Shown here: positions 1-64,000 of the stretch, piece by piece
Layout: the number at the start of each line of letters is the position of its first letter
How positions within the stretch are numbered: the first letter of the stretch is position 1
Assembly: GCA_045633945.1 (NCBI GenBank)
Contig: JAZQZH010000016.1
Coordinates: 7,620-71,619, forward strand
DNA: 64,000 nt
From: Alphaproteobacteria bacterium
GTDB taxonomy: Bacteria; Pseudomonadota; Alphaproteobacteria; RF32; CAG-239
Reading direction: 5' to 3'
Program-made: the position numbers and the translations under genes
Notes under the pieces: generated by a model
Told to the model about the DNA's origin: nothing
Seen by the model: the letters and a program-made list of their open reading frames with translations, nothing else
The model's database searches: none

Positions 1-281
1 TCTAATTGGTCCATTGTATCATTAAACGCTTGGGCATCTTCTTTTAAAACCTCAGGTAACTCTTCCATCGATAAATTAGAAGTATCTCTATTTTGTTCAT
101 TTTCCTGAGCAACAATTTCATCCCAAGCCAAATAAGAATCTTCTCTTAACACTTGCTCAACATTTTCAATATTATTTGTTTTGGGCTGTTGTATATTTAC
201 TTCATTACCCGCCGCTTCAGTATCCATAGAAGATGCAGCTAAAACAGCAGCCAAAGCAATAGATTCCCATTCTTTAACCAT
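1..281 (-). CDS. hypothetical acidic protein; only the N-terminal 93 codons are visible (gene runs off the left edge)
   Basis: ATG at 281-279. I hand-checked codons from position 122 down to 1 (DEIVAQENEQNRDTSNLSMEELPEVLKEDAQAFNDTMDQL) and they stay open to the edge; 123-281 was read less carefully. Not in the supplied track, presumably because it is truncated. No family recognised. Confidence 0.35.
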   Translation of the reverse strand, partial: MVKEWESIALAAVLAASSMDTEAAGNEVNIQQPKTNNIENVEQVLREDSYLAWDEIVAQENEQNRDTSNLSMEELPEVLKEDAQAFNDTMDQL

Positions 282-433
282 TTTATATTCCCTAACAACT
301 CAAACTATATCTATTATATCACAAAAAAAACTAAAAATCAATTAAATAGCTCTTTCGGAGAGCCAATTTTTACTTGCTTTTGTAAACAAATTAAACTAGA
401 TTTTCATCACCATAACCTAATAAGAGGTGTTTT

Positions 434-907
434 ATGAAAAAAACTCCAACAATATACCTAATATGTGGTTTTCTAGGTGCTGGCAAAACAACATATTCAA
501 AAAAATTAGCAAAAGAAAAAAATGCAATTCACCTAAACCCAGATGAAGTTGTTATGAAAAGATACTCAAAAGAAGAATACGAAAACAATTGGGAAGCTTG
601 TTTTGCTGAAACTATGGATTTTTTATGGCAAGAAACAGCCTCTTATATCCAACAAAATAAAGATATTATTTTTGATGTTGGTTTTTGGGATAAAGCATCA
701 CGAGTTATTGCCAAAGAAAAAGCCACAAAGCTCGGTGCAACCCCTATAATATACTATATTTATGCTCCAGATGAGATATTAAAACAACGAATATCATCAA
801 GAAAAGGTAAAATCGCTGAACATAATTTATTACACTTTGATGATATAAAAAAATATTTCGAAGAACCATCTGATGATGAGACATTTATAACCATCAAAAA
901 CTATTAG
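434..907 (+). CDS. small stand-alone P-loop NTPase, AAA_33/zeta-toxin-like putative kinase
   Basis: 157-aa ORF with Walker A GFLGAGKTT at residues 12-20. AAGAGG RBS about 6 nt upstream. Size and layout are typical of small nucleotide/sugar kinases. Confidence 0.6.
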   Translation: MKKTPTIYLICGFLGAGKTTYSKKLAKEKNAIHLNPDEVVMKRYSKEEYENNWEACFAETMDFLWQETASYIQQNKDIIFDVGFWDKASRVIAKEKATKLGATPIIYYIYAPDEILKQRISSRKGKIAEHNLLHFDDIKKYFEEPSDDETFITIKNY

Positions 908-945
908 ATTAGTCCCCAAATTAAGACAGCCAAAAACAAATTAAT

Positions 946-1344
946 CTATCTTTGTTTTCTATCTCTTAAAATATATTCTTTTGCATGCTCCACTTGTATA
1001 GATGCAACTTTTCTATCTTTTTCTGATATTTCACCATTTACAGAATTTCCTGTTTTACCTATATCATCTTCCAAACCAACACGCCCCAAATGTTTTTTCA
1101 GACCATCCAGTCTTTTTTGATATTTATTACCTGTATCTCTGTTTTCAAATCGCTGTTCCTCTTTTTTTCGTAACTCGGGGTCTTTATATTCAAACATACC
1201 CGTTTGTTCATTATACACTCGAACAGGAGATTTTTCTGATAATTTCATTTCTAGTTCTTTTATTTTTTCAGAGGGTAGATTTGATCGACAATCTTCAACA
1301 ACCTCCTCAAATTGACCTGTATTTTCATTAAATTCAAAATTCAT
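946..1344 (-). CDS. hypothetical highly charged protein (132 aa)
   Basis: Long ORF convergent with 434..907. Lys/Glu-rich with no recognisable motif. The opposite-strand ORF 1002..1331 looks like a low-complexity shadow. Confidence 0.45.
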   Translation of the reverse strand: MNFEFNENTGQFEEVVEDCRSNLPSEKIKELEMKLSEKSPVRVYNEQTGMFEYKDPELRKKEEQRFENRDTGNKYQKRLDGLKKHLGRVGLEDDIGKTGNSVNGEISEKDRKVASIQVEHAKEYILRDRKQR

Positions 1345-1464
1345 ACCAAGTCCTCACAAATAAAAGTGTATAAACACATCTAAATACACCTTATTATACC
1401 ACAGATTTAAACTTATGTCTAGTTTTTAGAAAGTAAATCGAACAAAGAAAAATAACCTTTATAA

Positions 1465-1487
1465 CAAAAAACGCTCCCGAAGAAGCG
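1465..1487 (-). terminator. intrinsic terminator after 1536..2363
   Basis: On the minus strand: CGCTTC-TTCG-GGAGCG hairpin (6 bp including one G-U, UUCG-type tetraloop) followed by a T-run. Confidence 0.5.
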
Positions 1488-1535
1488 ATTTTAGAAGTTA
1501 GTACATAAATTAGATGTAGTTATAAATAATTTAGA

Positions 1536-2363
1536 TTATTTATTTAAGCCTCCTCTTTGAAATTGTATTTGTTTACAATAAGCAAGATGATTAGATTTAG
1601 CTTTTTTAACAGCATCTTGTAACATTTCATTATAATTAGGCTCGTTATACATACGATATTTAAAATCTTCTTTTTCAGCTTGTGTTTGAGCTTCAATTTC
1701 TTCCTTTGAGGGTGTTTTTTTTGCTCCAATCTTAAATGTAAATTTTGTTGTTTCTGCGTCTTTATCAGGCTCTTCTTTTTGAATACTTCTCAGTTTAAGC
1801 CATGCATCTTTTCGAGCCTCTATTGAGGAATAATCACAAACTCTATCCTCATGTCCATTGATTTTATACCACATATCACGCAAATTATATTTTGTAAGTA
1901 AACAGCAAGAATTGTCATTTTCTTCTGAAACAAAAGGATTTATAACATCTTCTTGTTGTTTAGAATGATTAATATCAATTTTATAGTCTGGTAATAGCAG
2001 TTTTAAAAAGTCACTCATTTCTTTTCGCATATCTTCTCCGTGAGAATCGTGATAATAGACTGTCTTGGTTCCATTATCAATCGCCATAGCAACCGCATGA
2101 GAACCACAAAAACATGCTTGAGAAGGAAGAAGCAGAGAATAATAAGTCTGATTAATTTGTTGGTTATTTAATAAGGTTGTTCCAAAATTTGCTAAAGCAT
2201 TTGTATCAATTTTACTTTGAGCTCCATTTACATTAGATTCAACACTTAATCTTTTTACAGAAAAACCATTTTGTTTAAATAAAATATTATCTAAGTCATC
2301 TGATTTTTCGTTCCAAGTTAAACGAGTATTTAACACATCTTCTTCTTTATATTTTGAAACCAT
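1536..2363 (-). CDS. hypothetical protein with CE-clan (Ulp1/ChlaDub-like) cysteine-protease-like catalytic spacing
   Basis: 275-aa ORF. GSHAVAMAID...YYHDSHG...QQ...ENDNSCC gives His, then Asp 17 residues later, then Cys 47-48 residues after the Asp. That order and spacing matches Ulp1-type peptidases (H514/D531/C580). The C-terminal third is Lys/Glu-rich. Confidence 0.4.
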   Translation of the reverse strand: MVSKYKEEDVLNTRLTWNEKSDDLDNILFKQNGFSVKRLSVESNVNGAQSKIDTNALANFGTTLLNNQQINQTYYSLLLPSQACFCGSHAVAMAIDNGTKTVYYHDSHGEDMRKEMSDFLKLLLPDYKIDINHSKQQEDVINPFVSEENDNSCCLLTKYNLRDMWYKINGHEDRVCDYSSIEARKDAWLKLRSIQKEEPDKDAETTKFTFKIGAKKTPSKEEIEAQTQAEKEDFKYRMYNEPNYNEMLQDAVKKAKSNHLAYCKQIQFQRGGLNK

Positions 2364-2520
2364 ATTTTATTCTCCCTTTATATATATTAAGGATAATATC
2401 ATGTTTTTATAAAAAAGAAAACAATAATGATAACCAGAAAACAAAAAGTCTGATAGTCTATAAAAATTTACCTATTTTAAAATCCTGAAAATCGGACTAA
2501 ATAAACACTTGTTTAAAAAC

Positions 2521-2549
2521 AAAAAATCCGCAATAAATGCGGAATTCTT
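2521..2549 (-). terminator. intrinsic terminator downstream of tRNA-Leu
   Basis: TCCGCA-ATAAA-TGCGGA hairpin. On the minus strand it is followed by a TTTTTTG run. Confidence 0.6.
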
Positions 2550-2554
2550 AAAAA

Positions 2555-2641
2555 TGGTGCGCTAGGCCGGAATCGAACCGGCACGGGATTGCTCCCAACA
2601 GATTTTAAGTCTGCAGCGTCTACCTGTTCCGCCACAAGCGC
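2555..2641 (-). tRNA. tRNA-Leu (anticodon UAA)
   Basis: 87-nt cloverleaf read on the minus strand. Acceptor GCGCUUG/CUAGCGC, T-arm GCCGG-UUCGAUU-CCGGC, anticodon loop CUUAAAA, long variable arm, encoded CCA. Confidence 0.93.
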
Positions 2642-2824
2642 AAATCCATAACAAAAACTCTTATACATACAAAAAATTATAATTGCAACATATTTCTTGT
2701 ATTTTTTTTATTTTTAATTAAAATTTTTTCCGAACTAATGTGTAGCGCATACACCAACATCTAATTTTTATTATATATACGGCAGAAACAGCGTTTCGGT
2801 ATATATTTGAAAGGTAGTATATAA

Positions 2825-3613
2825 ATGAAACCAATAAATAAGAAGCTCATGCTTCCTAAAAACAAGTTAACTGAAGTTCCTTTTCGCAAACTTGTTCCCA
2901 ATATTGTAACCATGTTAGCTCTCTGCTCTGGTTTAACATCAATCCGCTATTCTGTACAAGAAGACTGGGGTAAAGCTGTTATTTTCATCATATTAGCAGG
3001 CTTTTTAGATGGTCTAGATGGAAGACTCGCTAGATATCTAAAAGCATCTACCAAATTTGGCGCTGAACTCGATTCTCTATGTGATTTTGTTAGCTTTGGT
3101 ATTGCTCCTGCAATTTTAATGTTCCAATGGTGCTTACATGATTTACCAAAATTTGGTTGGTATTTCTGCTTATTATATTCAATGGGTATGGCTATGCGTC
3201 TGGCTCGCTTTAATACAATGCTAGAAGATGATACAGTTCCACCATATTGGTCAAATTATTTCACCGGTGTTCCAGCACCTGCTGCCGCCGCAATGGTTGC
3301 GATGCCAATCATTATGTCTTTTGACTTTAAAGAATTAGAACCATTTTTCCGCACACATTTATTCTGCGGTATATGGATGCTTATTGTTGCTTACTTAGAA
3401 ACAAGCAGAATCCCAACTGTTTCATTCAAAAAAAGCAAGATAAAAACAACGTACATGATGCCACTAACATTTATTGTGGCTCTTGTTGCAACATTCTTAT
3501 TTACACAAACTTGGTTAACTCTTGGTATCCTAACCATTCTATATGCAATATCAATTCCATATAGTGTATATCGTTTCAAGCAAGATAAAAAAGCTTACGA
3601 AGCATCATTATAA
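2825..3613 (+). CDS. pssA: CDP-diacylglycerol--serine O-phosphatidyltransferase
   Basis: CDP-alcohol phosphatidyltransferase motif DGLDGRLARYLKASTKFGAELDSLCD. Polytopic membrane protein of 262 aa. Confidence 0.88.
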   Translation: MKPINKKLMLPKNKLTEVPFRKLVPNIVTMLALCSGLTSIRYSVQEDWGKAVIFIILAGFLDGLDGRLARYLKASTKFGAELDSLCDFVSFGIAPAILMFQWCLHDLPKFGWYFCLLYSMGMAMRLARFNTMLEDDTVPPYWSNYFTGVPAPAAAAMVAMPIIMSFDFKELEPFFRTHLFCGIWMLIVAYLETSRIPTVSFKKSKIKTTYMMPLTFIVALVATFLFTQTWLTLGILTILYAISIPYSVYRFKQDKKAYEASL

Positions 3614-3617
3614 AAAA

Positions 3618-3641
3618 AGAGAGGCGAACCTCTCTTTTTTT
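3618..3641 (+). terminator. intrinsic terminator after pssA
   Basis: AGAGAGG-CGAA-CCTCTCT hairpin followed by T6. Confidence 0.75.
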
Positions 3642-3689
3642 AATACTTTTTAAATCAAATTACTATAACCTAATCTCGGAATGCCAAGT

Positions 3690-3869
3690 TGGGTTCTGAG
3701 GTTTGAAACCCTCTCGATAATGCTTATATGATATGAGCAAGAACTTTTACTGGCCTTTAGTCATACGTGACTGGAAGGCAGTAAAATACGCTATATGCAA
3801 ATATACTGCACTGTTTATCGACAGGTTTCAACTTCCAGTCACCTTTTATTTTAGGTGACTTTTCTTTTT
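3690..3869 (+). ncRNA. structured RNA of about 180 nt: either a 6S-RNA-like rod or a cis-acting leader/attenuator of the downstream OMP gene (ends approximate)
   Basis: Long irregular helix: 3703-3710 pairs with 3824-3831, 3714-3720 with 3815-3821, and 3745-3755 with 3777-3786. Apical hairpin 3759-3772. Own terminator: 3837-3843/3854-3860 plus U-run 3861-3869. Sits between two terminators with no long ORF. Confidence 0.5.
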
Positions 3870-3891
3870 ATATCTAAAAGAAAGGTTTGAA

Positions 3892-4665
3892 ATGAGAAAA
3901 TATATCTATATATGCAGTTTATTTTTCACACTAGCGCTCCAACCTGCGTATGCCCAAAAATATGAGTATACGGGACATACGCCCCCTACTTATATAAATA
4001 TAAATGGTGAGCAATATGTCCGCATTCCTCATAAACGCCAAGCAAAAAAATATTCTCATTACACACTCTCACCTTTAACAAAAATTAAGCCATACATTGG
4101 ACTAAACATAGGATATAACAAACTAGATAGAATAACTCCTGAAGATGAGCACATAACAGAACTTTCATATGTATCTTACGCTAAATTACCTCAAAAAAAT
4201 ATATCCCTATCAGGAATTTTGGGCTTACAATTAAATCATAACTTTAGCCTAGAAGCTTATTATCAAAGCACTATTGCTAATGATAAAAAAAATGGGACAA
4301 CAACTATTACCATCCCACTTGTGGACGCAACATATAATACCAGCACATCAACTCAATTATCATTTAAATCATATGGAATAGATTTTATATACAACACACC
4401 AATATTTAGCCAAAATATTGAACTCCTTTTAACTCTAGGACTTGGTTCTTACAATATAAATAGCAAATACGTATTAAACCCACACGGAGATAATATATTC
4501 TCATCTTCAAATAAAAGTATTGGATACAGATTCGGATTCGGTGGACAATATAACTTTAACGAACACATCTCGTTAACCACAATTCTACGCTATATCAAAC
4601 TAACCGACGATAAAATAATCAATAATATATTTGAACTCTCAACCGGTATAAAATATTCTTTTTAA
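3892..4665 (+). CDS. small outer-membrane beta-barrel protein (OmpA-like TM / porin-family)
   Basis: Signal peptide ending AYA-Q, alternating amphipathic strands, C-terminal ...GIKYSF. Paralog of the partial ORF at 63517 (shared SYGIDF motif). Confidence 0.7.
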   Translation: MRKYIYICSLFFTLALQPAYAQKYEYTGHTPPTYININGEQYVRIPHKRQAKKYSHYTLSPLTKIKPYIGLNIGYNKLDRITPEDEHITELSYVSYAKLPQKNISLSGILGLQLNHNFSLEAYYQSTIANDKKNGTTTITIPLVDATYNTSTSTQLSFKSYGIDFIYNTPIFSQNIELLLTLGLGSYNINSKYVLNPHGDNIFSSSNKSIGYRFGFGGQYNFNEHISLTTILRYIKLTDDKIINNIFELSTGIKYSF

Positions 4666-5606
4666 TAAGATGCCCTTTTTATTCTATCATTAATAGCACG
4701 TCCCACCCCTTCATTAGGAATAGGCGCCATAGCAATAGATTTATATTTTTCATTTTTATCAGCTTGTCTCATATAAGCAAACAAATTAGCAGCCGCTTCT
4801 CTCAAATCACCAGATTTACTCAAGTTTAATTCACCAAAATCAAACTCTTTACCAAATCCGATATAAAGTTCTCCCTCAATCGGAGCGGTTGCATTTATTC
4901 TAAACTTTTTAGATGGAGCATAGTGTTTTAGCATCTGCCCTGGAGATGTTGGCTTATCCGGATTCCCATCAGATATCAAAACTTCTTCTCCTAACACTTT
5001 TTCTATTTCCTCTTTAGTAATTCCTCCAGCACGAAGCAACACCGCTTTAGATGTTGTTAAATCTAAAATTGTAGATTCCACCCCAACCTCGCAAGACCCT
5101 CCATCCAAAATCATATCAACTCTATCACCTAAGCTTTCATATACAGCTTCAGCTGTTGTTGGAGATATAGTTTGCGAACGATTCGCTGATGGTGCTGCAA
5201 TAGGCACTCCCGCCTTTTCAATAAGACTTAACGCAACTTTGTGATTAGGGCATCTAACAGTCATTGTCTTAAGCCCGGCACAAACCAAATCTAAACTTGG
5301 ATTATCATCAATTCTGGGCAAAACAAAGGTCAACGGTCCAGGCCAAAAAACCTTGGCCAACGCCATAGCTCTATCATCAACTAAAACAAATTCTCTCATA
5401 TCATCAACTTTTGCGATATGAGATATGAGCGGATTAAAACTAGGCCGCCCCTTAGCCTCAAAAATTCCAGCCACCGCTTTAGGATTAAAAATACTAGCCC
5501 CTAATCCATAAACCGTTTCCGTAGGAAAAGAAACGAGTCCTCCGTTCTTGATAATTTCAGCTCCTTTTATTATATTATCTTCTAAAGCTTTATAAATACC
5601 GCTCAT
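4662..5606 (-). CDS. tsaC: L-threonylcarbamoyladenylate synthase (YrdC plus Sua5 domains)
   Basis: FPTETVYGLGA and KGRPSFNPLISH YrdC-domain motifs. The 314-aa length implies a C-terminal Sua5 domain. Confidence 0.88.
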   Translation of the reverse strand: MSGIYKALEDNIIKGAEIIKNGGLVSFPTETVYGLGASIFNPKAVAGIFEAKGRPSFNPLISHIAKVDDMREFVLVDDRAMALAKVFWPGPLTFVLPRIDDNPSLDLVCAGLKTMTVRCPNHKVALSLIEKAGVPIAAPSANRSQTISPTTAEAVYESLGDRVDMILDGGSCEVGVESTILDLTTSKAVLLRAGGITKEEIEKVLGEEVLISDGNPDKPTSPGQMLKHYAPSKKFRINATAPIEGELYIGFGKEFDFGELNLSKSGDLREAAANLFAYMRQADKNEKYKSIAMAPIPNEGVGRAINDRIKRASY

Positions 5607-5737
5607 TCTAAACCTTTCTATTTAAATATTTCTTCTACAATATCACTATAAAAAGCAAAATCAACCCTATAAATTTAACCTTTTTTTCACCATAATACCT
5701 TCAAAATGATTCCATTGTTACAAAAAAGGAGAGACAA

Positions 5738-7210
5738 ATGACCGAAATAACATTCAATCAAGATTCAAAAGGCTCTATCGTAAAAGTTCTTATTGCAACA
5801 TTTGAAGAACAATTAAACTATGGAGTAACAGGCTCAATTATCGATAGAAGCACTTTCAACAAACTAAAAACTTTAGAACAAAGAGATACAGAAGAAAAAT
5901 CTCCAATTCTTGTATTAGATACCTTAAAAGAAGTCATCGTTCTTTTAAGAGTAGAAAATACATGTACAACAGTAGATATTCAAAATTTGGGTGCAAATGC
6001 ATATCAAAAAATTAAAAATTTTGCATCTGCAACAATTTTTGCACGCCACTTACCAAAAACAGATTATTCATCAACAGATATAGCAAACAACCTAGGTCTC
6101 GGCATTGAATTAGCTTCATATTCTTTTGATAAATATTTTACAACCAAAAAAGCATCTGATTTTCCAAAATTAGAAACAATTAATTTTGTAGCTAAAGAAA
6201 AATTGAATAAAAAAGATTATGAACAAACAAAAGCTCTAACAAATGCTGTTCGTTATGCTCGTGATTTAATCAACGAACCATCTAACAACCTAACTCCAGA
6301 AATTTATGCTGGCGACATTAAGCGTTTAGAAAATCTTGGCCTAAAAATAACAACACTAAACAAAGATACATTAAAGAAAAAAGGCTTTAATATGTTGCTT
6401 TCTGTTTCACAAGGATCAAACAACGATCCGTATGTTTGCATCATTGAATACAACGGAAACAAAAAGAAAAAAGGATACGATGTAGCTCTCGTTGGTAAAG
6501 GTGTTACTTTCGATTCTGGTGGTATCTCAATAAAACCATCTCAAGGCATGTGGGATATGAAACAAGATATGGCCGGTTCTGCCGTTGTTGTTTCATCTCT
6601 AAAAGCTCTCGCTGGCCAAAAACTTAACCTAAATGTAGTAGGTATCGTTGGTCTAGTAGAAAATATGCCATCAGGCACAGCAACTCGTCCAGGAGATATC
6701 GTAACATCACTCTCTGGCCAAACTGTTGAAATTTTAAACACCGATGCAGAAGGTAGATTGGTTTTGGGCGATTGCCTAACATATGTTGAACGTGAATACA
6801 AGCCTGAACGCATCATTGACGTTGCAACTTTAACAGGTGCCATCGTAGTTGCCCTTGGTGAAGAAATGGCTGGACTTTTCTCAAATGATGACTGCTTATC
6901 AGAGTTGCTATGTATTGCCGGAGAACAAACTGGTGAAGAATTATGGCGCTTCCCATTAACTGATAATTATCGTAAAAAAATAAAATCAGACATCGCCGAT
7001 ATTAAAAATATTTCAGCAGGTCGCTCTGCTGGCTCAATCACTGCTGCTTGCTTTTTAGAAAAATTCTTACCAAACAAAACTCCATGGGCGCACTTAGATA
7101 TTGCAGGTGTTGATAAGGTAGAAAAAGCAAAACCAATGTATCCTTGTGGTTCTAGTGGATTTGGTGTCATGTTACTAAACAAATTTCTAAAAAACCTAGA
7201 AGCAAAATAA
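5738..7210 (+). CDS. pepA: leucyl aminopeptidase (M17)
   Basis: VGKGVTFDSGGISIKP and NTDAEGRLVL signature motifs; 490 aa. Confidence 0.93.
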   Translation: MTEITFNQDSKGSIVKVLIATFEEQLNYGVTGSIIDRSTFNKLKTLEQRDTEEKSPILVLDTLKEVIVLLRVENTCTTVDIQNLGANAYQKIKNFASATIFARHLPKTDYSSTDIANNLGLGIELASYSFDKYFTTKKASDFPKLETINFVAKEKLNKKDYEQTKALTNAVRYARDLINEPSNNLTPEIYAGDIKRLENLGLKITTLNKDTLKKKGFNMLLSVSQGSNNDPYVCIIEYNGNKKKKGYDVALVGKGVTFDSGGISIKPSQGMWDMKQDMAGSAVVVSSLKALAGQKLNLNVVGIVGLVENMPSGTATRPGDIVTSLSGQTVEILNTDAEGRLVLGDCLTYVEREYKPERIIDVATLTGAIVVALGEEMAGLFSNDDCLSELLCIAGEQTGEELWRFPLTDNYRKKIKSDIADIKNISAGRSAGSITAACFLEKFLPNKTPWAHLDIAGVDKVEKAKPMYPCGSSGFGVMLLNKFLKNLEAK

Positions 7211-7221
7211 AACATCAAAAA

Positions 7222-7245
7222 AGCCTCACAAAATGGGGCTTTTTT
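7222..7245 (+). terminator. intrinsic terminator after pepA
   Basis: AGCCTC-ACAAAAT-GGGGCT hairpin followed by T5. Confidence 0.65.
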
Positions 7246-7342
7246 ATATAAAAATATTCATCTTAATCCTAAAAAAGAGTTGAGAATTAATAAACCTATG
7301 CTAAACTCTGCATAACTTAAGATAAATAGGAAAAACAACAAA

Positions 7343-10300
7343 ATGAAAGACCCCAAATTTGTGCATTTAAGAGTTCACACAGCATACTCTCTTGCTGAGG
7401 GGGCTATTATGCTTCCCAAACTTATGCATAAACTTCACGATATGGGTGTTCCAGCTATAGCCGTAACAGATAGTGCAAACATGTTTGGGGGTAAAGCTTT
7501 TTCCAAATATGCCGCAGATGAGGGTATAAAACCTATAATGGGCTGCCAATTTTTATTGCGAAATAAAGATTCAGACAACATTCTCCTATCAAAAGGTAAA
7601 GAATTAGATCCAGATAAAATTGTTTTACTCGTAATGAATAGCACTGGCTACGAAAATATTATGAAGCTAATGAAGCGTTTTTATCTAGACAACACCTCAA
7701 AAGGGTGGTCCCCTCAACTAACAATCGAAGACCTTAAAAATTATAATGAAGGTTTAATTGCTTTAACAGGCGGAACAGAAGGACCAATAGGTCGCCTACT
7801 TCTTGAAAATAGAAAACAAGAGGCCATAGATATTGCCACAAAACTAAAAGATATATTCAAAAACCGCTTATATATGGAAATATCAAGAATAGGCACAACC
7901 GACGAACAAAAAACAGAAGAAGATTTTATAAATATAGCTTATGAACATAATATTCCACTTGTAGCAACCAATGAAGTATTCTTCTTAAATGAAGAAATGT
8001 TCGAAGCTCACGATGCTCTTGTATGTATATCTGCAGGAGAATACGTTGCAAACGAAACAAGACGCCGTTTTTCCATTAATAACAGACTACGCACAGAAGA
8101 TGAGATGGTTGAGTTATTTCAAGACTTACCCGAAGCTCTAAACAACACTGTTCGCATTGCAAAATTATGTAATTATTTATCTAAAAAAGTTGATCCTCTT
8201 TTACCCATATTTGAGTGCCCAAATGGTAGAACACAAGACGAATTTATTACAGAAGAAGCATTCAATGGTCTTAATGATAGAATGCAAAAAGCAGTTTACC
8301 ACGATGGCTTAAGTAAAGAAGAACGTTTAGCTATTGATGAAAAATATTACAAACGCCTCGAGTACGAATTAAGCGTTATCAAAAAAATGGGATTCCCCGG
8401 ATATTTTCTAATCGTGTCAGATTTTATTAAATGGTCAAAAGCTCACGGAGTATCTGTTGGACCAGGACGTGGTTCTGGTGCTGGCTCCATTGTAGCATGG
8501 GCATTAAAAATTACCGAATTAGATCCAATAAAATTAGACTTACTTTTTGAGCGTTTCTTAAATCCAGAGCGTGTAAACATGCCTGACTTTGACGTGGACT
8601 TCTGCCAAGAAAACCGCTACAAAACTATCGAATACGTACAAGAAAAATATGGTTTTGATCATGTTGCACAAATCATAACCTATGGTAAATTACAATCCAA
8701 AGCCGTAATACGAGATGTTGCTCGTGTTCTTCAAATGCCATACTCACAAGCAGATAAAATATCAAAGATGATACCTGCTGGAGTTCAAGGCAAAAACCCC
8801 ACTCTTCCAGAAGCGTTAGAGCAAGTTCCTGAGCTTGAAGAAATGCGCCAAAATGACCCACAAGTAAACAAGCTATTTGAAATAGCAATTAAACTTGAAG
8901 GTTTATACCGTAACTCAGGTATGCATGCGGCTGGTGTCGTTATCGGAGATCGACCTCTAGAACAACTAGTACCATTATACAAAGACCCTAGAGCAGACAT
9001 GCCTGTTACCATGTATGATATGAAATATGTAGAAGAAACAGGTCTAATCAAGTTTGACTTTTTAGGCTTAAAAACCCTAACTGTAATCCAGCGAGCTATT
9101 GATTGGATAAAAATATCTCAAGGTATTGATGTTGACATGGAGACAATTCCTCTAGATGACGATGCCACCTATAAAATGCTACAAGACGGAAAAACCACCG
9201 CTGTCTTCCAATTCGAATCTGCTGGCATGAAAGATGTTCACAAACAAATAAAGCCAGACCGTTTTGAAGACTTAATAGCTATTGTATCATTATACCGTCC
9301 TGGCCCAATGGACAATATCCCAACATTTATTAAAAGAAAACACGGCGAAGAAGAAATTCAATATTTGCACCCAGCACTTGAGCCAATATTAAAAGAAACA
9401 TATGGCATCATGGTATACCAAGAACAGGTTATGATGATTGCTAGAGAGCTCGGTGGTTACACCATGGGTGGTGCAGATAAATTGCGTAAAGTAATGGGTA
9501 AAAAAATGCGTGATGAAATACCAAAACAACGCATAATGTTTACAGAAGGTGCCATAAAAAATGGCATAGATGAAGAAGTTGCAAAAAGCATTTTTGACCA
9601 AATGGAAAAATTTGCCTCTTACGGTTTTAACAAATCCCACGCAGCAGCATACTCTCTAGTTTCTTATCAAACCGCATACCTAAAAGCTCATTACCCTGTT
9701 GAGTTTATGTGTGCAGTTATGGATTTAGATATAACTAACACTGACAAACTTGCAACATTCAAAGCTGAATGCAAAGCTCTTGGTATTGATGTGCTAAAAC
9801 CAGACATAAATGAATCTCTCGCTAAATTTAGTGTTCAAAATGGCAAGCTAAGATACGCATTAGGTGCAATCAAAGGTGTTGGTGAAGCTAACATGAATGC
9901 TATCATAGAGGCTCGTAATAAAGGTGGAAAATTTAAAGACATTTCAGATTTCATAAATCGTGTAGATGCAAAACAACTAAACCGCAAACAGTTAGAACAA
10001 CTAATCAAAGCTGGTGCTTTTGACAGTATAGAACCTAAAAGAGGTAAATTATTTGCCAATATAGATACAATATTAAAAAACATATCATCTGCAACAGAAA
10101 TGAAAACAAGCTCACAAAGCTCTCTCTTCGGTGCAGAAGAATATTCTTCAAAAGTAAAGCTTTTTGATGCTCCAGACTGGCCTGATTTAGAAAAACTACG
10201 CATAGAAGCTGGGGCAATAGGTTTTTATATATCTGCTCACCCTCTAGATGTTTATCAAGACAGTATGAAAAAACTTGGAGTAAAAACTTGTTTTGAAGTA

Positions 10301-10816
10301 ATGTCGAACATCAAAGTTGGTGACAGCATAAAAGCCAATATAGCAGGATGCGTCGAAACATTCCAAAAAAGAATAAGCAAAAATGGCAATAAATATGCTT
10401 TTTTAAGCCTATCAGATACAACAGATAATTTCGAGGGAATGCTTTTTTCTGATGGATTAGCTAAATATGAAGATATAATAAATTCAGGCTGCCCATTATT
10501 AGTAAAAGTAACAATAAACAAACAAAACGAAGAAGAAAATCCTCGCATTATGATAAACAGTATAAAAACTATAGATGAAGCTATTGCTGAACAAGCAAAG
10601 GGTCTTATTATCACTGTATCAAATATTTCTGCAATAAAAGAGCTAAAGAAAATATTATATACAGATATGAGGGGAACAAACAAAGTATATATCGAACCAG
10701 AGCTTGATGAATGGGATGTTAGAATAGAAATTGAAGGAGGATTCGCATTTGCTGACAGTATGATGTTATCCAAACTCAAAAGCATCCCAGGAATATCATC
10801 AGTAAAAGAGTTTTAA
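7343..10816 (+). CDS. dnaE: DNA polymerase III alpha subunit
   Basis: 1157 aa. N-terminal PHP domain (FVHLRVHTAYSL), PDFDVDF catalytic motif, and a C-terminal region I take to be the OB fold. Confidence 0.97.
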   Translation: MKDPKFVHLRVHTAYSLAEGAIMLPKLMHKLHDMGVPAIAVTDSANMFGGKAFSKYAADEGIKPIMGCQFLLRNKDSDNILLSKGKELDPDKIVLLVMNSTGYENIMKLMKRFYLDNTSKGWSPQLTIEDLKNYNEGLIALTGGTEGPIGRLLLENRKQEAIDIATKLKDIFKNRLYMEISRIGTTDEQKTEEDFINIAYEHNIPLVATNEVFFLNEEMFEAHDALVCISAGEYVANETRRRFSINNRLRTEDEMVELFQDLPEALNNTVRIAKLCNYLSKKVDPLLPIFECPNGRTQDEFITEEAFNGLNDRMQKAVYHDGLSKEERLAIDEKYYKRLEYELSVIKKMGFPGYFLIVSDFIKWSKAHGVSVGPGRGSGAGSIVAWALKITELDPIKLDLLFERFLNPERVNMPDFDVDFCQENRYKTIEYVQEKYGFDHVAQIITYGKLQSKAVIRDVARVLQMPYSQADKISKMIPAGVQGKNPTLPEALEQVPELEEMRQNDPQVNKLFEIAIKLEGLYRNSGMHAAGVVIGDRPLEQLVPLYKDPRADMPVTMYDMKYVEETGLIKFDFLGLKTLTVIQRAIDWIKISQGIDVDMETIPLDDDATYKMLQDGKTTAVFQFESAGMKDVHKQIKPDRFEDLIAIVSLYRPGPMDNIPTFIKRKHGEEEIQYLHPALEPILKETYGIMVYQEQVMMIARELGGYTMGGADKLRKVMGKKMRDEIPKQRIMFTEGAIKNGIDEEVAKSIFDQMEKFASYGFNKSHAAAYSLVSYQTAYLKAHYPVEFMCAVMDLDITNTDKLATFKAECKALGIDVLKPDINESLAKFSVQNGKLRYALGAIKGVGEANMNAIIEARNKGGKFKDISDFINRVDAKQLNRKQLEQLIKAGAFDSIEPKRGKLFANIDTILKNISSATEMKTSSQSSLFGAEEYSSKVKLFDAPDWPDLEKLRIEAGAIGFYISAHPLDVYQDSMKKLGVKTCFEVMSNIKVGDSIKANIAGCVETFQKRISKNGNKYAFLSLSDTTDNFEGMLFSDGLAKYEDIINSGCPLLVKVTINKQNEEENPRIMINSIKTIDEAIAEQAKGLIITVSNISAIKELKKILYTDMRGTNKVYIEPELDEWDVRIEIEGGFAFADSMMLSKLKSIPGISSVKEF

Positions 10817-10829
10817 CAAGGAGTATATT

Positions 10830-11627
10830 ATGAAAAAAGATGATGAAAAAAATATAAGCATTCCTTTTTGGAAAGGGTTTATTTATCCATTTACTATAAT
10901 AAAAAATAACTCAAACATTTTTTTCACACTAACTGCTTTATTTGCTCTCACAACAGCAATATTTGCCTTAATCACCGGCAATAGTTCAGGCTGTAAATTT
11001 GGTGATGACTCAATGATATTTTGCTCAACATCTATATCCACCTTTATTATCTTTGCATTATTTTTCTTATTAGGAATAAGTTTGTATTCCAGCCGTATAT
11101 TGATGATTACCCAAAAACAAAAAACGCTAAAGGAAATGATAAAAGAATATTATCACCCAGAAGATACAAGAACCATAATAACCATAATATTAAATTGTCT
11201 TGCATGGGGTTGTATTGCTTACTGTGCATATACATTAGACACCCGAGTTCCAACACCAAATTTTTATGCTGAATTAATATACTTCTTATTCTTCTCTGGT
11301 ATCATAATATTGTGCTTTATATATTTACTAAATAACGTACTTTTATTGCGCTTCATAGAAGGAAAAAAATGGCTAAAACTAAACCAATCATTTTGGCCCA
11401 TTTTTGACAATTTAATCAAATTTATGCTTTGGCCTGTTTGTTATGCATTATTCTTCGGCTGGCTATCAAAAGCTCAGTTTTCATACACTCTTTCATTAAC
11501 GCCTCAATCAAATATCTTATTTTTTATATTTAACGATTTTATGTTATATTTTATAATATATTCAATATTTGCATTCTGGATTCTACACTTAGTTTATATT
11601 GAAAAAGAAATATTCAAAGAAGATTAG
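10830..11627 (+). CDS. hypothetical polytopic membrane protein
   Basis: 265-aa ORF 14 nt after dnaE with at least 6 hydrophobic helices. No family recognised. Its stop codon overlaps the sufD stop (convergent). Confidence 0.55.
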   Translation: MKKDDEKNISIPFWKGFIYPFTIIKNNSNIFFTLTALFALTTAIFALITGNSSGCKFGDDSMIFCSTSISTFIIFALFFLLGISLYSSRILMITQKQKTLKEMIKEYYHPEDTRTIITIILNCLAWGCIAYCAYTLDTRVPTPNFYAELIYFLFFSGIIILCFIYLLNNVLLLRFIEGKKWLKLNQSFWPIFDNLIKFMLWPVCYALFFGWLSKAQFSYTLSLTPQSNILFFIFNDFMLYFIIYSIFAFWILHLVYIEKEIFKED

Positions 11628-12865
11628 AATTCAAATAATTTTCTAATTTCATTATTATCAATATAAGATAAAATTTCTTCCAAATGCGCATCTATTAACA
11701 TCTTAGTTGCGCATTCTTTTTCTATCCCTCTAGACATCAAATAAAACAACTGCTCTTTGTCAATTTCACCACAACTAGCACCATGAGAGCACTTAACATC
11801 ATCTGCATAAATTTCCAATTCCGGTTTACAATTTAACTCAGCATTATCACCAAGATAAAGAGCTTTGTGCAACTGATTGCCAACAACTTTAACAGCATTT
11901 TTATCGATTCTAACCTTACCTTGAAAAGTGGCTCTAGATTCACCTTCAAGAACAGCCTTTACCACTTGATTAGAATACGTCTCTAAAACATTGTGATTAA
12001 CATTCGTTGTAATATCTGTTAAACAATCTTTTTTAGCAATATATGCTGAAAATATTTGAGCACTAGCTCCAACATTTTCCATATTTATCAATGTTTCATT
12101 ACGAGCAATTTTTGCTCCATCAGATAAGTAATACTGCGTATATTTTGCATCTTTTTGCGCTTTAACAGCATTAAACGAAATATGATAAGATTTTACACTT
12201 TCTCTTTGTGTTTTATAATGTTTTAAATCACTTTTTTCCTTCAAATATATTTCATTAACCAAATTAATAAAATATCTATTATTATCATCCGAATAACAAC
12301 ACTCAACAACCTCTAATTTAGATTTTTTTCCAAGCATAATAAGATTGTGCACATTAAGCATTACATCTAAAGCGTGACAATTTTTATAGGAAATTTTTAT
12401 AGGTTTTTCGCAATTTACATTATCGTCAACTTCAATACAAACTCCCTGCTCCAAATACACTCCGTTTAGTGCAGCAAAAGAATGTTCTTCAAGATCAAAA
12501 GCATTAAAAATATTTTTTTTATATTCATCTTCAAACAATGCTTCCACTAAGGAAACAACTCTCACCCCTTTAGGTAAATCATATTCCTCAATATGCAAAA
12601 CGCCTTTACAAAAATTCAATTCTACAAAAAAAACATCTTTTTTTGCACCACAACAACAGTGATTAGCACACACATCTTCTGCCTTAGAAATAGCAAAATC
12701 ACCATTTAAAATTTCTCTAACATCTGTATATTTAAATTCTTCTGTTTTTCTGTTAGGAAATCCTTTTTGCAAAAGAGCCTTCTTCGCCCTATCCCTCAAA
12801 GCAAAAACACTTGGCTTATCATCTAAAAACAGATTAGCATTTTTTATCAAAGGAAACTCATTCAT
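11624..12865 (-). CDS. sufD: Fe-S cluster assembly protein SufD
   Basis: C-terminal KCSHGASCGEIDKEQLFYLMSRGI motif typical of SufB/SufD. 413 aa, directly downstream of sufC. Confidence 0.85.
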   Translation of the reverse strand: MNEFPLIKNANLFLDDKPSVFALRDRAKKALLQKGFPNRKTEEFKYTDVREILNGDFAISKAEDVCANHCCCGAKKDVFFVELNFCKGVLHIEEYDLPKGVRVVSLVEALFEDEYKKNIFNAFDLEEHSFAALNGVYLEQGVCIEVDDNVNCEKPIKISYKNCHALDVMLNVHNLIMLGKKSKLEVVECCYSDDNNRYFINLVNEIYLKEKSDLKHYKTQRESVKSYHISFNAVKAQKDAKYTQYYLSDGAKIARNETLINMENVGASAQIFSAYIAKKDCLTDITTNVNHNVLETYSNQVVKAVLEGESRATFQGKVRIDKNAVKVVGNQLHKALYLGDNAELNCKPELEIYADDVKCSHGASCGEIDKEQLFYLMSRGIEKECATKMLIDAHLEEILSYIDNNEIRKLFEF

Positions 12866-12868
12866 TTT

Positions 12869-13624
12869 TTAGTCTTTCAAAAAAGAAGAATAACCACTTT
12901 TCTCTAACTCTAAAGCAAGAGACTTATCTCCTGTTTTAATTATTCTTCCATCAGCAAAAATATGAATAACATCTGGCACAATATAAGACAACAATCTTTG
13001 ATAGTGAGTTATAACCAAAAAAGCATTCTCGCTATTTCTAAGCGCATTAACACCTTCAGATACAATCCTTAATGCATCAATATCCAACCCAGAATCTATC
13101 TCATCTAAAATAGCAAAACTAGGTTTAAGCAAAGCCATTTGAAGAGTTTCAAAACGCTTCTTTTCACCACCAGAAAAACCAACATTCACAAAACGCTTCA
13201 ACATATCTTGGCTAATACCAAGAGTTTCTGCCTCTTTTCTTAAGAGCTTCATAAAACCTAAAGTATCAAGCTCTTCTTCTCCTTTATGTTTTTTAATAGC
13301 ATTAAGAGAGTGCTTTAAAAAGTTAGAAACAACCACTCCTGGAATTTCTGTTGGATATTGCATAGATAAAAATAAACCTTCGCGAGCCCTTTCTTCTATA
13401 CTCATTTCAAGAATATTCTTACCCTTAAAAATAATCTCACCATCTGTAACAGTATACCCCTCTTTACCACTTAAAACATAAGATAAAGAAGACTTTCCTG
13501 CACCATTTGGCCCCATTATAGCATGAACCTCGCCAGCATTAATAACCAAATCAAGCCCTTTTATTATCTCCTTTTCTCCAACGCTAGCATGAAGATTTTT
13601 TATTTCTAACAAAGCACTCGCCAT
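12869..13624 (-). CDS. sufC: Fe-S cluster assembly ATPase SufC
   Basis: ABC ATPase with Walker A GPNGAGKSS, signature FSGGEKKR and Walker B ILDEIDSGLD; 251 aa. Confidence 0.93.
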   Translation of the reverse strand: MASALLEIKNLHASVGEKEIIKGLDLVINAGEVHAIMGPNGAGKSSLSYVLSGKEGYTVTDGEIIFKGKNILEMSIEERAREGLFLSMQYPTEIPGVVVSNFLKHSLNAIKKHKGEEELDTLGFMKLLRKEAETLGISQDMLKRFVNVGFSGGEKKRFETLQMALLKPSFAILDEIDSGLDIDALRIVSEGVNALRNSENAFLVITHYQRLLSYIVPDVIHIFADGRIIKTGDKSLALELEKSGYSSFLKD

Positions 13625-13633
13625 TTTTTATTC

Positions 13634-16330
13634 CTATACTACTTTACCATGACAATGTTTAAACTTTTTACCGCTACCACAAGGGCATGGACTATTTCTT
13701 GAAACATTATTCCATTCAGGATGTATTACTTTTTCTACATTATCAATTGTTTTATTTTCAGGAGCAACAGCTTCATTTAAAGACTCATGAACAGCATTCA
13801 TTTTTTGATTTTGCCTATGCTGTTCTTGCTCCCTAATATCTTTGTCACTACTTTGTTGGATAACCGCTCTACATGTAAGAATAGCAACTTTTTCCTTAAT
13901 TAAATCCAACATATCAGAAAACATATTAAATGCTTCTTTTTTGTATTCATTAAGGGGATCTTTCTGTCCATATGCTCTAAGAACAATAGTATGCCTCATC
14001 ATATCAAGTGTAGCAATATGCTCTTTCCATAGTTGATCAAGAGTTTGTAATACTATACTTTTTTCAACCATACAAATAATTTCACTAGGAACACCCTCGT
14101 GTTTTTGCATAATATTTTTATCAACTTCTGCAACAACAAGCTCTAACATATCTTCACTATCTATTGCCGGTCTCTTTACCCACTCATCAACAGGAAGAAT
14201 CATGCCTGTAACAGCAAACACATCTTGTTTAAGTCCCGTTAAGTTCCATTCTTCTGGCGCAGACCCCATAACGATATTATTATTTACAATAGCTCGTAAA
14301 TAATCATGACGCATACCAACAACTGTATCAGATACATCACTAATAGACATAAGTTCTTTACGTTGTTCATAAATAACCTTGCGCTGATCATTCATCACAT
14401 TATCATATTTTAATAAACTCTTTCTATAATCAAAGTTACGCTCTTCAACTTTTTGTTGAGCCTTTTCTAGTGCCTTACTAATAAAAGGATGAACTAAAGC
14501 CTCACCTTCTGGCAATCCTAAGCGTTTTAACATATCAGACATGCGCTCAGAACCAAAAATTCTCATTAAATCATCTTCTAAAGATAAGAAAAACTTAGAA
14601 CAACCTGGGTCACCTTGACGACCAGAACGCCCCCTAAGCTGATTATCGATTCGTCTACTTTCATGGCGCTCTGTTCCTAAGATATACAAACCACCCGCTT
14701 CCAAAACTTTTTTCTTATTTTCTAAAACTTCATTCTCTACTTCTTCTTTTATAGCTTTAATTTCTTCTTCTGTTTCATTACCCAAAAGACGCTTTTTTAA
14801 TCTCAAAGTAGGGTTGCCACCAAGCTGAATATCAGTACCACGACCAGCCATATTAGTCGCAATAGTTACCGCACCAAATCTCCCTGCCTCAGCAACAATA
14901 ACCGCTTCTCTCTCATGATGCTTTGCATTCAATACTTCAAACTTAATATCAGTTTGTGTGCTTAACAAATGAGCAATAATTTCTGACTTCTCAACAGATG
15001 TTGTACCAACCAAAACAGGTTGCCCCTTAGCATGGCACTCTTTAATTGTATCCAAAATAGCCTTATACTTTTCTTTTTCTGTTCTATAAATACAATCATT
15101 TTCATCAACGCGCAAAATCGGTCGATTCGTTGGTATTTCTACACTAGATAAATTATAAATATCAGAAAACTCAGCCTCTTCCGTCATTGCTGTACCTGTC
15201 ATACCTGCAAGCTTTGGATACAAACGGAAATAGTTTTGAAAAGTAATAGAAGCAAGTGTTTGGTTTTCAGATTGTATCTCAACCCCTTCTTTAGCCTCTA
15301 ACGCCTGATGTAATCCATCACTATATCTTCTACCTTCCATAATACGACCAGTAAACTCATCAATAATCATAACTTTACCGTCACGCACCAAATAATCTAC
15401 ATCTCTAACAAACATCACATTAGCGCGCAAAGCTTGATTTACATGATTAACAAGAGGCACATTCTTAATATCATACAAACCTCCCTCAGCAATCAAACCT
15501 GCATCCTTTAAAAGCTTTTCTACGTGTTCCATACCAACTTCGGTAAGAGTAACGTTTTTACTTTTTTCATCTTTTTCAAAATCAGATGCAGCAATATCTT
15601 TAATAATTCTATCAACTAACACATATTTCTCTGATGAATCTTCTGCAGCGCCAGATATAATAAGAGGCGTTCTTGCCTCATCTATTAAAATAGAATCCAC
15701 TTCATCAACTATAGCAAAATTAAAATCTCTTTGAACACGCTCTTCCAAAGAAAATTTCATATTATCACGCAAATAGTCAAAACCCAACTCATTATTAGTA
15801 CCATATGTAACATCTGCATTATATGCAATTTTACGCTCTTCATCATCTTTTTCATGAACAATATAATCAACACTCAAACCCAAAAAGCGATAAACTTGTC
15901 CCATCCATTCAGCATCACGTTTAGCAAGATAATCATTTACAGTAACAACATGTACACCTTTTTGCTCTATAGCATTTAAATATGCCGCCAATGTCGCAAC
16001 AAGTGTTTTACCTTCACCTGTTTTCATTTCAGAAATCATACCATTGTGCAACACAATACCACCAATAAGCTGAACATCATAGTGTCTTTGTCCTAGTGTT
16101 CTTTTAGCAGCCTCACGCACTGTTGCAAAAGCTTCAGGCAAAATATCATCAAGAGTCTCACCTTCTTTTAAGCGAGAACGGAACTCTACTGTCTTATTCT
16201 TCAACTCTTCATCAGAAAGTCTTGAAAAAAGCTCTTCAAGAGCATTAATTTTTTCAACTATTTTATGCTGTTTTTTCACAAAGCGATCATTTGCTGACCC
16301 AAAAATTTTACGTACAATACTTGTTAACAT
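13634..16330 (-). CDS. secA: preprotein translocase ATPase SecA
   Basis: 898 aa. MKTGEGKTL Walker A, DEAD-like [20 protein letters not shown]-terminal zinc motif [14 protein letters not shown]. Confidence 0.98.
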
Positions 16331-16499
16331 CTCTTTACCTTAAATATTTTATCATTATGCTACATTTAGTGTTTATATGAAATAAAGTCAATACTATCAA
16401 CAAAAGTTATAAACTCAATAAAAAAATACTTGGAATATTTTATAAATAAGTATATATGACTATATGAGAAATCTAATTTTTTTTATTTTGGAGGTATTT

Positions 16500-17351
16500 A
16501 TGAAAAAAAGACTATTTGGTTTTGTAATCACAGCCGTTGCTGTTGTGGTTGTTGCAGTGGCCTCTTTTGTATCTTTTAAAGTATACAACGCAAACGCTGG
16601 GTCAAACAAAGGCATCGCTGCAAAAATTAACGGTGAAACCATTTATATTAACGATTTAAAACAAAGTTATGCAGATCACCCACAAATTAAAGACAAAGTT
16701 CCTTTTGAAGAGTTTTATGCAAAAACTTTAGATGTTTTTGTAAATTCTAAACTAGTTTACCAAGCAGCAAAAGAAGCAAAAATAGAAGAAACACCAGAAT
16801 TTAATCGTCAGCTAGTTACAGCAAAAGAAGACCTTGCTCGCAAATTATATCTCGAAAAACAAGTTGCAGAAAAAGTAACAGATGCTGAAATAAAAAAATT
16901 ATATGACGAATATACATCTAAATTTGAAAGCCAAAAAGAAGTTAAAGCAAAACACATTTTGGTAGATTCTGAAGCAACCGCAAAAGAAGTTATCAACAAA
17001 CTTAAAAAAGGTGAAGACTTCTTAAAACTTGCCAAAGAATATTCAAAAGATCAAGTAGCTGACCTAGGTTACTTCACAGCAGAAATGATGGTTCCAGAAT
17101 TTTCTAAAGCAGCATTTTCTATGAATAAAGGCGAATATTCTAAACAACCTGTAAAAACAGAGTTTGGATATCATGTTATTTTGGTTGACGATGCTAGAGC
17201 TTCAAAACCATTAGAGATCAAAGATATCGAACCTCAACTAAAAAATATGGTAACACAAAAAGTTGTTGCTGAAATATTTGACAATTTACGCAACTCTGCA
17301 AAAATTGAAAGATATACTTTAGAAGGTGAAATTATTCCTGAAAAGAAATAG
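16500..17351 (+). CDS. parvulin-type peptidyl-prolyl isomerase (PpiC/SurA-like), membrane-anchored or secreted
   Basis: Parvulin core AKHILV...GDLGYF-type...FGYHVILV. I prefer the ATG at 16500 (GGAGG at 16490-16494) over the track start at 16464. Confidence 0.85.
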   Translation: MKKRLFGFVITAVAVVVVAVASFVSFKVYNANAGSNKGIAAKINGETIYINDLKQSYADHPQIKDKVPFEEFYAKTLDVFVNSKLVYQAAKEAKIEETPEFNRQLVTAKEDLARKLYLEKQVAEKVTDAEIKKLYDEYTSKFESQKEVKAKHILVDSEATAKEVINKLKKGEDFLKLAKEYSKDQVADLGYFTAEMMVPEFSKAAFSMNKGEYSKQPVKTEFGYHVILVDDARASKPLEIKDIEPQLKNMVTQKVVAEIFDNLRNSAKIERYTLEGEIIPEKK

Positions 17352-17409
17352 CTTTCAAACATTATACAAAAGCCTCGTTTCTACGGGGCTTTTTTTGTAC
17401 AAAAAACTC

Positions 17410-17438
17410 TTGATTTTAAAAACAAATTAATATATAAA
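17410..17438 (+). promoter_or_regulatory. candidate sigma70-type promoter of rplY-pth
   Basis: TTGATT, 17-nt spacer, TATAAA, located after the ppiC-like gene terminator. AT-rich context makes chance matches common. Confidence 0.35.
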
Positions 17439-17448
17439 CCTATAAGAC

Positions 17449-17480
17449 CCAACAACACCCCTGGAGGTTGTTGGTTTTTT
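17449..17480 (+). promoter_or_regulatory. terminator-like hairpin plus U-run inside the rplY 5' leader (possible attenuator)
   Basis: CCAACAAC (17449-17456) pairs with GTTGTTGG (17467-17474). 10-nt loop, T6 at 17475-17480, 24 nt before the rplY ATG. Confidence 0.4.
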
Positions 17481-17503
17481 AACAAATATATAAGGATAAA
17501 AAA

Positions 17504-17794
17504 ATGTCAAATATTACATTTAATGCAAATTTACGTGAAAAAGCAGGTAAGGGGGCAGCTCGTGCATGTCGTAGAGAAGGTCGCGTTCCTGCTGTTGTTT
17601 ATGGTAACAAACAAGAAGCTGTTAACATCAGCTTACACCCTGTTGAGCTTGAAAAAGCACTCAACTTAAGAGACTTCTACAAATCTGACATTACTATCAG
17701 CGTTGATGGCAAAACAGAAACAGTTATCTGTAAAGATGTACAATTTCATCCTGTATCAGATATGCCTGTTCATGTTGACTTCTTGCGCAAATAG
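17504..17794 (+). CDS. rplY: 50S ribosomal protein L25, short form (N-terminal domain only)
   Basis: 96 aa. G(K)GAAR..RREGRVPAVVYG motif of L25/Ctc. Immediately upstream of pth, as in the conserved rplY-pth pair. Confidence 0.88.
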   Translation: MSNITFNANLREKAGKGAARACRREGRVPAVVYGNKQEAVNISLHPVELEKALNLRDFYKSDITISVDGKTETVICKDVQFHPVSDMPVHVDFLRK

Positions 17795-17803
17795 GAAAAA
17801 GAT

Positions 17804-18376
17804 ATGTTTTTAGTGGTTGGTCTTGGAAATCCTGGTGAGGAATATTCTAAAACACGCCACAATATTGGTTTTATGGCGGCTGATGAAATTCACAGCCGCT
17901 ATAACTTCACCCCATTTAAATCAAAGTTTGATGGGCTTATTTCTGAGGGTGTAATTGATAACACCAAAACTATAATATTAAAACCACAAACATACATGAA
18001 CCTTTCAGGAAATTCCGTACAAAAAGTAGCAAAATTTTACAAAATACCATCTGAAAATATTATTGTAATACACGACGACAAAGACCTAGCTCTCGGAAAA
18101 TTAAAAGCAAAAAAAGGCGGAGGAGCTGGTGGTCACAATGGATTAAAAAATATCGATTCGCAAATTGGTGTAGAATATAATAGAATTCGAATAGGAGTTG
18201 GTTCACCCAAAGAACACAACACCGACACGATCAGCTTTGTGCTATCTCGCTTTAACAAAACAGAGATGGAAATTTTAAATCCTCAAATAGATTTCATCGC
18301 CTCAACAATTAAAGAACTAATAAACAAAGGCGTAGATTGCTATTCAAACATAATAGGGATGCACAACAATAAATAG
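17804..18376 (+). CDS. pth: peptidyl-tRNA hydrolase
   Basis: LVVGLGNPG..Y..TRHNIGF N-terminal signature and HNGLKNI motif. Confidence 0.95.
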   Translation: MFLVVGLGNPGEEYSKTRHNIGFMAADEIHSRYNFTPFKSKFDGLISEGVIDNTKTIILKPQTYMNLSGNSVQKVAKFYKIPSENIIVIHDDKDLALGKLKAKKGGGAGGHNGLKNIDSQIGVEYNRIRIGVGSPKEHNTDTISFVLSRFNKTEMEILNPQIDFIASTIKELINKGVDCYSNIIGMHNNK

Positions 18377-18415
18377 ACAATTAAAAAAATTATTATAAAC
18401 CTAAAACAATTATTT

Positions 18416-18907
18416 ATGCAGTCATTATTATCAAAAATTAAGCAGTTTTTTAGTGGATCTAAAAAACAAGCTACAACAAAAGAGCAACCAGGTTCTAACC
18501 CCAAAAAACAGCAAAACACTGAACCGACACAAACTCCACCCAAAATCACGGCTCCATCAATTTCAGCCGAAGAAAAGAAGGTGAGAATTGCTCTAGAAGA
18601 TATTGATCTTCAAAACCCTGAAAGAAGCGAAAAATTCTTAGAGATAATCCCTGTGCTTCACAAGTACAGTATTGCTCTTAGTTTTATTAGCAGATACAAC
18701 AAGGTTGCCGCTTATTACTCAAAGACCATTCTAGACCAAAACGGTAACAGACTACCTTTTGAAATAGAAAAAGCCATCATAGAAAGTAAGCACTGCAACC
18801 TTTTATTTGAACTTTCAATTCAGGGACACAAGTGGAGTAACAACGCAAAAGAATTGATGAAGCAACATCACCGCGTTGTGTACTGTCATCTATTTGGTTA
18901 TATATAA
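18416..18907 (+). CDS. hypothetical protein with a disordered Pro/Gln/Lys-rich N-terminus
   Basis: 163-aa ORF with its own terminator downstream. No motif recognised. Confidence 0.45.
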   Translation: MQSLLSKIKQFFSGSKKQATTKEQPGSNPKKQQNTEPTQTPPKITAPSISAEEKKVRIALEDIDLQNPERSEKFLEIIPVLHKYSIALSFISRYNKVAAYYSKTILDQNGNRLPFEIEKAIIESKHCNLLFELSIQGHKWSNNAKELMKQHHRVVYCHLFGYI

Positions 18908-18930
18908 ATATAACCTACAGAAAACCAAAA

Positions 18931-18959
18931 GAGCCTAAAAAATTTCGGGCTCTTTTTTT
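18931..18959 (+). terminator. intrinsic terminator
   Basis: GAGCC...GGCTC hairpin followed by T7. Confidence 0.65.
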
Positions 18960-19074
18960 ATTTTATACTACAAATTATTTGGTTTAAAAACACCCTATAA
19001 ATATTAAATACATTTTGACTTATCTAACAAAATAATATAATATACCTATATATAATAAATAAGGAATTTTTTAA

Positions 19075-21636
19075 ATGATACTAGATAATAAAATCCGTAT
19101 GCTTGCTTCAATATACGGTGTCGAATGTGATGCCCAATTAAAAAATATAGTAAGTATTCTTCAGGCTATGGATGTTTTGCCAAAAGATTTTGACATCAGT
19201 GATGTTAACAGTGTTTTTAGTAACACAAAACTAATAGATGAAATTATAATAAAACACAAAGATGCGGAGTTTTCAAGAATCGTCCACCAAGTATCGGTTA
19301 TCCGAAAAAACAGGAACAATGAACTCACAATATCTTTACCAGAAGATGTGACAGAGCTTCGCTGGACATTAAATACTGAAAACAAAAGTTATTACATGGG
19401 AAAAACCGATGTTAAAAATATGCCATTAGTATATGATAACAATGGCCAACCAATCGAACACTCTATTGGTGAAACAAAATACAGAAAATATAAATTTTCA
19501 TTTCCATTTGACCTAAATATTGGCTACCACCGTGTTTTATTTTCATATAAATCACCAAGTACTAACAATATTGTAGAGCAAGAATCTCGCATAATATCCG
19601 CACCAGAAAAATGCTTTGATAGAATGGATATATATAGTGGCAATAAAACATGGGGCGTTCCTGTACAATTATATGAACAAGTTTCTGAAAACAACCTAGG
19701 AATAGGAAACTTTAGTGATTTAGCTCAATTAGGTAATATGCTTGGACGTAATGGCGCAGGAATAATAGGCGTTAATCCGCTACACGCCATGTGCGACGAC
19801 TATCCTGAAAATGCTAGCCCTTATAGTCCAGATTGTAGAACATTTTATAACTATATTTACCTTGATGTAACAGCTGTAAAAGAATTTAAAGAGAATGAAG
19901 ATATTAGAAGCTACTACCACAGTAAATCGTTTCAAAACAAGGTTGTAAAAAATAAACGCAAAGGATATGTCGACTATGCCGTGACACAAGAATTGGTTGA
20001 TGATATACTAACAAAATGTTATCAAAAATTTATATCATCAGGATCATTCTTAGATCAAAGCGAATTTAATAGTTTTTGCCACCAGCACGGTGAAGATCTT
20101 ACAATGTACGCAACCTTCCGCGCAATTTGTAAACACTTATCACAAAAGAAACCAGCTCCAACCAGATGGGAACAATGGCCCGAAGAATTTCGTCATCCAG
20201 AAAGCCCTGCTGTAAAAAAATTTCAAGAAGAACACAAAGAGCTTATCGGATATTATAAATATAATCAATGGCAGTGCACCAAACAACTCGAGCAAGTACA
20301 CAGAACATGTTTAAGCTCTGGTATGAAAGTTGGTTTATACACCGATATGGCAGTGGGTTGCACAAATAGTGGTTTTGAATCTTGGTGTTATAGAGACTTA
20401 TACATAAATGCTACAGCTGGAGCGCCTGTTGATGTACTGAGTCAAAACGGCCAAAACTGGCAATTACTAGGTTTTAATCCTCTAAAATTAAGAGAAAAAG
20501 GATACGAACCATATCGCAAAATCATCAGTGCAAGCATGAAATATGCTGGATGTACACGTATTGACCACGTATTACAATTACAAAGATTGTTTATGATACC
20601 TAAAAACTGCACACCAGCAGACGGAGCTTTTGTATCATACAATCCCGACGAACTAATGGCTATAGTGGCTCTTGAGAGCCATAAAAATCAAACAATGGTA
20701 ATCGGTGAAGATTTAGGAGTATTGCCAAACGGCTTCCGCCAAAAACTTGAAGACTTCGGAATATTATCATATAGAGTACTCCCTTTTGAAAGAGAATGGG
20801 GATATCAATCCGGACACGGCTCAAATGCAATGAAACATCCAGAAGAATATCCTTGCCTATCTGTTTGCGCAACATCAACTCACGATACTCCTCCGCTAGC
20901 TTGCCAGTGGAATGTACAAGATGTTTATCAAAAACATAAACTTGGCGTAATAACTGACATTCAGGCTGATGATAAGTTTGAACAATACGCAACACAACGA
21001 GAAGCTCTCAACTATGCTTTAGAAGAAAAAGGGTGTTGGCAACGCGTTGGAGGGAGTGCTTGCATGCGCCCACGACAAGATGCAGCTAAGCTTCCTGAAA
21101 AATACACCCAAGCTGTAATGGACTATTTAGGACAAAGTAATTCCGTTATAATGCTTGTTCCTTTTTCTGATATTTTTGAAACAAAAGAAATGGGTAACAT
21201 CCCTGGTGTAGCAGAGCTCGCAATTTCAGAAAAAGAAACATTAAATGAAATCAATATGGATTTAGCATATCCAAATTGGCGCAAAAAAATGCATATACCT
21301 ATTGAGCACATAGAAGATGTTCCAATATTTAAAGAAATTGTTGGAATATTAAATAAATATAGAGACAAAGGTATTGATGAAAGAGGAAAGTATTTCCAAT
21401 TCCAACGCATGGGTGAAAGTAATTCAAGTACTATAGATTTTGATCACTATTATAGTATTTATAACAGAATCAAAAACAACAAGGCATTCACTCAAGAAGA
21501 AATTATTAAACACCGATACTCCAAAGAGCGTTGCGACAGACTTCGAGAGTTAACTGCTCAGCAAAACGAATACTTCCAAGAACAAACAGAAGCATTTGAT
21601 AAACACATGTTAGAGCAAATAAAAAATGAAAGATAA
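19075..21636 (+). CDS. malQ: 4-alpha-glucanotransferase (GH77 amylomaltase), long form with N- and C-terminal extensions
   Basis: GH77 core starts near residue 190 (WGVPVQLYE....LGIGNFSDLAQLG.....GAGIIGVNPLH) and includes RIDHVLQL and VIGEDLGVLP motifs. 853 aa. Confidence 0.85.
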   Translation: MILDNKIRMLASIYGVECDAQLKNIVSILQAMDVLPKDFDISDVNSVFSNTKLIDEIIIKHKDAEFSRIVHQVSVIRKNRNNELTISLPEDVTELRWTLNTENKSYYMGKTDVKNMPLVYDNNGQPIEHSIGETKYRKYKFSFPFDLNIGYHRVLFSYKSPSTNNIVEQESRIISAPEKCFDRMDIYSGNKTWGVPVQLYEQVSENNLGIGNFSDLAQLGNMLGRNGAGIIGVNPLHAMCDDYPENASPYSPDCRTFYNYIYLDVTAVKEFKENEDIRSYYHSKSFQNKVVKNKRKGYVDYAVTQELVDDILTKCYQKFISSGSFLDQSEFNSFCHQHGEDLTMYATFRAICKHLSQKKPAPTRWEQWPEEFRHPESPAVKKFQEEHKELIGYYKYNQWQCTKQLEQVHRTCLSSGMKVGLYTDMAVGCTNSGFESWCYRDLYINATAGAPVDVLSQNGQNWQLLGFNPLKLREKGYEPYRKIISASMKYAGCTRIDHVLQLQRLFMIPKNCTPADGAFVSYNPDELMAIVALESHKNQTMVIGEDLGVLPNGFRQKLEDFGILSYRVLPFEREWGYQSGHGSNAMKHPEEYPCLSVCATSTHDTPPLACQWNVQDVYQKHKLGVITDIQADDKFEQYATQREALNYALEEKGCWQRVGGSACMRPRQDAAKLPEKYTQAVMDYLGQSNSVIMLVPFSDIFETKEMGNIPGVAELAISEKETLNEINMDLAYPNWRKKMHIPIEHIEDVPIFKEIVGILNKYRDKGIDERGKYFQFQRMGESNSSTIDFDHYYSIYNRIKNNKAFTQEEIIKHRYSKERCDRLRELTAQQNEYFQEQTEAFDKHMLEQIKNER

Positions 21637-21642
21637 CACGCA

Positions 21643-21669
21643 AAACTCTCCACTTTGGAGAGTTTTATT
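21643..21669 (+). terminator. intrinsic terminator after malQ
   Basis: AAACTCTCC-ACTTT-GGAGAGTTT hairpin followed by a T-rich run. Confidence 0.65.
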
Positions 21670-21766
21670 CATTATAAAATAAAAATCTTTTCTATTGCAA
21701 ATGTAATACATTTCAGATATAACGAGCATTAATTAACGTTAATAAAAAACTATTTAGGAGCTAAAA

Positions 21767-22879
21767 ATGGGTTTCAACTGTGGTATTGTTGGTCTTCCAA
21801 ATGTAGGTAAATCAACATTATTTAATGCACTAACACAAACAATCGCAGCACAAGCTGCAAACTTTCCATTCTGCACAATAGAACCAAATACTGGACGTGT
21901 AGCTGTACCAGATAACCGCCTACAAGAATTAGCAAAAATTGTTAATCCCAAAAACATCATCCCAACTCAATTAGAGTTTGTAGATATTGCGGGCCTAGTT
22001 AAAGGTGCATCTAAAGGAGAAGGTTTAGGAAACCAATTTTTAGCCAACATCCGCGAAACAGATGCTATTATTCATGTGTTACGTTGTTTTGAAGACGGAA
22101 ACATCACTCACGTAGAAGGATCTGTTGATCCAATTCGCGATGCAGAAATTGTAGAAACAGAATTAATGATTGCAGATTTAGAATCATTAGAAAAACGCTT
22201 TGAACAAACAAAAAAGAAAGCTCAAACAGGTGGTGATAAAGAAGCTAGTGTTAGAGCAAGGGTTATGGAGCCAATCATCAATGCCCTAAGAGAGGGAAAG
22301 CCTGCTAGAACTGCAGCTCCAGATTCTGCGGATAAAGACGCATACAAGCAATATCAAATGCTTCAATTATTAACATCAAAACCCGTTTTATATGTTTGCA
22401 ATGTTGATGAAAATAGCGCCTCAACTGGTAATGAATTTTCTAAAAAAGTTTTTGAAAAAGCAGCATCAGAAAATGCTAAAGCTGTCATCATTTCTGCAGC
22501 TATAGAGTCAGAAGTTGCACAACTTGATAGCGAAGAAGAAAAGCAAGAGTTTTTATCAGCTCTTGGCCTTGAAGAAACTGGTTTAACAAAAATCATAAAA
22601 GCCGGGTATTCTCTGTTAGGTCTAGAAACATATTTTACAGCTGGTGTAAAAGAAGTTCGCGCATGGACATTTATCAAAGGATCAAAAGCTCCACAATGCG
22701 CCGGCATAATACACTCAGATTTTGAAAGAGGCTTCATCAGAGCAGAAACAATTGCTTATGAAGATTATATAAAATTTGGCGGCGAACAAGGGTGTAAAGA
22801 AGCAGGAAAGATGCGTTCCGAAGGCAAAGAGTATATCGTAAAAGATGGTGACTTACTAAACTTCCTATTTAATGTTTAA
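21767..22879 (+). CDS. ychF: redox-regulated ribosome-binding ATPase YchF
   Basis: [19 protein letters not shown]-loop, and a C-terminal domain ending [12 protein letters not shown]. Confidence 0.96.
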
Positions 22880-22885
22880 AAAATA

Positions 22886-22918
22886 AAATCCCACATGCAA
22901 ACAAAACATGTGGGATTT
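22886..22918. terminator. bidirectional terminator between convergent ychF and trxB
   Basis: 12-bp perfect stem AAATCCCACATG/CATGTGGGATTT flanked by an A-run and a T-run. Confidence 0.75.
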
Positions 22919-22935
22919 CTTATATTCAAAATAGA

Positions 22936-23871
22936 CTAATCTCTATCCAAAAACTCTACTGCATCCATCGCTGCCATAGCTCCACTCCCCGCAGAAATAA
23001 CAGCTTGTTTATATTTTGGATCTTTCACATCACCAGCTGCAAAAACACCCTCAATATCAGTTTCAGCAGAGCCATTATTTGTTACAATATATCCCTTTGC
23101 ATCCAAAACAAGATTGCCTTTAAATACGTCTGTATTTGGAGTATGACCTATAGCAACAAACACGCCATCAAGCACAATATCTTTAATTTCATCTGTTTCA
23201 ACATTTCTAATTTTAAGACCTGTAACTTTCTTTGGTTCATCTTGTCCAATAATTTCTTCAACCACACTATTCCACTCAATCACGATTTTTTTATTACTAA
23301 GAACTCTATCTTGCAAAATTTTATCAGCACGAAGTTGATCTCTTCTGTGTACCATTATAACCTTATCTGCCAACGTTGATAAATAAAGAGCTTCAGCCAC
23401 CGCAGAATTACCACCACCAATTACAGCAACAGTTCTCCCTCTATAAAAGAAACCATCACAAGTAGCACATGCAGACACACCATAACCTAAATATTTCTTT
23501 TCAGACTCAATATTTAACCATTTAGCGGATGAGCCCGTTGCTACAATAATAGCTCTAGCTTTATAAGAATGCCCGTTTTCTGAACTGCAAATAAAAGGAC
23601 GATTAGAGAAATCAACTTCAACAATGTAGTCATTAACAAATTCAACACCAAGTTTTATTGCTTGTTGTTTCATTTTACCCATCAACTCATAACCACTAAT
23701 ATCTTCAAACCCTGGAAAATTTTCAATACTAGCTGTCATGGTTAATTGACCACCTTCTTGATTTCCAGAAACAATAGTTACTTTTATACCAGCCCTTGCT
23801 GCATATATTCCGGCAGTATATCCAGCAGGTCCAGAACCCAAAATCAATAAATCAGTAGTATAAAGCGCCAT
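22936..23871 (-). CDS. trxB: thioredoxin-disulfide reductase
   Basis: GSGPAGYTAGIYAAR FAD motif, redox-active CATCDG, GGGNSAVAEA NADPH motif; 311 aa. Confidence 0.95.
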   Translation of the reverse strand: MALYTTDLLILGSGPAGYTAGIYAARAGIKVTIVSGNQEGGQLTMTASIENFPGFEDISGYELMGKMKQQAIKLGVEFVNDYIVEVDFSNRPFICSSENGHSYKARAIIVATGSSAKWLNIESEKKYLGYGVSACATCDGFFYRGRTVAVIGGGNSAVAEALYLSTLADKVIMVHRRDQLRADKILQDRVLSNKKIVIEWNSVVEEIIGQDEPKKVTGLKIRNVETDEIKDIVLDGVFVAIGHTPNTDVFKGNLVLDAKGYIVTNNGSAETDIEGVFAAGDVKDPKYKQAVISAGSGAMAAMDAVEFLDRD

Positions 23872-23880
23872 TATAGTCTC

Positions 23881-24540
23881 CTAGTTTAATAGTTTTAATG
23901 TTTTCTCTCTCAATTTTTTTATGCGTTCAGCCTGATCTTTATCTCCAAGCAAATCATATAATACCGTTAACTGGCTACAAATATTTAACGCATCTTGGTA
24001 TTTAGTATAAAAACTTTCTTCCTGACTTGTAACTTCAATCAAAGCTTTTTCCAAAAACAAAATTTTAATACGTGGTGTCTCAGCTTTTTTAGCTAAAAGC
24101 ATATATGCTGAATATTTGTCTTCCTTCTTGTGATTTTCAGCCCATGTTTCCTCAATTCTTACCAAAGCGTCTTCATCACCTAAATAATAATATATTTCCT
24201 TAAGCATAAACAGTATGCGATTTTTTTCTTCAATATTATGAGCAAACGCCAAAGATTGATTATAATATTCTATTACAAGAAAGTATTTACTATTATCTTG
24301 ACTTTGTAAAGCCTCTTCATAATAAATATCGCCAAGTTTTGCATATATCCAAAACAAAATCACTCTAATATTTTGAGAATAATCTTCTTTACCTTGTAAA
24401 AACTTCACAAAATAACGAATAGCTGCACTATATTGAATAATTTTTGCCTCATTACTCATATATTTTTCTCGTTCCTGAATTATTTTATATAATCTCAAAA
24501 ATTGAGCCTCATTATTATGCTGTATCAAATTATTATGCAT
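23881..24540 (-). CDS. hypothetical TPR-like helical-repeat protein
   Basis: 219 aa with recurring LGD..Y/A..A-type helix pairs (LGDIYYEEA, LGDEDALVRIEE, LGDKDQAERIKKL). 9 nt upstream of trxB. Confidence 0.5.
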   Translation of the reverse strand: MHNNLIQHNNEAQFLRLYKIIQEREKYMSNEAKIIQYSAAIRYFVKFLQGKEDYSQNIRVILFWIYAKLGDIYYEEALQSQDNSKYFLVIEYYNQSLAFAHNIEEKNRILFMLKEIYYYLGDEDALVRIEETWAENHKKEDKYSAYMLLAKKAETPRIKILFLEKALIEVTSQEESFYTKYQDALNICSQLTVLYDLLGDKDQAERIKKLREKTLKLLN

Positions 24541-24555
24541 TTTTACCTCGCGTGA

Positions 24556-24822
24556 TTACAATACACCACCTGTATTTACACAATAATCTTCATTATTTAA
24601 TTTATATTTTTTATGTACTGCACATTTTAAACAAATACATCCTCGATTCTCAGAAATACAATCACTTTTTTCAAACGCACAAAACATCTTTTCATAGTGA
24701 TTAAGATTTTCAATACATCCATTTTCAAAGGTGTTATTTTTATTTTTACACGCTAATGTATATGATAGACATTTAACACATATACACTGTTCTGCATTTT
24801 CCAAAGTTTTATCTACACGCAT
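24556..24822 (-). CDS. small cysteine-rich protein (11 Cys in 88 aa; resembles DUF2769-type proteins)
   Basis: Internal duplication of C-I-C-x-K-C (CICVKC and CICLKC). 15 nt upstream of the TPR-like gene. Confidence 0.5.
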   Translation of the reverse strand: MRVDKTLENAEQCICVKCLSYTLACKNKNNTFENGCIENLNHYEKMFCAFEKSDCISENRGCICLKCAVHKKYKLNNEDYCVNTGGVL

Positions 24823-24912
24823 ATTCTACCTCCTTAAATTTTAACAACGATAAAATATGCTAAAAACTCTCTAAAACAACACCCTTTACCCTATATTTAT
24901 GTTTTATAAACA

Positions 24913-25194
24913 CTAAATTATCATAAATCTACCATCAACAACTTCAGGTAGATCATTTTGTTGTAGCAAAACTGATATTGTATCAACTCTAGCCCAAACA
25001 GGCCCTTCATAGCAAGCTTGCAGCATCAAATTAATACTATCATCATCACCTTTCATCAACATCTCAACACTTCCATCATACTCATTACGAATCCAACCAG
25101 AAACGCCACCAATTCCCTGCGCCTTTTTAACCACCCATCTGCGAAAACCAACGCCTTGCACTCGGCCTTCAATCTTAACATGAAGCTCTTTCAT
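24913..25194 (-). CDS. acyP: acylphosphatase
   Basis: 93 aa with the VxGRVQGVGFR signature. Confidence 0.9.
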   Translation of the reverse strand: MKELHVKIEGRVQGVGFRRWVVKKAQGIGGVSGWIRNEYDGSVEMLMKGDDDSINLMLQACYEGPVWARVDTISVLLQQNDLPEVVDGRFMII

Positions 25195-25209
25195 ATAAAA
25201 AAACTTATC

Positions 25210-27291
25210 CTATTTTTTACCAACATTACCAGATAGAAAGTTTATCAAGTTTTTAGTCGTATTTTTAACACTTCCCATGCTGTCATTCAATATTTTCCCA
25301 ACATCTCCAGATGTTGTTGAAGATATATTCTTTGGCTTAGGGAATTTGCTTTCATATCCTGTTCCCACCAAAGCAGTATAACAAGGAGATCCATCATTTT
25401 CTAAAAGTATTTGCGCTCCCAAATATACAGGACCAGCTGTTGTAACACCAACAATAGTTTTTATAGCATTTGCTCCATCTATTCCTATTTTAGGCTTACT
25501 AACAGTTCCTGTTAATCTAACCAAAGAAGATAGTGCCTTTGCTATATTTGTATCTGTTATTTTACCTGCAAAAGGTTTTATACTTATATTAAGCTTGTCA
25601 TTTCTTAAGTTGATATCCCCATCTGCAACAACCGTAAATTTATCTGCATTAATAACTATACCATTTGGAAAAATAAGTTTTCCATTTTTAAAATCGGCAC
25701 GAATAACCGCACAACTCATATCCAAATCATCATTACCTTTTGTCACCTTAATAGTATTTAATAATTGAGATACAATATTACCTTTTAGCACCCCAATGTT
25801 ACCTAAATGTAATTGCGTTTTATTAACAATCAAAGAAGCATTTCCATCTAAGCTTTCTAATAGACTAGCATATGTATCACCACTTCCTTTAATATCAAGA
25901 TAAAAATCTGTTCCAGAATTAGTAACAACATTAAAATTAGCAGATTGAAGATCTAAAGCCTTAAGTAAATTTACCAACTTAATACCACTAATATTCATTT
26001 TAGCATCTAAACTCTTTGCTGCAGCACTCAGTTTAAAATCAGCTTTTATATTTCCATCTCCAATAACCCCTTTTGTTATTTTAAGCTGAGCCACACCATT
26101 TTGTGTACTCACATCAAAATACAAATTTTTACCAATAATATTTTTCTTACGAAGCAGCTCTTTAATAACAATACTAACACTTCCATTTACTAATCCCAAA
26201 TAATCATATGGTATTGGCAAATTAGAAACCAACTCTGTTGCTACAGCCTCTTTAATAAACGGATTCCTTATAGCAACTTTATGCGTTTTCTCAACAAATG
26301 AAATATCAATTTTATCAGATAACAAACTACCAATAATAAGAGGAGTTTTATTGCTTAAATCACAAGATATTTCACCTTTGATAATATTCTTTGCAACATT
26401 TAACTCCTTAATATTGACTTTAATCTTCTTCAAATCACCATCAACGTCTACATCAACAAATTCATTGTAACCACTATTTTTTCCCATAAAATTAGAAACA
26501 AATACATTTCCTTTAAATGACACATCACCCAAAACATCATTTAGTAGCAATTTTGTAACAATATCGATTCCCTGTACTCTAAATTTTGCATCAATAGGAT
26601 ATCCGCTATTTGACATCAAAAGCGGCAAGCGACCAATAACACCTTCACCTTTATATTCCCCGTTATTTACATCAAAATTAAAGTCAATGTTTTCACTACT
26701 ATTCTCTTCTAAGCTTAATTTGTTAATATGATAACTTTGTGTTTTGCCATTTTTATCAAAATAATTAATTTTTACATTATCCAGCAAAACATCTTTGATT
26801 GTAATAGAAGAAAAAATATCAAAACCATCATTTGCTTTTGCGCTTTTAATTACTTCAAAATTATACGATATTTTTGTACTGTACACAACATCGACACCAA
26901 CATCAAAAGTCCAGTTATTTTTTCCATCCTTTGATTCTTCCAGATTTATAATAGCATCATTCACTCTAAACTCTGTTATAACAAACTCCTTATTAATTAA
27001 AGGCAACAGCTCAACTCCAACATCTATTGATTTCGCACTAATCATCTCACTTTGAGTTGCCCATTTAGCGTTAGATAATTCAACATCTCTAACCTCCAAA
27101 ATAGGAGTGAAAGATGCTTTAAATTTTATATCACCAAGTTTTAGATTTCTTCCTGTAGATTTATTTACCATCTTAATAACTGCTTCTTTGTATTGATTAA
27201 TATCAACTTGAGAAATCAATACATATCCAGCAATTATCAATATTAAAAATAAAGATAAAACAGCTCCAAAAACAATTTTCAAAAATTTCAT
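25210..27291 (-). CDS. AsmA-family outer-membrane assembly protein
   Basis: 693 aa. N-terminal anchor helix followed by a long beta-rich repetitive region typical of AsmA/TamB-like proteins. Confidence 0.75.
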   Translation of the reverse strand: MKFLKIVFGAVLSLFLILIIAGYVLISQVDINQYKEAVIKMVNKSTGRNLKLGDIKFKASFTPILEVRDVELSNAKWATQSEMISAKSIDVGVELLPLINKEFVITEFRVNDAIINLEESKDGKNNWTFDVGVDVVYSTKISYNFEVIKSAKANDGFDIFSSITIKDVLLDNVKINYFDKNGKTQSYHINKLSLEENSSENIDFNFDVNNGEYKGEGVIGRLPLLMSNSGYPIDAKFRVQGIDIVTKLLLNDVLGDVSFKGNVFVSNFMGKNSGYNEFVDVDVDGDLKKIKVNIKELNVAKNIIKGEISCDLSNKTPLIIGSLLSDKIDISFVEKTHKVAIRNPFIKEAVATELVSNLPIPYDYLGLVNGSVSIVIKELLRKKNIIGKNLYFDVSTQNGVAQLKITKGVIGDGNIKADFKLSAAAKSLDAKMNISGIKLVNLLKALDLQSANFNVVTNSGTDFYLDIKGSGDTYASLLESLDGNASLIVNKTQLHLGNIGVLKGNIVSQLLNTIKVTKGNDDLDMSCAVIRADFKNGKLIFPNGIVINADKFTVVADGDINLRNDKLNISIKPFAGKITDTNIAKALSSLVRLTGTVSKPKIGIDGANAIKTIVGVTTAGPVYLGAQILLENDGSPCYTALVGTGYESKFPKPKNISSTTSGDVGKILNDSMGSVKNTTKNLINFLSGNVGKK

Positions 27292-27296
27292 AAACT

Positions 27297-28226
27297 CTAC
27301 TCCTTAAAACTCAAACCCAATGTTTTTATCGTCTCGCTAAAATGTTGAGGCAGCTTTGCCTTAATTATAACTTTTTTATTATACACAGAAGATAAATCTA
27401 TTTGATAAGCATGCAGATGTAATTTTTTTGCAAATAAACTATTCTTATCTCTTGTTTCTCCAAAATATTTTTCATCACCAAGTATTGGCATATTCAAATA
27501 TTCCAAATGAGCTCTAATCTGATGCGTTCTACCTGTTAAAGGACTGGCTTTTACTAGAGAAAATTTATCTGCAACATTATCCAATATTTCATATTCTGTA
27601 ATAGCAGTTTTTCCACCATCAACAACCTGTACTCTGCCATCAATCTTATCAAGTGGCGCTTTTATTTCTCCTGACATTTTAGATGCACACCCTCTAGCAA
27701 CAGCTAGATATGTCTTCTTTAAACTATGTTCTCTAAAGGCCTTTGTCAACACATCTGCCATTTTTCTATCTCTTGCCAAAACCAACACGCCACTTGTGTC
27801 TTTATCAATTCTATGCACCAATTTAGGCTTTTCTTCTTTATCAAATTTTAATGCCTCAAGCATACCATCAATATGTCTTTGAGTATTTGTTCCACCTTGA
27901 ACAGCAAGACCAGAAGGTTTATTTAAAACAATTATCTTTTCATCTTTATAAATAACTAGGCTTTCAATATACTTTGCATCACTATCTGAAACACCATTAA
28001 AACTTTGCTCTTTTTTCTCATTATCCAACGGCGGAACTCTAACTTCAAACCCTGCTTCAAGACGTGTGTTGGCATCAGCTTTAGCTCCATTAACTTTTAT
28101 TTGCTTTGTTCTAACAAGCTTTTGAAAACGCCCCAAACTTAAACCAGGATAGTATTTTAAAAACCATCTATTTAAACGCATACCATCATCGATTGGTTTT
28201 ACTTTTATAATTTGAACACCAGACAT
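27297..28226 (-). CDS. rluC: RluA-family 23S rRNA pseudouridine synthase (RluC/RluD-like, N-terminal S4 domain)
   Basis: HRIDKDTSGVLV catalytic Asp motif and GRTHQIRAH motif. Confidence 0.88.
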   Translation of the reverse strand: MSGVQIIKVKPIDDGMRLNRWFLKYYPGLSLGRFQKLVRTKQIKVNGAKADANTRLEAGFEVRVPPLDNEKKEQSFNGVSDSDAKYIESLVIYKDEKIIVLNKPSGLAVQGGTNTQRHIDGMLEALKFDKEEKPKLVHRIDKDTSGVLVLARDRKMADVLTKAFREHSLKKTYLAVARGCASKMSGEIKAPLDKIDGRVQVVDGGKTAITEYEILDNVADKFSLVKASPLTGRTHQIRAHLEYLNMPILGDEKYFGETRDKNSLFAKKLHLHAYQIDLSSVYNKKVIIKAKLPQHFSETIKTLGLSFKE

Positions 28227-28319
28227 ATTTTCCTCATAAATATTAATCTTTCCAAAGAATAACCAAATAAAACCTATTTTACAAGTTTTAATTCATAAAA
28301 AAATAAAACCGATTCCATT

Positions 28320-28562
28320 CTATGGATTCGGTTTTATCACTCGTTGCACTAACTTTAAGTCTTCTTCACCCAAAGCATTTTGTCTCTTTTTTTGTTTTGT
28401 AATAAATCTTTTTAATCCCTCTTCAGAAACAGTCTCAAGCTTATATATCTTAATCTCGTACTTTGTTTCTAAAACATGTAAAAGCTCCGAAAGATTAGTT
28501 GATTTATCATATCCCAAAAAATCAGCTAACAACACTCTTAGTTCTTCATTGTTTTCAATCAT
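28320..28562 (-). CDS. hypothetical small protein (80 aa)
   Basis: ORF only; no motif recognised. Confidence 0.35.
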   Translation of the reverse strand: MIENNEELRVLLADFLGYDKSTNLSELLHVLETKYEIKIYKLETVSEEGLKRFITKQKKRQNALGEEDLKLVQRVIKPNP

Positions 28563-28623
28563 ACATACTAATATTTAAATTATAAAAAAACACTATGAAA
28601 ACTATTATGAAAACACCTTAAAG

Positions 28624-29934
28624 TCAAACAGATTCTTTTTTATTTTTTTCCTTACGCAATTTATCAAAATAGTCGATTCGTTTTTTTATTTCTCTCTCAA
28701 ACCCTCTATCAACAGGATTATAAAAACGTCTTCTACCCATTTCTTCAGGAAAATAATTTTGCCCAGAAAAACCATCCTCTAAATCTTGGTCATAAACATA
28801 CCCTTCTTTATAACCCAATTCTTTCATTAATTTTGTTGGCGCGTTCAAAATATGTTTTGGGGGCATCAAAGATCCTGTTTTTCTTGCCACATCAAACACG
28901 CTATGCATAGCTTTATATACAGCAGCAGATTTAGGAGCAGTAGCCAAATATGCTGTCAATTGCATAATAGCCAAATCCCCTTCAGGGCTTCCAAGTCTCT
29001 CATACGTTTCAGAACACGCAATAGCTTGCACAACAGCATTAGGATCCGCAAGTGAAACATCTTCAACTGCAAACCGAACAAGCCGTCTTAAAATATATCT
29101 TGGATCTTCTCCTGAAACAATCATTCTACCAACCCAATACAAAGCAGCATCAACATCTGATCCTCTCAAAGACTTATGCACTGCAGATATAAGATTATAG
29201 TGTCCGTCACGCCCTTTGTCATAAACAGGCATACGAGAGCGGATAATTTTCATTAACTTATCTTTACCAAAAACTTCCCCCTCTTTAGCATACGCCCAAA
29301 CACTTTCTGCAAGATTTAATATATATCTTCCATCTCCATCTGCAACCGTCTTTAACAACTCTCTTGCCTCATCATCAATAGGAAGCTTAACCCCTTCTTC
29401 TCTTTCAGCTCTTTGTAAAAGTTCTTCAAAATTATCTTCGGTTAATCGATTTAAAACAAAAACCTGACATCTTGATAATAGCGCCGCATTTAATTCAAAA
29501 GATGGGTTTTCAGTCGTTGCACCAACCAATATCACTGTACCATCTTCCACATAAGGCAAAAAACCGTCTTGTTGAGATTTATTAAATCGATGAATCTCAT
29601 CCACAAATAAAAGTGTTCCTTTTCCTTGGGTAACTTTTCTATCATGTGCATACTGAAAAACTCTTTTTAAATCTGCAACACCAGAAAAAACAGCAGAAAT
29701 TTGCTCAAAATATAGATTTGTATGCTCCGCAATAAGTCGTGCTATTGTTGTTTTTCCACATCCCGGAGGTCCCCATAAAATAAAAGAAGACACCTTACCT
29801 GTAACAACCATCCTCCCCAAAGGAGAATCCTCCCCCAAAACCTGTTCTTGACCAACAACATCTTGGAGTTTCGTTGGGCGAAGCCTATCTGCAAGTGGGC
29901 GCTTAACCCTATTTGAAAACAACGTTTCTACCAT
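28624..29934 (-). CDS. rarA: replication-associated recombination protein A (MgsA/RarA AAA+ ATPase)
   Basis: LADRLRP..L.DVVGQ, Walker A GPPGCGKTT, Walker B FVDEIHRFNK, C-terminal MgsA domain. Confidence 0.94.
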   Translation of the reverse strand: MVETLFSNRVKRPLADRLRPTKLQDVVGQEQVLGEDSPLGRMVVTGKVSSFILWGPPGCGKTTIARLIAEHTNLYFEQISAVFSGVADLKRVFQYAHDRKVTQGKGTLLFVDEIHRFNKSQQDGFLPYVEDGTVILVGATTENPSFELNAALLSRCQVFVLNRLTEDNFEELLQRAEREEGVKLPIDDEARELLKTVADGDGRYILNLAESVWAYAKEGEVFGKDKLMKIIRSRMPVYDKGRDGHYNLISAVHKSLRGSDVDAALYWVGRMIVSGEDPRYILRRLVRFAVEDVSLADPNAVVQAIACSETYERLGSPEGDLAIMQLTAYLATAPKSAAVYKAMHSVFDVARKTGSLMPPKHILNAPTKLMKELGYKEGYVYDQDLEDGFSGQNYFPEEMGRRRFYNPVDRGFEREIKKRIDYFDKLRKEKNKKESV

Positions 29935-30092
29935 CTTTATTACTTAAAAAAATTAAAACCTCTCCATCTTCATAACACAAATATTTGAAAGCTACAACTA
30001 GATTTTTCACCATTTTTCACATATCTCTTGACACTTCTTTATAAAGTTATACTATTCATGTACATTTAATAACAACAATTTAAGGAAAAACT

Positions 30093-30878
30093 ATGAGTTT
30101 TAAAGATTTAGGATTAAGCAAAAACACAATCCACGCCATTGAAGATTTAGGTTATAAAGAGCCAACAACTGTACAAAAAGATGTTATTCCATCTGTTCTA
30201 GCTGGTAAAGATATATTTATTATAGCCCCATCTGCATGCGGCAAAACATGTTCATACATTTTTCCATTAATTGATATAATTTCACAAAACGAAGGTCAAA
30301 ATATCTTAATCATCACATCTGATGACAAAGAGGCTGTAAATGTTTCTGACAAATTATCTATCTTCAACAAATATCACGAAATAAATAACCGAAAAAATGA
30401 AGATTCAGAAACAGAAGCAAATGTAATTATTGGCGCGCCAAGTTTATTATTAGATAATATTACAGAAGAAAAGATAGATATCAACAATATAAACATTTTG
30501 GTTGTAGACGATATAAATTTAATAAAAAAGAACCGTCAATTAAAAAAATTAGATAAAATCTTAGAAATGCTTCCAGCAAACAAACAAAATATCGTTTTTA
30601 CAACACGCAGATCAAAAGAAACTCAAGACACATTAAATAAAATTCTAAAAACCCCTGCAGAAATCAAAATAGATAAAAATAAAGAAAGTGAAGTAAAAGA
30701 CGTTCAAAACGAACCAACTCTTCCTAAAGATGAAAACAAAAAAAACAAAAGAAACAAAGATAAAACCCCTCTTGATAAAAGAGCTATCGAACTCGCAAAG
30801 AAAAATAAGGCGTTTGGTTTTAACCCACCTCATTTCTTGCTCACAGAGTGTAAGCTCGTTGATGGAGAAGATTTATAA
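30093..30878 (+). CDS. degenerate DEAD-box-like protein: RecA-like domain 1 only, plus a Lys-rich tail
   Basis: Q-motif region is intact (F.DLGL...GYKEPTTVQ). Motif I reads APSACGKT (canonical AxTGSGKT), motif II reads VDDI (DEAD), motif III reads FTT (SAT). No helicase C-terminal domain within 261 aa. Confidence 0.6.
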   Translation: MSFKDLGLSKNTIHAIEDLGYKEPTTVQKDVIPSVLAGKDIFIIAPSACGKTCSYIFPLIDIISQNEGQNILIITSDDKEAVNVSDKLSIFNKYHEINNRKNEDSETEANVIIGAPSLLLDNITEEKIDINNINILVVDDINLIKKNRQLKKLDKILEMLPANKQNIVFTTRRSKETQDTLNKILKTPAEIKIDKNKESEVKDVQNEPTLPKDENKKNKRNKDKTPLDKRAIELAKKNKAFGFNPPHFLLTECKLVDGEDL

Positions 30879-30952
30879 AAAAATACTTGCGCTATTTTAA
30901 TGATAGCTCTATAAACAAACAAAAATATTAACCTATAAACTTGGAGATACAA

Positions 30953-31708
30953 ATGGCTGGACACTCCCAATTTAAGAATATTATGTACCGCAAAGGTGCA
31001 CAAGATGCAAAAAAAGCTAGAGTTTTTGCAAAGTTAGCTCGTGAAATTACAGTTGCCGCAAAATCAGGACTTCCAGAGCCTGACAAAAACCCTCGTTTGC
31101 GACTTGCAATCCAGGCTGCACGCGCAGAAAGTATGCCTAAAGACAACATTGAACGCGCTATTGCCAAAGCAACACAAGTTGCAGGCGGTGCTGATTTTAT
31201 CACTATGCGTTACGAAGGTTTTTCAGCAAACAAAGTTGCTGTTATTGTTGAAGCTTTAACAGATAACAAAAACAGAACAGCAAGCAATGTTCGTTCAATT
31301 TTCGGCAAACGTGGCGGAGCAATGGGGGAAACAGGTTCTGTTGCATTTAACTTCGAACGCATCGGATATATTGAATATCCTTTATCAGTTGCAGATGCAG
31401 ATAAAATGTTTGAAGAGGCTTTAGAGGCTGGTGCAAACGAGGTTGTTTCAGAAGATGATATTCACGCTATTGAAACAATTCCGGATGATCTTTCAACTGT
31501 AACAGAATCATTAGAACAAAAATTTGGTACACCATCTGCTTCTCGTCTAGACTGGAAACCAACTGTTAAAACAGATATTACAGATTTAGAAACAGCTAAA
31601 AAATTCTTAGAATTTATTGATGCTTTAGAAGAAGATGAAGATGTACAACATGTATACCACAATGCTGAAATAGCAGAAGATATTTTAGCAGAGTTAGAGG
31701 CTGAATAA
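30953..31708 (+). CDS. yebC: YebC/PmpR-family transcriptional regulator
   Basis: MAGHSQFKNIMYRKG N-terminus is canonical. GGAGA RBS at 30943-30947 favours the ATG at 30953 over the TTG at 30941. Confidence 0.93.
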   Translation: MAGHSQFKNIMYRKGAQDAKKARVFAKLAREITVAAKSGLPEPDKNPRLRLAIQAARAESMPKDNIERAIAKATQVAGGADFITMRYEGFSANKVAVIVEALTDNKNRTASNVRSIFGKRGGAMGETGSVAFNFERIGYIEYPLSVADADKMFEEALEAGANEVVSEDDIHAIETIPDDLSTVTESLEQKFGTPSASRLDWKPTVKTDITDLETAKKFLEFIDALEEDEDVQHVYHNAEIAEDILAELEAE

Positions 31709-32197
31709 ATGAGAATTCTAGGCCTTGACCCAAGTATATCATCAACTGGTTGGGGCATAATAGATGTTGAAGGAAACCGTTTGTCCTACGTGGCAGACGG
31801 TTTTATTCCAACATCTAACAAACTTCCCCTATCAGAGCGGTTGCATATTATATATAACGAACTACAAAAAGTTATAGAACAATATTCTCCAAATGAAGCC
31901 TCTATAGAAATCACTTTTCTAAATTCAAACCCTGAAACTTCATTAAAACTAAGTATGGCTAGAGGTGTAGTTTTTCTTATGCCTGCTCTAAACAATATTC
32001 CCTTATACGAATATGAACCAACCAAAGTAAAAAAAGCCCTAACCGGTGTAGGTAGGGCAGAAAAAACTCAAGTAGAAACAATGGTAAAAATATTGCTCCC
32101 TGGTGCAAAACCCAAAAACAACGATTCATCTGATGCCTTGGCTATCGCCATAACTCATGCAAATTTAAGAAATTCTTTTAATAACAAAACAGTATAA
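31709..32197 (+). CDS. ruvC: crossover junction endodeoxyribonuclease RuvC
   Basis: MRILGLDPS...GWG N-terminus and a C-terminal DSSDALAIAITH motif. Confidence 0.94.
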   Translation: MRILGLDPSISSTGWGIIDVEGNRLSYVADGFIPTSNKLPLSERLHIIYNELQKVIEQYSPNEASIEITFLNSNPETSLKLSMARGVVFLMPALNNIPLYEYEPTKVKKALTGVGRAEKTQVETMVKILLPGAKPKNNDSSDALAIAITHANLRNSFNNKTV

Positions 32198-32226
32198 AAA
32201 AGGAGGCTTTCACCTCCTTTTTTTTA
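32196..32226. terminator. bidirectional terminator between ruvC and the convergent cyclophilin gene
   Basis: AGGAGG-CTTTCA-CCTCCT hairpin flanked by A5 and T8. Confidence 0.7.
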
Positions 32227-32895
32227 CATATCTGCAACAACTTCCATGCTAACTATAATATCTGGATCATATACCATTCCATTATAGCCACCGCCTTTTT
32301 TGATATTATCAACAAATTCCATACCGCTCACAACCTTGCCCCAAACAGTATATTGACCATCCAAGTGAGGAGCATCGTCAAAACAAATAAAGAATTGACT
32401 ATCTGCAGAATTAGGATCCATAGCTCTAGCCATAGAAACAGTACCGCGAGTATGTGGAACAATATTAAATTCAGCTTTTAATTTTTTACCACTTCCACCT
32501 GTACCTGTTCCCAAAGGACAACCTGTTTGAGCCATAAAACCATCAATAACTCTATGGAATTTCAAACCATTATAAAAACCCTCTCTAACCAACTCTTTAA
32601 TTCTAGCAACATGATTAGGTGCTATATCAGGCAACATCTCTATCACAACCTCGCCATCTTTTAACTTTAAAACCAACGCATTTTCTGCGTCTTTTACATT
32701 ATAAGAATGTTTCATTTTCTTACCTCTCGTTTCACTTACTTCCAATTTTTTAACTTCTTCAACACCAATACTTTTAGTATCACTTTTATCCAAAGCTTTT
32801 GTTTCACTTTTAGCTAAAACATTTCCCATCATAAAACCCTTTACAACCAAAATTACTGTTAAAACTAAAACTATATTTAGGAATTTATTTTTCAT
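32224..32895 (-). CDS. cyclophilin-type peptidyl-prolyl isomerase with N-terminal signal/anchor and about 60-aa linker
   Basis: FHRVIDGFMAQTGCP, SMAR and QFFICF cyclophilin motifs. Hydrophobic N-terminus. Overlaps the ATP-grasp gene end by 11 nt. Confidence 0.9.
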   Translation of the reverse strand: MKNKFLNIVLVLTVILVVKGFMMGNVLAKSETKALDKSDTKSIGVEEVKKLEVSETRGKKMKHSYNVKDAENALVLKLKDGEVVIEMLPDIAPNHVARIKELVREGFYNGLKFHRVIDGFMAQTGCPLGTGTGGSGKKLKAEFNIVPHTRGTVSMARAMDPNSADSQFFICFDDAPHLDGQYTVWGKVVSGMEFVDNIKKGGGYNGMVYDPDIIVSMEVVADM

Positions 32896-33829
32896 AATTC
32901 AACACCCAATTAATACGTTCTTCTGCTGTTAAACCTTCAGGATAAGAATCTATTTCTTTAAGTCTATCCCTTAAACCCACTCCATTAGCGATCTGTATAG
33001 CAAGCCCGGGTCTTGCATTTATCTCTAACATCATTGGCCCTCTTTCCTTATCAAGCACAATATCAGCCCCCAAATACCCAAGGCCGGTCATATCGTACGC
33101 CATTGCCCCAATAAGAAGATGTTCTCTCCAAAAAGGAACCTTTAATTCCATAAGATTAGCCCCAGTGTCAGGATGATGTGTAACCTGTTTATTGTGCATA
33201 ACTGCATTCAGCGTTTTACCCGTTTTCACATCTAAACCAACACCAACAGCCCCTTGATGAAGATTAGCTCGCCCACCAGACTCTTTAGTTGCAAGTCTCA
33301 TCATAACCATTGCGGGATACCCTTTATAAACAATAACTCTAACATCTGGCACGCCACGATAACTAAAATCCTTAAAAACTTTACTAAAATTTACTGTTTC
33401 CTCTATCAAAGCAACATCATATTTGCCACCAAGACTAAATAAACCACTTAATGTATTTGATATATGTTTATACACATCATCAAAAGTCAAAACATCACCT
33501 GAAGCATTTATAAATTCATTTTCATTATGTTCTTTTATAACCAAAACACCTTTACCACCACTTCCATGCGCAGGTTTAATTACAAAAGTCTTATATCCTT
33601 TAACAATATTAATAAAGTTTTTTACTTGATACTGATGCTCAATAATACCAATCATTTTTGGAGTATTAATATTTACACTATTAGCTAACCTTTTGGTCTT
33701 CACCTTATCATCAACCAACGTATACAAAGAACGCTTATTCTGTTTCGCAATCACATCATAATTGCGCCTATTCATCCCCAACACACCCTGTTTGCTAAGT
33801 TTTTTTGCTATTTCAAACCAATTAAACAT
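32885..33829 (-). CDS. RimK-related ATP-grasp ligase (alpha-L-glutamate ligase-like family)
   Basis: GVLGMNRRN near the N-terminus, VIKPAHGSGGKGV, and GADIVLD...MLEINARPGL ATP-grasp motifs. The likely start at 33829 forms an ATGTTTAA overlap with the upstream stop. Confidence 0.8.
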   Translation of the reverse strand: MFNWFEIAKKLSKQGVLGMNRRNYDVIAKQNKRSLYTLVDDKVKTKRLANSVNINTPKMIGIIEHQYQVKNFINIVKGYKTFVIKPAHGSGGKGVLVIKEHNENEFINASGDVLTFDDVYKHISNTLSGLFSLGGKYDVALIEETVNFSKVFKDFSYRGVPDVRVIVYKGYPAMVMMRLATKESGGRANLHQGAVGVGLDVKTGKTLNAVMHNKQVTHHPDTGANLMELKVPFWREHLLIGAMAYDMTGLGYLGADIVLDKERGPMMLEINARPGLAIQIANGVGLRDRLKEIDSYPEGLTAEERINWVLNYEK

Positions 33830-35378
33830 TAGCACTTTCCTCGCTTTTAACAAGGGGGGCAAATCTCATAAGTTCGGTCAATCTATAACCAGTATAGGTC
33901 CCCAAAAGCATAACTATAAACATTATCACAATATTAAATTCATTAAACGCAAACATTATATGGCGAACATATTCATCACTAACCACTATATAAGTAATCA
34001 GCGCCGTCAAAACGGTGTTAAAAATCTCTTTAATTGTATTTTTTGCCCCCTCTTCTTCCCATGTAATAGATGCACGCTCAATTATCCATGCTGTAATAAT
34101 TATAGGAAAGAATATTGCTGAACTAATAAGATGACTATCCATCTTGTATCCAACAACAGTAAGCACCTGTATTAACAAAATAACAAAAATCACTACAAAT
34201 GAGATTCTAGGAACAAGCAACAAGTTAAGTCTTGCAACCACTGCTCTCATCAACAGACCAAAAAATATCATTATAGAAAAACACACAACTCCAGGAATAA
34301 GCCCTGTTTTTACAAGCGAAATAGCGAGCAACATTGGTGTAAATGTTCCCATTGTAGAAACACCAATAACATTTCTCATCAACACCACAACAAGTATCGC
34401 CAAAGGAAAAATCATCAACCACTTCAATGTGTTTTGTTCAAATATTGGTAAAGAATATACACTATATTCATAAGGAATAAGCAATTTATGATCTCTAGCT
34501 TTATGTTTAGCCATTTTTTCAGGAGTAGTAACAGACTTCAAAACAGAAAACATTACTTTAGAATCTTCTCCGCCTCGAACATCTAGCAAAGAAACCCCTC
34601 CACGCTGAAATACTACCAAATTTTTAGCAAGCCCAACATTTGCATTATTCAAATCATATATTTTCCACTTACCATCAAAAAACGCTTCTAACATAATATC
34701 AGGTTTTTCTGTTTTTTTACCCTCTTCCAGCTTTATCACCCTAACAATTCTAGCTGGAATTCTTTTATACGCTAAAACATTAATAATTTTTTCCGCAAAT
34801 TCTTTTGGCGTATAATTCAATGGAATAACCAAACTCATAGATGGATTAACCACCTCTTTATTTATAGCTCGAATAACTTTTTGAACCTTATCTCCATCAT
34901 ATAAACCAACCAACTCCCAAAGTTTGCCCATTTGCTCCTTTTCTTCATCCGAAAGTATTGGTCGCTCTATTTTTATTGGCTTCATTTCATCACCCTTAAC
35001 ATCGCTAACATCGTCAAAAATGCTAAAACGATAATAAAGATTTTGCTTTCCTTTTTTATTTTTCCCCCTAAAAACTATTCTACTATTTGTTTTATCGTGC
35101 TCAATAACATATTTTTTTGCAACAACCTCTTCGCTTAATATCTTAAAACTATAATTAGTTGTTGGCACACTTAACCCAACCTCAACATCACCACCTAAAG
35201 CATCAAAAGAAACTTTAGCATCAATAGTCCACACATCTGTAACCGCACGAGGAGAAACAGTAAACCCCCAATACTTTATTTTATAATAACAACAAACAGA
35301 AGCATACAATATAGACAACAAAAGCAATAAAAATAATACTTTTCTAACGCTAAAAATCTTAACAATACTTTTTTTCAT
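33822..35378 (-). CDS. membrane protein: N-terminal anchor, about 300-aa extracytoplasmic (inactive transglutaminase-like) region, and a C-terminal 7TM block
   Basis: 518 aa. One N-terminal helix and a C-terminal ~190 aa made of about 7 hydrophobic helices. The family call comes from architecture and gene context, not from a catalytic motif. Confidence 0.6.
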   Translation of the reverse strand: MKKSIVKIFSVRKVLFLLLLLSILYASVCCYYKIKYWGFTVSPRAVTDVWTIDAKVSFDALGGDVEVGLSVPTTNYSFKILSEEVVAKKYVIEHDKTNSRIVFRGKNKKGKQNLYYRFSIFDDVSDVKGDEMKPIKIERPILSDEEKEQMGKLWELVGLYDGDKVQKVIRAINKEVVNPSMSLVIPLNYTPKEFAEKIINVLAYKRIPARIVRVIKLEEGKKTEKPDIMLEAFFDGKWKIYDLNNANVGLAKNLVVFQRGGVSLLDVRGGEDSKVMFSVLKSVTTPEKMAKHKARDHKLLIPYEYSVYSLPIFEQNTLKWLMIFPLAILVVVLMRNVIGVSTMGTFTPMLLAISLVKTGLIPGVVCFSIMIFFGLLMRAVVARLNLLLVPRISFVVIFVILLIQVLTVVGYKMDSHLISSAIFFPIIITAWIIERASITWEEEGAKNTIKEIFNTVLTALITYIVVSDEYVRHIMFAFNEFNIVIMFIVMLLGTYTGYRLTELMRFAPLVKSEESANV

Positions 35379-35387
35379 TTTAGTTCC

Positions 35388-35924
35388 TTAGTTCAATGTA
35401 TAAGAGGTGGATGTATCAACAATAAATCTACCTGTTAAAATATTACGGCCAATCAACCCCTGATAATCAAATTGACTTCTATCTGCAATAGAGAACATTG
35501 CGCTAAAAATCTCGCCACCCAGTTTAACGTCCATCTTAACTGCTCTACGTCTTTCATCTTCACCCATTCGCCTAACCTTAAAAGAGCGCTCTACTTTCTT
35601 CTCAAAAACATGCTCTTCACCTGTTTTGCGATTTTTCAATTTAAAAGAAACCCATTTTTCTCCATCACGCTCAAAATACTCCACATCATCACAGTCAATA
35701 GACGAGGTTGTAGCGCCCGTATCAATTCTTGCTAAAAAAGGAGTTTTCATTGGTAAAAAATAAATAGGCTCAACCTCTCCAATTATAGGTAGGTGATGAG
35801 CCTTCTCAATAACTATCTCCTTTTTTGTAGTATTAACACTATGAACAACCGCCGGCACAATTACTTGTTTTGTTTGGCAAGCAGAAAGCAAAACAATGGT
35901 CATCAATATAAAAATTTTATGCAT
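35388..35924 (-). CDS. retropepsin-like aspartic protease lipoprotein (PF05618, so-called ATP-dependent zinc protease, RimB-like family)
   Basis: Lipobox LLSAC at residues 12-16. Aspartic-protease motif RIDTGATTSS. 178 aa. Confidence 0.75.
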   Translation of the reverse strand: MHKIFILMTIVLLSACQTKQVIVPAVVHSVNTTKKEIVIEKAHHLPIIGEVEPIYFLPMKTPFLARIDTGATTSSIDCDDVEYFERDGEKWVSFKLKNRKTGEEHVFEKKVERSFKVRRMGEDERRRAVKMDVKLGGEIFSAMFSIADRSQFDYQGLIGRNILTGRFIVDTSTSYTLN

Positions 35925-36076
35925 TTATCTCTAAAACCTTTTAATATTTCACAAATTATTCTGCACAAGAATACTTCTAAAATATATAACAAACATCAAT
36001 AAAATAAAACTAATGCACAATGTTTTTACATTAATATAGAATATTTACAATAAAGCAGTGTATTTAAACCGTGTAT

Positions 36077-37228
36077 TTAAAACATAACAGTAGCTCTTAA
36101 ACTGGTTGCAAAACCATAATTAGATTTTTGATCCAACGCTGGATTAATATAAAGCTGAACATCAGGTGTTATGACAACCATATCCCCAACTCCAAAAGAC
36201 CAATAAGCCTCCACCATTTGCTCTGCGCTATGATATATTTTTTCACCAACTGCTTTTTCATCTATTTTATTATATGCATAAGCAAGCCCTATTTGATCTA
36301 ACTCATTTCTATCAAATGGATTGTTATACACACCACCCAACACCCATGATTGCTTAACCTCTTCTACATCACCACTTGTTTCGTTAACCCTTGCAAAAAC
36401 ACTCAATTTCTCACCAATATCTTGAGATAAATTCAAAGACCAACCATTTGTAGTTTGTTGCTGTTCTTTAACCCAAGGTTGATTATACACCAACAATGAC
36501 GCCACCATATCTCCCAATCCTTTAATTGTTGGGTTATACTCCACATAACCAAATGTAGTATAATGTTTTTCATTAAGATTATTAAACCTAATACTTTGCG
36601 CATCAATATTTGTCCCATCTTGTCCTCCCAAAGCAATGGTCCATTCATCATTAGGATTAATTTGAGCATAAAAACCCAACCCGGCTTGTGTATATGATGC
36701 CGAAGCATTTTGCGACAAGGCCTCATTTAAAAAGTTAATTTGCTGATTTGCATCATAATCCGTTCCATCAAAATTATATAAAGGAAAATGCCCCAAACCG
36801 AGTGTCAGCCAATCATATTTTCCACCAAATTGATATGTATAATAAAGTTCATTAAACTCATTTTCTCCACTTGAATAATCATTTATAGGAGTAACAAAAC
36901 CAGAGTTATTACCTAAATCACTTGCATTATGATTTCCATACCGAATTACCGTATATGCAAAGTTTAATGTACCGACCCCGTTTTTGTTATTAAACATCTC
37001 CCAGCTAAAAGATGGATACAAATATCCTTGAACAGCGTTATTTTTTCCATTAGGTGATGTTCTTTGCTCTAAAATAGAAACATCAACGCTGTAATCAAAA
37101 CCATACTTTTTATTTATCCTATTTTTAAAATCTTGATAATTATCAAAAACTCCTTGTGCCTTTGCGTTTGTGTTAGAAAAGCACATAATTAAGCTAAACA
37201 AAAAAACTATACTTCTTTTCATATTCAC
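36077..37228 (-). CDS. outer-membrane porin, probably the OprB carbohydrate-selective family
   Basis: 383 aa. Signal peptide ending NAKA-Q, aromatic-rich beta strands, C-terminal ...RATVMF. Confidence 0.55.
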   Translation of the reverse strand: MNMKRSIVFLFSLIMCFSNTNAKAQGVFDNYQDFKNRINKKYGFDYSVDVSILEQRTSPNGKNNAVQGYLYPSFSWEMFNNKNGVGTLNFAYTVIRYGNHNASDLGNNSGFVTPINDYSSGENEFNELYYTYQFGGKYDWLTLGLGHFPLYNFDGTDYDANQQINFLNEALSQNASASYTQAGLGFYAQINPNDEWTIALGGQDGTNIDAQSIRFNNLNEKHYTTFGYVEYNPTIKGLGDMVASLLVYNQPWVKEQQQTTNGWSLNLSQDIGEKLSVFARVNETSGDVEEVKQSWVLGGVYNNPFDRNELDQIGLAYAYNKIDEKAVGEKIYHSAEQMVEAYWSFGVGDMVVITPDVQLYINPALDQKSNYGFATSLRATVMF

Positions 37229-37355
37229 CCCTTTTTTATATTAAATCCCACCAAAACATAATATCTAAAAACATGAAAAAAAGGGGGGTATACAAAAAAA
37301 GCTCTTGAATAGTAAAGTTAATTTTTATAATATCTAAACGACAAAGGATTTACAA

Positions 37356-38012
37356 ATGATAGCAAAACTAAAAGGTATTATAGATAACATAGGTGAAGAC
37401 TGCTGTATTATAGATGTAAACGGTGTCGGATACCTAGTTAACACATCTTCTAAAACTCTCTCAAAACTAACTCAGGGAGAACACACTACTTTACTCATAG
37501 AAACAGTAATAAAAGAAGATAGCATAACTTTATTTGGCTTCCAATCCCCTTGGGAAAAAGAATGGTTTAACACTCTTACAAAAATTCAAGGTGTTGGCGG
37601 GAAAGTTTGCTTAGCTATTTTAAGCACTTTAAGTCCTGCGGAGTTATCGCAAGCTGTCTCTGCTCAAGACAAAACCCCTTTCTTAAGAGCATCCGGTGTA
37701 GGTCCTAAATTAGCAACAAGATTGGTAACAGAATTAAAAGATAAAATTGTTACCATTCCTGTTGAATATCTTTCATCAAACAATTTAAACACTGTATTTA
37801 AAGATGAAAAAGAACCAAAACAATTAACTTCAATAATTGAACAACAAAACGATGAAACTTATTCAAAAACAGAAGATCTAACATCTGCCCTAACAAACCT
37901 AGGTTACCAAAAAATTGATGCACACCGAGTTGCTTCAACAGTTTGCCTACACAATAAAGATGCAGATTTTGGAACACTTATTCGTTTAGCTTTAAAAGAA
38001 TTTAATAAATAG
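37356..38012 (+). CDS. ruvA: Holliday junction helicase subunit RuvA
   Basis: MIAKLKG.I......IDVNGVGY N-terminus and a helix-hairpin-helix GVGPKLA motif. Confidence 0.94.
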
Positions 38013-38020
38013 GAGAACTT

Positions 38021-39076
38021 ATGCAAAATAAACAAGAAAGACTTTTAAGTGCAGAAAAACTCTCTATAGATGAGGGCGGCTCTCCTATTGCCATAAACCT
38101 AAGACCATCAACTCTAGATGAGTTTATTGGGCAAGACAAAGTTTGTCAAAATCTAAAAGTATTCATACAATCAGCCAAACAAAGAGGAGAGGTTCTAGAC
38201 CACGTTTTATTATACGGACCTCCTGGTTTAGGTAAAACAACACTCTCAAATATCATATCAAAAGAGTTAGGTGTTGGATTTAAAGCAACCTCCGCTCCAA
38301 TGATTACCAAATCAGGTGATCTTGCAGCAATATTAACAAATCTCGAAGCAAAAGATGTTTTATTTATCGATGAAATTCATCGATTAAATCCTGCGATAGA
38401 AGAGGTTTTATATTCCGCTATGGAAGACTTCCAATTAGATATAATTATCGGAGAGGGGCCTTCTGCTCGCTCCGTAAAAATAGACCTACAGCCATTCACA
38501 CTAGTTGGAGCAACCACTCGCTCTGGATTGGTATCTACACCACTTCGTGAAAGATTTGGAATACCTTTACGAATGGATTTTTATAATCATGAAGACCTAA
38601 AAAAGATAGTTCAACGAGGTGCAAAATTATTAAATATGCCAATATCAAATGACGGAGCAATGGAAGTTGCTAAACGTTCAAGAGGAACGCCTCGAATAGC
38701 GGGAAGACTTCTAAAAAGAGTAAGAGACTTTGGTGCTGTTGCCGGCAATGTAGAGATAGATTCAAGTATTGCAGACAAAGCTTTAAGTCTTTTAGATGTT
38801 GACCCTTATGGACTAGATGAGTTTGATCGCCGCTATCTTAACTGTATAGCAAAAAATTATGGAGGAGGTCCTGTTGGCGCAGACACTCTTTCCGCTGCAT
38901 TATCAGAAGAGAGAGACACTATAGAAGAGGTAATAGAACCATACTTATTAAAACTTGGTTTTCTCCAAAGAACACCAAGAGGACGAGTTCTTTCAGAACA
39001 AGGTTGCAAATATCTCGGCGTAAAAAACTCCAAAAACAACAACCAAATTAGTTTTATAGATGATTTAGGATTTTAA
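38021..39076 (+). CDS. ruvB: Holliday junction helicase RuvB
   Basis: [26 protein letters not shown] and [11 protein letters not shown] motifs. Confidence 0.97.
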
Positions 39077-39079
39077 AAT

Positions 39080-39514
39080 ATGACATACGAAACCCCAGTA
39101 ATTAAAGGACAATTATTCGAAGATAAAACATTTTCTTTTCCTGTTCGCGTATATTACGAAGACACAGATGCAGGGGGTATAGTTTATTATGCTAATTACC
39201 TAAAATTTGCAGAAAGAGCTAGAACAGAGTTTTTGCGTCTTGTGGGTAAAAATCAAGACGACATGTTAAAACAACAAGGTTTAGGTTTTGTTGTAAAAGA
39301 TTGTCATATAAGCTATAAAACACCAGCAAAATTAGATGATGCACTAAATGTTACTTGCAAAGTAACAGAACTAAGAGGGGCATCACTAAAAATGGAACAA
39401 AAAATATATAAACAAGACACCATTATTTGTGAACTAGAAATAAATCTAGTATTTTTAAATATCACAACAATGCGACCAACTAAAATCCCACCAGAAATTG
39501 GGCAAATATTTTAA
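39080..39514 (+). CDS. ybgC: YbgC-type acyl-CoA thioesterase (hotdog fold)
   Basis: RVYYEDTDAGGIVYYANYLKF motif. Position right after ruvB. Confidence 0.88.
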   Translation: MTYETPVIKGQLFEDKTFSFPVRVYYEDTDAGGIVYYANYLKFAERARTEFLRLVGKNQDDMLKQQGLGFVVKDCHISYKTPAKLDDALNVTCKVTELRGASLKMEQKIYKQDTIICELEINLVFLNITTMRPTKIPPEIGQIF

Positions 39515-39575
39515 TAAGCACAAAACAATCACTCCCCAAGATTTTTTAGGGTGTTATTGTTTGATACTATGTCAG

Positions 39576-40688
39576 CTACTCTTCTTTATGTAAATAAACA
39601 GAAATACTAACCGATGAAATAATCATTGCCGGCGCCCACACCGCAAACCACGCAGGTATATACGCATTAACACCAAAAGAAGACACTACTTGCGATATAA
39701 AATACACACCAAACCCTGTTGCAATACCACAAACAATCATCCAAAACACTCCGCCTTGTCTCTGACTGGCTTTTAGAGAAAATATTCCCGCTACTAAAAC
39801 CATCGCCATCAATAAAAATGGCAAAGAAAGAAGTGCTAAATATCTCATCTTATACCTCAACACAGAAAAACCAGATGCTTCATAAAAATCTATAGTATCC
39901 TGCAAACTCCAAAAAGAAATTGCCTCTGGGTCGATAAAATTATCCTTAATTCTTTGTATATTCATTTCTGTTGGATACGCTATATTGTTTACAACTTCTA
40001 TCTCTTGACCGGCTCTATAAATTCTAACATCTCTCAAATTTAAGTAACCTTCCTCTAAAGTTGCCACAAAGCCATCAATCCTTCTTTTAATTTGAGTTTT
40101 TTCATCAACTTCCATTATACTAACATCATGTAACCACAACACGCCATCTTTTAAACTAAGATTATCTGCATTAATAACAACCACTCCTCCGCTACCATCG
40201 CGAGCCCCCTCTCTAATCCACAAACCCTTATTAGAAAACAAAAAGGCATTAGGATTATTTGTAGAAAGTCTATATGATAAAGTTTCTTTAAGCTCATACA
40301 TTTTTGAAGAAAAAGGATTTACTATAGTAACCCAAAAAACACCTATACCAAATACTGCTAATAAAACAGGCATCAAAACACCCCATATAGAAACCCCTGC
40401 CGCTCTAATTATAACAAACTCATTGGTTTTACTAATTTTCCAAAAAGTAATCATCGTTGCAATCATCACTATAAAAGGTATAACCCTATCAACCGTCTCA
40501 GGTAGCTTAGCCACAACATATTTTAGCAAAAACAATACTGAAACATCATTTCTTCCTGAGGTTCTGCGCAAAATCTCTATCATATCAAACATCATAATAA
40601 TCGCACATATAACTCCAAAAACAAACAAAAAGTTCAATATTGTTTGTTTAATCAAATATCCACCCAAAATAGAGTTTGGCTTCATCAT
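39576..40688 (-). CDS. lptG: LPS export ABC permease, LptG/LptF (YjgP/YjgQ) family
   Basis: 370 aa. Three N-terminal TM helices, a periplasmic beta-jellyroll-sized insert, and three C-terminal TM helices. Confidence 0.8.
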   Translation of the reverse strand: MMKPNSILGGYLIKQTILNFLFVFGVICAIIMMFDMIEILRRTSGRNDVSVLFLLKYVVAKLPETVDRVIPFIVMIATMITFWKISKTNEFVIIRAAGVSIWGVLMPVLLAVFGIGVFWVTIVNPFSSKMYELKETLSYRLSTNNPNAFLFSNKGLWIREGARDGSGGVVVINADNLSLKDGVLWLHDVSIMEVDEKTQIKRRIDGFVATLEEGYLNLRDVRIYRAGQEIEVVNNIAYPTEMNIQRIKDNFIDPEAISFWSLQDTIDFYEASGFSVLRYKMRYLALLSLPFLLMAMVLVAGIFSLKASQRQGGVFWMIVCGIATGFGVYFISQVVSSFGVNAYIPAWFAVWAPAMIISSVSISVYLHKEE

Positions 40689-40700
40689 ATCAAAAAATCC

Positions 40701-41624
40701 TTAAATATCATCAATAGAAAGATACCTTTCTATACTATCTGGTAAAATAACAACAATTCTTTTATTTGTAAAATCTTTTCTTTTAGCCACCTCTGTTGCA
40801 GCAAAAACAGCACCACCAGCAGATATACCTATTGGCAGCCCTTCAACTCTAGCCACTAGCTTCGTCATCTCCAATGCATCTTCATCCGAAACCGCTATAA
40901 CTTCATCAATAAGTTCTTTCTTATACAAAAGAGGAATAAATCCAGCACCAATCCCTTGAAGTTTATGGTCTCCTCTATTTTCTCCACTCAAAACAGCACT
41001 ACCTTTAGGCTCAACAGCAACAACATATAGATCTTTGTTATATGTTTTTAAAACAGAAGCAAGGCCGGTTATTGTGCCAGAAGTTCCAACCCCCGCAACC
41101 AACACATCAAAATCACCAGCGGTATCTTCCAAAATTTCCATTGCCGTCCCCATTCGATGAGCATTAGGATTAGCTTCATTTTCAAACTGGCTCAAAATAA
41201 CAACATTATCACTTCTTTGTTTTAAAATATTGGCCTTATTTATAGCCCCAATCACTCCCTCATCTGCAGGGGTTAAAATAACCTCAGCCCCAAGGTGTTT
41301 CATTAATTTTATTCTCTCCTTAGACATATTTTCAGGCATAACAATAATCAACTTATAACCCTTGGAAGCACAAACACCCGCAAGACCTATTCCGGTATTA
41401 CCAGACGTTGCCTCAACAAAAACAGTATCTTTGCTTATTCCCTTTTTTTCCTGTTCTTCAATCATAGACAAAGCTGTTCTGTCTTTTACTGAAAACAATG
41501 GATTATACATTTCACACTTTGCTAATATTTCAGCATTTAACCTCATTTTTGTTGTTAAATTTCCAAGCCTCAAAAGAGGTGTTTTACCAATTAGCTCTAC
41601 TATAGAATTAAATATTTTAACCAT
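40701..41624 (-). CDS. cysK: cysteine synthase (O-acetylserine sulfhydrylase)
   Basis: PLP-lysine motif NPLFSVKDR and the GTSGTITG loop; 307 aa. Confidence 0.92.
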   Translation of the reverse strand: MVKIFNSIVELIGKTPLLRLGNLTTKMRLNAEILAKCEMYNPLFSVKDRTALSMIEEQEKKGISKDTVFVEATSGNTGIGLAGVCASKGYKLIIVMPENMSKERIKLMKHLGAEVILTPADEGVIGAINKANILKQRSDNVVILSQFENEANPNAHRMGTAMEILEDTAGDFDVLVAGVGTSGTITGLASVLKTYNKDLYVVAVEPKGSAVLSGENRGDHKLQGIGAGFIPLLYKKELIDEVIAVSDEDALEMTKLVARVEGLPIGISAGGAVFAATEVAKRKDFTNKRIVVILPDSIERYLSIDDI

Positions 41625-41625
41625 A

Positions 41626-42270
41626 TTATTTATCGCCTAAAACATCATCTACAAAATCATTCAACCCAACTAGATTTTTCTTTTCGAGTCTTGTTGCGCA
41701 TATAATCGCTTTAGCCTCACTCACAGCTTTATCAAGATTATCGTTCACAACTACAAAATCATAATATTCACACTCTCTTATTCGCTTTTCAGCCATACTC
41801 ATTCTTTTCTCAATCACTTCTTTAGAATCAGTTCCCCTATTTTCCAATCTCTCTCTTAAAATCCTAACAGAAGGAGGAATAAAAGAAATAGCCTTAACAC
41901 GATTCCCAGCCAATTTCCTCAACTGCACAACCCCCGGATAATCCAAATCCAAAATAACATCCTTCCCCAAAGAAAGCAGATTATCTATTTTTTCTTTTGG
42001 TGTTCCATATTTTGGTCCAAAATCAGAATCAACATACTCATATAAAGCTTCATTTTTAACTAGGTTCTTAAATTCATCTTCAGATATAAAAAAGTAGTCA
42101 ACCCCATCTATTTCACCATCTCTTTTTGCTCTTGTTGTAACAGAAACAGATAGCTCAATATTATCTAGTTCTTTTAACAATCTTTTTATAACAGAACTTT
42201 TACCACCACCACTAGGAGCAGAAAAAATAAACATACTTCCTTGTCTTTGTATTTCTTTGTTTTTCATCAA
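41626..42270 (-). CDS. gmk: guanylate kinase
   Basis: SAPSGGGKSS P-loop, TTR..R.GE.DG.DY motif. Confidence 0.93.
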   Translation of the reverse strand: MMKNKEIQRQGSMFIFSAPSGGGKSSVIKRLLKELDNIELSVSVTTRAKRDGEIDGVDYFFISEDEFKNLVKNEALYEYVDSDFGPKYGTPKEKIDNLLSLGKDVILDLDYPGVVQLRKLAGNRVKAISFIPPSVRILRERLENRGTDSKEVIEKRMSMAEKRIRECEYYDFVVVNDNLDKAVSEAKAIICATRLEKKNLVGLNDFVDDVLGDK

Positions 42271-42366
42271 GTTATTCCCCTATAAAAACTATAATTCTTT
42301 ACAAAAGTTATAATCTAATATATAGCATAAAACATACAAATAAAGATTTATTTTAAGGATTACACC

Positions 42367-43128
42367 ATGATTATTAAAAATATCTTACTAACAGGCGCTT
42401 CATCTGGTATCGGCGAAGCTCTAGCTTTTTATTATGCAAAACAACCATCTACACAAAACCTCTATCTTTGTGGAAGAAACAAAGATAGACTAGATAAGGT
42501 TAAAGAAATTTGTCAAACACTTGGATCTGCAAAAGTTCACACAAAAATATTAGATGTAGCCCAAAGAGAAGATGTTGAAAAGTGGATTAACGAAGCAGAA
42601 AGCAACACCCCCCTTAATTTAATTTTTGCAAACGCTGGTGTTGCAACTCTAGAAGAAACACCTGAAAACATTCACAGAACTTTCAACATAAACATTATGG
42701 GGGCTCTAAACACTATAACCCCAGCTATAGAAATTTATAAAAAACGCAAAGATGCCAACAAAATTATTGCTATAACATCATCAATAGCTGGATACCATGG
42801 TTTACCTTCATGCCCATCTTATAGCGCATCAAAAGCATGCCTTAAAGCCTATGGCGAGTCTTTACGTTTAAGCCTATTAGAACACAACATACAAGTTAAC
42901 ACCATCTGCCCAGGTTTTGTTCGCTCTCGTATAACAGATAACAACAACTGCCCCATGCCATTTTTCATGGAGGCAGAGCCTGCAGCAGAACTTATTGCAA
43001 AAAGAATTGAAAAAAATATTGGATTAATCGCATTCCCTTGGCCAATGCGCTTTGCCACCTGGTTTTTAAGTATTTTACCAAACCGTATTAGTGATTTTAT
43101 ATATAAGCGACTACCACACAAGGTATAA
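42367..43128 (+). CDS. short-chain dehydrogenase/reductase
   Basis: TGASSGIGEALA cofactor motif and YSASK catalytic motif. Confidence 0.85.
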   Translation: MIIKNILLTGASSGIGEALAFYYAKQPSTQNLYLCGRNKDRLDKVKEICQTLGSAKVHTKILDVAQREDVEKWINEAESNTPLNLIFANAGVATLEETPENIHRTFNINIMGALNTITPAIEIYKKRKDANKIIAITSSIAGYHGLPSCPSYSASKACLKAYGESLRLSLLEHNIQVNTICPGFVRSRITDNNNCPMPFFMEAEPAAELIAKRIEKNIGLIAFPWPMRFATWFLSILPNRISDFIYKRLPHKV

Positions 43129-43291
43129 CATAGCTTAAATATTGTTTTTACCCATATTTTTCTTGACTTTTTAGGTTTTAAATATTAAAAACAATCAACT
43201 CTTTATGTGGTGCAGCATAAAGAAGCGTTTTTAATATGCACAAGTCCGCTTCAAATATGGAAGGTCTGGCATTTTTTTGAAAATTAAAATA

Positions 43292-44974
43292 ATGGCAAAT
43301 ACTGCAGAAATTATGATTCCTGAAATGACAGAAAGCTTCGCTGACTTGTTAAATGAACAATTCGGTGAAAAAGGTATTGTTGGTTCTGTTATGAAAGGAA
43401 CTGTTATCCGTGTAACTGATGACTTTGCAATCGTTGATGTTGGTTTAAAGTCTGAAGGACGCATTCCTTTACGTGAATTTGGTAGAAATGACGACATCAA
43501 TGTTGGTGACGTTGTAGAAGTTCTCGTTGATAGATACGAAGATAAAGATGGCAACATCGTATTATCTCGTGAAAAAGCTCGCCGTGAAGAAGTATGGCAA
43601 GATCTCGAAAAATTAATGAACAACAACGAAAGAGTTAACGGTGTTATCTTCGGTCGTGTTAAAGGTGGTTTCACTGTTGATCTTAACGGTGCTATTGCTT
43701 TCTTACCTGGTTCACAAATCGATATTCGCCCAATTAAGGATATTGCTCCATTAATGGGTATTTCTCAACCATTCCAAATCTTAAAAATGGATAAGGTTCG
43801 TGGCAACATCGTTGTATCTCGCCGTGTTGTATTAGAAGAAACACGCGCATCTGCTAGAGCAGAACTCATCGACACAATCAAAGAAGGTGCAGTTCTTGAA
43901 GGTATTGTTAAAAACCTCACAGAATATGGTGCATTTATTGATTTAGGTGGTGTTGATGGCTTGTTACACGTAACAGATATTTCTTGGAAGAGAATTAACC
44001 ACCCAGCAGAACTCTTGTCTTTAGGTCAAACAATTAAAGTACAAGTTATTAAATTCAATGAAGATACTCAACGCATCAGCCTTGGTATGAAACAATTAGA
44101 AAACGACCCATGGCAAGCTGTTGCAGACAAATTCCAAGTTGGTGAAATTTACAACGGTAAAGTTACAAACATCACTGACTACGGTGCATTCATTGAGTTA
44201 GAAGATGGTATTGAAGGTTTAGTACATGTATCAGAAATGAGCTGGACACGTAAAAATGTTCACCCAGGAAAGATTGTTTCAACATCTCAAGAAGTTGAAG
44301 TAAAAGTACTAGAAGTTGATATCGACAAGCGTCGTATTAGTCTTGGTATCAAACAATGCACTCCTAACCCATGGGCTGCATACATTGAAGAACACCCACT
44401 TGGTTCAGTTATTGAAGGTAAAATCAAAAACATCACAGAATTTGGTTTATTTATTGGTTTATCTGATGAAATTGATGGTATGATTCACTTATCAGATATT
44501 TCTTGGGAAAAATCTGGTGAAGAAGCTGTCAAAGACTACACCAAAGGTCAAACAATTGAAGCCAAAATCATCGATGTTGATGTAGAAAAAGAACGCATCA
44601 GCCTTGGTATTAAGCAAATGTCTGAAAACAATATTGCTATGACATTAGAAACTTTGAAAAAAGGTGACATTGTTAAAGCTATTGTAACAGGCGCTGATGA
44701 CAAAGGCGTACAAGTAACAGTTCAAGGTGTTTCTGCTACAATTAAAAAAGCAGACTTATCTAAAGAAAATAACGACCCATTAAGCTACAACGAAGGCGAT
44801 GTATTAGAAGCTAAATTAACTTCTGTTGATCGCAAAAATGCCAAATTAGGCCTTTCAGTTAAAGCTTTTGAAGCAGAAGAAGAAAAGAAAGCTATTGAAG
44901 AATATTCAAATGCTCAATCTTCTGGTTCTGCTTTGGGTGATGCTTTAGGTGAAGCATTGAAGAATAAAGAATAA
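43292..44974 (+). CDS. rpsA: 30S ribosomal protein S1
   Basis: Six S1 repeats (G.V..IT.YGAFI.L..GI.GL.H.SE.SW type). I prefer the ATG at 43292 over the TTG at 43277. Confidence 0.95.
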   Translation: MANTAEIMIPEMTESFADLLNEQFGEKGIVGSVMKGTVIRVTDDFAIVDVGLKSEGRIPLREFGRNDDINVGDVVEVLVDRYEDKDGNIVLSREKARREEVWQDLEKLMNNNERVNGVIFGRVKGGFTVDLNGAIAFLPGSQIDIRPIKDIAPLMGISQPFQILKMDKVRGNIVVSRRVVLEETRASARAELIDTIKEGAVLEGIVKNLTEYGAFIDLGGVDGLLHVTDISWKRINHPAELLSLGQTIKVQVIKFNEDTQRISLGMKQLENDPWQAVADKFQVGEIYNGKVTNITDYGAFIELEDGIEGLVHVSEMSWTRKNVHPGKIVSTSQEVEVKVLEVDIDKRRISLGIKQCTPNPWAAYIEEHPLGSVIEGKIKNITEFGLFIGLSDEIDGMIHLSDISWEKSGEEAVKDYTKGQTIEAKIIDVDVEKERISLGIKQMSENNIAMTLETLKKGDIVKAIVTGADDKGVQVTVQGVSATIKKADLSKENNDPLSYNEGDVLEAKLTSVDRKNAKLGLSVKAFEAEEEKKAIEEYSNAQSSGSALGDALGEALKNKE

Positions 44975-44993
44975 TCTTCAACAAAACACTAAA

Positions 44994-45029
44994 AACCCCT
45001 CAGGTATCTACTTGAGGGGTTTCTTTTTA
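44994..45029. terminator. terminator between convergent rpsA and the small secreted-protein gene
   Basis: AACCCCTCA...TGAGGGGTT 9-bp stem followed by TTCTTTTT. Confidence 0.75.
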
Positions 45030-45033
45030 TACA

Positions 45034-45294
45034 CTAATTATCACTTTCAATAACAACTGTATCATCTTCTTCCAAAACAGGCACCATAGAACTAGAAGAC
45101 TGTGTAGGAGCAACCATAACACCTTCATCTTCTGGTAAAGGTTGCATATCAGTATCACCTGGCGATGATGGTGTAATTGTTTCAGAAATTACAACACCGC
45201 TAATGTACCCTGATTCATCATTTTCAGCAATAGCTTTATTAACAAATAACGCTATCGCTACAACAGACAAGCACCCTAAAAAAAATTTAAACAT
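45034..45294 (-). CDS. small secreted acidic Ser/Pro-rich protein
   Basis: Signal peptide MFKFFLGCLSVVAIALFVNKAIA-E, then a low-complexity acidic region. The start at 45294 is preferred over 45321. Confidence 0.45.
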   Translation of the reverse strand: MFKFFLGCLSVVAIALFVNKAIAENDESGYISGVVISETITPSSPGDTDMQPLPEDEGVMVAPTQSSSSMVPVLEEDDTVVIESDN

Positions 45295-45350
45295 TATAAA
45301 ATCCTCCATATTAAAAAACAAAACAGATATAATGTTAGTTTTGCTTTTTT

Positions 45351-45380
45351 CAACAAAAAAACGGTGGAAAAATCCACCGT
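45351..45380 (-). terminator. intrinsic terminator after the OMP gene 45385..45975
   Basis: ACGGTGGA/TCCACCGT 8-bp stem with a T-run on the minus strand. Confidence 0.7.
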
Positions 45381-45384
45381 AATT

Positions 45385-45975
45385 TTAGAAATAAAACCTC
45401 ATGCCTCCGTTTATCAGCCACCCCCAGCAATTTTTGCCTCTACCACCAAAAGGCATTGTTTGGTAGCGCGCATCCACATACAAACCAAAACGACTTGTAA
45501 TATCAACCGCTCCAGATAGACCAAAACCAAAATAAGGCTTCTCGTGATGTCTATAAAAACGTCCGTCGCAACCATAATTATAACAACAATAATCATAGAA
45601 GCAACAATCGTATCCCCTGTGCCAATCCTCCTGTAAAGAATAACCTGTACTAACAATAGCTGCAAGATATCCCCTATCACCCTGAATAAACTTCATACCA
45701 AGATTAACACCAACAGTCATGGTTGATAAATCCTTATGGTCTAAGCCATTACTCTGTTTCATAGATAAATATGAAACTTCAGCCTCACCAAGGATAAAAC
45801 TATACTCTGCACCAACCCTCAGACTAGCAATCGGAGATGTTTGTCCTTTAACAATCGATACACCTGAGCCAAAAGACAAATAAACACCATCATAGCGATC
45901 TTGAGCAACCGCTCTTTCTGAACAAACGACACCAGCAACAAACATTGCTAATATCGCAAAAACATAACTTCTCAT
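45385..45975 (-). CDS. small outer-membrane beta-barrel protein with a Cys/Tyr-rich loop
   Basis: Signal peptide ending AVA-Q, amphipathic strands, C-terminal ...GGMRFYF. One loop reads GYDCCFYDYCCYNYGCDG. No SD upstream. Confidence 0.65.
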   Translation of the reverse strand: MRSYVFAILAMFVAGVVCSERAVAQDRYDGVYLSFGSGVSIVKGQTSPIASLRVGAEYSFILGEAEVSYLSMKQSNGLDHKDLSTMTVGVNLGMKFIQGDRGYLAAIVSTGYSLQEDWHRGYDCCFYDYCCYNYGCDGRFYRHHEKPYFGFGLSGAVDITSRFGLYVDARYQTMPFGGRGKNCWGWLINGGMRFYF

Positions 45976-46030
45976 ATATAAATAATTTTTAATTTCAAAA
46001 GTATTATAGCACTATTTTTTATCTTTTTCA

Positions 46031-46069
46031 ACAAAAAAGCAGAGAAATGGAAAAAACCATTTTCTCTGC
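46031..46069 (-). terminator. intrinsic terminator after the OMP gene 46079..47098
   Basis: GCAGAGAAATGG/CCATTTTCTCTGC long stem with a T-run on the minus strand. Confidence 0.7.
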
Positions 46070-46078
46070 TAATTAATA

Positions 46079-47098
46079 CTAAAAAGCCTTCAAGGCTCTC
46101 AGCTCCTTGTTCGAGATGTTCTTAACCCTGTTCTTATAAAGACCAAAGTTAAATGACGTTCTCACATAGAGCGAACTGCTCGTGATCGGGCTCTCGTTAA
46201 GCACGATACCACTATGGTATCTCCAGCCAACATCGAACGAGACACTATTACCCGTTGCAAACATACGATACTCATATCGAATACCTGCAGTTGGATAAAG
46301 ATAGTTGCCCCATGATGTGATAAAGGTCTCATAATTTCCATCTATCACTGGTACGCTGTTAGTTCCGTAATACTCAAAACCCAAACCAGCAAAGGCAAAT
46401 AATCTGTGCTGATCAAAAGCATCAAGCTTAAATGGGCGAACACCAAAAATAAGCTCTGTTCGATAAGTATTATACCTCTTGCCTGGGTTTGCAGAATACT
46501 CCGTAAACTTTGACCAGCCGTACTCAGCGCTAAGACCAACAGTCCAATAGGGCTGTGAAAATCTAACACCAACACCACCAATCGGCGAAACAAGATCAGA
46601 AGAAACCTGACATCCAGCATAGATGTTAAGGTCCCAACCATACTTATCTGCAGCCTTTTGGACAATCTTACCAGCATCCTTATCGTCATCTGAAACACCT
46701 TTAAGCCCATCAACATAAGCGTAATAAGTATCTCTAAATCTATCATTATACAAACTCTCTACAACACGTGTATCAAGCTGCTTCTGATAAAGACCCTCTT
46801 CATCAAGATAAACCTCACGCACCACAAAAGTATCGTTAGCCATCTTAAATCGCCCATCGCTGCCAACGAAATACTTTGAAACATAGTACGTTGTAGAAGA
46901 ATCAAAAACCTCAATTCTGTTTACAACACGCAAGGTGTCTTTAGAATGTTCTGTCAGATACCCCTTAATCGAAGCCTCCGACCACTCATTGGTATGAAGT
47001 GTCATACCATTAATAACTCTAGACTCTTGAGCACTTGCGCTTACAGCAACAAATGCAAGGACTACCATCATTGTAGCCTTAACAAATAAATTTCTCAT
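46079..47098 (-). CDS. outer-membrane beta-barrel protein (339 aa)
   Basis: Signal peptide MRNLFVKATMMVVLAFVAVSASA-Q is identical to that of 47375..48109. The C-terminal half is beta-barrel-like. No SD upstream. GC-richer than its surroundings. Confidence 0.65.
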   Translation of the reverse strand: MRNLFVKATMMVVLAFVAVSASAQESRVINGMTLHTNEWSEASIKGYLTEHSKDTLRVVNRIEVFDSSTTYYVSKYFVGSDGRFKMANDTFVVREVYLDEEGLYQKQLDTRVVESLYNDRFRDTYYAYVDGLKGVSDDDKDAGKIVQKAADKYGWDLNIYAGCQVSSDLVSPIGGVGVRFSQPYWTVGLSAEYGWSKFTEYSANPGKRYNTYRTELIFGVRPFKLDAFDQHRLFAFAGLGFEYYGTNSVPVIDGNYETFITSWGNYLYPTAGIRYEYRMFATGNSVSFDVGWRYHSGIVLNESPITSSSLYVRTSFNFGLYKNRVKNISNKELRALKAF

Positions 47099-47217
47099 AG
47101 TTTATGATTGTTTTTTTAATTTATTCAAAAAAACACATTGATCTAATTTAAAGCTCTTAATGATTGACTCTTTATTGGTAAGACAATTTCACAATAACTT
47201 CTAAAATAATCAACATG
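47027..47217. repeat. direct repeat copy A (191 bp): 119 bp upstream region plus 24 signal-peptide codons
   Basis: By-eye alignment with 48038-48227 gave one substitution (47152 A vs 48163 G) and one 1-nt indel near 47200. Confidence 0.9.
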
Positions 47218-47338
47218 TCACATATTTTAACACCACGATTTTACCATATATATTTTATATTTTCAACACCTTTTTGCCAAAATTGTCAAAATTTATCTAA
47301 AAAACATAGTATTTAAACAAAACACATCGTATTTAAAA

Positions 47339-47364
47339 TAAAAAAGGGTGAGATAACTCACCCT
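47339..47364 (-). terminator. intrinsic terminator after the OMP gene 47375..48109
   Basis: GGGTGAG-ATAA-CTCACCC hairpin with a T-run on the minus strand. Confidence 0.7.
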
Positions 47365-47374
47365 AAACACGCTA

Positions 47375-48109
47375 CTACTTAGGTCTAAACATAAACGCAA
47401 CACCCGTGTTTATATATGGACCCGAGTGCTTAAAGTCTTGCTTACCATGAGAGTGAATAACTCTCGGATAGATATTATATCCACCCTCGCAAACAAACTT
47501 TACTCTAGGAGCCAAACTTGCAGATATTCTAAGACCAGCGCCACCAGTAAAACCAAAGTTTTTTGAATAGAACTGAGCCTCTCTTTTATCTGTCTGTTGC
47601 AAACCATAGCCAGCACCAACAACTATCGCTAAATAATTGCGACAAAGTCTGTCCTGCCATATCTTGTAACCAAAGTTTGCTCTAAACTGCCAAGTCGCAT
47701 AGTTGGTGCCGTAGCCCAACGACTCAACAGTATGTTTTTGGCGAGAAAACGTTGCCTCAACTTCAACAATCTGATGACACGTTTCAAACATACCTCTAAG
47801 AGTAACACTTGGATTTAACTGGCGATCAACATAGTTGCAACCTACAAGAGGCACAATACTAAAGTTGTGTCGTTGCCATCCAAGCATATTACGGTGCTCA
47901 GGATCAAAGACTCTAGTATCCCCTCTAAGAATACTCTCCTGCTCAGTCATGGTCAGCGAATCTGTTGTAGTATTTCTATACCTCTCAGCAATTCGAAGTT
48001 CTAGTTGCTTTTTTCCAGAAACTTTAACCCCTTCATTTTGAGCACTTGCGCTTACAGCAACAAATGCAAGGACTACCATCATTGTAGCCTTAACAAATAA
48101 ATTTCTCAT
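47375..48109 (-). CDS. outer-membrane beta-barrel protein (244 aa)
   Basis: Same 24-aa signal peptide as 46079..47098, but the mature part is unrelated. Beta-strand pattern present. No SD upstream. Confidence 0.65.
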   Translation of the reverse strand: MRNLFVKATMMVVLAFVAVSASAQNEGVKVSGKKQLELRIAERYRNTTTDSLTMTEQESILRGDTRVFDPEHRNMLGWQRHNFSIVPLVGCNYVDRQLNPSVTLRGMFETCHQIVEVEATFSRQKHTVESLGYGTNYATWQFRANFGYKIWQDRLCRNYLAIVVGAGYGLQQTDKREAQFYSKNFGFTGGAGLRISASLAPRVKFVCEGGYNIYPRVIHSHGKQDFKHSGPYINTGVAFMFRPK

Positions 48110-48227
48110 AGTTTATGATTGTTTTTTTAATTTATTCAAAAAAACACATTGATCTAATTTAAGGCTCTTAATGATTGACTCTTTATTGGTAAGACAATTT
48201 CACAATAACTCTAAAATAATCAACATG
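48038..48227. repeat. direct repeat copy B (190 bp)
   Basis: See copy A. Offset is 1011 bp, becoming 1010 bp after the indel. Weaker homology continues to about 48350 (vs about 47341 in copy A). Confidence 0.9.
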
Positions 48228-48349
48228 CTATAGTATTTAACATCACAACAATATCACATTTCTTTTATATTTTCAATATATTTTTTGCCAAAATTGTCAA
48301 AAATATATTTAAATATAGTATTTAAATAAAATGCACTGTATTTAAAATA

Positions 48350-48856
48350 CTATTTTATCTTTTTTCGAAGTAAAATATATAAAGCACCAGCCCCCCCTAA
48401 TGCCTCAGAAGGGTTTTTATAAGCTAAAATCAAAGAGCCAACATCCTCTGAAGATAACCACAAAGGAACAGACTTCCTCAACACACCTTTTGTACTAAAA
48501 ATCTCATCATCAACACCTTTACCTGTTATAATTAAAACACAGCGCAGACCGCTATTATAACTAGAAATAATAAAATCTAATACTTTTTCATGGGCATCTT
48601 TTTCTGTTATACCATGCAAATCTAAAACATCATCAACTTTAAAACTTTCTCTTTTAAAACGTTTGGCTAAAGAGCCATCCATCTGGGTAAAATCATCTTT
48701 TTTAACAGGCTTTCCCTTTGATAAAGCACTAAAAGCAACTGTTTTATCTTTTTTATTATTTAGATTAATTTCTTTTTGTGTTATTTCATAAGTATACTTA
48801 TTGTGTTTAATAGGCACAACGCCTTTAACAACATCTTCCCAACATTCATCTACCAT
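48350..48856 (-). CDS. Smr-domain protein
   Basis: DLHG.T...A...V..FI......G.RCVLIITGKG Smr motif in the C-terminal half. Confidence 0.85.
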   Translation of the reverse strand: MVDECWEDVVKGVVPIKHNKYTYEITQKEINLNNKKDKTVAFSALSKGKPVKKDDFTQMDGSLAKRFKRESFKVDDVLDLHGITEKDAHEKVLDFIISSYNSGLRCVLIITGKGVDDEIFSTKGVLRKSVPLWLSSEDVGSLILAYKNPSEALGGAGALYILLRKKIK

Positions 48857-49997
48857 ATATATTCACCACAGAATCTTTTGGCAGAACAACAAAATATCTG
48901 CCAACATTATTCATTTTTCCAGCATACTCTAAAGCATTTTCACCATGTCCCCAAAAATAATCACCTCTTATAGCGCCTTTAATAGCGCTACCGACATCCT
49001 CAGCAATAACAAGTTTATTTAATTTTCCTACAGGACTATCGGTTTCTAACCACAAAATAGTTCCCAATGGTATGTACGATTTATCTACAGCCATACCTCG
49101 ACCCGCAAATAAAGGAACACCAAAAGCACCAATAGGCCCCTCAGCATCAACTATTTTATGAAAAATAAACCTGTTATTAATTCTCATGTTTTCTATAGCT
49201 TTTGCACCATTTTTATTAAGCCATTTACGAATTTTTGACATTGATGCATCTTGTGGCTTAATAAGTCCTCTTTCTAACAATATAGATCCGATTCCCCTAA
49301 AGTTGTGTCCATTATTATCAGCATATCCAACTCTAATCTTTTTTCCATCAGGAAGGGTTGCAACCGCTGCCCCTTGTATCTGCATTATATAAATATCAAC
49401 AAGATTGTCACCCCATAAAACAACAGGAGCATCAACCCCATTTAACTCAATATCTTTTCTTGTAAAATATTTAACAAGCTTCCCTTTTTCTACTCTCCCT
49501 AACAATCTTTCATTAGGCAGATTTATATTAAAATCTCTAAGATTTACCTCCACTAAATCATTAGGCTTACCATAAATTGGATATATATATTTATCATCTT
49601 TATAAAAACTAGCTCTAATTTCCGCTTCATAATACGATGTAAATTTACCTACATCACTTCCATCAAATAAAACCAAATATGGTTCAAAGTTTTTTTCTAT
49701 ATATTTCTTAATATCAGCCGTATTGTTTAATTTATTTATTTTTCTACAATGCTTTTTATATTCATCTATAGAATATTCAAAAACATCACTCTTAAATTTT
49801 TTTGCACTATTTGATTCTATTTTTCTACATACAGTTTTTATAGTTTTATCAAACAACAAAAGATCATCATTATCCCATTTTTTTAATTCAGAAAACTTTG
49901 TTTTTTTAAGACCAAAACCTCCTATATACTCTTTTTTATCAATAGAGCAAGAACTAGCCACAAGGCATAATAAAAAAACAAGTACACGTCTCAACAT
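48846..49997 (-). CDS. mltA: membrane-bound lytic murein transglycosylase A (lipoprotein)
   Basis: Lipobox LVASSC after the Met at 49997. MltA-type 3D-domain C-terminus (AEDVGSAIKG..RGDYFWG). Confidence 0.88.
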   Translation of the reverse strand: MLRRVLVFLLCLVASSCSIDKKEYIGGFGLKKTKFSELKKWDNDDLLLFDKTIKTVCRKIESNSAKKFKSDVFEYSIDEYKKHCRKINKLNNTADIKKYIEKNFEPYLVLFDGSDVGKFTSYYEAEIRASFYKDDKYIYPIYGKPNDLVEVNLRDFNINLPNERLLGRVEKGKLVKYFTRKDIELNGVDAPVVLWGDNLVDIYIMQIQGAAVATLPDGKKIRVGYADNNGHNFRGIGSILLERGLIKPQDASMSKIRKWLNKNGAKAIENMRINNRFIFHKIVDAEGPIGAFGVPLFAGRGMAVDKSYIPLGTILWLETDSPVGKLNKLVIAEDVGSAIKGAIRGDYFWGHGENALEYAGKMNNVGRYFVVLPKDSVVNIYGR

Positions 49998-50629
49998 TTT
50001 TTCGTAGAACACAATAACCAATTATTTGTTTTAGAATCTAAAACCTTCTCAAACGTCCAAACATCAGAAATAGTTTGAATATAATTTTCATCCCCTTCTA
50101 TAATTTCTCCATCTGCATTTTTCAAAAGATTAATCTGCTCACTAACAAACTTAACAACAATATTAACTTTATCTTCCACAAATCTAACGGATTCTATTTC
50201 AGTCTCAATAAAACCAATTAGGTCAGTTTCAGATGTTATGCCATTTTCTTTACGAAAATCAACAACGTTCTCAAACTTCTTTAATAGGTTTTTATTTACC
50301 AACATAGAAAGTGTTTTATTATCACCTTTGCTAAAAGAACTAAGAATAACCTCAAAAGCCTTTTGAGCCCCTTTTATAAAAGAATTTTTATCAAAATTAG
50401 GAATTTTAAATAACTCTCTATCAAGAGGAGTCATGTTGTTTATATCTCCCCCTTTATTGGTAACTCTATTTGTATTTTTCTTCATTTCCTTATACACACG
50501 TTCAAGTTGTTCCTTAGGTACAATAATAACCTTTGTGTCTTCAGCATCACTACCTAGCACGCTTTTTAGTTTACTAAAAATTACAACAACTAAAACCAAT
50601 AAAAATATAATATCTAAATATCCCGACAT
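49991..50629 (-). CDS. Tim44-like domain membrane protein
   Basis: N-terminal TM helix plus a C-terminal Tim44-like fold region (...DVWTFEK........WLL). Conserved position between secB and mltA in alphaproteobacteria. Confidence 0.8.
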   Translation of the reverse strand: MSGYLDIIFLLVLVVVIFSKLKSVLGSDAEDTKVIIVPKEQLERVYKEMKKNTNRVTNKGGDINNMTPLDRELFKIPNFDKNSFIKGAQKAFEVILSSFSKGDNKTLSMLVNKNLLKKFENVVDFRKENGITSETDLIGFIETEIESVRFVEDKVNIVVKFVSEQINLLKNADGEIIEGDENYIQTISDVWTFEKVLDSKTNNWLLCSTKKC

Positions 50630-50754
50630 TTACCACCTCTATTAAATTTAATATAAATATAAGCCTAAATATCTTTATTATCAACTATTATATTTGACGT
50701 ATAAAAATAAAAGTTTATATTATCTATAAAATAATTATATTTAGAGAGGAAAAT

Positions 50755-51198
50755 ATGACAAATAACAACGAACAACACATTGTATCTATTGTATCACAAT
50801 ATATTAAAGATATGTCACTTGAAGTGCCTGGAGCTCCAGAAATATACACAAAAATATCCACTCAACCACAAATTGGCATAGAATTAAACATAGATGTTAA
50901 GAAAAAAGAAAACAACATGTTCGAAGTTGTTCTAAATATTCGCATCAATGCAGATATAGAAAAAGAAAAATTATTCATTTTTGAATTATCATATGGCTCC
51001 CTCAATCTTGTAAAACTTCCTGAAGAGCAAGTAGAACCAGTATTGTTTATTGAAATACCAAAATTATTATTCCCATTTGCTCGTCAAATTATAGCATCAA
51101 ACCTAGCTGAAGCTAATATGCCACCACTATTACTTGCACCTGTTGACTTTGCTACAATTTATAAAACAAAAAAAGATAACATTATAAAGCCAAATTAA
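50755..51198 (+). CDS. secB: protein-export chaperone SecB
   Basis: YIKD.S.E.P.AP N-terminal motif and PFAR.II C-terminal motif; 147 aa. Confidence 0.9.
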   Translation: MTNNNEQHIVSIVSQYIKDMSLEVPGAPEIYTKISTQPQIGIELNIDVKKKENNMFEVVLNIRINADIEKEKLFIFELSYGSLNLVKLPEEQVEPVLFIEIPKLLFPFARQIIASNLAEANMPPLLLAPVDFATIYKTKKDNIIKPN

Positions 51199-51199
51199 A

Positions 51200-51667
51200 A
51201 TGAGATTAGCCCTTTTTCAACCAGATATACCTCAAAACACCGGAACACTGCTAAGGCTTGGTGCTTGCTTGGATTTACCTATTGATATTATCGAACCATG
51301 TGGTTTTATATTTAATGAAAAAGCCATGAAGCGCGCAGGTATGGATTACCTACACCTTGCTTCATATAAAAGACACAACTCATGGCAAGATTTTATTGAT
51401 TACAGAAAAGACCATCCAAATGAATACGGTCGCATCATTTTAATGACAACAAAATCAACAAAACCATACACAGATTTCAAATTTAAACCTAATGACATAA
51501 TATTAATGGGAAGAGAAAGTGCGGGAGTCCCAGAAAGTATACACGAACTTGCAGATGCAAGAATTACTATACCAATGAATCAAAACGCACGGTCAATAAA
51601 TGTCGCTGTTTCTGCTGTAATGGTTATAGGTGAGGCTTTAAAACAAACAAACCTATTTCCTAAATAA
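51200..51667 (+). CDS. trmL: tRNA (cytidine/uridine-2'-O-)-methyltransferase TrmL (SpoU family)
   Basis: LFQPDIPQNTGTLLRLGAC and RAGMDY motifs, C-terminal SINVAVS knot motif. Confidence 0.9.
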   Translation: MRLALFQPDIPQNTGTLLRLGACLDLPIDIIEPCGFIFNEKAMKRAGMDYLHLASYKRHNSWQDFIDYRKDHPNEYGRIILMTTKSTKPYTDFKFKPNDIILMGRESAGVPESIHELADARITIPMNQNARSINVAVSAVMVIGEALKQTNLFPK

Positions 51668-51808
51668 TTGTTTTTAACAACATTTTAAAATAATTAAAAA
51701 TTTTTTTATTTTTTTTAAATTTAGGTCTAGATTTGTTTTAAAAAATGTGATATAGTCACGATGTTTTCACAGAAAAGTTACAAACTAATCTAAGGAGATC
51801 ATTTAAAG

Positions 51809-52318
51809 ATGAAGAAAAACACCGTTGTCAACTTTAACTCTGGCGAGTATGTTGTTTACCCAACACATGGCGTTGGTAAAGTAACTAACATTGCCAAACA
51901 AACTATCGCAGGTAGTGAGTTAGAGCTACTCGTTGTTAATTTTGATAAAGATAAAATGACTTTACGTGTTCCAATGGCAAAACTTGGCCAAGTAGGTTTA
52001 CGTAAAATATCTGACGACTTAACAATGAAAGAAGCTCTCGCTACATTAAAAGGAAAACCAAGAATCAAAAAAATTATGTGGTCAAGAAGAGCGCAAGAAT
52101 ATGAAAACAAAATAAACTCAGGAAACCCTATTGCTGTTGCAGAAGTTATTCGCGACTTACATCGTAATGAAAATCTTGCAGAACAATCATATAGTGAGCG
52201 TCAAATTTATGAACAAGCTGTTGAGCGTTTAGCAAGTGAGGTAGCTATATATGATAATACTTCTGTTGAAGAAGCTAGTAAAAAATTACTAGAGGCTGTG
52301 TCAACTCGCAACCTCTAA
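51809..52318 (+). CDS. carD: CarD-family transcriptional regulator
   Basis: F..GEYVVYPTHGVGKV N-terminal Tudor-like motif; 169 aa. Confidence 0.9.
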   Translation: MKKNTVVNFNSGEYVVYPTHGVGKVTNIAKQTIAGSELELLVVNFDKDKMTLRVPMAKLGQVGLRKISDDLTMKEALATLKGKPRIKKIMWSRRAQEYENKINSGNPIAVAEVIRDLHRNENLAEQSYSERQIYEQAVERLASEVAIYDNTSVEEASKKLLEAVSTRNL

Positions 52319-52333
52319 CAAAATATACAATCA

Positions 52334-52362
52334 AAAAACACCCCTAAAAAGGGGTGTTTTTA
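52334..52362. terminator. bidirectional terminator between carD and eno
   Basis: ACACCCC-TAAAAA-GGGGTGT hairpin flanked by an A-run and a T-run. Confidence 0.75.
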
Positions 52363-52376
52363 TATACAAAACAACA

Positions 52377-53654
52377 TCATTTATTTTTCAAAAAATCACC
52401 AGCATATTTAGCTCTATCTTTCAGCCTTTCCTCTATACGAATAAGTTGATTATATTTAGCAACTCTATCTGTTCTAGATATCGCCCCAGTTTTTATCTGA
52501 CCACAATTTGTTGCAACAGCTATATCAGCAATACTTGTATCTTCCGTTTCGCCAGATCGGTGAGAAACAATAACTTTATAGTTATTGTTTTTAGCTATAT
52601 CTATAGTTTTAAGTGTTTCAGTTAATGTACCTATTTGATTAATTTTAATCAAAACAGAATTAGCTATCCCGTTTTTAATTCCTTTTTGTAAACGATATGG
52701 ATTTGTAACAAATAAATCATCTCCTACTAATTGTATTTTCTTACCCAATTCTGCTGTCAAATTCTTCCAACCCATACAGTCATCTTCCCCTAAACCATCC
52801 TCAATAGAAAAAATAGGAAACTTATTACATAACTCACAAAAATATTTAATCATTTCATCAGATGATAAACACTTTTTTTCACCAACTAAATTATATTTTC
52901 CATCACAAAAAAGTTCAGAAGCTGCAACATCTAAAGCTAAAACAACCTCTTTACCAATAATATACCCAGCATCTATAACAGAATTAACAATAAAATCTAA
53001 TGCCTCTTCCGTTGTTCTTAAATTTGGAGCAAAACCACCCTCATCACCAACATTTGTATTAAAACCAGATTTTTTAAGATTCTTTTTTAGTGTATAAAAA
53101 ATTTCAGCCCCCATCTGAACCGCATTAGCAAAACAATTTGCTCCAACAGGTATAATCATAAATTCTTGAAAATCTAAAAGATTATCTGCGTGTTTACCTC
53201 CATTTAAAATATTCATCATAGGAACAGGTAATACACACCCCTTTCCTTCTCCTAAATATTGATATAATGGAACTCTTAATTCATTAGCTTGAGCTTTTGC
53301 CACCGCTAAAGAGACAGATAATATAGCATTAGATCCAAGGTTTGATTTATTTTCTGTTCCATCAAGATTAATCATTAATTCATCTATTTCTTCTTGATTT
53401 ACTGCATCAATTTTTTTTAATTTTTCTCTTATAACATTATTTACATTATATATTGCTTTTTTTACCCCTCTACCAAAAAAACTATTTATATCACCATCTC
53501 TTAACTCAACCGCCTCATATTTTCCTGTAGAAGCCCCTGATGGAACAGATGCAACCCCAACTGCACCAGATTGCAAAGTAACCTCTGTTTCAACAGTAGG
53601 ATTCCCTCTAGAATCTAAAATTTCTCTTGCATAAATATCTATAATTTTCCCCAT
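52377..53654 (-). CDS. eno: enolase
   Basis: [19 protein letters not shown]-terminus, SHRSGETED motif, IKTGA.SR.DR.AKYNQL motif. Confidence 0.98.
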
Positions 53655-53780
53655 ATTACCTCCCTTTCATTGTTTATATATATAACATTCCCAAAAACAA
53701 AAACAACAGTATAAAATACTTGTAAAAAAATAAAACAAAGAATAAACTAACATCAAACCAACCAAAACAGGAGTAAAAAC

Positions 53781-54245
53781 ATGTTTACAATGAAATGGCA
53801 CTATCGTTTTATGGAACTAGCAAAACTGATTTCAACATGGTCTAAAGATACATCAACCAAAACAGGTGCTGTTGTTGTTGGTCCTGATAAAGAAATAAGA
53901 GCAACTGGATACAATGGTTTTGTAAGAGGTGTTGATGATGAAGTTTTTGAACGTTTTGAACGTCCAACAAAATACGACTTTTTTGAACACGCTGAGCGCA
54001 ATGCTATTTACAATGCATGTTTATGTGGAACACAAGTTAAAGGATGTATATTATATGCAACACACTATCCTTGTACTGATTGCACAAGAGCTATTATCCA
54101 ATCAGGTATAAAACTTGTTGTAACTAATCCTTTGGTTATAGATAAAAACACCCCTCAAAACACTTGGAGAGATAAAATAACATACTCTGAACAAATGTTA
54201 AAAGAAGCAGGTGTTGAACTTCTAATACTTCCAGAGCAAAAATAA
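53781..54245 (+). CDS. dCMP deaminase (ComEB/CDA family)
   Basis: HAERNA zinc/catalytic motif and PCTDC zinc motif. Confidence 0.88.
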   Translation: MFTMKWHYRFMELAKLISTWSKDTSTKTGAVVVGPDKEIRATGYNGFVRGVDDEVFERFERPTKYDFFEHAERNAIYNACLCGTQVKGCILYATHYPCTDCTRAIIQSGIKLVVTNPLVIDKNTPQNTWRDKITYSEQMLKEAGVELLILPEQK

Positions 54246-54328
54246 AAACTCTAATACCTTTAAATTTTATAATCCGTACTTATATTGCAACTACGTTTTA
54301 CAAACACCTTATTTTTGAGGAGATGAAA

Positions 54329-54958
54329 ATGAAGGTTTTAATAACGGACGAACAATCATTGTTTAGAGATGGATTATCTTTAAGATTAAAAGAAATAAAA
54401 GAAGATTTAACAATCATACAAGCATCTTCTATTGCTGAAATGCAAAAAATTTTATCAAGAGAACCGTCTATAGATGTTTTAATATTAGATATAGATTTAA
54501 CAGAACTAAACACAATAGAAATAATAAATAAAATAAAAGCCACAACCCCATATACAAAAATTGTAGCAATTTCATCATCGGAAGATACTAGAAATATAAA
54601 AAAAATATTATCAAATGGTGTAAAAGGATATATATCAAAACGTTCTGATAGCAATATTTTGAGTGGAGCCTTAAAATTAATTTTAGACGGAGGCACATAT
54701 ATACCTCCAATCATGCTAAACAATGGATTAGATTATAATTCATCACCTCATCAAACATGTTTAAAAAAGAATCTAACAAACAGGCAATCACAAGTGTTAG
54801 ATTTGATAGCTCAAGGTAAGTCAAATAAACAAATAGCCTACGATATGGGAGTATCTGAAGCCACTGTAAAATTACATATAAACGCCTTGTTGCGCTCACT
54901 AAAAGTAAACAACAGAACACAAGCAGTTATTACGGCTCAAAAAATGGGGTTAATATAA
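54329..54958 (+). CDS. NarL/FixJ (LuxR-type HTH) response regulator, no kinase gene nearby
   Basis: Receiver residues are present (DE at positions 7-8, LILDIDL, conserved K in GYISK). C-terminal LT.RQ..VL.LI..G.SNK.IA....VSE.TVK.H HTH. GAGGAG RBS favours the ATG at 54329 over 54323. Confidence 0.85.
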   Translation: MKVLITDEQSLFRDGLSLRLKEIKEDLTIIQASSIAEMQKILSREPSIDVLILDIDLTELNTIEIINKIKATTPYTKIVAISSSEDTRNIKKILSNGVKGYISKRSDSNILSGALKLILDGGTYIPPIMLNNGLDYNSSPHQTCLKKNLTNRQSQVLDLIAQGKSNKQIAYDMGVSEATVKLHINALLRSLKVNNRTQAVITAQKMGLI

Positions 54959-55020
54959 AACTTAAAGATTATTTTACCTTTATAACCTAAAATAACATAA
55001 ACAACATACAGGAGTTTAAA

Positions 55021-55722
55021 ATGTTATATGCTTTTTTAGGTTTTATTTTAGGTTCTTTAATACCATATATAGCTAGACGTTTTGCAAAGTTTATGCCAGC
55101 TACTTTAGCTTATGCTCTTTATCGCATTTTTACACCAAACAAACAGGTGTCTAAAAACAAAAAAAATCAAAACCCAACCTATAAAAAATTATATCATAGA
55201 TATTTTATGCGTTCCATAGGATGGGGTGTTGTTTGTTCTGCTCTTTTATTTTTAAATTACACAACATCTACCTTAAACGAAACACCTTGGTTATCTTTTT
55301 TCATTATAATGTTATTAATATTAATGGAAATAGATAATAGAATAATGTACCTTCCAGACATTCTAACATCACCTCTTCTTTTAGGTGGTTTTGCTTATGC
55401 TGTATTCTCAGGAAATTTATTAGGTGAAGACATTATTTCTGCAACAACAAATAGTTCTTTAGGAGCAATTTTTGGATATATAATACCTGTTATAGCATCA
55501 TTATTACTTATAAAAAAGCATCCAGATAACTTTGGTGGTGGAGATATAAAAGTATTATCCGCAATAGGCGCTTGGTTGGGGATAGAAATTATTCCATATG
55601 TTATACTTCTATCCTGTCCAATATTCGCTATATCATGCTACATAAAAAAACAAAAACAAGGTGCATTTGGCCCATCAATAGTTATATCGTCGCTTATTAT
55701 ATTATTCTTGTTAAAACTATAA
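55021..55722 (+). CDS. A24-family prepilin peptidase-like membrane protein (no N-terminal methyltransferase or zinc-finger region seen)
   Basis: Polytopic. First Asp region EIDNRIMYLPD and second Asp motif GGGDIKVL. Confidence 0.75.
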   Translation: MLYAFLGFILGSLIPYIARRFAKFMPATLAYALYRIFTPNKQVSKNKKNQNPTYKKLYHRYFMRSIGWGVVCSALLFLNYTTSTLNETPWLSFFIIMLLILMEIDNRIMYLPDILTSPLLLGGFAYAVFSGNLLGEDIISATTNSSLGAIFGYIIPVIASLLLIKKHPDNFGGGDIKVLSAIGAWLGIEIIPYVILLSCPIFAISCYIKKQKQGAFGPSIVISSLIILFLLKL

Positions 55723-55751
55723 AAAAAGACCGGTCTTCCGGTCTTTTTTTT
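55722..55751. terminator. bidirectional terminator
   Basis: AGACCGG-TCT-CCGGTCT hairpin flanked by A7 and T8. Confidence 0.75.
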
Positions 55752-56211
55752 ATCTTCCAAAATTATTTTCTTTTTTATCTCCTGGTATCATAAATAAGAA
55801 CACCAAAGCAACCCCTCCAATGTATGGAATAAGGCTTATAGCAAACCACCATCCAGAAAAATTAATATCATGCAATCTACGAACACCTAAACCAACACTA
55901 GGAACTAAAAGTACCAAAAAATACAATATTGATAAAACTTCTAAAAAAGGAAAAATTGCAACCAAAAAAGAAATAATAAAACCAATAAAAATAGAATACG
56001 CAGCAAATATCCAGTATTTACAACGCGAAACTCTACCATCAAACTTTGTATATTCATTTTTCAAATATCCAACAAAGCAATCATTAAATCCTTTTAAAAA
56101 GTTTTCTTTACTAATGTTTTTAATTTTACCAAATTCTTTTTTTATATCTTTAGTAATACATAAAACAATTTCTTTAACCTTATTTATATCTTTAAAATCA
56201 ACTATCTCCAT
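55750..56211 (-). CDS. DUF805-family inner-membrane protein with a ~55-aa N-terminal extension
   Basis: FDGRVSRCKYW motif followed by 3-4 TM helices and RLHD.N.SGWW. Confidence 0.75.
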   Translation of the reverse strand: MEIVDFKDINKVKEIVLCITKDIKKEFGKIKNISKENFLKGFNDCFVGYLKNEYTKFDGRVSRCKYWIFAAYSIFIGFIISFLVAIFPFLEVLSILYFLVLLVPSVGLGVRRLHDINFSGWWFAISLIPYIGGVALVFLFMIPGDKKENNFGR

Positions 56212-56297
56212 ATTTTTTCTCCTTAAAAATATTATATATAAATATCTTTAGATAATTATTTAATCAATTCAAACAAAAATAAAAGATATATACAAAA

Positions 56298-56326
56298 ATC
56301 CCCGCTTAATTGGCGGGGATTTTTTT
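56298..56326 (-). terminator. intrinsic terminator after ppdK
   Basis: ATCCCCGC/GCGGGGAT 8-bp stem flanked by T-runs on both strands. Confidence 0.75.
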
Positions 56327-56345
56327 CTTGTTTTATGTTAGCAAA

Positions 56346-59045
56346 CTAGCAAGCTTCTTTGCAACAACAACCTGTTTTCACGGCATCAACAGCTTTAGGT
56401 TGACCTTTTTGTTTAACAGCAGCTTGAGCAGCAGCTAAACGAGCAACAGGTACGCGGAATGGAGAACAAGATACATAATCTAAACCACAAGAATTGAAGA
56501 ATTCAATAGATGCAGGATCACCACCATGCTCACCACAAACACCTAAATGGATGTCTGGATTTGTCATACGACCATGTACACAAGCGCGTTTAACAAGTTT
56601 ACCAACACCTTCTACATCGATAGATGCAAATGGATCAGCAACATAAACACCTTTAGCTCTATACTCATCAAGAATAGCACCAGTATCATCACGGCTCATA
56701 CCTAATGTTGTTTGAGTTAAGTCGTTTGTACCAAAACCGAAGAAACCAGCAGTTTCTGCAATATTTTCAGCTTGTAAAGCAGCTCTAGGTAATTCAATCA
56801 TTGTACCTACAAGATAATCAACTCTTTGACCTTTTTCTGCAAATACTTTTTCTGCTGTTGTATCGATAACGTTTTTAACAATATCCAATTCCTTCTTAGA
56901 ACCAATCAATGGAACTTCAATTTCTGGAATAACTTTAATACCTTTAGCAGTACATTCTAAAGCAGCTTCTAAAATAGCACGAGCTTGCATTTCAGCAATT
57001 TCAGGATATGTAACAGCCAAACGACAACCACGGTGACCTAGCATTGGATTTAATTCGTGTAATTGTTCAGCACGAGCTTTAACCTGAACCAAAGTCATTC
57101 CCATCTTATCTGCCAATTCTTGCATTTCAGCATCTGTGTGTGGCAAGAATTCATGTAGAGGTGGGTCTAACAAACGAACAGTAACTGGTAAACCATCCAT
57201 AATTGTAAACAAGTCAACAAAATCTTGTTTTTGATATGGTAACAAGTTAGCTAAAGCATTACGACGACCTTCTTCAGTTGAAGATAAAATCATAGCACGC
57301 ATATCAGCAATTCTATTTGCATCAAAGAACATATGCTCTGTACGAGCCAAACCAATACCTTCAGCACCAAAGTTACGAGCTGTTTGAGCATCTTTTGGAG
57401 TTTCAGCGTTTGCACGAACTTTCATAGTTTTGATCTCATCAACCCAAGACATCAATTTACCAAAGTTACCTGTCATTTCAACTTGAACTGTTGGTATTTT
57501 ACCTTCAATGATTTGACCTTTAGCACCATCTAATGATACCCAGTCACCTTCGTTAATAACAACACCAGATTTTGTTGTCATTGTCTTTGTTTTATAATCA
57601 ATAGTAATATCTGTAGAACCAGAAACACAAGGTGTACCCATACCACGGGCAACCACAGCGGCGTGAGATGTCATACCACCACGAGCTGTAATCACACCTT
57701 GAGAAGCATGCATACCGCCAATATCTTCAGGACTTGTCTCGTTACGGATAAGAATAACTTTTTCACCTTTATTTGCCCATTCTTCAGCATCTTCAGCATT
57801 AAATACTGCACGACCAACAGCAGCACCAGGAGAAGCTGGAAGACCTGTAGCAATAACTTTCTTTTCAGCTTTAGGGTCTAACATTGGGTGTAATAATTGG
57901 TCTAATTGATCAGCACCAACTCTCATGATAGCTTCTTCTTTAGTAAGCATACCTTCTTCATACATCTCAACAGCCATTCTAACAGCTGCAGCTGCTGTTC
58001 TCTTACCATTACGACATTGTAACATCCAAAGCTTACCATGTTCGATTGTAAATTCCATGTCTTGCATATCTTTGTAGTGTTTTTCAAGATTGTTACGAAC
58101 ATCTACTAATTCTTTATACAAGTGAGGCCATTTTTCTTCTAAAGATGTACCATCATTAATAGAAGCCATAGGTTGTGGTGTTCTAATACCAGCAACAACG
58201 TCTTCACCTTGTGCGTTTACTAAATATTCACCATAGTAAATATTTTCACCTGTTGCAGGGTCACGAGAGAAGCAAACACCTGTTGCACAATCATCACCAG
58301 CATTACCAAACACCATTGTTTGCACGTTAACAGCTGTACCCCAGTCACCAGGAATATTGTTTAATTTACGATATGTAATAGCACGATCAACCATCCAAGA
58401 TCCAAATACAGCACCAATACCAGCCCATAATTGATCCCATGGATCTTGTGGAACTTCTTTACCTAATTTTTTACCGATTTCTTTATATTCTTTAACTAAT
58501 TCTTTTAAATCATCAGCTGTCAAATCTGTATCAGAAGCATATCCTTTAGATTTTTTCATATTTTCTAAAGCTTCTTCATACAAATCAATATCAGCACCCA
58601 AAACCACATCAGAGAACATTTGGATAAAACGACGATAAGAGTCATAAGCAAATCTTTCGCTACCAGAAGCTTTTGCTAAAGCTTTAACTGTTTCATCATT
58701 CAAACCCAAGTTTAATACTGTATCCATCATACCTGGCATAGAAACTCTAGCACCGGAACGAACAGAGAATAACAAAGGATTTTCACTATCAGCAAATTTC
58801 TTACCCATAATACCTTCAACATATGCTACTGCTTGACGAACTTGGTCCTTCAAATCAGATGGATATGTTTTGTTATTATCGTAATAATATGTACAAACTT
58901 CTGTTGTTACTGTAAATCCTGGAGGAACAGGCATACCAACTTTATTCATTTCTGCCAAGTTAGCACCTTTACCGCCTAGGAGATTTTTCATTGTAGCATC
59001 GCCTTCTGCGTTGCCGTTACCAAATGTATATACCCATTTACTCAT
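56346..59045 (-). CDS. ppdK: pyruvate, phosphate dikinase with an unusual Cys-rich C-terminal tail
   Basis: 899 aa. GGMTSHAAVVARG phosphohistidine motif and a PEP-utilising C-terminal domain. Ends ...AVKTGCCCKEAC. Confidence 0.97.
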   Translation of the reverse strand: MSKWVYTFGNGNAEGDATMKNLLGGKGANLAEMNKVGMPVPPGFTVTTEVCTYYYDNNKTYPSDLKDQVRQAVAYVEGIMGKKFADSENPLLFSVRSGARVSMPGMMDTVLNLGLNDETVKALAKASGSERFAYDSYRRFIQMFSDVVLGADIDLYEEALENMKKSKGYASDTDLTADDLKELVKEYKEIGKKLGKEVPQDPWDQLWAGIGAVFGSWMVDRAITYRKLNNIPGDWGTAVNVQTMVFGNAGDDCATGVCFSRDPATGENIYYGEYLVNAQGEDVVAGIRTPQPMASINDGTSLEEKWPHLYKELVDVRNNLEKHYKDMQDMEFTIEHGKLWMLQCRNGKRTAAAAVRMAVEMYEEGMLTKEEAIMRVGADQLDQLLHPMLDPKAEKKVIATGLPASPGAAVGRAVFNAEDAEEWANKGEKVILIRNETSPEDIGGMHASQGVITARGGMTSHAAVVARGMGTPCVSGSTDITIDYKTKTMTTKSGVVINEGDWVSLDGAKGQIIEGKIPTVQVEMTGNFGKLMSWVDEIKTMKVRANAETPKDAQTARNFGAEGIGLARTEHMFFDANRIADMRAMILSSTEEGRRNALANLLPYQKQDFVDLFTIMDGLPVTVRLLDPPLHEFLPHTDAEMQELADKMGMTLVQVKARAEQLHELNPMLGHRGCRLAVTYPEIAEMQARAILEAALECTAKGIKVIPEIEVPLIGSKKELDIVKNVIDTTAEKVFAEKGQRVDYLVGTMIELPRAALQAENIAETAGFFGFGTNDLTQTTLGMSRDDTGAILDEYRAKGVYVADPFASIDVEGVGKLVKRACVHGRMTNPDIHLGVCGEHGGDPASIEFFNSCGLDYVSCSPFRVPVARLAAAQAAVKQKGQPKAVDAVKTGCCCKEAC

Positions 59046-59346
59046 GGTTAATCAGCTCCTATCAGCTTATATTAAGTTAAAAACAGCCACACATAAACCA
59101 CTTATATGTAGCAGAACAATAAATTCTGCCACGAATTTATAACAATTATTTAGAATATTCAAGTAAAAATTTCTCTTTTCTTACTTTAAATTCAGAGAGA
59201 TACGTTTTTTACTTTTTATTAAAATATTTATTCAAAGAATTTTTTAAACATCACACCCATTAATGTAGTATCTAATTTTCTTTTTATACTACATATACAA
59301 AAATAATACCTCTATATATTACATATTCAGATTATTAATTTTAAAA

Positions 59347-60051
59347 CTACACCTTAACTATAGCACTATGTCTAAAACTAGTCTGTTTTTCATATCTATA
59401 AGAATAAAACAATTTTTCACCACAATTAGTACAATATGGACACACATCTATTTGTTTAACACCACATTCTAAAAGTTGCTGTTTATTTATACCTTTTAAA
59501 TCTACAAAATATTTATTATTTTTTTTAAAAAATATATTTTCTTTATTTTTAACCGTAAGTTTAAGTGTTTCATACACATCAACACCAACTTCATAACAAC
59601 CCAAACAAATAGCCGGACCTATAATTGCTTTTATATTTTCTCTTTCACACCCATAATCTTTAACAAACTTTTCTACAGAATGTTTAGCCATACTTCTAGC
59701 TGTACCTCTCCATCCAGCATGTGAAATCATTGCCATACCATTACAATAAAAAATCAATGGAACACAGTCTGCAAAATACAAATGTCCTGCTGTTCCTTTT
59801 TTGAAAACTAAACCATCAACATTTTCATATATATATTTACCATCAATAACTTCAGCAATATCAACACCATGCACTGGTTTATTTATAGCTAATTTTTGCC
59901 CTAAATAATCTTCAATAATTCTTTTATTTTCAGATAAATCAAATTCTCTAGATTGAATACAAATATCCCTAGTTGTAAAAAAATTTTCTACTTCTGTAAT
60001 TAAATCTGATCTTACAATTTTTTTACCATTAATATAATCAATAAAAAACAC
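59347..60051 (-). CDS. pgeF: PgeF/YfiH (DUF152, laccase-domain) peptidoglycan editing factor family
   Basis: ISHAGWRG and C..CY motifs typical of the family; 234 aa. Confidence 0.82.
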   Translation of the reverse strand: MFFIDYINGKKIVRSDLITEVENFFTTRDICIQSREFDLSENKRIIEDYLGQKLAINKPVHGVDIAEVIDGKYIYENVDGLVFKKGTAGHLYFADCVPLIFYCNGMAMISHAGWRGTARSMAKHSVEKFVKDYGCERENIKAIIGPAICLGCYEVGVDVYETLKLTVKNKENIFFKKNNKYFVDLKGINKQQLLECGVKQIDVCPYCTNCGEKLFYSYRYEKQTSFRHSAIVKV

Positions 60052-60777
60052 CTAATTTACCTCATCTTTAATAACTTCATCAGAAAGCCATATTGAATTT
60101 TTTATATTTTTTTCTAAAAAAGATCTATGTGTGTTATTATCTTCTTCACTAAATAAAAACTCTCTAGGTTCTCTATATACTCTATTAACAACAATATTAT
60201 CACTTTGTATATCTGTTTTTATTTTATTATTTGTGGTCAAATCCATTGTAGGCTCAGCACCACCTAATAATTCCAAATAAACTTCTGCTAATAGTTGAGC
60301 ATCTAAAAGAGCTCCATGGAAAGTTCTTTGAGAATTATCAACACCAAATCTTTTACATAAAGCATCAAGATTATTTCTTTGTCCAGGGAATTTGTTTTTA
60401 GCTATTTCTAAAGTATCAACAACTCTATCCCATTGATATTCTTCATATCCAAGTTTTTTAAGTTCATAATTTATAAATTTCATATCAAATGTTGCATTAT
60501 GGGCCACTAAAATTCCATCATCACCAATAAAATCAACCCAATCTTGTGCAACTTTATCAAAAAAAGGATAATCTTTTAAAAACTCATTAGTTAAACCATG
60601 CACTTTAACAACTTCTTCAGGTACATCTCTATCAGGATTAATATATTGATGATAAGTTCTTCCCGTTGGTACATGATTAATAAGCTCAACTGCACCAATT
60701 TCCACCAATCTGTCACCTGTTAAAGGGTCAAAACCAGTTGTTTCTGTATCAAAAACAATTTCTCTAATTGTTTGCAT
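60052..60777 (-). CDS. dnaQ: DNA polymerase III epsilon subunit (3'-5' exonuclease)
   Basis: Exo I VFDTETTG, Exo II HNATFDM, Exo III HGALLDA. Confidence 0.95.
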   Translation of the reverse strand: MQTIREIVFDTETTGFDPLTGDRLVEIGAVELINHVPTGRTYHQYINPDRDVPEEVVKVHGLTNEFLKDYPFFDKVAQDWVDFIGDDGILVAHNATFDMKFINYELKKLGYEEYQWDRVVDTLEIAKNKFPGQRNNLDALCKRFGVDNSQRTFHGALLDAQLLAEVYLELLGGAEPTMDLTTNNKIKTDIQSDNIVVNRVYREPREFLFSEEDNNTHRSFLEKNIKNSIWLSDEVIKDEVN

Positions 60778-61351
60778 TTTTTATATCCTTTATTAATTCT
60801 TTTAATTTATTTTTTAATTCATCTTCACTACAATCTGTGTTTATAATAAAATCAACTTTTTTTATCTTATCATCTCTTTTCATTTGAATATTATTAATTT
60901 TATCAAAATCTTCACCAGATATATTATCTCTTTTCATAACTCTACTTTTTTGGATATTATAATCAACATCAGCTAAAATAACTTTATCGAAATATTGATT
61001 CCACCCCATTTCATACAATAAAGCAACATCTGTAAAAATAATATCATTTCCATTATAATCAGATACACTATCTAAAAGTCTTTTGGTTAAATAAGGATGT
61101 GTTAACCCTTCTAAAAATTTCAATTTGCTTACATCATTAAAAACAATACTCCTCAAAGCTCTTTTATCAAAAACATTACCATCAAATGTTTCAGGAAAAT
61201 TTTTCTTTATTATTTCTAAAAAATCATTTTTAAAATAAAGCTCTCGACACCATGCATCCACATCATATACCAAAAACCCCATATCTCTTAATATATTAGA
61301 TATAGTAGTCTTTCCACACCCTATAGAACCTGTAATTGCAACTAATGCCAT
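60764..61351 (-). CDS. coaE: dephospho-CoA kinase
   Basis: ITGSIGCGKTT P-loop; 195 aa. Overlaps dnaQ by 14 nt, as in the conserved coaE-dnaQ pair. Confidence 0.9.
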   Translation of the reverse strand: MALVAITGSIGCGKTTISNILRDMGFLVYDVDAWCRELYFKNDFLEIIKKNFPETFDGNVFDKRALRSIVFNDVSKLKFLEGLTHPYLTKRLLDSVSDYNGNDIIFTDVALLYEMGWNQYFDKVILADVDYNIQKSRVMKRDNISGEDFDKINNIQMKRDDKIKKVDFIINTDCSEDELKNKLKELIKDIKNANN

Positions 61352-61879
61352 TTATTCAACCTCAAAAAAAATTATTTAAAATCCACAACTTGAATTTACC
61401 TTGTGCATAACTATATTACACTATGAATAATTAACAAATAATCACCATAACCCCAAAAAATAAACAATAGTTATTAACAAAATTTTTTAATCTATTCACA
61501 CTTGTTAATACTGTTGATAACCACTCTTTTTCCACACTAAATCCAAAACAACCAAAATTTTGTTTTAAAATCAATTTTTTGGAGTCCTCCACAACCTTTT
61601 AAACAAGTATAAATTTTTTGTTCAAAAATCTGTTTACAAAAAGTTATCAACAATATTCACAGGGATATACAAATAACTAAAAAATATTATTTAAATATAA
61701 TTGTTTGGGAAAATTTCCTGTTGATAAAATTCTCACAAAACAAACACCTTCTTTGCTGAAAAAATTTTTTACTTCGCAAGGGGATTTTCAATAACGTTTT
61801 AAATTGACATCTAAAAAAAAACATTATAATAACTAAACAAAATAATTCTTAAAATTTTCTTAACCGATAGGTTTTTTCC
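61352..61879. other. candidate chromosomal replication origin (oriC), and/or a long rho leader
   Basis: 528-bp ORF-free AT-rich spacer between divergent coaE and rho with at least 8 DnaA-box-like 9-mers (details in findings). This is the syntenic position of alphaproteobacterial origins. Confidence 0.4.
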
Positions 61880-63133
61880 ATGCATTTAAAAGATTTAAAA
61901 GATAAATCTCCTAAAGAGCTTCTTAATCAAGCTGAAGAACTTGGTGTTGAAGATGCATCTTCACTACGAGTACAAGACCTTGTGTTTGCAATAATGAAAA
62001 AAGTTGCAGAAGATGATCAAGTTATTTACGGAGATGGCGTTATAGAGGTTATGCAAGATGGTTTTGGATTCTTGCGTTCTTCTAAATCAAACTATTTAGC
62101 ATCTGCTGACGATATATATGTATCACCACAACAAGTAAAAAAATACGGTTTAAGAACAGGTGATACAGTAGAGGGTGAGATTCGTGGTCCTAAAGAAAAC
62201 GAGCGTTACTTTGCTCTAACAAAAATTAATACTATTAACTACGATGATCCTGAAAAATCTAAACTTCGTGTGAATTTTGATAACTTAACACCTTTATATC
62301 CTACAGAAAAATTGAACTTTGATATAATTTGTGGTGAAAAAGATTATACAACACGTGTTATTGATTTGGTTTCACCCCAAGGTAAAGGTCAGCGCGGTCT
62401 TATTGTTGCTCCTCCACGTACTGGTAAAACAGTTATGTTGCAAAATATAGCACACGCTATAGCAACAAATCATCCTGAAGTTTATCTTATCGTATTGTTG
62501 ATTGATGAACGTCCTGAAGAAGTTACCGATATGACACGATCTGTTAAAGGTGAGGTTATATCATCAACATTTGATGAGCCTGCCGCTCGTCATGTACAAG
62601 TAGCTGAAATGGTTATCGAAAAAGCTAAACGTTTGGTAGAAAACAAAAAAGATGTTGTTATCTTACTAGATTCTATTACTCGTTTAGGTCGTGCATATAA
62701 TACAGTAGTTCCTTCTTCAGGCAAGGTTTTAACAGGTGGTGTTGATGCAAACGCACTTCAACGTCCAAAGCGTCTTCTTGGTGCTGCTCGAAATGTTGAA
62801 GAAGGTGGTTCATTAACAATCATTGCAACCGCTCTTATTGATACAGGTTCAAGAATGGATGAAGTTATTTTTGAAGAGTTCAAAGGGACAGGTAACTCAG
62901 AAATTATTCTTGATAGAAAGCTAACAGATAAGCGTTTATTCCCAACAATTGATATTACACGTTCAGGTACACGTAAGGAAGAACTTTTAGTTGATAAATC
63001 AATATTAACAAAAATGTGGGTATTGCGTCGTGTATTAATGCAAATGGGTATGACAGACGGAATGGAATTCTTGCTAGATAAATTAAAACAATCAAAAGAT
63101 AATCAAGACTTCTTTGATAATATGAATTCCTAG
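61880..63133 (+). CDS. rho: transcription termination factor Rho
   Basis: N-terminal MHLKDLK...ELL, RNA-binding FGFLR, Walker A PPRTGKT; 417 aa. Confidence 0.98.
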
Positions 63134-63157
63134 AATATTATTTATAATCAAAAACTT

Positions 63158-63185
63158 AACCTCTCTATAAAGAGAGGTTTTTTAT
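63158..63185 (+). terminator. intrinsic terminator after rho
   Basis: AACCTCTCT-ATAA-AGAGAGGTT hairpin followed by T5. Confidence 0.75.
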
Positions 63186-63253
63186 TTATTATTTTTTAAT
63201 AATATATGAATTATAATACGTTTTAGGTAGATGTATTTTTTTTATATCTATTA

Positions 63254-63489
63254 GCACCTTTGCGGTGCGGGCTTTCAACGGCTTTTATCACATACGGTGT
63301 TAGGGTATAACATCGTCAAATTGCAAGCTTAATTTTTAAGCTTTCAATGAATATATCCCCGACTAACAAGGTTGGGGAGCTTTTAGCGTATACAATAGAA
63401 GTCTTCTGACTTTAAAGGCTAAAAGAGTCATTTTATGTGATATGATTGTTGAACTCTCCGACCGCCTTATTAAAAAAAGGTGGTTTTTT
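63254..63489 (+). ncRNA. multi-branched structured RNA (leader or sRNA) upstream of an OMP paralog; class not identified
   Basis: 5' hairpin 63254-63268. Closing helix: 63274-63279/63448-63453 and 63286-63294/63434-63442 (9 bp perfect). Three internal hairpins: 63321-63347, 63356-63378, 63380-63425. Weak terminator 63461-63466/63479-63484 followed by a T-run. Confidence 0.4.
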
Positions 63490-63516
63490 ATTAGAACTAT
63501 AACCAGGAGAGAAGTT

Positions 63517-64000
63517 ATGTTAAAACAATTAATTATAATACTTTTATTTGTTTTTGTATTTTTTCATCAAGCACATGCTCAGTCACATCAGCGAGTATCA
63601 AGAGAGCAAGCAAATAATTATGCAATAAAGAAATCATCATTTAATTATTTATCAAACTTTAATCCAAAATTTTACATTGGTTTTGATTATTCTAATAATA
63701 AATTAGAATATGGAGGTGATGGAGTTTTTAGATCTGATTTTGGTTTACCAGATTCTGGGTATGTGGTAAATTTATATACAGATGAATTTAAGGATAAAAG
63801 TAGTTCGTATGCTTTTATTTTTGGAAGCAAATTTAATAATTATTTTGGTACAGAGATTTTTTATCAACAATCAAGCGATATAGAAAGTAGTTTAGATAGT
63901 GACTTTTTTAATATTAATAATTCCAATTTAGAATTTCAATCATATGGTATAGATTTTTTAGCATTTATGCCTTTGCATAAGTATTTAGATTATATAGTTA
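63517..64000 (+). CDS. small outer-membrane beta-barrel protein, N-terminal 161 codons (runs off the right edge); paralog of 3892..4665
   Basis: AGGAGA RBS at 63505-63510. Signal peptide ending AHA-Q. Shares FYQQS and SYGIDF motifs with 3892..4665. My hand translation is open to the window end. Confidence 0.65.
   Translation, partial: MLKQLIIILLFVFVFFHQAHAQSHQRVSREQANNYAIKKSSFNYLSNFNPKFYIGFDYSNNKLEYGGDGVFRSDFGLPDSGYVVNLYTDEFKDKSSSYAFIFGSKFNNYFGTEIFYQQSSDIESSLDSDFFNINNSNLEFQSYGIDFLAFMPLHKYLDYIV

Follow-up and report, generated by a model that had tools for sequence, protein, structure and literature searches.

In Pseudomonas aeruginosa PA14 the operon rloA-rloB-rloC (PA14_41690/41710/41730) was characterised by Lormand et al. 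(mBio 2025, PMC12239564), who reported that secreted RloA cleaves poly-Glu with a preference for runs of at least 8 Glu, and that the loss of all RloA paralogues causes a hypo-osmotic lethality that is suppressed by deletion of rloB or rloC. As cited in PMC12096838, a system joining an ATP-grasp protein, a 7TM-inactive-transglutaminase protein and a PF05618 protease had been predicted on purely computational grounds by Iyer, Abhiman, Burroughs and Aravind in 2009, and the Pfam families PF14397, PF14400 and PF14402 stem from that study. A related pair is found in the RimABK (RimK-RimB) polyglutamylation of ribosomal protein S6 in Pseudomonas and E. coli, where an ATP-grasp ligase is likewise associated with a poly-Glu-cleaving PF05618 retropepsin.

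The window, that is the whole 64,000-nucleotide stretch of DNA analysed here, comes from a gut alphaproteobacterium. An ORF check located the four minus-strand ORFs between ruvC and ruvA that a preliminary description had reported. It also confirmed the gap of 9 nt and the ATGTTTAA overlap, and placed the porin gene in the same ruvC-ruvA interval. The features of the locus are:

36077..37228, minus strand: OprB-family outer-membrane porin, AaxA-like, 383 aa (PF04966, 53.7 bits, cut-off 22.9)
35925..36076, minus strand: porin-rloA spacer, 152 nt, presumed rloABC promoter region
35388..35924, minus strand: rloA, retropepsin-like aspartic protease, lipoprotein, 178 aa
33822..35378, minus strand: rloB, inner-membrane protein, 518 aa
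32885..33829, minus strand: rloC, 'alpha-L-glutamate ligase-like' ATP-grasp protein, 314 aa from ATG
32875..32903, minus strand: candidate RpoH (sigma-32)-type cyp promoter, GTTGAA-N16-CCTAAAT
32830..32895, minus strand: 22-codon upstream extension MKNKFLNIVLVLTVILVVKGFM, confined to the window and the 7 loci most closely related to it
32224..32829, minus strand: cyp, cyclophilin-type PPIase, 201 aa from M23, predicted cytoplasmic
32196..32223, both strands: intrinsic terminator, bidirectional, separating the stop of cyp from that of convergent ruvC

Genes 1 to 3 represent the rloABC envelope-stress operon in a gut alphaproteobacterium, and the fourth gene most likely encodes a cytoplasmic heat-shock cyclophilin with a promoter of its own; the locus therefore belongs to an already known system rather than to an uncharacterised one. 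We assign a probability of about 0.7 to the reading in which an rloABC operon analogous to that of Pseudomonas is followed by an RpoH-controlled cytoplasmic cyp, in an arrangement that is old and fixed in the clade. The earlier view that the triad is annotated only by family names is thus outdated, since rloABC genetics, crystal structures and in vitro poly-Glu cleavage were published in 2025; NCBIfam also includes RloA and RloB models.

Profile searches agreed with the families first proposed for all four proteins, genes 1 to 3 matching PF05618, PF14400 with PF14402, and TIGR02291 (above cut-off), and the motifs LLSAC, RIDTGATTSS, VIKPAHGSGGKGV and EINARPGL were each located. As in P. aeruginosa, the three families occur in the same order in overlapping genes, and the neighbourhood is identical to that of Iyer et al., to which the window locus contributes lineage-specific neighbours only. 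The 9-nt rloA-rloB gap contains an SD-like TAAGGA and the overlap of the rloB stop with the rloC ATG is preceded by GAGGAAAG, the longest rloC ORF beginning at TTG 33862; gap and overlap support the tight coupling proposed for genes 1 to 3. The host differs, as Lormand et al. stress the Gammaproteobacteria, and so do the neighbours, an OprB porin gene upstream and a cyclophilin gene downstream.

RloA carries a lipobox (LLSA|C16) and the active-site motif D68-T-G-A, scores 101.5 bits against PF05618 and has RloA3 as its top NCBIfam match (100 bits, under that model's cut-off). It matches PDB entries 9g59 and 9g58 (E 8e-16 and 5e-12), which, judged from the paper, are apparently the RloA crystal structures of Lormand et al., the PDB names being silent on this point. 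Like the P. aeruginosa enzyme it is an exported retropepsin with DTGA and basic channel residues, R66/D68/R126/R149 aligning with K46/D48/R114/R137, whereas it differs in being a lipoprotein without the periplasmic Cys-Cys staple and with a shorter flap. All RloA orthologues of the clade have DTGA as well as a Cys that follows a hydrophobic stretch at the N-terminus, and about 62 of 78 sequences conform to the lipobox pattern.

The topology first described for RloB (one N-terminal helix, a loop of about 290 residues and a C-terminal multi-TM block) was recovered from hydropathy and charge as one N-terminal TM helix, a periplasmic domain at about 33-321 and a C-terminal 7-TM block. RloB scores 82.8 bits against PF14400 and 257 bits against PF14402; identity to the P. 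aeruginosa system is low, RloB reaching 255 bits against the NCBIfam model (cut-off 900). In its AF2 model (pLDDT 78.5) the periplasmic domain resembles 3isr, a transglutaminase-like protein (E 8e-9), and no PDB match was found for the TM block, in which numerous Arg and Glu residues are invariant. Residues 33-321 contain no Cys and the transglutaminase-like domain is catalytically dead. A dead transglutaminase domain with 7TM, beside a cytoplasmic TIGR02291-type ATP-grasp protein, is shared with Pseudomonas.

That ATP-grasp protein, RloC, scores 429 bits against TIGR02291 (cut-off 314) and 298 bits against PF14397, and hydropathy revealed no TM segment in this cytoplasmic protein. Across 78 sequences, the window and 77 orthologues from the clade, conservation of K85, the G89-G94 loop, R187/N189/H191, D256, E269 and N271 is 94-100%, and these residues line up with motifs of RimK; the ATP and Mg motifs, whose loss would have spoken against a ligase, are therefore retained. 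RloC nevertheless differs from the RimK family (42.7 bits against a cut-off of 143) and aligns only from its residue 39 onward, starting at RimK residue ~97, so that the RimK N-terminal region has no counterpart. Further departures from RimABK are an exported instead of a cytoplasmic protease, a membrane-protein gene between those for ligase and protease, and the absence of rimA.

By analogy with Pseudomonas, cytoplasmic RloC together with inner-membrane RloB would make an acidic poly-alpha-glutamate-like peptide or adduct, which would arrive at the periplasmic side and damage the envelope unless cleaved by exported RloA, here a lipoprotein. The chemistry split across the membrane that had been suggested, with a cytoplasmic ligase and a periplasmic protease, is in line with this published model.

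The co-occurrence of the triad extends well beyond the clade, the rloA-rloB-rloC order with 0-8-nt overlaps recurring in 5 distant loci that include Verrucomicrobiota and Gammaproteobacteria. Within the gut and rumen alphaproteobacterial clade, cyp is the gene immediately after rloC in 74 of the 76 informative loci, and the gene downstream of cyp varies in about 37 ways. By contrast, rloABC (or rloBC) has no adjoining cyclophilin gene at 7 loci that represent 6 distant lineages, nor has it one in Pseudomonas, which bears out the impression that the linkage is unusual.

The cyclophilin scores 146.6 bits against PF00160 with its motifs FHRVIDGFMAQTG and SQFFI intact. It shares the fold and the Arg/Phe/Met/Gln catalytic motif with PpiA (periplasmic) and PpiB (cytoplasmic), yet reaches only 81 bits against equivalog cut-offs of about 300, and adds a conserved N-terminal tail absent from its best structural relatives. 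This tail of about 45 aa is rich in Lys, Ser, Thr and Glu, is predicted to be disordered (pLDDT <50), has several invariant positions despite this disorder and contains a K[ST][ED]TK.[LI]-like repeat.

The longest cyp ORF (32224-32895, 223 aa) begins at ATG 32895. Apart from the 7 closest relatives, however, all orthologues (about 65 species) are 201-aa proteins that begin at the position of M23 in the window, without a hydrophobic segment and 31-72 nt past the rloC stop, and PGAP annotated the 201-aa form in a member of the subclade (P0402). An alternative start at M22 (32832, giving 202 aa) has an SD-like AAAGGG 4 nt upstream. At codon positions 1/2/3 the 22-codon extension has 9/5/8 variable sites, compared with 1/1/7 for the core next to it, and therefore displays no coding-type substitution bias; its invariant part, MKNKFLNI, coincides with a -10 element. 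The extension is thus probably promoter and 5'-UTR rather than coding sequence.

The candidate promoter has its -35 (GTTGAA, one mismatch, 32903-32898) within rloC codons and its -10 (CCTAAAT) at 32881-32875, the rloC stop (32887-32885) falling inside the 16-nt spacer. A strict CTTGAA-N16-CCTA[AT]AT is found at this junction in 46 of 81 sequences (80 loci and the window), a further 12, the window included, match with at most one mismatch per element, and the spacer is 16 nt without exception; just one strict match occurs elsewhere in 2.5 Mb. The S. meliloti RpoH1 consensus, given in PMC4843759 as a quotation from Barnett et al. (2012), is CTTGAA-N15-16-CCTATAT, from which the cyp -10 differs in usually having A, not T, at position 5. 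The same form is found 33 nt before the dnaK ATG in two clade members (L034 and L056). The cyp element departs from the known alphaproteobacterial heat-shock promoters in that its -35 sits within the final codons of the preceding gene. Consensus and conservation together make the junction element a candidate RpoH-type promoter of cyp.

Transcription of cyp would start from this promoter embedded in the last rloC codons, and read-through from rloABC would be possible. An in-frame ATG that falls between -35 and -10 would give rise to the 223-aa 'secreted' form and to the 11-nt overlap with rloC: the ORF itself exists, but overlap and signal/anchor are real only if ATG 32895 is the start, which is doubtful. 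Because of the RpoH-type junction promoter, the position of this ATG and the orthologues without a hydrophobic N-terminus, the cyclophilin is probably a heat-shock foldase of the cytoplasm with a transcript of its own, and the translational coupling and periplasmic location once proposed for it probably do not apply.

The cyclophilin might instead be a true fourth part of an Rlo system peculiar to this lineage, its transcription and translation being joined to those of RloC, which we consider unlikely. As a cytoplasmic protein it would fold or regulate either RloC or the TM loops of RloB, which are rich in proline, or its conserved tail would serve as docking site or acceptor; otherwise a membrane-anchored or periplasmic isoform would act in the subclade of the window. 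The near-constant adjacency to rloC ahead of a variable gene, the conserved repeat-bearing tail and the absence of a minus-strand terminator-like site between rloC and cyp argue for it. The terminator (12-bp stem, AAAAAAGGAGG/CCTCCTTTTTT, T runs on its flanks) is found only after cyp. Since cyp has stayed beside rloC also at L065 and L080, where the whole promoter is intergenic, and its tail is conserved, a functional tie to Rlo is possible. Likewise, all 8 subclade sequences keep the extension as an uninterrupted reading frame whose conserved ATG overlaps the rloC stop, so that read-through mRNA may yield a longer isoform there, either secreted or anchored in the membrane. Against a fourth component stand the distant loci that have no adjoining cyclophilin, the heat-shock-type promoter shared with dnaK, a -35 inside rloC that offers a non-functional reason for the linkage, and a weak result in the duplex covariation test for translational masking. 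Moreover, RimK-type ligases act on the carboxylate of a C-terminus, which they extend, and not on an N-terminal tail.

That same chemistry, RimK lengthening a protein C-terminus and RimB trimming it, is what recommends the original model, in which ligase and protease build and trim a peptide tail on the 7TM protein with help from a periplasmic cyclophilin, the block having entered the ruv genes as an accessory insertion. RloB is genetically needed together with RloC and the block does split ruvC from ruvA; we nonetheless regard this model as very improbable. Counting 1+7 TM helices and applying the positive-inside rule to the N-terminus predicts a cytoplasmic C-terminus for RloB, whereas RloA is exported; the final ~10 RloB residues are unconserved and most cyclophilin orthologues have no signal sequence. 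Nor does an insertion fit, as the composition of the block equals that of its flanks, no flanking repeats or integrase were found, and dozens of species share porin-rloABC-cyp beside ruvAB as a fixed order: throughout the clade the arrangement is of long standing and not recently inserted. Least credible of all is a RiPP/graspetide-like locus, in which a ribosomal peptide such as the cyclophilin tail would be cyclised or modified by the ATP-grasp protein and then matured by the protease. Lys, Thr/Ser and Glu/Asp, the residues of graspetide cross-links, are abundant in the tail, and ATP-grasp, protease and membrane-protein genes are grouped; however, RloC is a RimK-related TIGR02291/PF14397 protein and not a graspetide ligase, no conserved small precursor ORF was found, the triad is widespread without a cyp-type tail, and the preference of the Pseudomonas protease for long Glu runs points elsewhere.

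Upstream, the porin (277 bits against NCBIfam AaxA, under its 600 cut-off) is absent next to the distant rlo operons and is the usual clade-specific upstream neighbour of rloA, its gene being the nearest large same-strand ORF in 57 of 70 scored loci. It is probably a separate transcript, and the rloABC promoter presumably lies within the 152-nt spacer, in which no terminator-like site was found. A TTTACA-type -35 occurs at this spacer in the more distant clade. In the window a tandem direct repeat of GTTTAAATACA (two copies, 36049-36081, repeat family D1) is present, and close-clade loci carry a similar tandem TTTAAATACA..GTTTAAATACA.

The four minus-strand ORFs of the block lie exactly where the preliminary description had placed them, and all the sequence motifs quoted there were recovered. 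The features considered here are the following:

35388-35924, minus strand: rloA, retropepsin-like protease, ORF of 178 aa
33822-35378, minus strand: rloB, 7TM protein, ORF of 518 aa
32885-33829, minus strand: rloC, ATP-grasp protein, 314 aa from its ATG (taken mechanically, the longest ORF begins at TTG 33862)
32224-32895, minus strand: cyp, cyclophilin, long form of the ORF, 223 aa
32903-32898 (GTTGAA) and 32881-32875 (CCTAAAT), minus strand: candidate promoter, from consensus and conservation
32196-32223: hairpin between the cyp stop and the convergent ruvC stop, 12 bp, GC-containing, with T runs on both sides

The three rlo genes are packed in one order. The 9-nt gap between rloA and rloB reads TAA-GGAACTAAA-ATG and contains a Shine-Dalgarno (SD)-like TAAGGA, and the 8-nt overlap of rloB and rloC reads GCTAATGTTTAA, preceded by GAGGAAAG; both junctions are as previously claimed. 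The 11-nt overlap claimed between rloC and cyp exists if ATG 32895 is used and is lost with any other start.

Profile searches assigned RloA to PF05618 (101.5 bits), RloB to PF14400 and PF14402, and RloC to PF14397 (298 bits) and to TIGR02291, "alpha-L-glutamate ligase-like" (429 bits for a cut-off of 314), in agreement with the families initially proposed. The best NCBIfam matches were RloA3/RloA2/RloA/RimB and the "osmotic stress tolerance membrane protein RloB"; every one of these scores falls short of its model's cut-off, for instance RloA3 (100 versus 210 bits) and RloB (255 versus 900 bits), the RloA, RloA2, RloA3 and RloB models being narrow equivalog or exception models built from Pseudomonas proteins. 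The first three genes are a divergent member of the already described rlo system. In Pseudomonas aeruginosa, the product of rloA is a secreted retropepsin-like protease, cleaving in vitro stretches of 8 or more Glu, that of rloB an inner-membrane inactive transglutaminase-7TM protein and that of rloC a cytoplasmic ATP-grasp protein (Lormand et al., mBio 2025; PMC12239564). Loss of all three RloA paralogues of this bacterium is lethal when the medium is low in salt; it also upsets cell shape, biofilm formation and β-lactam tolerance, and deletion of rloB or rloC suppresses the defects of RloA loss (PMC12239564). A poly-α-Glu or polyglutamylated molecule was proposed as the physiological substrate (PMC12239564). 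The earlier statement that the triad was known by family names only, with no substrate, is thus outdated in its first part and still correct in its second. It should be noted that the link of rlo to osmotic tolerance, cell shape, β-lactam sensitivity and biofilm formation dates, for Pseudomonas, only from 2025 (PMC12239564). A literature search by Pfam/TIGR family names gave no match, one using UUP1 and related names returned only the mBio paper and one Shewanella vesicle screen, and looking up the exact RloB sequence of the window gave no record.

RloA of the window aligns to PDB entries 9g59 (E 8e-16) and 9g58 (E 5e-12), apparently the two RloA crystal structures of Lormand et al., though the PDB molecule names are silent on this point. 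The active-site motif D68-T-G-A is present and DTGA is found in 78/78 clade orthologues. In the structure alignments, R66, R126 and R149 occupy the positions of K46, R114 and R137 of the P. aeruginosa protein, basic residues that coordinate poly-Glu (PMC12239564), the change of K46 to Arg being a conservative replacement. The hydrophobic N-terminus is followed by a lipobox, LLSA|C16; a Cys follows the N-terminal hydrophobic segment in all 78 clade RloA sequences, and the lipobox pattern is found in about 62 of them. The export signal is therefore of the lipoprotein type and not a plain signal peptide. A Cys-Cys disulfide staple is said to be conserved in periplasmic RloA orthologues (PMC12239564), whereas the window protein lacks the stapling Cys pair and has, besides the lipobox Cys, a single Cys (C78) in its mature part; its flap is also shorter than that of the Pseudomonas protein. 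RloA can thus be a lipoprotein without a disulfide staple. The protease also differs from the cytoplasmic RimB of the RimABK system, both by its score (53 versus a cut-off of 200 bits) and by its N-terminal export signal.

Hydropathy and charge give RloB a positive N-terminus, one TM helix, a 289-residue loop and a multi-TM block, and residues 33-321 contain no Cys. The AlphaFold2 (AF2) model (pLDDT 78.5) shows a beta-sandwich and a transglutaminase-like domain that matches the transglutaminase-like structure 3isr (E 8e-9; Foldseek, PDB), while the 7-TM block found no structural match in the PDB with Foldseek. The architecture expected from the Pseudomonas rlo system is therefore present in the window protein. 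Within the TM block (residues 335-506; window 33861-34376, minus strand), invariant charged residues are unusually numerous among 39 diverse homologues. The invariant residues of RloB are R335, R378, R391, E434, R435, E441, R499, E502 and R505, together with a WEEEG motif; such invariant Arg and Glu residues would fit the handling of a charged ligand.

Regarding RloC, the ATP-binding Lys (K85), the Gly-rich loop, RxNxH and the Mg ligands D256, E269 and N271 are conserved in 94-100% of 78 sequences (77 orthologues and the window), so that the nucleotide and Mg ligands, whose loss would have told against the preliminary description, are kept. Hydropathy revealed no TM segment, which fits a cytoplasmic protein. 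RloC is not a RimK, as it reaches only 42.7 bits with TIGR00768 for a cut-off of 143 and the alignment begins only at about residue 97 of RimK. A graspetide reading was rejected, the RloC family being TIGR02291/PF14397. By analogy with Pseudomonas, RloC and RloB would make an anionic, Glu-rich product, harmful to the envelope unless cleaved, and RloA, tethered as a lipoprotein in this lineage, would cleave it.

A species-level genome scan found 303 relatives, and the best 80 loci of these 303 (L001-L080, the clade loci) all belong to one gut/rumen clade. All of the closest RloB homologues (99-50% identity) come from MAGs of uncultured gut or rumen bacteria named "Alphaproteobacteria bacterium"; beyond the clade, identity is at most 43%. 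The rloA-rloB-rloC order is found in about 75 of the 80 clade loci (those long enough to judge). The outgroup sample comprised 7 loci from 6 more distant lineages, including Pelagicoccus mobilis (Verrucomicrobiota), Aestuariirhabdus (Gammaproteobacteria) and a Woeseiaceae MAG; the PF05618-RloB-ATPgrasp_ST order, with overlaps of 0-8 nt, recurs in 5-6 of them, representing five lineages. The triad thus co-occurs in both samples, and an abundant gut lineage of uncultured Alphaproteobacteria conserves the operon. In Pelagicoccus mobilis (locus L085, 4426-7537), a full rloABC triad outside Proteobacteria lies beside sulfatase and fucosidase genes. This homologue and the gut alphaproteobacterial operon together indicate a distribution wider than the Gammaproteobacteria stressed by Lormand et al. 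(PMC12239564). In the Woeseiaceae locus (L087, 5001-7495), rloB-rloC have no adjacent rloA protease gene; in this lineage the gene for the protease may lie at another site, or the protease may not be needed. Neither a cyclophilin nor an OprB porin was found near rlo in the distant lineages (0/7 loci).

The block had been described as an accessory insertion, a claim which was not borne out. The GC content is 0.30-0.40 both inside the block and in its flanks, and no repeats flanking the block were found in the window. In about 20 of the 30 close-clade loci (RloB identity of at least 65%), the block is flanked by ruvAB-ybgC on one side and by ruvC-yebC on the other, several of these loci having an extra 1.3-2.7 kb before ruvC; most of the others retain ruvAB-ybgC upstream, with ruvC-yebC not found downstream. 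It occupies the same place in every close-clade locus long enough to judge, and in part of the more distant clade it also adjoins ruvAB-ybgC. A mobile element or accessory island was therefore rejected on the grounds of composition, lack of flanking repeats and shared position: the arrangement is old and fixed.

The porin encoded upstream of rloA belongs to the OprB family (PF04966, 53.7 bits for a gathering score of 22.9) and misses the AaxA equivalog cut-off (277 versus 600 bits). Two OprB-type porin genes stand in tandem upstream of rloA in one clade locus (L033, 3895-6261), and five others (L043, L053, L054, L055 and L060) have an extra 1-2.3 kb between porin and rloA. In the window, a tandem direct repeat of the form GTTTAAATACA(N2-3)GTTTAAATACA occupies 36049-36081 of the porin-rloA spacer; it immediately follows the porin stop and precedes rloA by about 125-150 nt. 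It is conserved in a looser form in the close clade (L001-L030), an exact search of the loci for the window version giving no match, and could be a regulator binding site; in loci of the more distant clade a TTTACA-type -35 element stands in its place. An Rfam search over window positions 31500-38000 found nothing.

The cyclophilin (PF00160, 146.6 bits) has the catalytic Arg/Phe/Met/Gln, and FHRVIDGFMAQTG is invariant across the clade. All matches listed in a protein search with it are clade members with at least 75% identity. Two of these homologues, P0430 (339 aa) and P0451 (350 aa), exceed the others by about 130-150 residues and may be fusions or mis-called starts. Within the clade, rloA-rloB-rloC-cyp are contiguous on one strand (tblastn), cyp lying at most 117 nt from the rloC stop in 74 of the 76 loci long enough to judge; the exceptions are L044, with cyp 2.8 kb off, and L035, without cyp. 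As the next gene 3' of cyp belongs to about 37 different families and the porin is the upstream neighbour of rloA in 57 of the 70 loci scored, the rloC-cyp adjacency has been stable through many rearrangements.

The protein had been described as secreted, yet the signal is not conserved. The 223-aa ORF with MKNKFLNIVLVLTVILVVKGFM occurs only in the window and its 7 closest relatives, whereas about 65 orthologues are about 201 aa long, start at the equivalent of M23 of the window ORF, 31-72 nt past the rloC stop, and lack any hydrophobic segment. This 201-aa form is also the PGAP call in one subclade member (P0402). Substitutions in the 22-codon extension are not of the coding type, the variable sites being 9/5/8 at codon positions 1/2/3 compared to 1/1/7 in the following ten codons. 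Residues 23-70 of the 223-aa ORF, and their counterparts in L001-L080, form a tail of about 45 residues rich in Lys, Ser, Thr and Glu, with K[ST][ED]TK.[LI]-like repeats. The repeats are followed by SETR[GA]KK[MI]KHSY; several positions are invariant over about 40 species, and AF2 predicts the tail to be disordered.

The rloC stop is surrounded by a motif that does not vary among 12 aligned junctions and occurs once in the window. Its form CTTGAA-N16-CCTA[A/T]AT is strictly present in 46 of 81 junctions (80 loci and the window), and 12 further junctions, window included, have at most one mismatch per element; the spacer is exactly 16 nt in all these matches, while the position of the stop codon inside it varies. 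Elsewhere in the 2.5 Mb searched, the strict form was found only once. At the sequence level, this motif agrees with the RpoH1 promoter consensus of S. meliloti, CTTGAA-N15-16-CCTATAT, credited to Barnett et al. (2012) in the quotation of PMC4843759. In two clade loci (L034 and L056), CTTGCA-N16-CCTATAT stands 33 nt ahead of the dnaK ATG, and the same form is found 29-32 nt before the cyp ATG in L065 and L080. In the window, ATG 32895 falls between the candidate -35 and -10 elements, so that a transcript from this promoter could encode the short, signal-less protein only, and an SD-like AAAGGG lies 4 nt before ATG 32832. The invariant "MKNKFLNI" is the candidate -10 region read as protein.

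These observations suggest, with a probability of about 0.65-0.7, that cyp is a heat-shock gene transcribed from its own promoter and that its product is a cytoplasmic cyclophilin. The RpoH-type candidate promoter at the junction speaks against the proposed coupling of cyp to rloC, and the "secreted, translationally coupled cyclophilin" probably arose as an artefact of ORF calling across a heat-shock promoter. The junction motif was first read as an anti-SD hairpin coupling cyp translation to rloC, and in 7 of 10 folds it did pair with the SD region. However, duplex energies within and between loci barely differ (-6.3 versus -5.9 kcal/mol, permutation p ~0.05) and any SD is in any case complementary to the CCT found in RpoH -10 elements, so that this reading was dropped in favour of the promoter. 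Seeming operon partners hence call for scrutiny at the promoter level.

Alternatively, a dedicated cyclophilin may have been recruited to the rlo system in this large clade of Alphaproteobacteria from gut and rumen. Its conserved disordered tail would then tie it to RloC or RloB as an obligate partner (regulator, docking factor or acceptor), and one subclade would also make a membrane-anchored isoform from read-through mRNA. No terminator-like site was found on the minus strand within the block, which makes read-through from rloABC likely and a long isoform from that mRNA possible. The fixed adjacency, for its part, could have a non-functional reason, since the candidate -35 element lies in rloC codons and separation of the genes would cut cyp from its promoter. 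We consider recruitment unlikely. If true, the cyclophilin would be the first protein partner of the Rlo ligase and, should it prove functional, would offer a handle on Rlo chemistry.

The window also contains, on the plus strand at 30093-30878, a 261-aa ORF with a Lys-rich tail that looks like a DEAD-box helicase reduced to its N-terminal half. It carries APSACGKT (AxxGxGKT-like), with VVDD replacing DEAD, and several loci, L006 among them, conserve it as a neighbour. At 202 nt upstream of this ORF lies a CTTGGA-N16-CCTATCT sequence.

Follow-up and report, generated by a model that had tools for sequence, protein, structure and literature searches.

How do two neighbouring genes come to encode different outer membrane beta-barrels behind a near-identical leader and signal peptide? 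The question is raised by a cluster of outer membrane protein (OMP) genes in the window, by which is meant the whole 64,000-nucleotide stretch of DNA that was analysed. The clade carrying this cluster consists of uncultured gut Alphaproteobacteria, bovine and other, represented by metagenome-assembled genomes (MAGs).

The outer membrane protein genes and their expression

A sequence-only reading had described three consecutive OMP genes on the minus strand, and the open reading frames at 45385-45975 (196 aa), 46079-47098 (339 aa) and 47375-48109 (244 aa) agree with it in their coordinates. In the AF2 model of the 244-aa protein (pLDDT 68) the signal peptide is followed by a low-confidence helical region of approximately 55 aa and an eight-stranded beta-barrel (residues 82-241); Foldseek matched the model to NspA, Ail, OmpA and OmpX with E values of 8e-6 to 1e-4, and the protein scored 22.1 bits against Pfam OMP_b-brl, below the cut-off of 28.7. 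The 339-aa protein is modelled (pLDDT 63) with a signal peptide, an N-terminal alpha/beta domain (approximately residues 26-110), a low-confidence linker, an eight-stranded barrel (154-320) and a C-terminal helix, with matches to OmpA-TM, NspA, OpcA, OmpW and Ail, while the 196-aa protein is a small barrel with the C-terminus RFYF whose gene has a short leader lacking a Shine-Dalgarno (SD) sequence. Judged by these models, the barrels are eight-stranded, of the NspA/Ail/OmpX/OmpA-like kind and weakly related to one another. Their earlier description as unrelated is only roughly right: the 196-aa and 244-aa barrels align with 27% identity over 168 aa and the C-terminal half of the 339-aa protein weakly matches the 244-aa family.

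Each gene would constitute its own transcription unit, with a sigma-70 promoter of the extended -10 type and an intrinsic terminator. The promoter scan predicted, all on the minus strand, TTGAAA, 17 nt, TGaTATTGT for the 244-aa gene (48248-48276) and TTGAAA, 17 nt, TGgTAAAAT for the 339-aa gene (47238-47266), both with an extended -10, together with a paralogous promoter for the 196-aa gene (46003-46031; TTGAAA, 17 nt, TGcTATAAT; 11/12 matches), and the form TTGAAA-17-TGnTAnnnT occurs at the same position in every lineage, 132-153 nt ahead of the ATG. The statement that every gene has its own terminator was borne out, in two cases by the terminator scan (47345-47364 behind the 244-aa gene and 45361-45380 behind the 196-aa gene, both minus strand) and in the third by eye only, as the minus-strand terminator of the 339-aa gene (46033-46069), a bulged stem GCAGAGAAAATGG/CCATTTCTCTGC followed by T6, is absent from the scan output. 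In gut metatranscriptome assemblies, which are assembled unitigs and may contain DNA, all three OMP genes were present at depths of 3-15, and the flanking smr and 86-aa genes at a depth near 0. One RNA contig spans 46105-47070 in the 339-aa gene at a depth of 14.8, and others lie in the leader of the 244-aa gene at 48110-48173 (run X6) and 48038-48242 (run X25); the last of these ends at 48242, near the predicted promoter, which is weak evidence for the transcription start predicted there.

The shared leader and signal peptide module

The module that prompted the question is present as copy A at 47027-47217 (119 nt of leader and 24 codons of signal peptide) and copy B at 48038-48227 (118 nt and 24 codons), both on the minus strand, as established by repeat search and MAFFT alignment. 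The repeat search returned 173 nt at 99% identity (47027-47199 versus 48038-48210), and MAFFT recovered the same two differences that had been claimed for a near-identical module of approximately 190 bp, namely one substitution (T/C) and one 1-nt indel. The identity spans 119 nt 5' of the ATG and 24 codons (MRNLFVKATMMVVLAFVAVSASAQ) and breaks at codon 25 (GAG versus AAT), directly after the end of the signal peptide, while weaker homology of 70-85% extends upstream to approximately 47340/48349; the proposed stop at the signal-peptidase site and the proposed diverged homology further upstream were accordingly both recovered. A search for further copies, which had been suggested, yielded only the two at this locus: 39-nt and 35-nt pieces of the module had no other occurrence within the 64-kb window (zero expected by chance), and the one GTDB species-representative genome that has the module carries two copies, both here.

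The predicted 5' leaders of the two mRNAs, approximately 132 nt for the 244-aa gene (48110-48241, from the distance between -10 box and ATG) and approximately 133 nt for the 339-aa gene (47099-47231, from the promoter position), are on the minus strand and without an SD. As the homogenised part would comprise the 3'-terminal 119 nt of the approximately 130-nt leader and 24 signal-peptide codons, the module may be regarded as mostly mRNA leader. It would run from a hairpin of approximately 85 nt, closed by box ATGTTGATTATTTT and its complement, through a U-run and an unstructured, A/U-rich start region without an SD to the Sec signal peptide. The hairpin motif was placed on the minus strand at 48134-48231 in copy B (where box ATGTTGATTATTTT and its complement ATCAATGTG precede a U7 run; covariance model 96.7 bits, MFE folds) and at 47123-47221 in copy A (89.3 bits, RNAalifold), and its box was found only at these genes. 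The same long hairpin was obtained in every lineage with each leader folded separately, the RNAalifold consensus comprising 34 pairs. In the closing stem, U-A to A-U exchanges occur in the related lineages L008 and L019 (in L019 by eye) and a register shift occurs in L005 (by eye); covariation in the close set concerns 2 of the 34 pairs, most of the stem being invariant, and the fold z-score is -2.0 with the signal-peptide region and -0.2 without it. The covariance model with default filters did not detect the L005 leader, and no Rfam similarity of the leader was found. The leader may serve post-transcriptional control, and the suggestion that the module acts as a shared cassette for expression and secretion is plausible for a stretch made up of leader and signal peptide. 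Ahead of the promoters lies a direct repeat, twice TTTAAATAC, at 48318-48346 for the 244-aa gene and 47309-47337 for the 339-aa gene (both minus strand), these being its only two matches in the window; it is conserved in L001, L004, L005 and L008 and may be the site of a regulator.

Concerted evolution of the two copies

Comparison with related genomes established that the two copies evolve in concert. In each of six genomes they are 93-100% identical to one another, as against 55-78% between genomes; over -119 to +72 the values within a genome are 98% for the window, 93% for L001 and 98% for L005, and those between genomes 78% for the window and L001 and 55-59% in the comparisons with L005. 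The signal peptides likewise match within a genome and differ between genomes (MRNLFVKATMMVVLAFVAVSASAQ here, MKRFF..ATLIVVLAFVAGSANAQE in both L001 genes). The adjoining stretch from -270 to -120 groups by orthology instead, at 0.77 between the 244-aa genes of the window and L001 and 0.82 between their 339-aa genes, but only 0.67 between the two genes of the window. The length of the tract ranges from 190 to 838 nt across lineages. It is shortest in this genome, at 190 nt (99% identity), measures approximately 290 nt in L001, 300 nt (99%) in L005 and approximately 310 nt in L004, and rises to at least 525 nt (100%) in L019 and 838 nt (98.9%) in L023. Identity spans the entire intergenic region and about 90 codons in L004, L019 and L023; the 244-type protein of L005, L019 and L023 is a chimera that has taken over the mature N-terminus (the first 65-95 residues) of the 339 type, and the 339 alleles are mosaics.

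Because identity is higher within than between genomes, the upstream region follows orthology and the tract varies in length, the best explanation is very probably that the module is kept alike by recurrent gene conversion between old tandem paralogues, the stretch in one gene having been overwritten time and again with that of the other, as judged from sequence patterns in MAGs and in metagenome contigs, either of which may mix strains. This alternative had been raised in the sequence-only reading and is favoured by the figures above. The regulatory regions of the 244-aa and 339-aa genes would be paralogues from an old tandem duplication, and homogenisation would proceed by intrachromosomal gene conversion, i.e. 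non-reciprocal homologous recombination between direct repeats. The downstream edge of the tract would lie where homology between the two genes ends, which is the signal-peptidase site here and approximately 85-95 codons into the protein in other lineages, while the upstream edge would vary by lineage. Recurrent re-duplication or replacement of the 5' end, in place of conversion, would give the same pattern.

The box ATGTWGATTATTTT, its complement and the U-run are conserved in all lineages, as would suit copies that are alike solely because purifying selection on the leader and signal peptide, as functional elements, is strong. We consider this hardly credible, as selection is unable to yield parallel identical changes and both copies are seen changing in step within lineages: the window and L001 diverge by approximately 22% despite 93-98% identity within each, the shared lineage-specific changes include synonymous and signal-peptide changes, and in L004, L019 and L023 the identity also takes in the intergenic DNA and some 90 codons. 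Gene conversion would have the consequence that two different barrels share the same post-transcriptional control, translation start and export signal, a sameness that selection may also favour.

The direct repeats, spaced 1011 nt apart, could also be read as a programmed variation system in which the gene between them is frequently deleted, duplicated or swapped, resulting in phase or antigenic variation. The mosaic 339 alleles would fit, as would the gene order and content of the slot, which vary among lineages on an evolutionary time scale (the 244-type gene is first in this genome and the 339-type in L005 and L023), and contig L003, which is without the 244 gene. L003, however, is an assembly collapse: the missing gene is on a contig of its own in the same assembly (L015, 937 nt) and matches the L004 scaffold, from the same strain, at 100% identity. 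A deletion between the repeats in L003 was consequently rejected and, L003 being the sole contig without the gene, the data at hand do not support the earlier proposal of repeat-driven deletion or copy-number change. Moreover, each copy has a complete promoter and is transcribed, so that there is neither a silent cassette nor a single expression site, recombinase genes and invertible elements are absent, and the Logan unitigs were without an in-register junction; a variation system is therefore improbable.

The repeat is a place where short-read assemblies do break or collapse, as the L002 and L021 contigs begin at it, L004 and L019 have N gaps inside it and L003 is collapsed. That the repeat itself is a chimeric or duplicated product of the MAG contig, as had been allowed for, nevertheless deserves next to no credence: the two copies are told apart by a substitution, an indel and their different flanking sequences, and the two-copy arrangement recurs with lineage-specific sequence in five independent assemblies of relatives (L001, L004 with L015, L005, L019 and L023).

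Inheritance of the cluster

The three families are tiny, with ten, six and six homologue clusters among 5.8 billion proteins, the second count omitting two matches through the shared signal peptide only and the third belonging to the 196-aa protein, and a profile search returned 67 representatives among 1.84 billion proteins. Every family member that could be placed lies in the conserved frame secB-tim44-mltA-smr / OMPs / rpsA-adh-gmk, and members down to approximately 28% protein identity occupy the identical smr...rpsA slot in related MAGs. Hence, as the other part of the explanation that we think very likely, the cluster would be a lineage-specific and vertically inherited set of three small eight-stranded outer membrane beta-barrel genes between smr and rpsA. 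The slot also holds, outside the module, a conserved neighbour encoding an 86-aa secreted acidic protein (45034-45294, minus strand), which has a GGAGG SD and native-like codon usage.

The sequence-only reading had instead favoured horizontal acquisition, on account of base composition and of SD-less starts and a style of signal peptide reminiscent of Bacteroidota; in the case of a recent transfer, the module would have come in as a foreign cassette for expression and secretion. The three OMP genes are indeed richer in GC, although the 42-47% that had been estimated for the two larger ones is too high: the computed values are 39.8, 41.2 and 41.0%, against 33.2% for the window and 31.5% for the OMP gene at 3892. 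Their GC3 values of 0.289, 0.374 and 0.331 compare with 0.219 on average (sd 0.047) in the other genes (z-scores 1.5 to 3.3), and their codon usage is far from that of the rest of the window (GAG 77% versus 24%, AAG 72% versus 18%). The absence of an SD was confirmed for all three: their anti-SD duplex energies are +0.4, +1.6 and +1.6 kcal/mol, whereas the median over 60 ORFs is -5.95. Nonetheless, SD-less starts and codon bias are kept in all lineages, which marks them as old traits and not as the fading trace of a recent transfer; the gene-conversion explanation leaves the conserved codon bias unaccounted for. All placeable homologues are in related Alphaproteobacteria at the same slot, with no family member found elsewhere, the cluster is not flanked by an integrase, a tRNA or any other mobility gene, the promoters are of the sigma-70 extended -10 and not the Bacteroidota type, no match to Bacteroidota-typical OMP families was obtained, and the native OMPs of the window also have signal peptides ending in an A-x-A/Q type. 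Recent horizontal acquisition is thus already contradicted and highly improbable.

Comparison with known systems

The arrangement is conserved within the clade, but concerted evolution is an already known kind of evolution. A similar layout is known from the erp genes (ospE/ospF/elp) of Borrelia burgdorferi, whose 'upstream homology box' joins conserved promoter/operator DNA and a conserved leader polypeptide to mature parts of diverse origin; these, however, are lipoprotein genes carried by multicopy cp32 prophage plasmids, at up to approximately 9 loci per cell, whereas here two chromosomal tandem beta-barrel genes account for the only two copies of the module in a genome, what is conserved is for the most part a long structured mRNA leader and there is no prophage context. 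The ompA mRNA of Escherichia coli has a leader of approximately 130 nt with stem-loops that stabilises the mRNA and is a site of post-transcriptional control. The present leaders resemble it in length, stem-loops and OMP product, and may do so in function, but share no sequence or Rfam similarity with it, lack an SD and have a hairpin followed by a terminator-like U-run. The vsp/vlp genes of Borrelia hermsii, vsa of Mycoplasma and sap of Campylobacter fetus employ one promoter with silent copies, or a site-specific recombinase. They too have a conserved 5' segment, made up of the upstream region and the signal peptide, that provides the homology for recombination before variable bodies, but here both genes have a promoter, both are transcribed and there is no recombinase. 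Lastly, the OMP paralogues of Helicobacter pylori (babA/babB, sabA/sabB/hopQ and homA/homB) undergo RecA-type intragenomic gene conversion, in which, as here, one segment is homogenised within the strain while the rest diverges and chimeras are produced (PMC3960876). In the bab and hom genes, which lie at dispersed loci, concerted evolution concerns the 3' segment, whereas in the present cluster it concerns the leader and signal peptide, with the N-terminus in some lineages, of adjacent genes whose mature parts are barely alignable.

Organisation of the outer-membrane protein genes

The three minus-strand outer-membrane protein (OMP) genes lie where the sequence-only reading had placed them and encode proteins of 196 aa (45385-45975), 339 aa (46079-47098) and 244 aa (47375-48109). 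A repeat search of the window returned a direct repeat of 173 nt with 99% identity and a spacing of 1011 nt, and pairwise alignment of 47027-47217 (copy A, at the 339-aa gene) with 48038-48227 (copy B, at the 244-aa gene) revealed one substitution and one 1-nt indel. As had been noticed by eye, the identical stretch represents 119 nt 5′ of the ATG plus exactly 24 signal-peptide codons (MRNLFVKATMMVVLAFVAVSASAQ), and homology continues for approximately 120 nt farther upstream at a weaker 70-85%. Two sub-patterns of this module had no other match anywhere in the window (chance expectation zero), while a search of genome contigs with a degenerate signal-peptide pattern matched one representative genome alone, in two copies, both at this locus; for that one MAG, which holds no further copies, the module is thus a local pair and not a genome-wide cassette.

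None of the three genes carries a Shine-Dalgarno (SD) sequence, the anti-SD duplex amounting to +0.4 to +1.6 kcal/mol as compared to a median of -5.95 for 60 ORFs. Each gene had been credited with its own terminator, of which two were recovered by scanning and the third, a bulged stem at 46069-46033, was confirmed by eye only. The proposed elevation in G+C content was also observed, at 39.8-41.2% for the three genes against 33.2% for the window, albeit the earlier figure of 42-47% was an overestimate. Their GC3 ranges from 0.29 to 0.37 against a mean of 0.219 (sd 0.047), corresponding to z-scores of 1.5 to 3.3.

The neighbouring minus-strand gene at 45034-45294 encodes a conserved, acidic, secreted product, 86 aa long here and 86-108 aa in relatives, possesses a GGAGG SD sequence and native-like codon usage, and is always situated between the OMP genes and rpsA. 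The direct repeats with a period of 255-261 nt at 43886-44617 on the plus strand, within rpsA, are the ordinary repeated S1 domains; the rpsA ORF was called from a TTG, while relatives begin at the ATG of MANTAEI, giving 560 aa.

Predicted barrel fold of the encoded proteins

Read from the sequence, the signal peptides end in A-x-A type Sec sites, being MRNLFVKATMMVVLAFVAVSASA followed by Q in the 244- and 339-aa proteins and MRSYVFAILAMFVAGVVCSERAVA followed by Q in the 196-aa protein. The AlphaFold (AF2) model of the 244-aa protein contains an 8-stranded barrel at residues 82-241 after a low-confidence helical stretch, and in that of the 339-aa protein an alpha/beta domain at the N-terminus is connected by a disordered linker to an 8-stranded barrel at residues 154-320, after which comes a C-terminal helix; the models rest on small family alignments, with a barrel pLDDT of mostly 70-90. 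The best Foldseek matches of both barrels were NspA, Ail, OmpX, OmpA-TM and OmpW (probability 1.00, TMt 0.58-0.74), and as modelled both proteins present eight antiparallel strands in a closed barrel of the OmpA-TM/OmpX/Ail/NspA/OmpW class. Scans of the three proteins against Pfam and NCBIfam yielded nothing above the curated cut-offs, and nothing relevant in NCBIfam; the 244-aa protein scored 22.1 bits against OMP_b-brl (PF13505), below the cut-off of 28.7 (E 1.9e-4), and the 339- and 196-aa proteins had no PF13505 match. The 196-aa protein terminates in the classical aromatic form (RFYF), the 244-aa protein in FMFRPK, and the 339-aa protein in LKAF on a helix past the last strand. The barrels had been described as unrelated, which does not hold strictly, as the 244- and 196-aa proteins align at 27% identity over 168 residues and the 339-aa family touches the 244-aa family weakly; judged from these alignments, the three barrels look like very old paralogues. 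An exact look-up of the 339- and 244-aa proteins of the window found neither on record.

Probable gene conversion between the two paralogues

Comparison with contigs and loci of related gut Alphaproteobacteria (L-numbers) established that the module, from -119 to +72, is more alike within a genome than between genomes. The two paralogous copies are 98% identical in the window, 93% in L001 and 98% in L005, whereas between genomes identity is 78% for the window and L001 and 55-59% in comparisons with L005; over six genomes, within-genome identity is 93-100% as compared to 55-78% between genomes. The region from -270 to -120 sorts by gene, with identities of 0.77 and 0.82 for orthologues and 0.67 for the window paralogues (window versus L001), and the mature proteins group by orthology. 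As the region outside the tract follows orthology, the duplication predates the species split. In L001 both genes bear one signal peptide, MKRFF..ATLIVVLAFVAGSANAQE, unlike the one common to both window genes, and such parallel changes in paralogues can be explained by copying between them and not by purifying selection, which as a sole cause is very unlikely given the lineage-specific changes shared by both copies. The suggestion that the module is kept alike by gene conversion thus stands, and conversion between the two paralogues is supported by these sequence comparisons.

The length of the homogenised tract differs between lineages, being 190 nt in the window (99% identity), about 290 nt in L001 (89-97%), about 310 nt in L004 (95-100%), 300 nt in L005 (99%), at least 525 nt in L019 (100%) and 838 nt in L023 (98.9%). 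In L005 (1962-4184), L023 (7001-9742) and L019 (4246-7029) the tract enters the mature protein by 65-95 codons, and the 244-type protein is chimeric, opening with the first part of a 339-type N-domain. Since the tract passes the signal-peptidase site in other lineages, its boundary in the window marks the end of homology rather than a functional border that is always respected. The window allele of the 339-aa protein (46079-47098) is itself a mosaic of its relatives P0002-P0004: the signal peptide matches P0003 at 100% identity, residues 96-150 and the C-terminus match P0002 at 100%, and the barrel matches P0004 at 95-98%, from which it follows that the locus recombines between strains also, and the allele comparison indicates that it does so frequently. 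The locus offers a clean natural case of a conversion tract that covers just the regulatory leader and the export signal of two membrane-protein genes otherwise dissimilar, and the tract can be traced, at differing lengths, through six diverged lineages.

Rearrangement and assembly collapse at the repeat

It had further been proposed that the direct repeats could drive deletion of the intervening gene, and one candidate was encountered, L003, in which smr is joined directly to a 340-aa gene. The gene absent from L003 is carried by another contig of that assembly, L015 (937 nt), which is 100% identical to L004 of the same strain, and the L004 scaffold has an N-gap inside the repeat. Given this identity and the gap, the L003 junction was rejected as a deletion and ascribed to assembly collapse, through which the 244-aa gene only seems to be missing. 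No in-register junctions occurred in DNA or RNA Logan unitigs, which at 150-960 nt are too short for a junction test; an out-of-register joint of 47079 to 48199 in sequencing run X20 has 22 nt on one side and was discarded as unreliable. With its sole candidate removed, active deletion between the repeats is not supported. Short-read assemblies break, gap or collapse at the repeat in L002 (1-68), L004 (2306-2405), L019 (4771-4870), L021 (1-65) and L003/L015, and the repeat thus systematically disrupts short-read assemblies of these gut Alphaproteobacteria, with false gene absences as a consequence.

On an evolutionary scale the slot between smr and rpsA has been altered: L005 and L023 carry the genes in the opposite order to the window, and L021 contains a different set of genes. 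In a metatranscriptome contig of run X24 (47187-47337), upstream sequence of the copy-A type is joined to a 3′ end resembling that of smr, which suggests a strain with an A-type upstream region beside smr; such a strain could differ from the window in its conversion state or in its gene order.

Origin of the cluster

The sequence-only reading regarded the cluster as horizontally acquired and as reminiscent of Bacteroidota. Protein families of the three genes are small, with cluster counts of 10, 6 and 6 among 5.8 billion proteins (the first count of 6 leaving out two matches made via the shared signal peptide only), and a profile of the 339-aa family matched 67 representatives among 1.84 billion. 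Every member on a readable contig is found in the frame secB-tim44-mltA-smr, OMP genes, small secreted protein, rpsA-adh-gmk-PALP-lptFG-ruvBA-oprB, a statement covering the placeable members, most of the 67 profile matches being unplaced, with short contigs among the reasons. The frame is kept from 86% down to approximately 28% protein identity and across genomes of 30-45% GC, the same slot between smr and rpsA is occupied in all eight distinct lineages or strains compared, and among placeable members no homologue was located outside it. A scan of metagenome contigs with the family alignment added three contigs of approximately 1.1 kb with no useful context. The sole named record with the module is entitled 'MAG: Alphaproteobacteria bacterium', and the runs in which the sequence occurs are metagenomes from bovine and other guts.

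The placeable homologues thus all reside in the same slot of relatives, the very observation that the earlier reading had itself named as counting against acquisition. The three genes do show the atypical composition by which an island may be recognised, though this trait is conserved across lineages, and a recently transferred island is contradicted by the same slot in sister genomes, by the lack of any donor-lineage homologue among the placeable members and by borders that consist of smr and rpsA, with no mobility gene or tRNA. The two features taken as Bacteroidota-like fare no better: every lineage has retained starts that are A/U-rich and lack an SD sequence, and the native OMPs of the window likewise have signal peptides ending in A-x-A followed by Q. 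The predicted promoters of the three genes are of the sigma-70 extended -10 type, TTGAAA-17-TGnTAnnnT, at positions constant in all lineages, while the Bacteroidota-type promoter TAnnTTTG, sought by eye, was not found at any consistent position. A Bacteroidota origin of the cluster is therefore not supported, and the case illustrates that a GC-rich, SD-less and oddly coded cluster can be an old resident rather than an import.

Codon bias

The share of G-ending Lys, Glu and Gln codons in the three OMP genes is 0.86, 0.59 and 0.56, being ranks 1-3 of 60, as compared to a mean of 0.19 (sd 0.11) for the other genes of the window, and the three genes (45385-48109) avoid A at the third position. The same bias is present in orthologues of all low-GC lineages (L001, L004, L005, L008, L021 and L023 compared), while rpsA has the opposite preference, with a G-ending share of 0.04-0.13. 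Homogenisation of the paralogues does not account for this conserved bias, for which selection tied to SD-less initiation or export, a recombination hot spot with GC-biased conversion, and repeated import from GC-richer relatives are candidate explanations. A further SD-less ORF of the window, at 18416-18907 on the plus strand, has a high GC3 of 0.341 and encodes 163 aa that begin with a Lys/Gln/Pro-rich stretch of low complexity.

A predicted, conserved leader

The -10 boxes end at 47238 and 48248, which predicts transcription starts near 47231 and 48241, so that the module would correspond to a leader RNA plus signal peptide. Folded individually, the leaders of all lineages contain one long hairpin, with 34 pairs in the consensus of the close set. 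In its closing stem the box ATGT(T/A)GATTATTTT is paired with its complement, followed by a U-run, and in the window and loci searched the box occurs at these genes only. Pairing of the closing stem is kept through U-A to A-U exchanges in L008 and, by eye, in L019, and through a register shift, also by eye, in L005. A covariance model derived from the close set gave 89-97 bits for the two copies of the window and 22 bits for L019. With default filters it detected L008 and L019 but missed L005, and its alignment was left out of the pair statistics. MAFFT with RNAalifold across all lineages recovered the closing stem alone. Fold z-scores of the leaders are only -2.0 and -0.2, and most pairs are invariant, so that support for a conserved leader hairpin is suggestive, not strong. 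An Rfam scan of 44900-48450 gave no match to the leader at E <= 1, its five weak matches (E 0.2-0.7) being situated at terminators elsewhere. An A/U-rich stretch devoid of an SD sequence separates the hairpin from the AUG and probably serves SD-independent initiation of the S1 type.

It is a tentative, and on balance rather unlikely, reading that the leader constitutes an undescribed cis-regulatory RNA for SD-independent expression of the major small OMPs of the clade. Such an RNA would comprise a hairpin of approximately 85-95 nt, in which the box ATGTWGATTATTTT pairs with its complement to close the stem, then a U-run and finally an SD-less start region rich in A and U. The leader could act as a transcription attenuator, an mRNA stabiliser or a docking site for an sRNA or protein, and the avoidance of A-ending codons could be part of the same mechanism. 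If this were true, selection for identical control of both barrels would be the reason why conversion tracts across the leader persist. The conserved, putatively structured leader and the codon bias mark the main small OMPs of this uncultured rumen and gut clade.

Immediately before the -35 on the minus strand (47267-47340 and 48277-48349), two copies of TTTAAATAC spaced approximately 20 nt apart are followed by TTGACAAttTTGGCAAAAAA; these elements, kept in all lineages, may be regulator binding sites.

All three OMP genes are present in assembled gut metatranscriptomes, examples from run X2 being 45423-45966, 46105-47070 and 47372-47746 at depths of 4-15. The OMP genes are covered about as deeply as enolase and rpsA, and smr and the 86-aa neighbour are near zero; this RNA evidence consists of unitigs that possibly include DNA. 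An RNA contig at 48038-48242, the ends of such unitigs not being reliably mapped, stops at the predicted transcription start.

Comparison with known systems

Antigenic variation through an expression site and silent cassettes was considered and rejected, as both copies have a full promoter and leader, both are represented in RNA assemblies, and the repeats are direct; with both genes promoter-bearing and transcribed, expression-site cassette systems do not fit. No recombinase gene is situated near the repeats. The closest system in layout is the erp or 'upstream homology box' family of Borrelia, whose members combine a shared, conserved promoter and leader polypeptide with mature parts of diverse ancestry and recombine frequently (PMC10016077). 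In mechanism the closest are the OMP paralogues of Helicobacter, which undergo concerted evolution by intragenomic gene conversion, the 3′ segment being homogenised (PMC3960876). The leader RNA motif is possibly novel.
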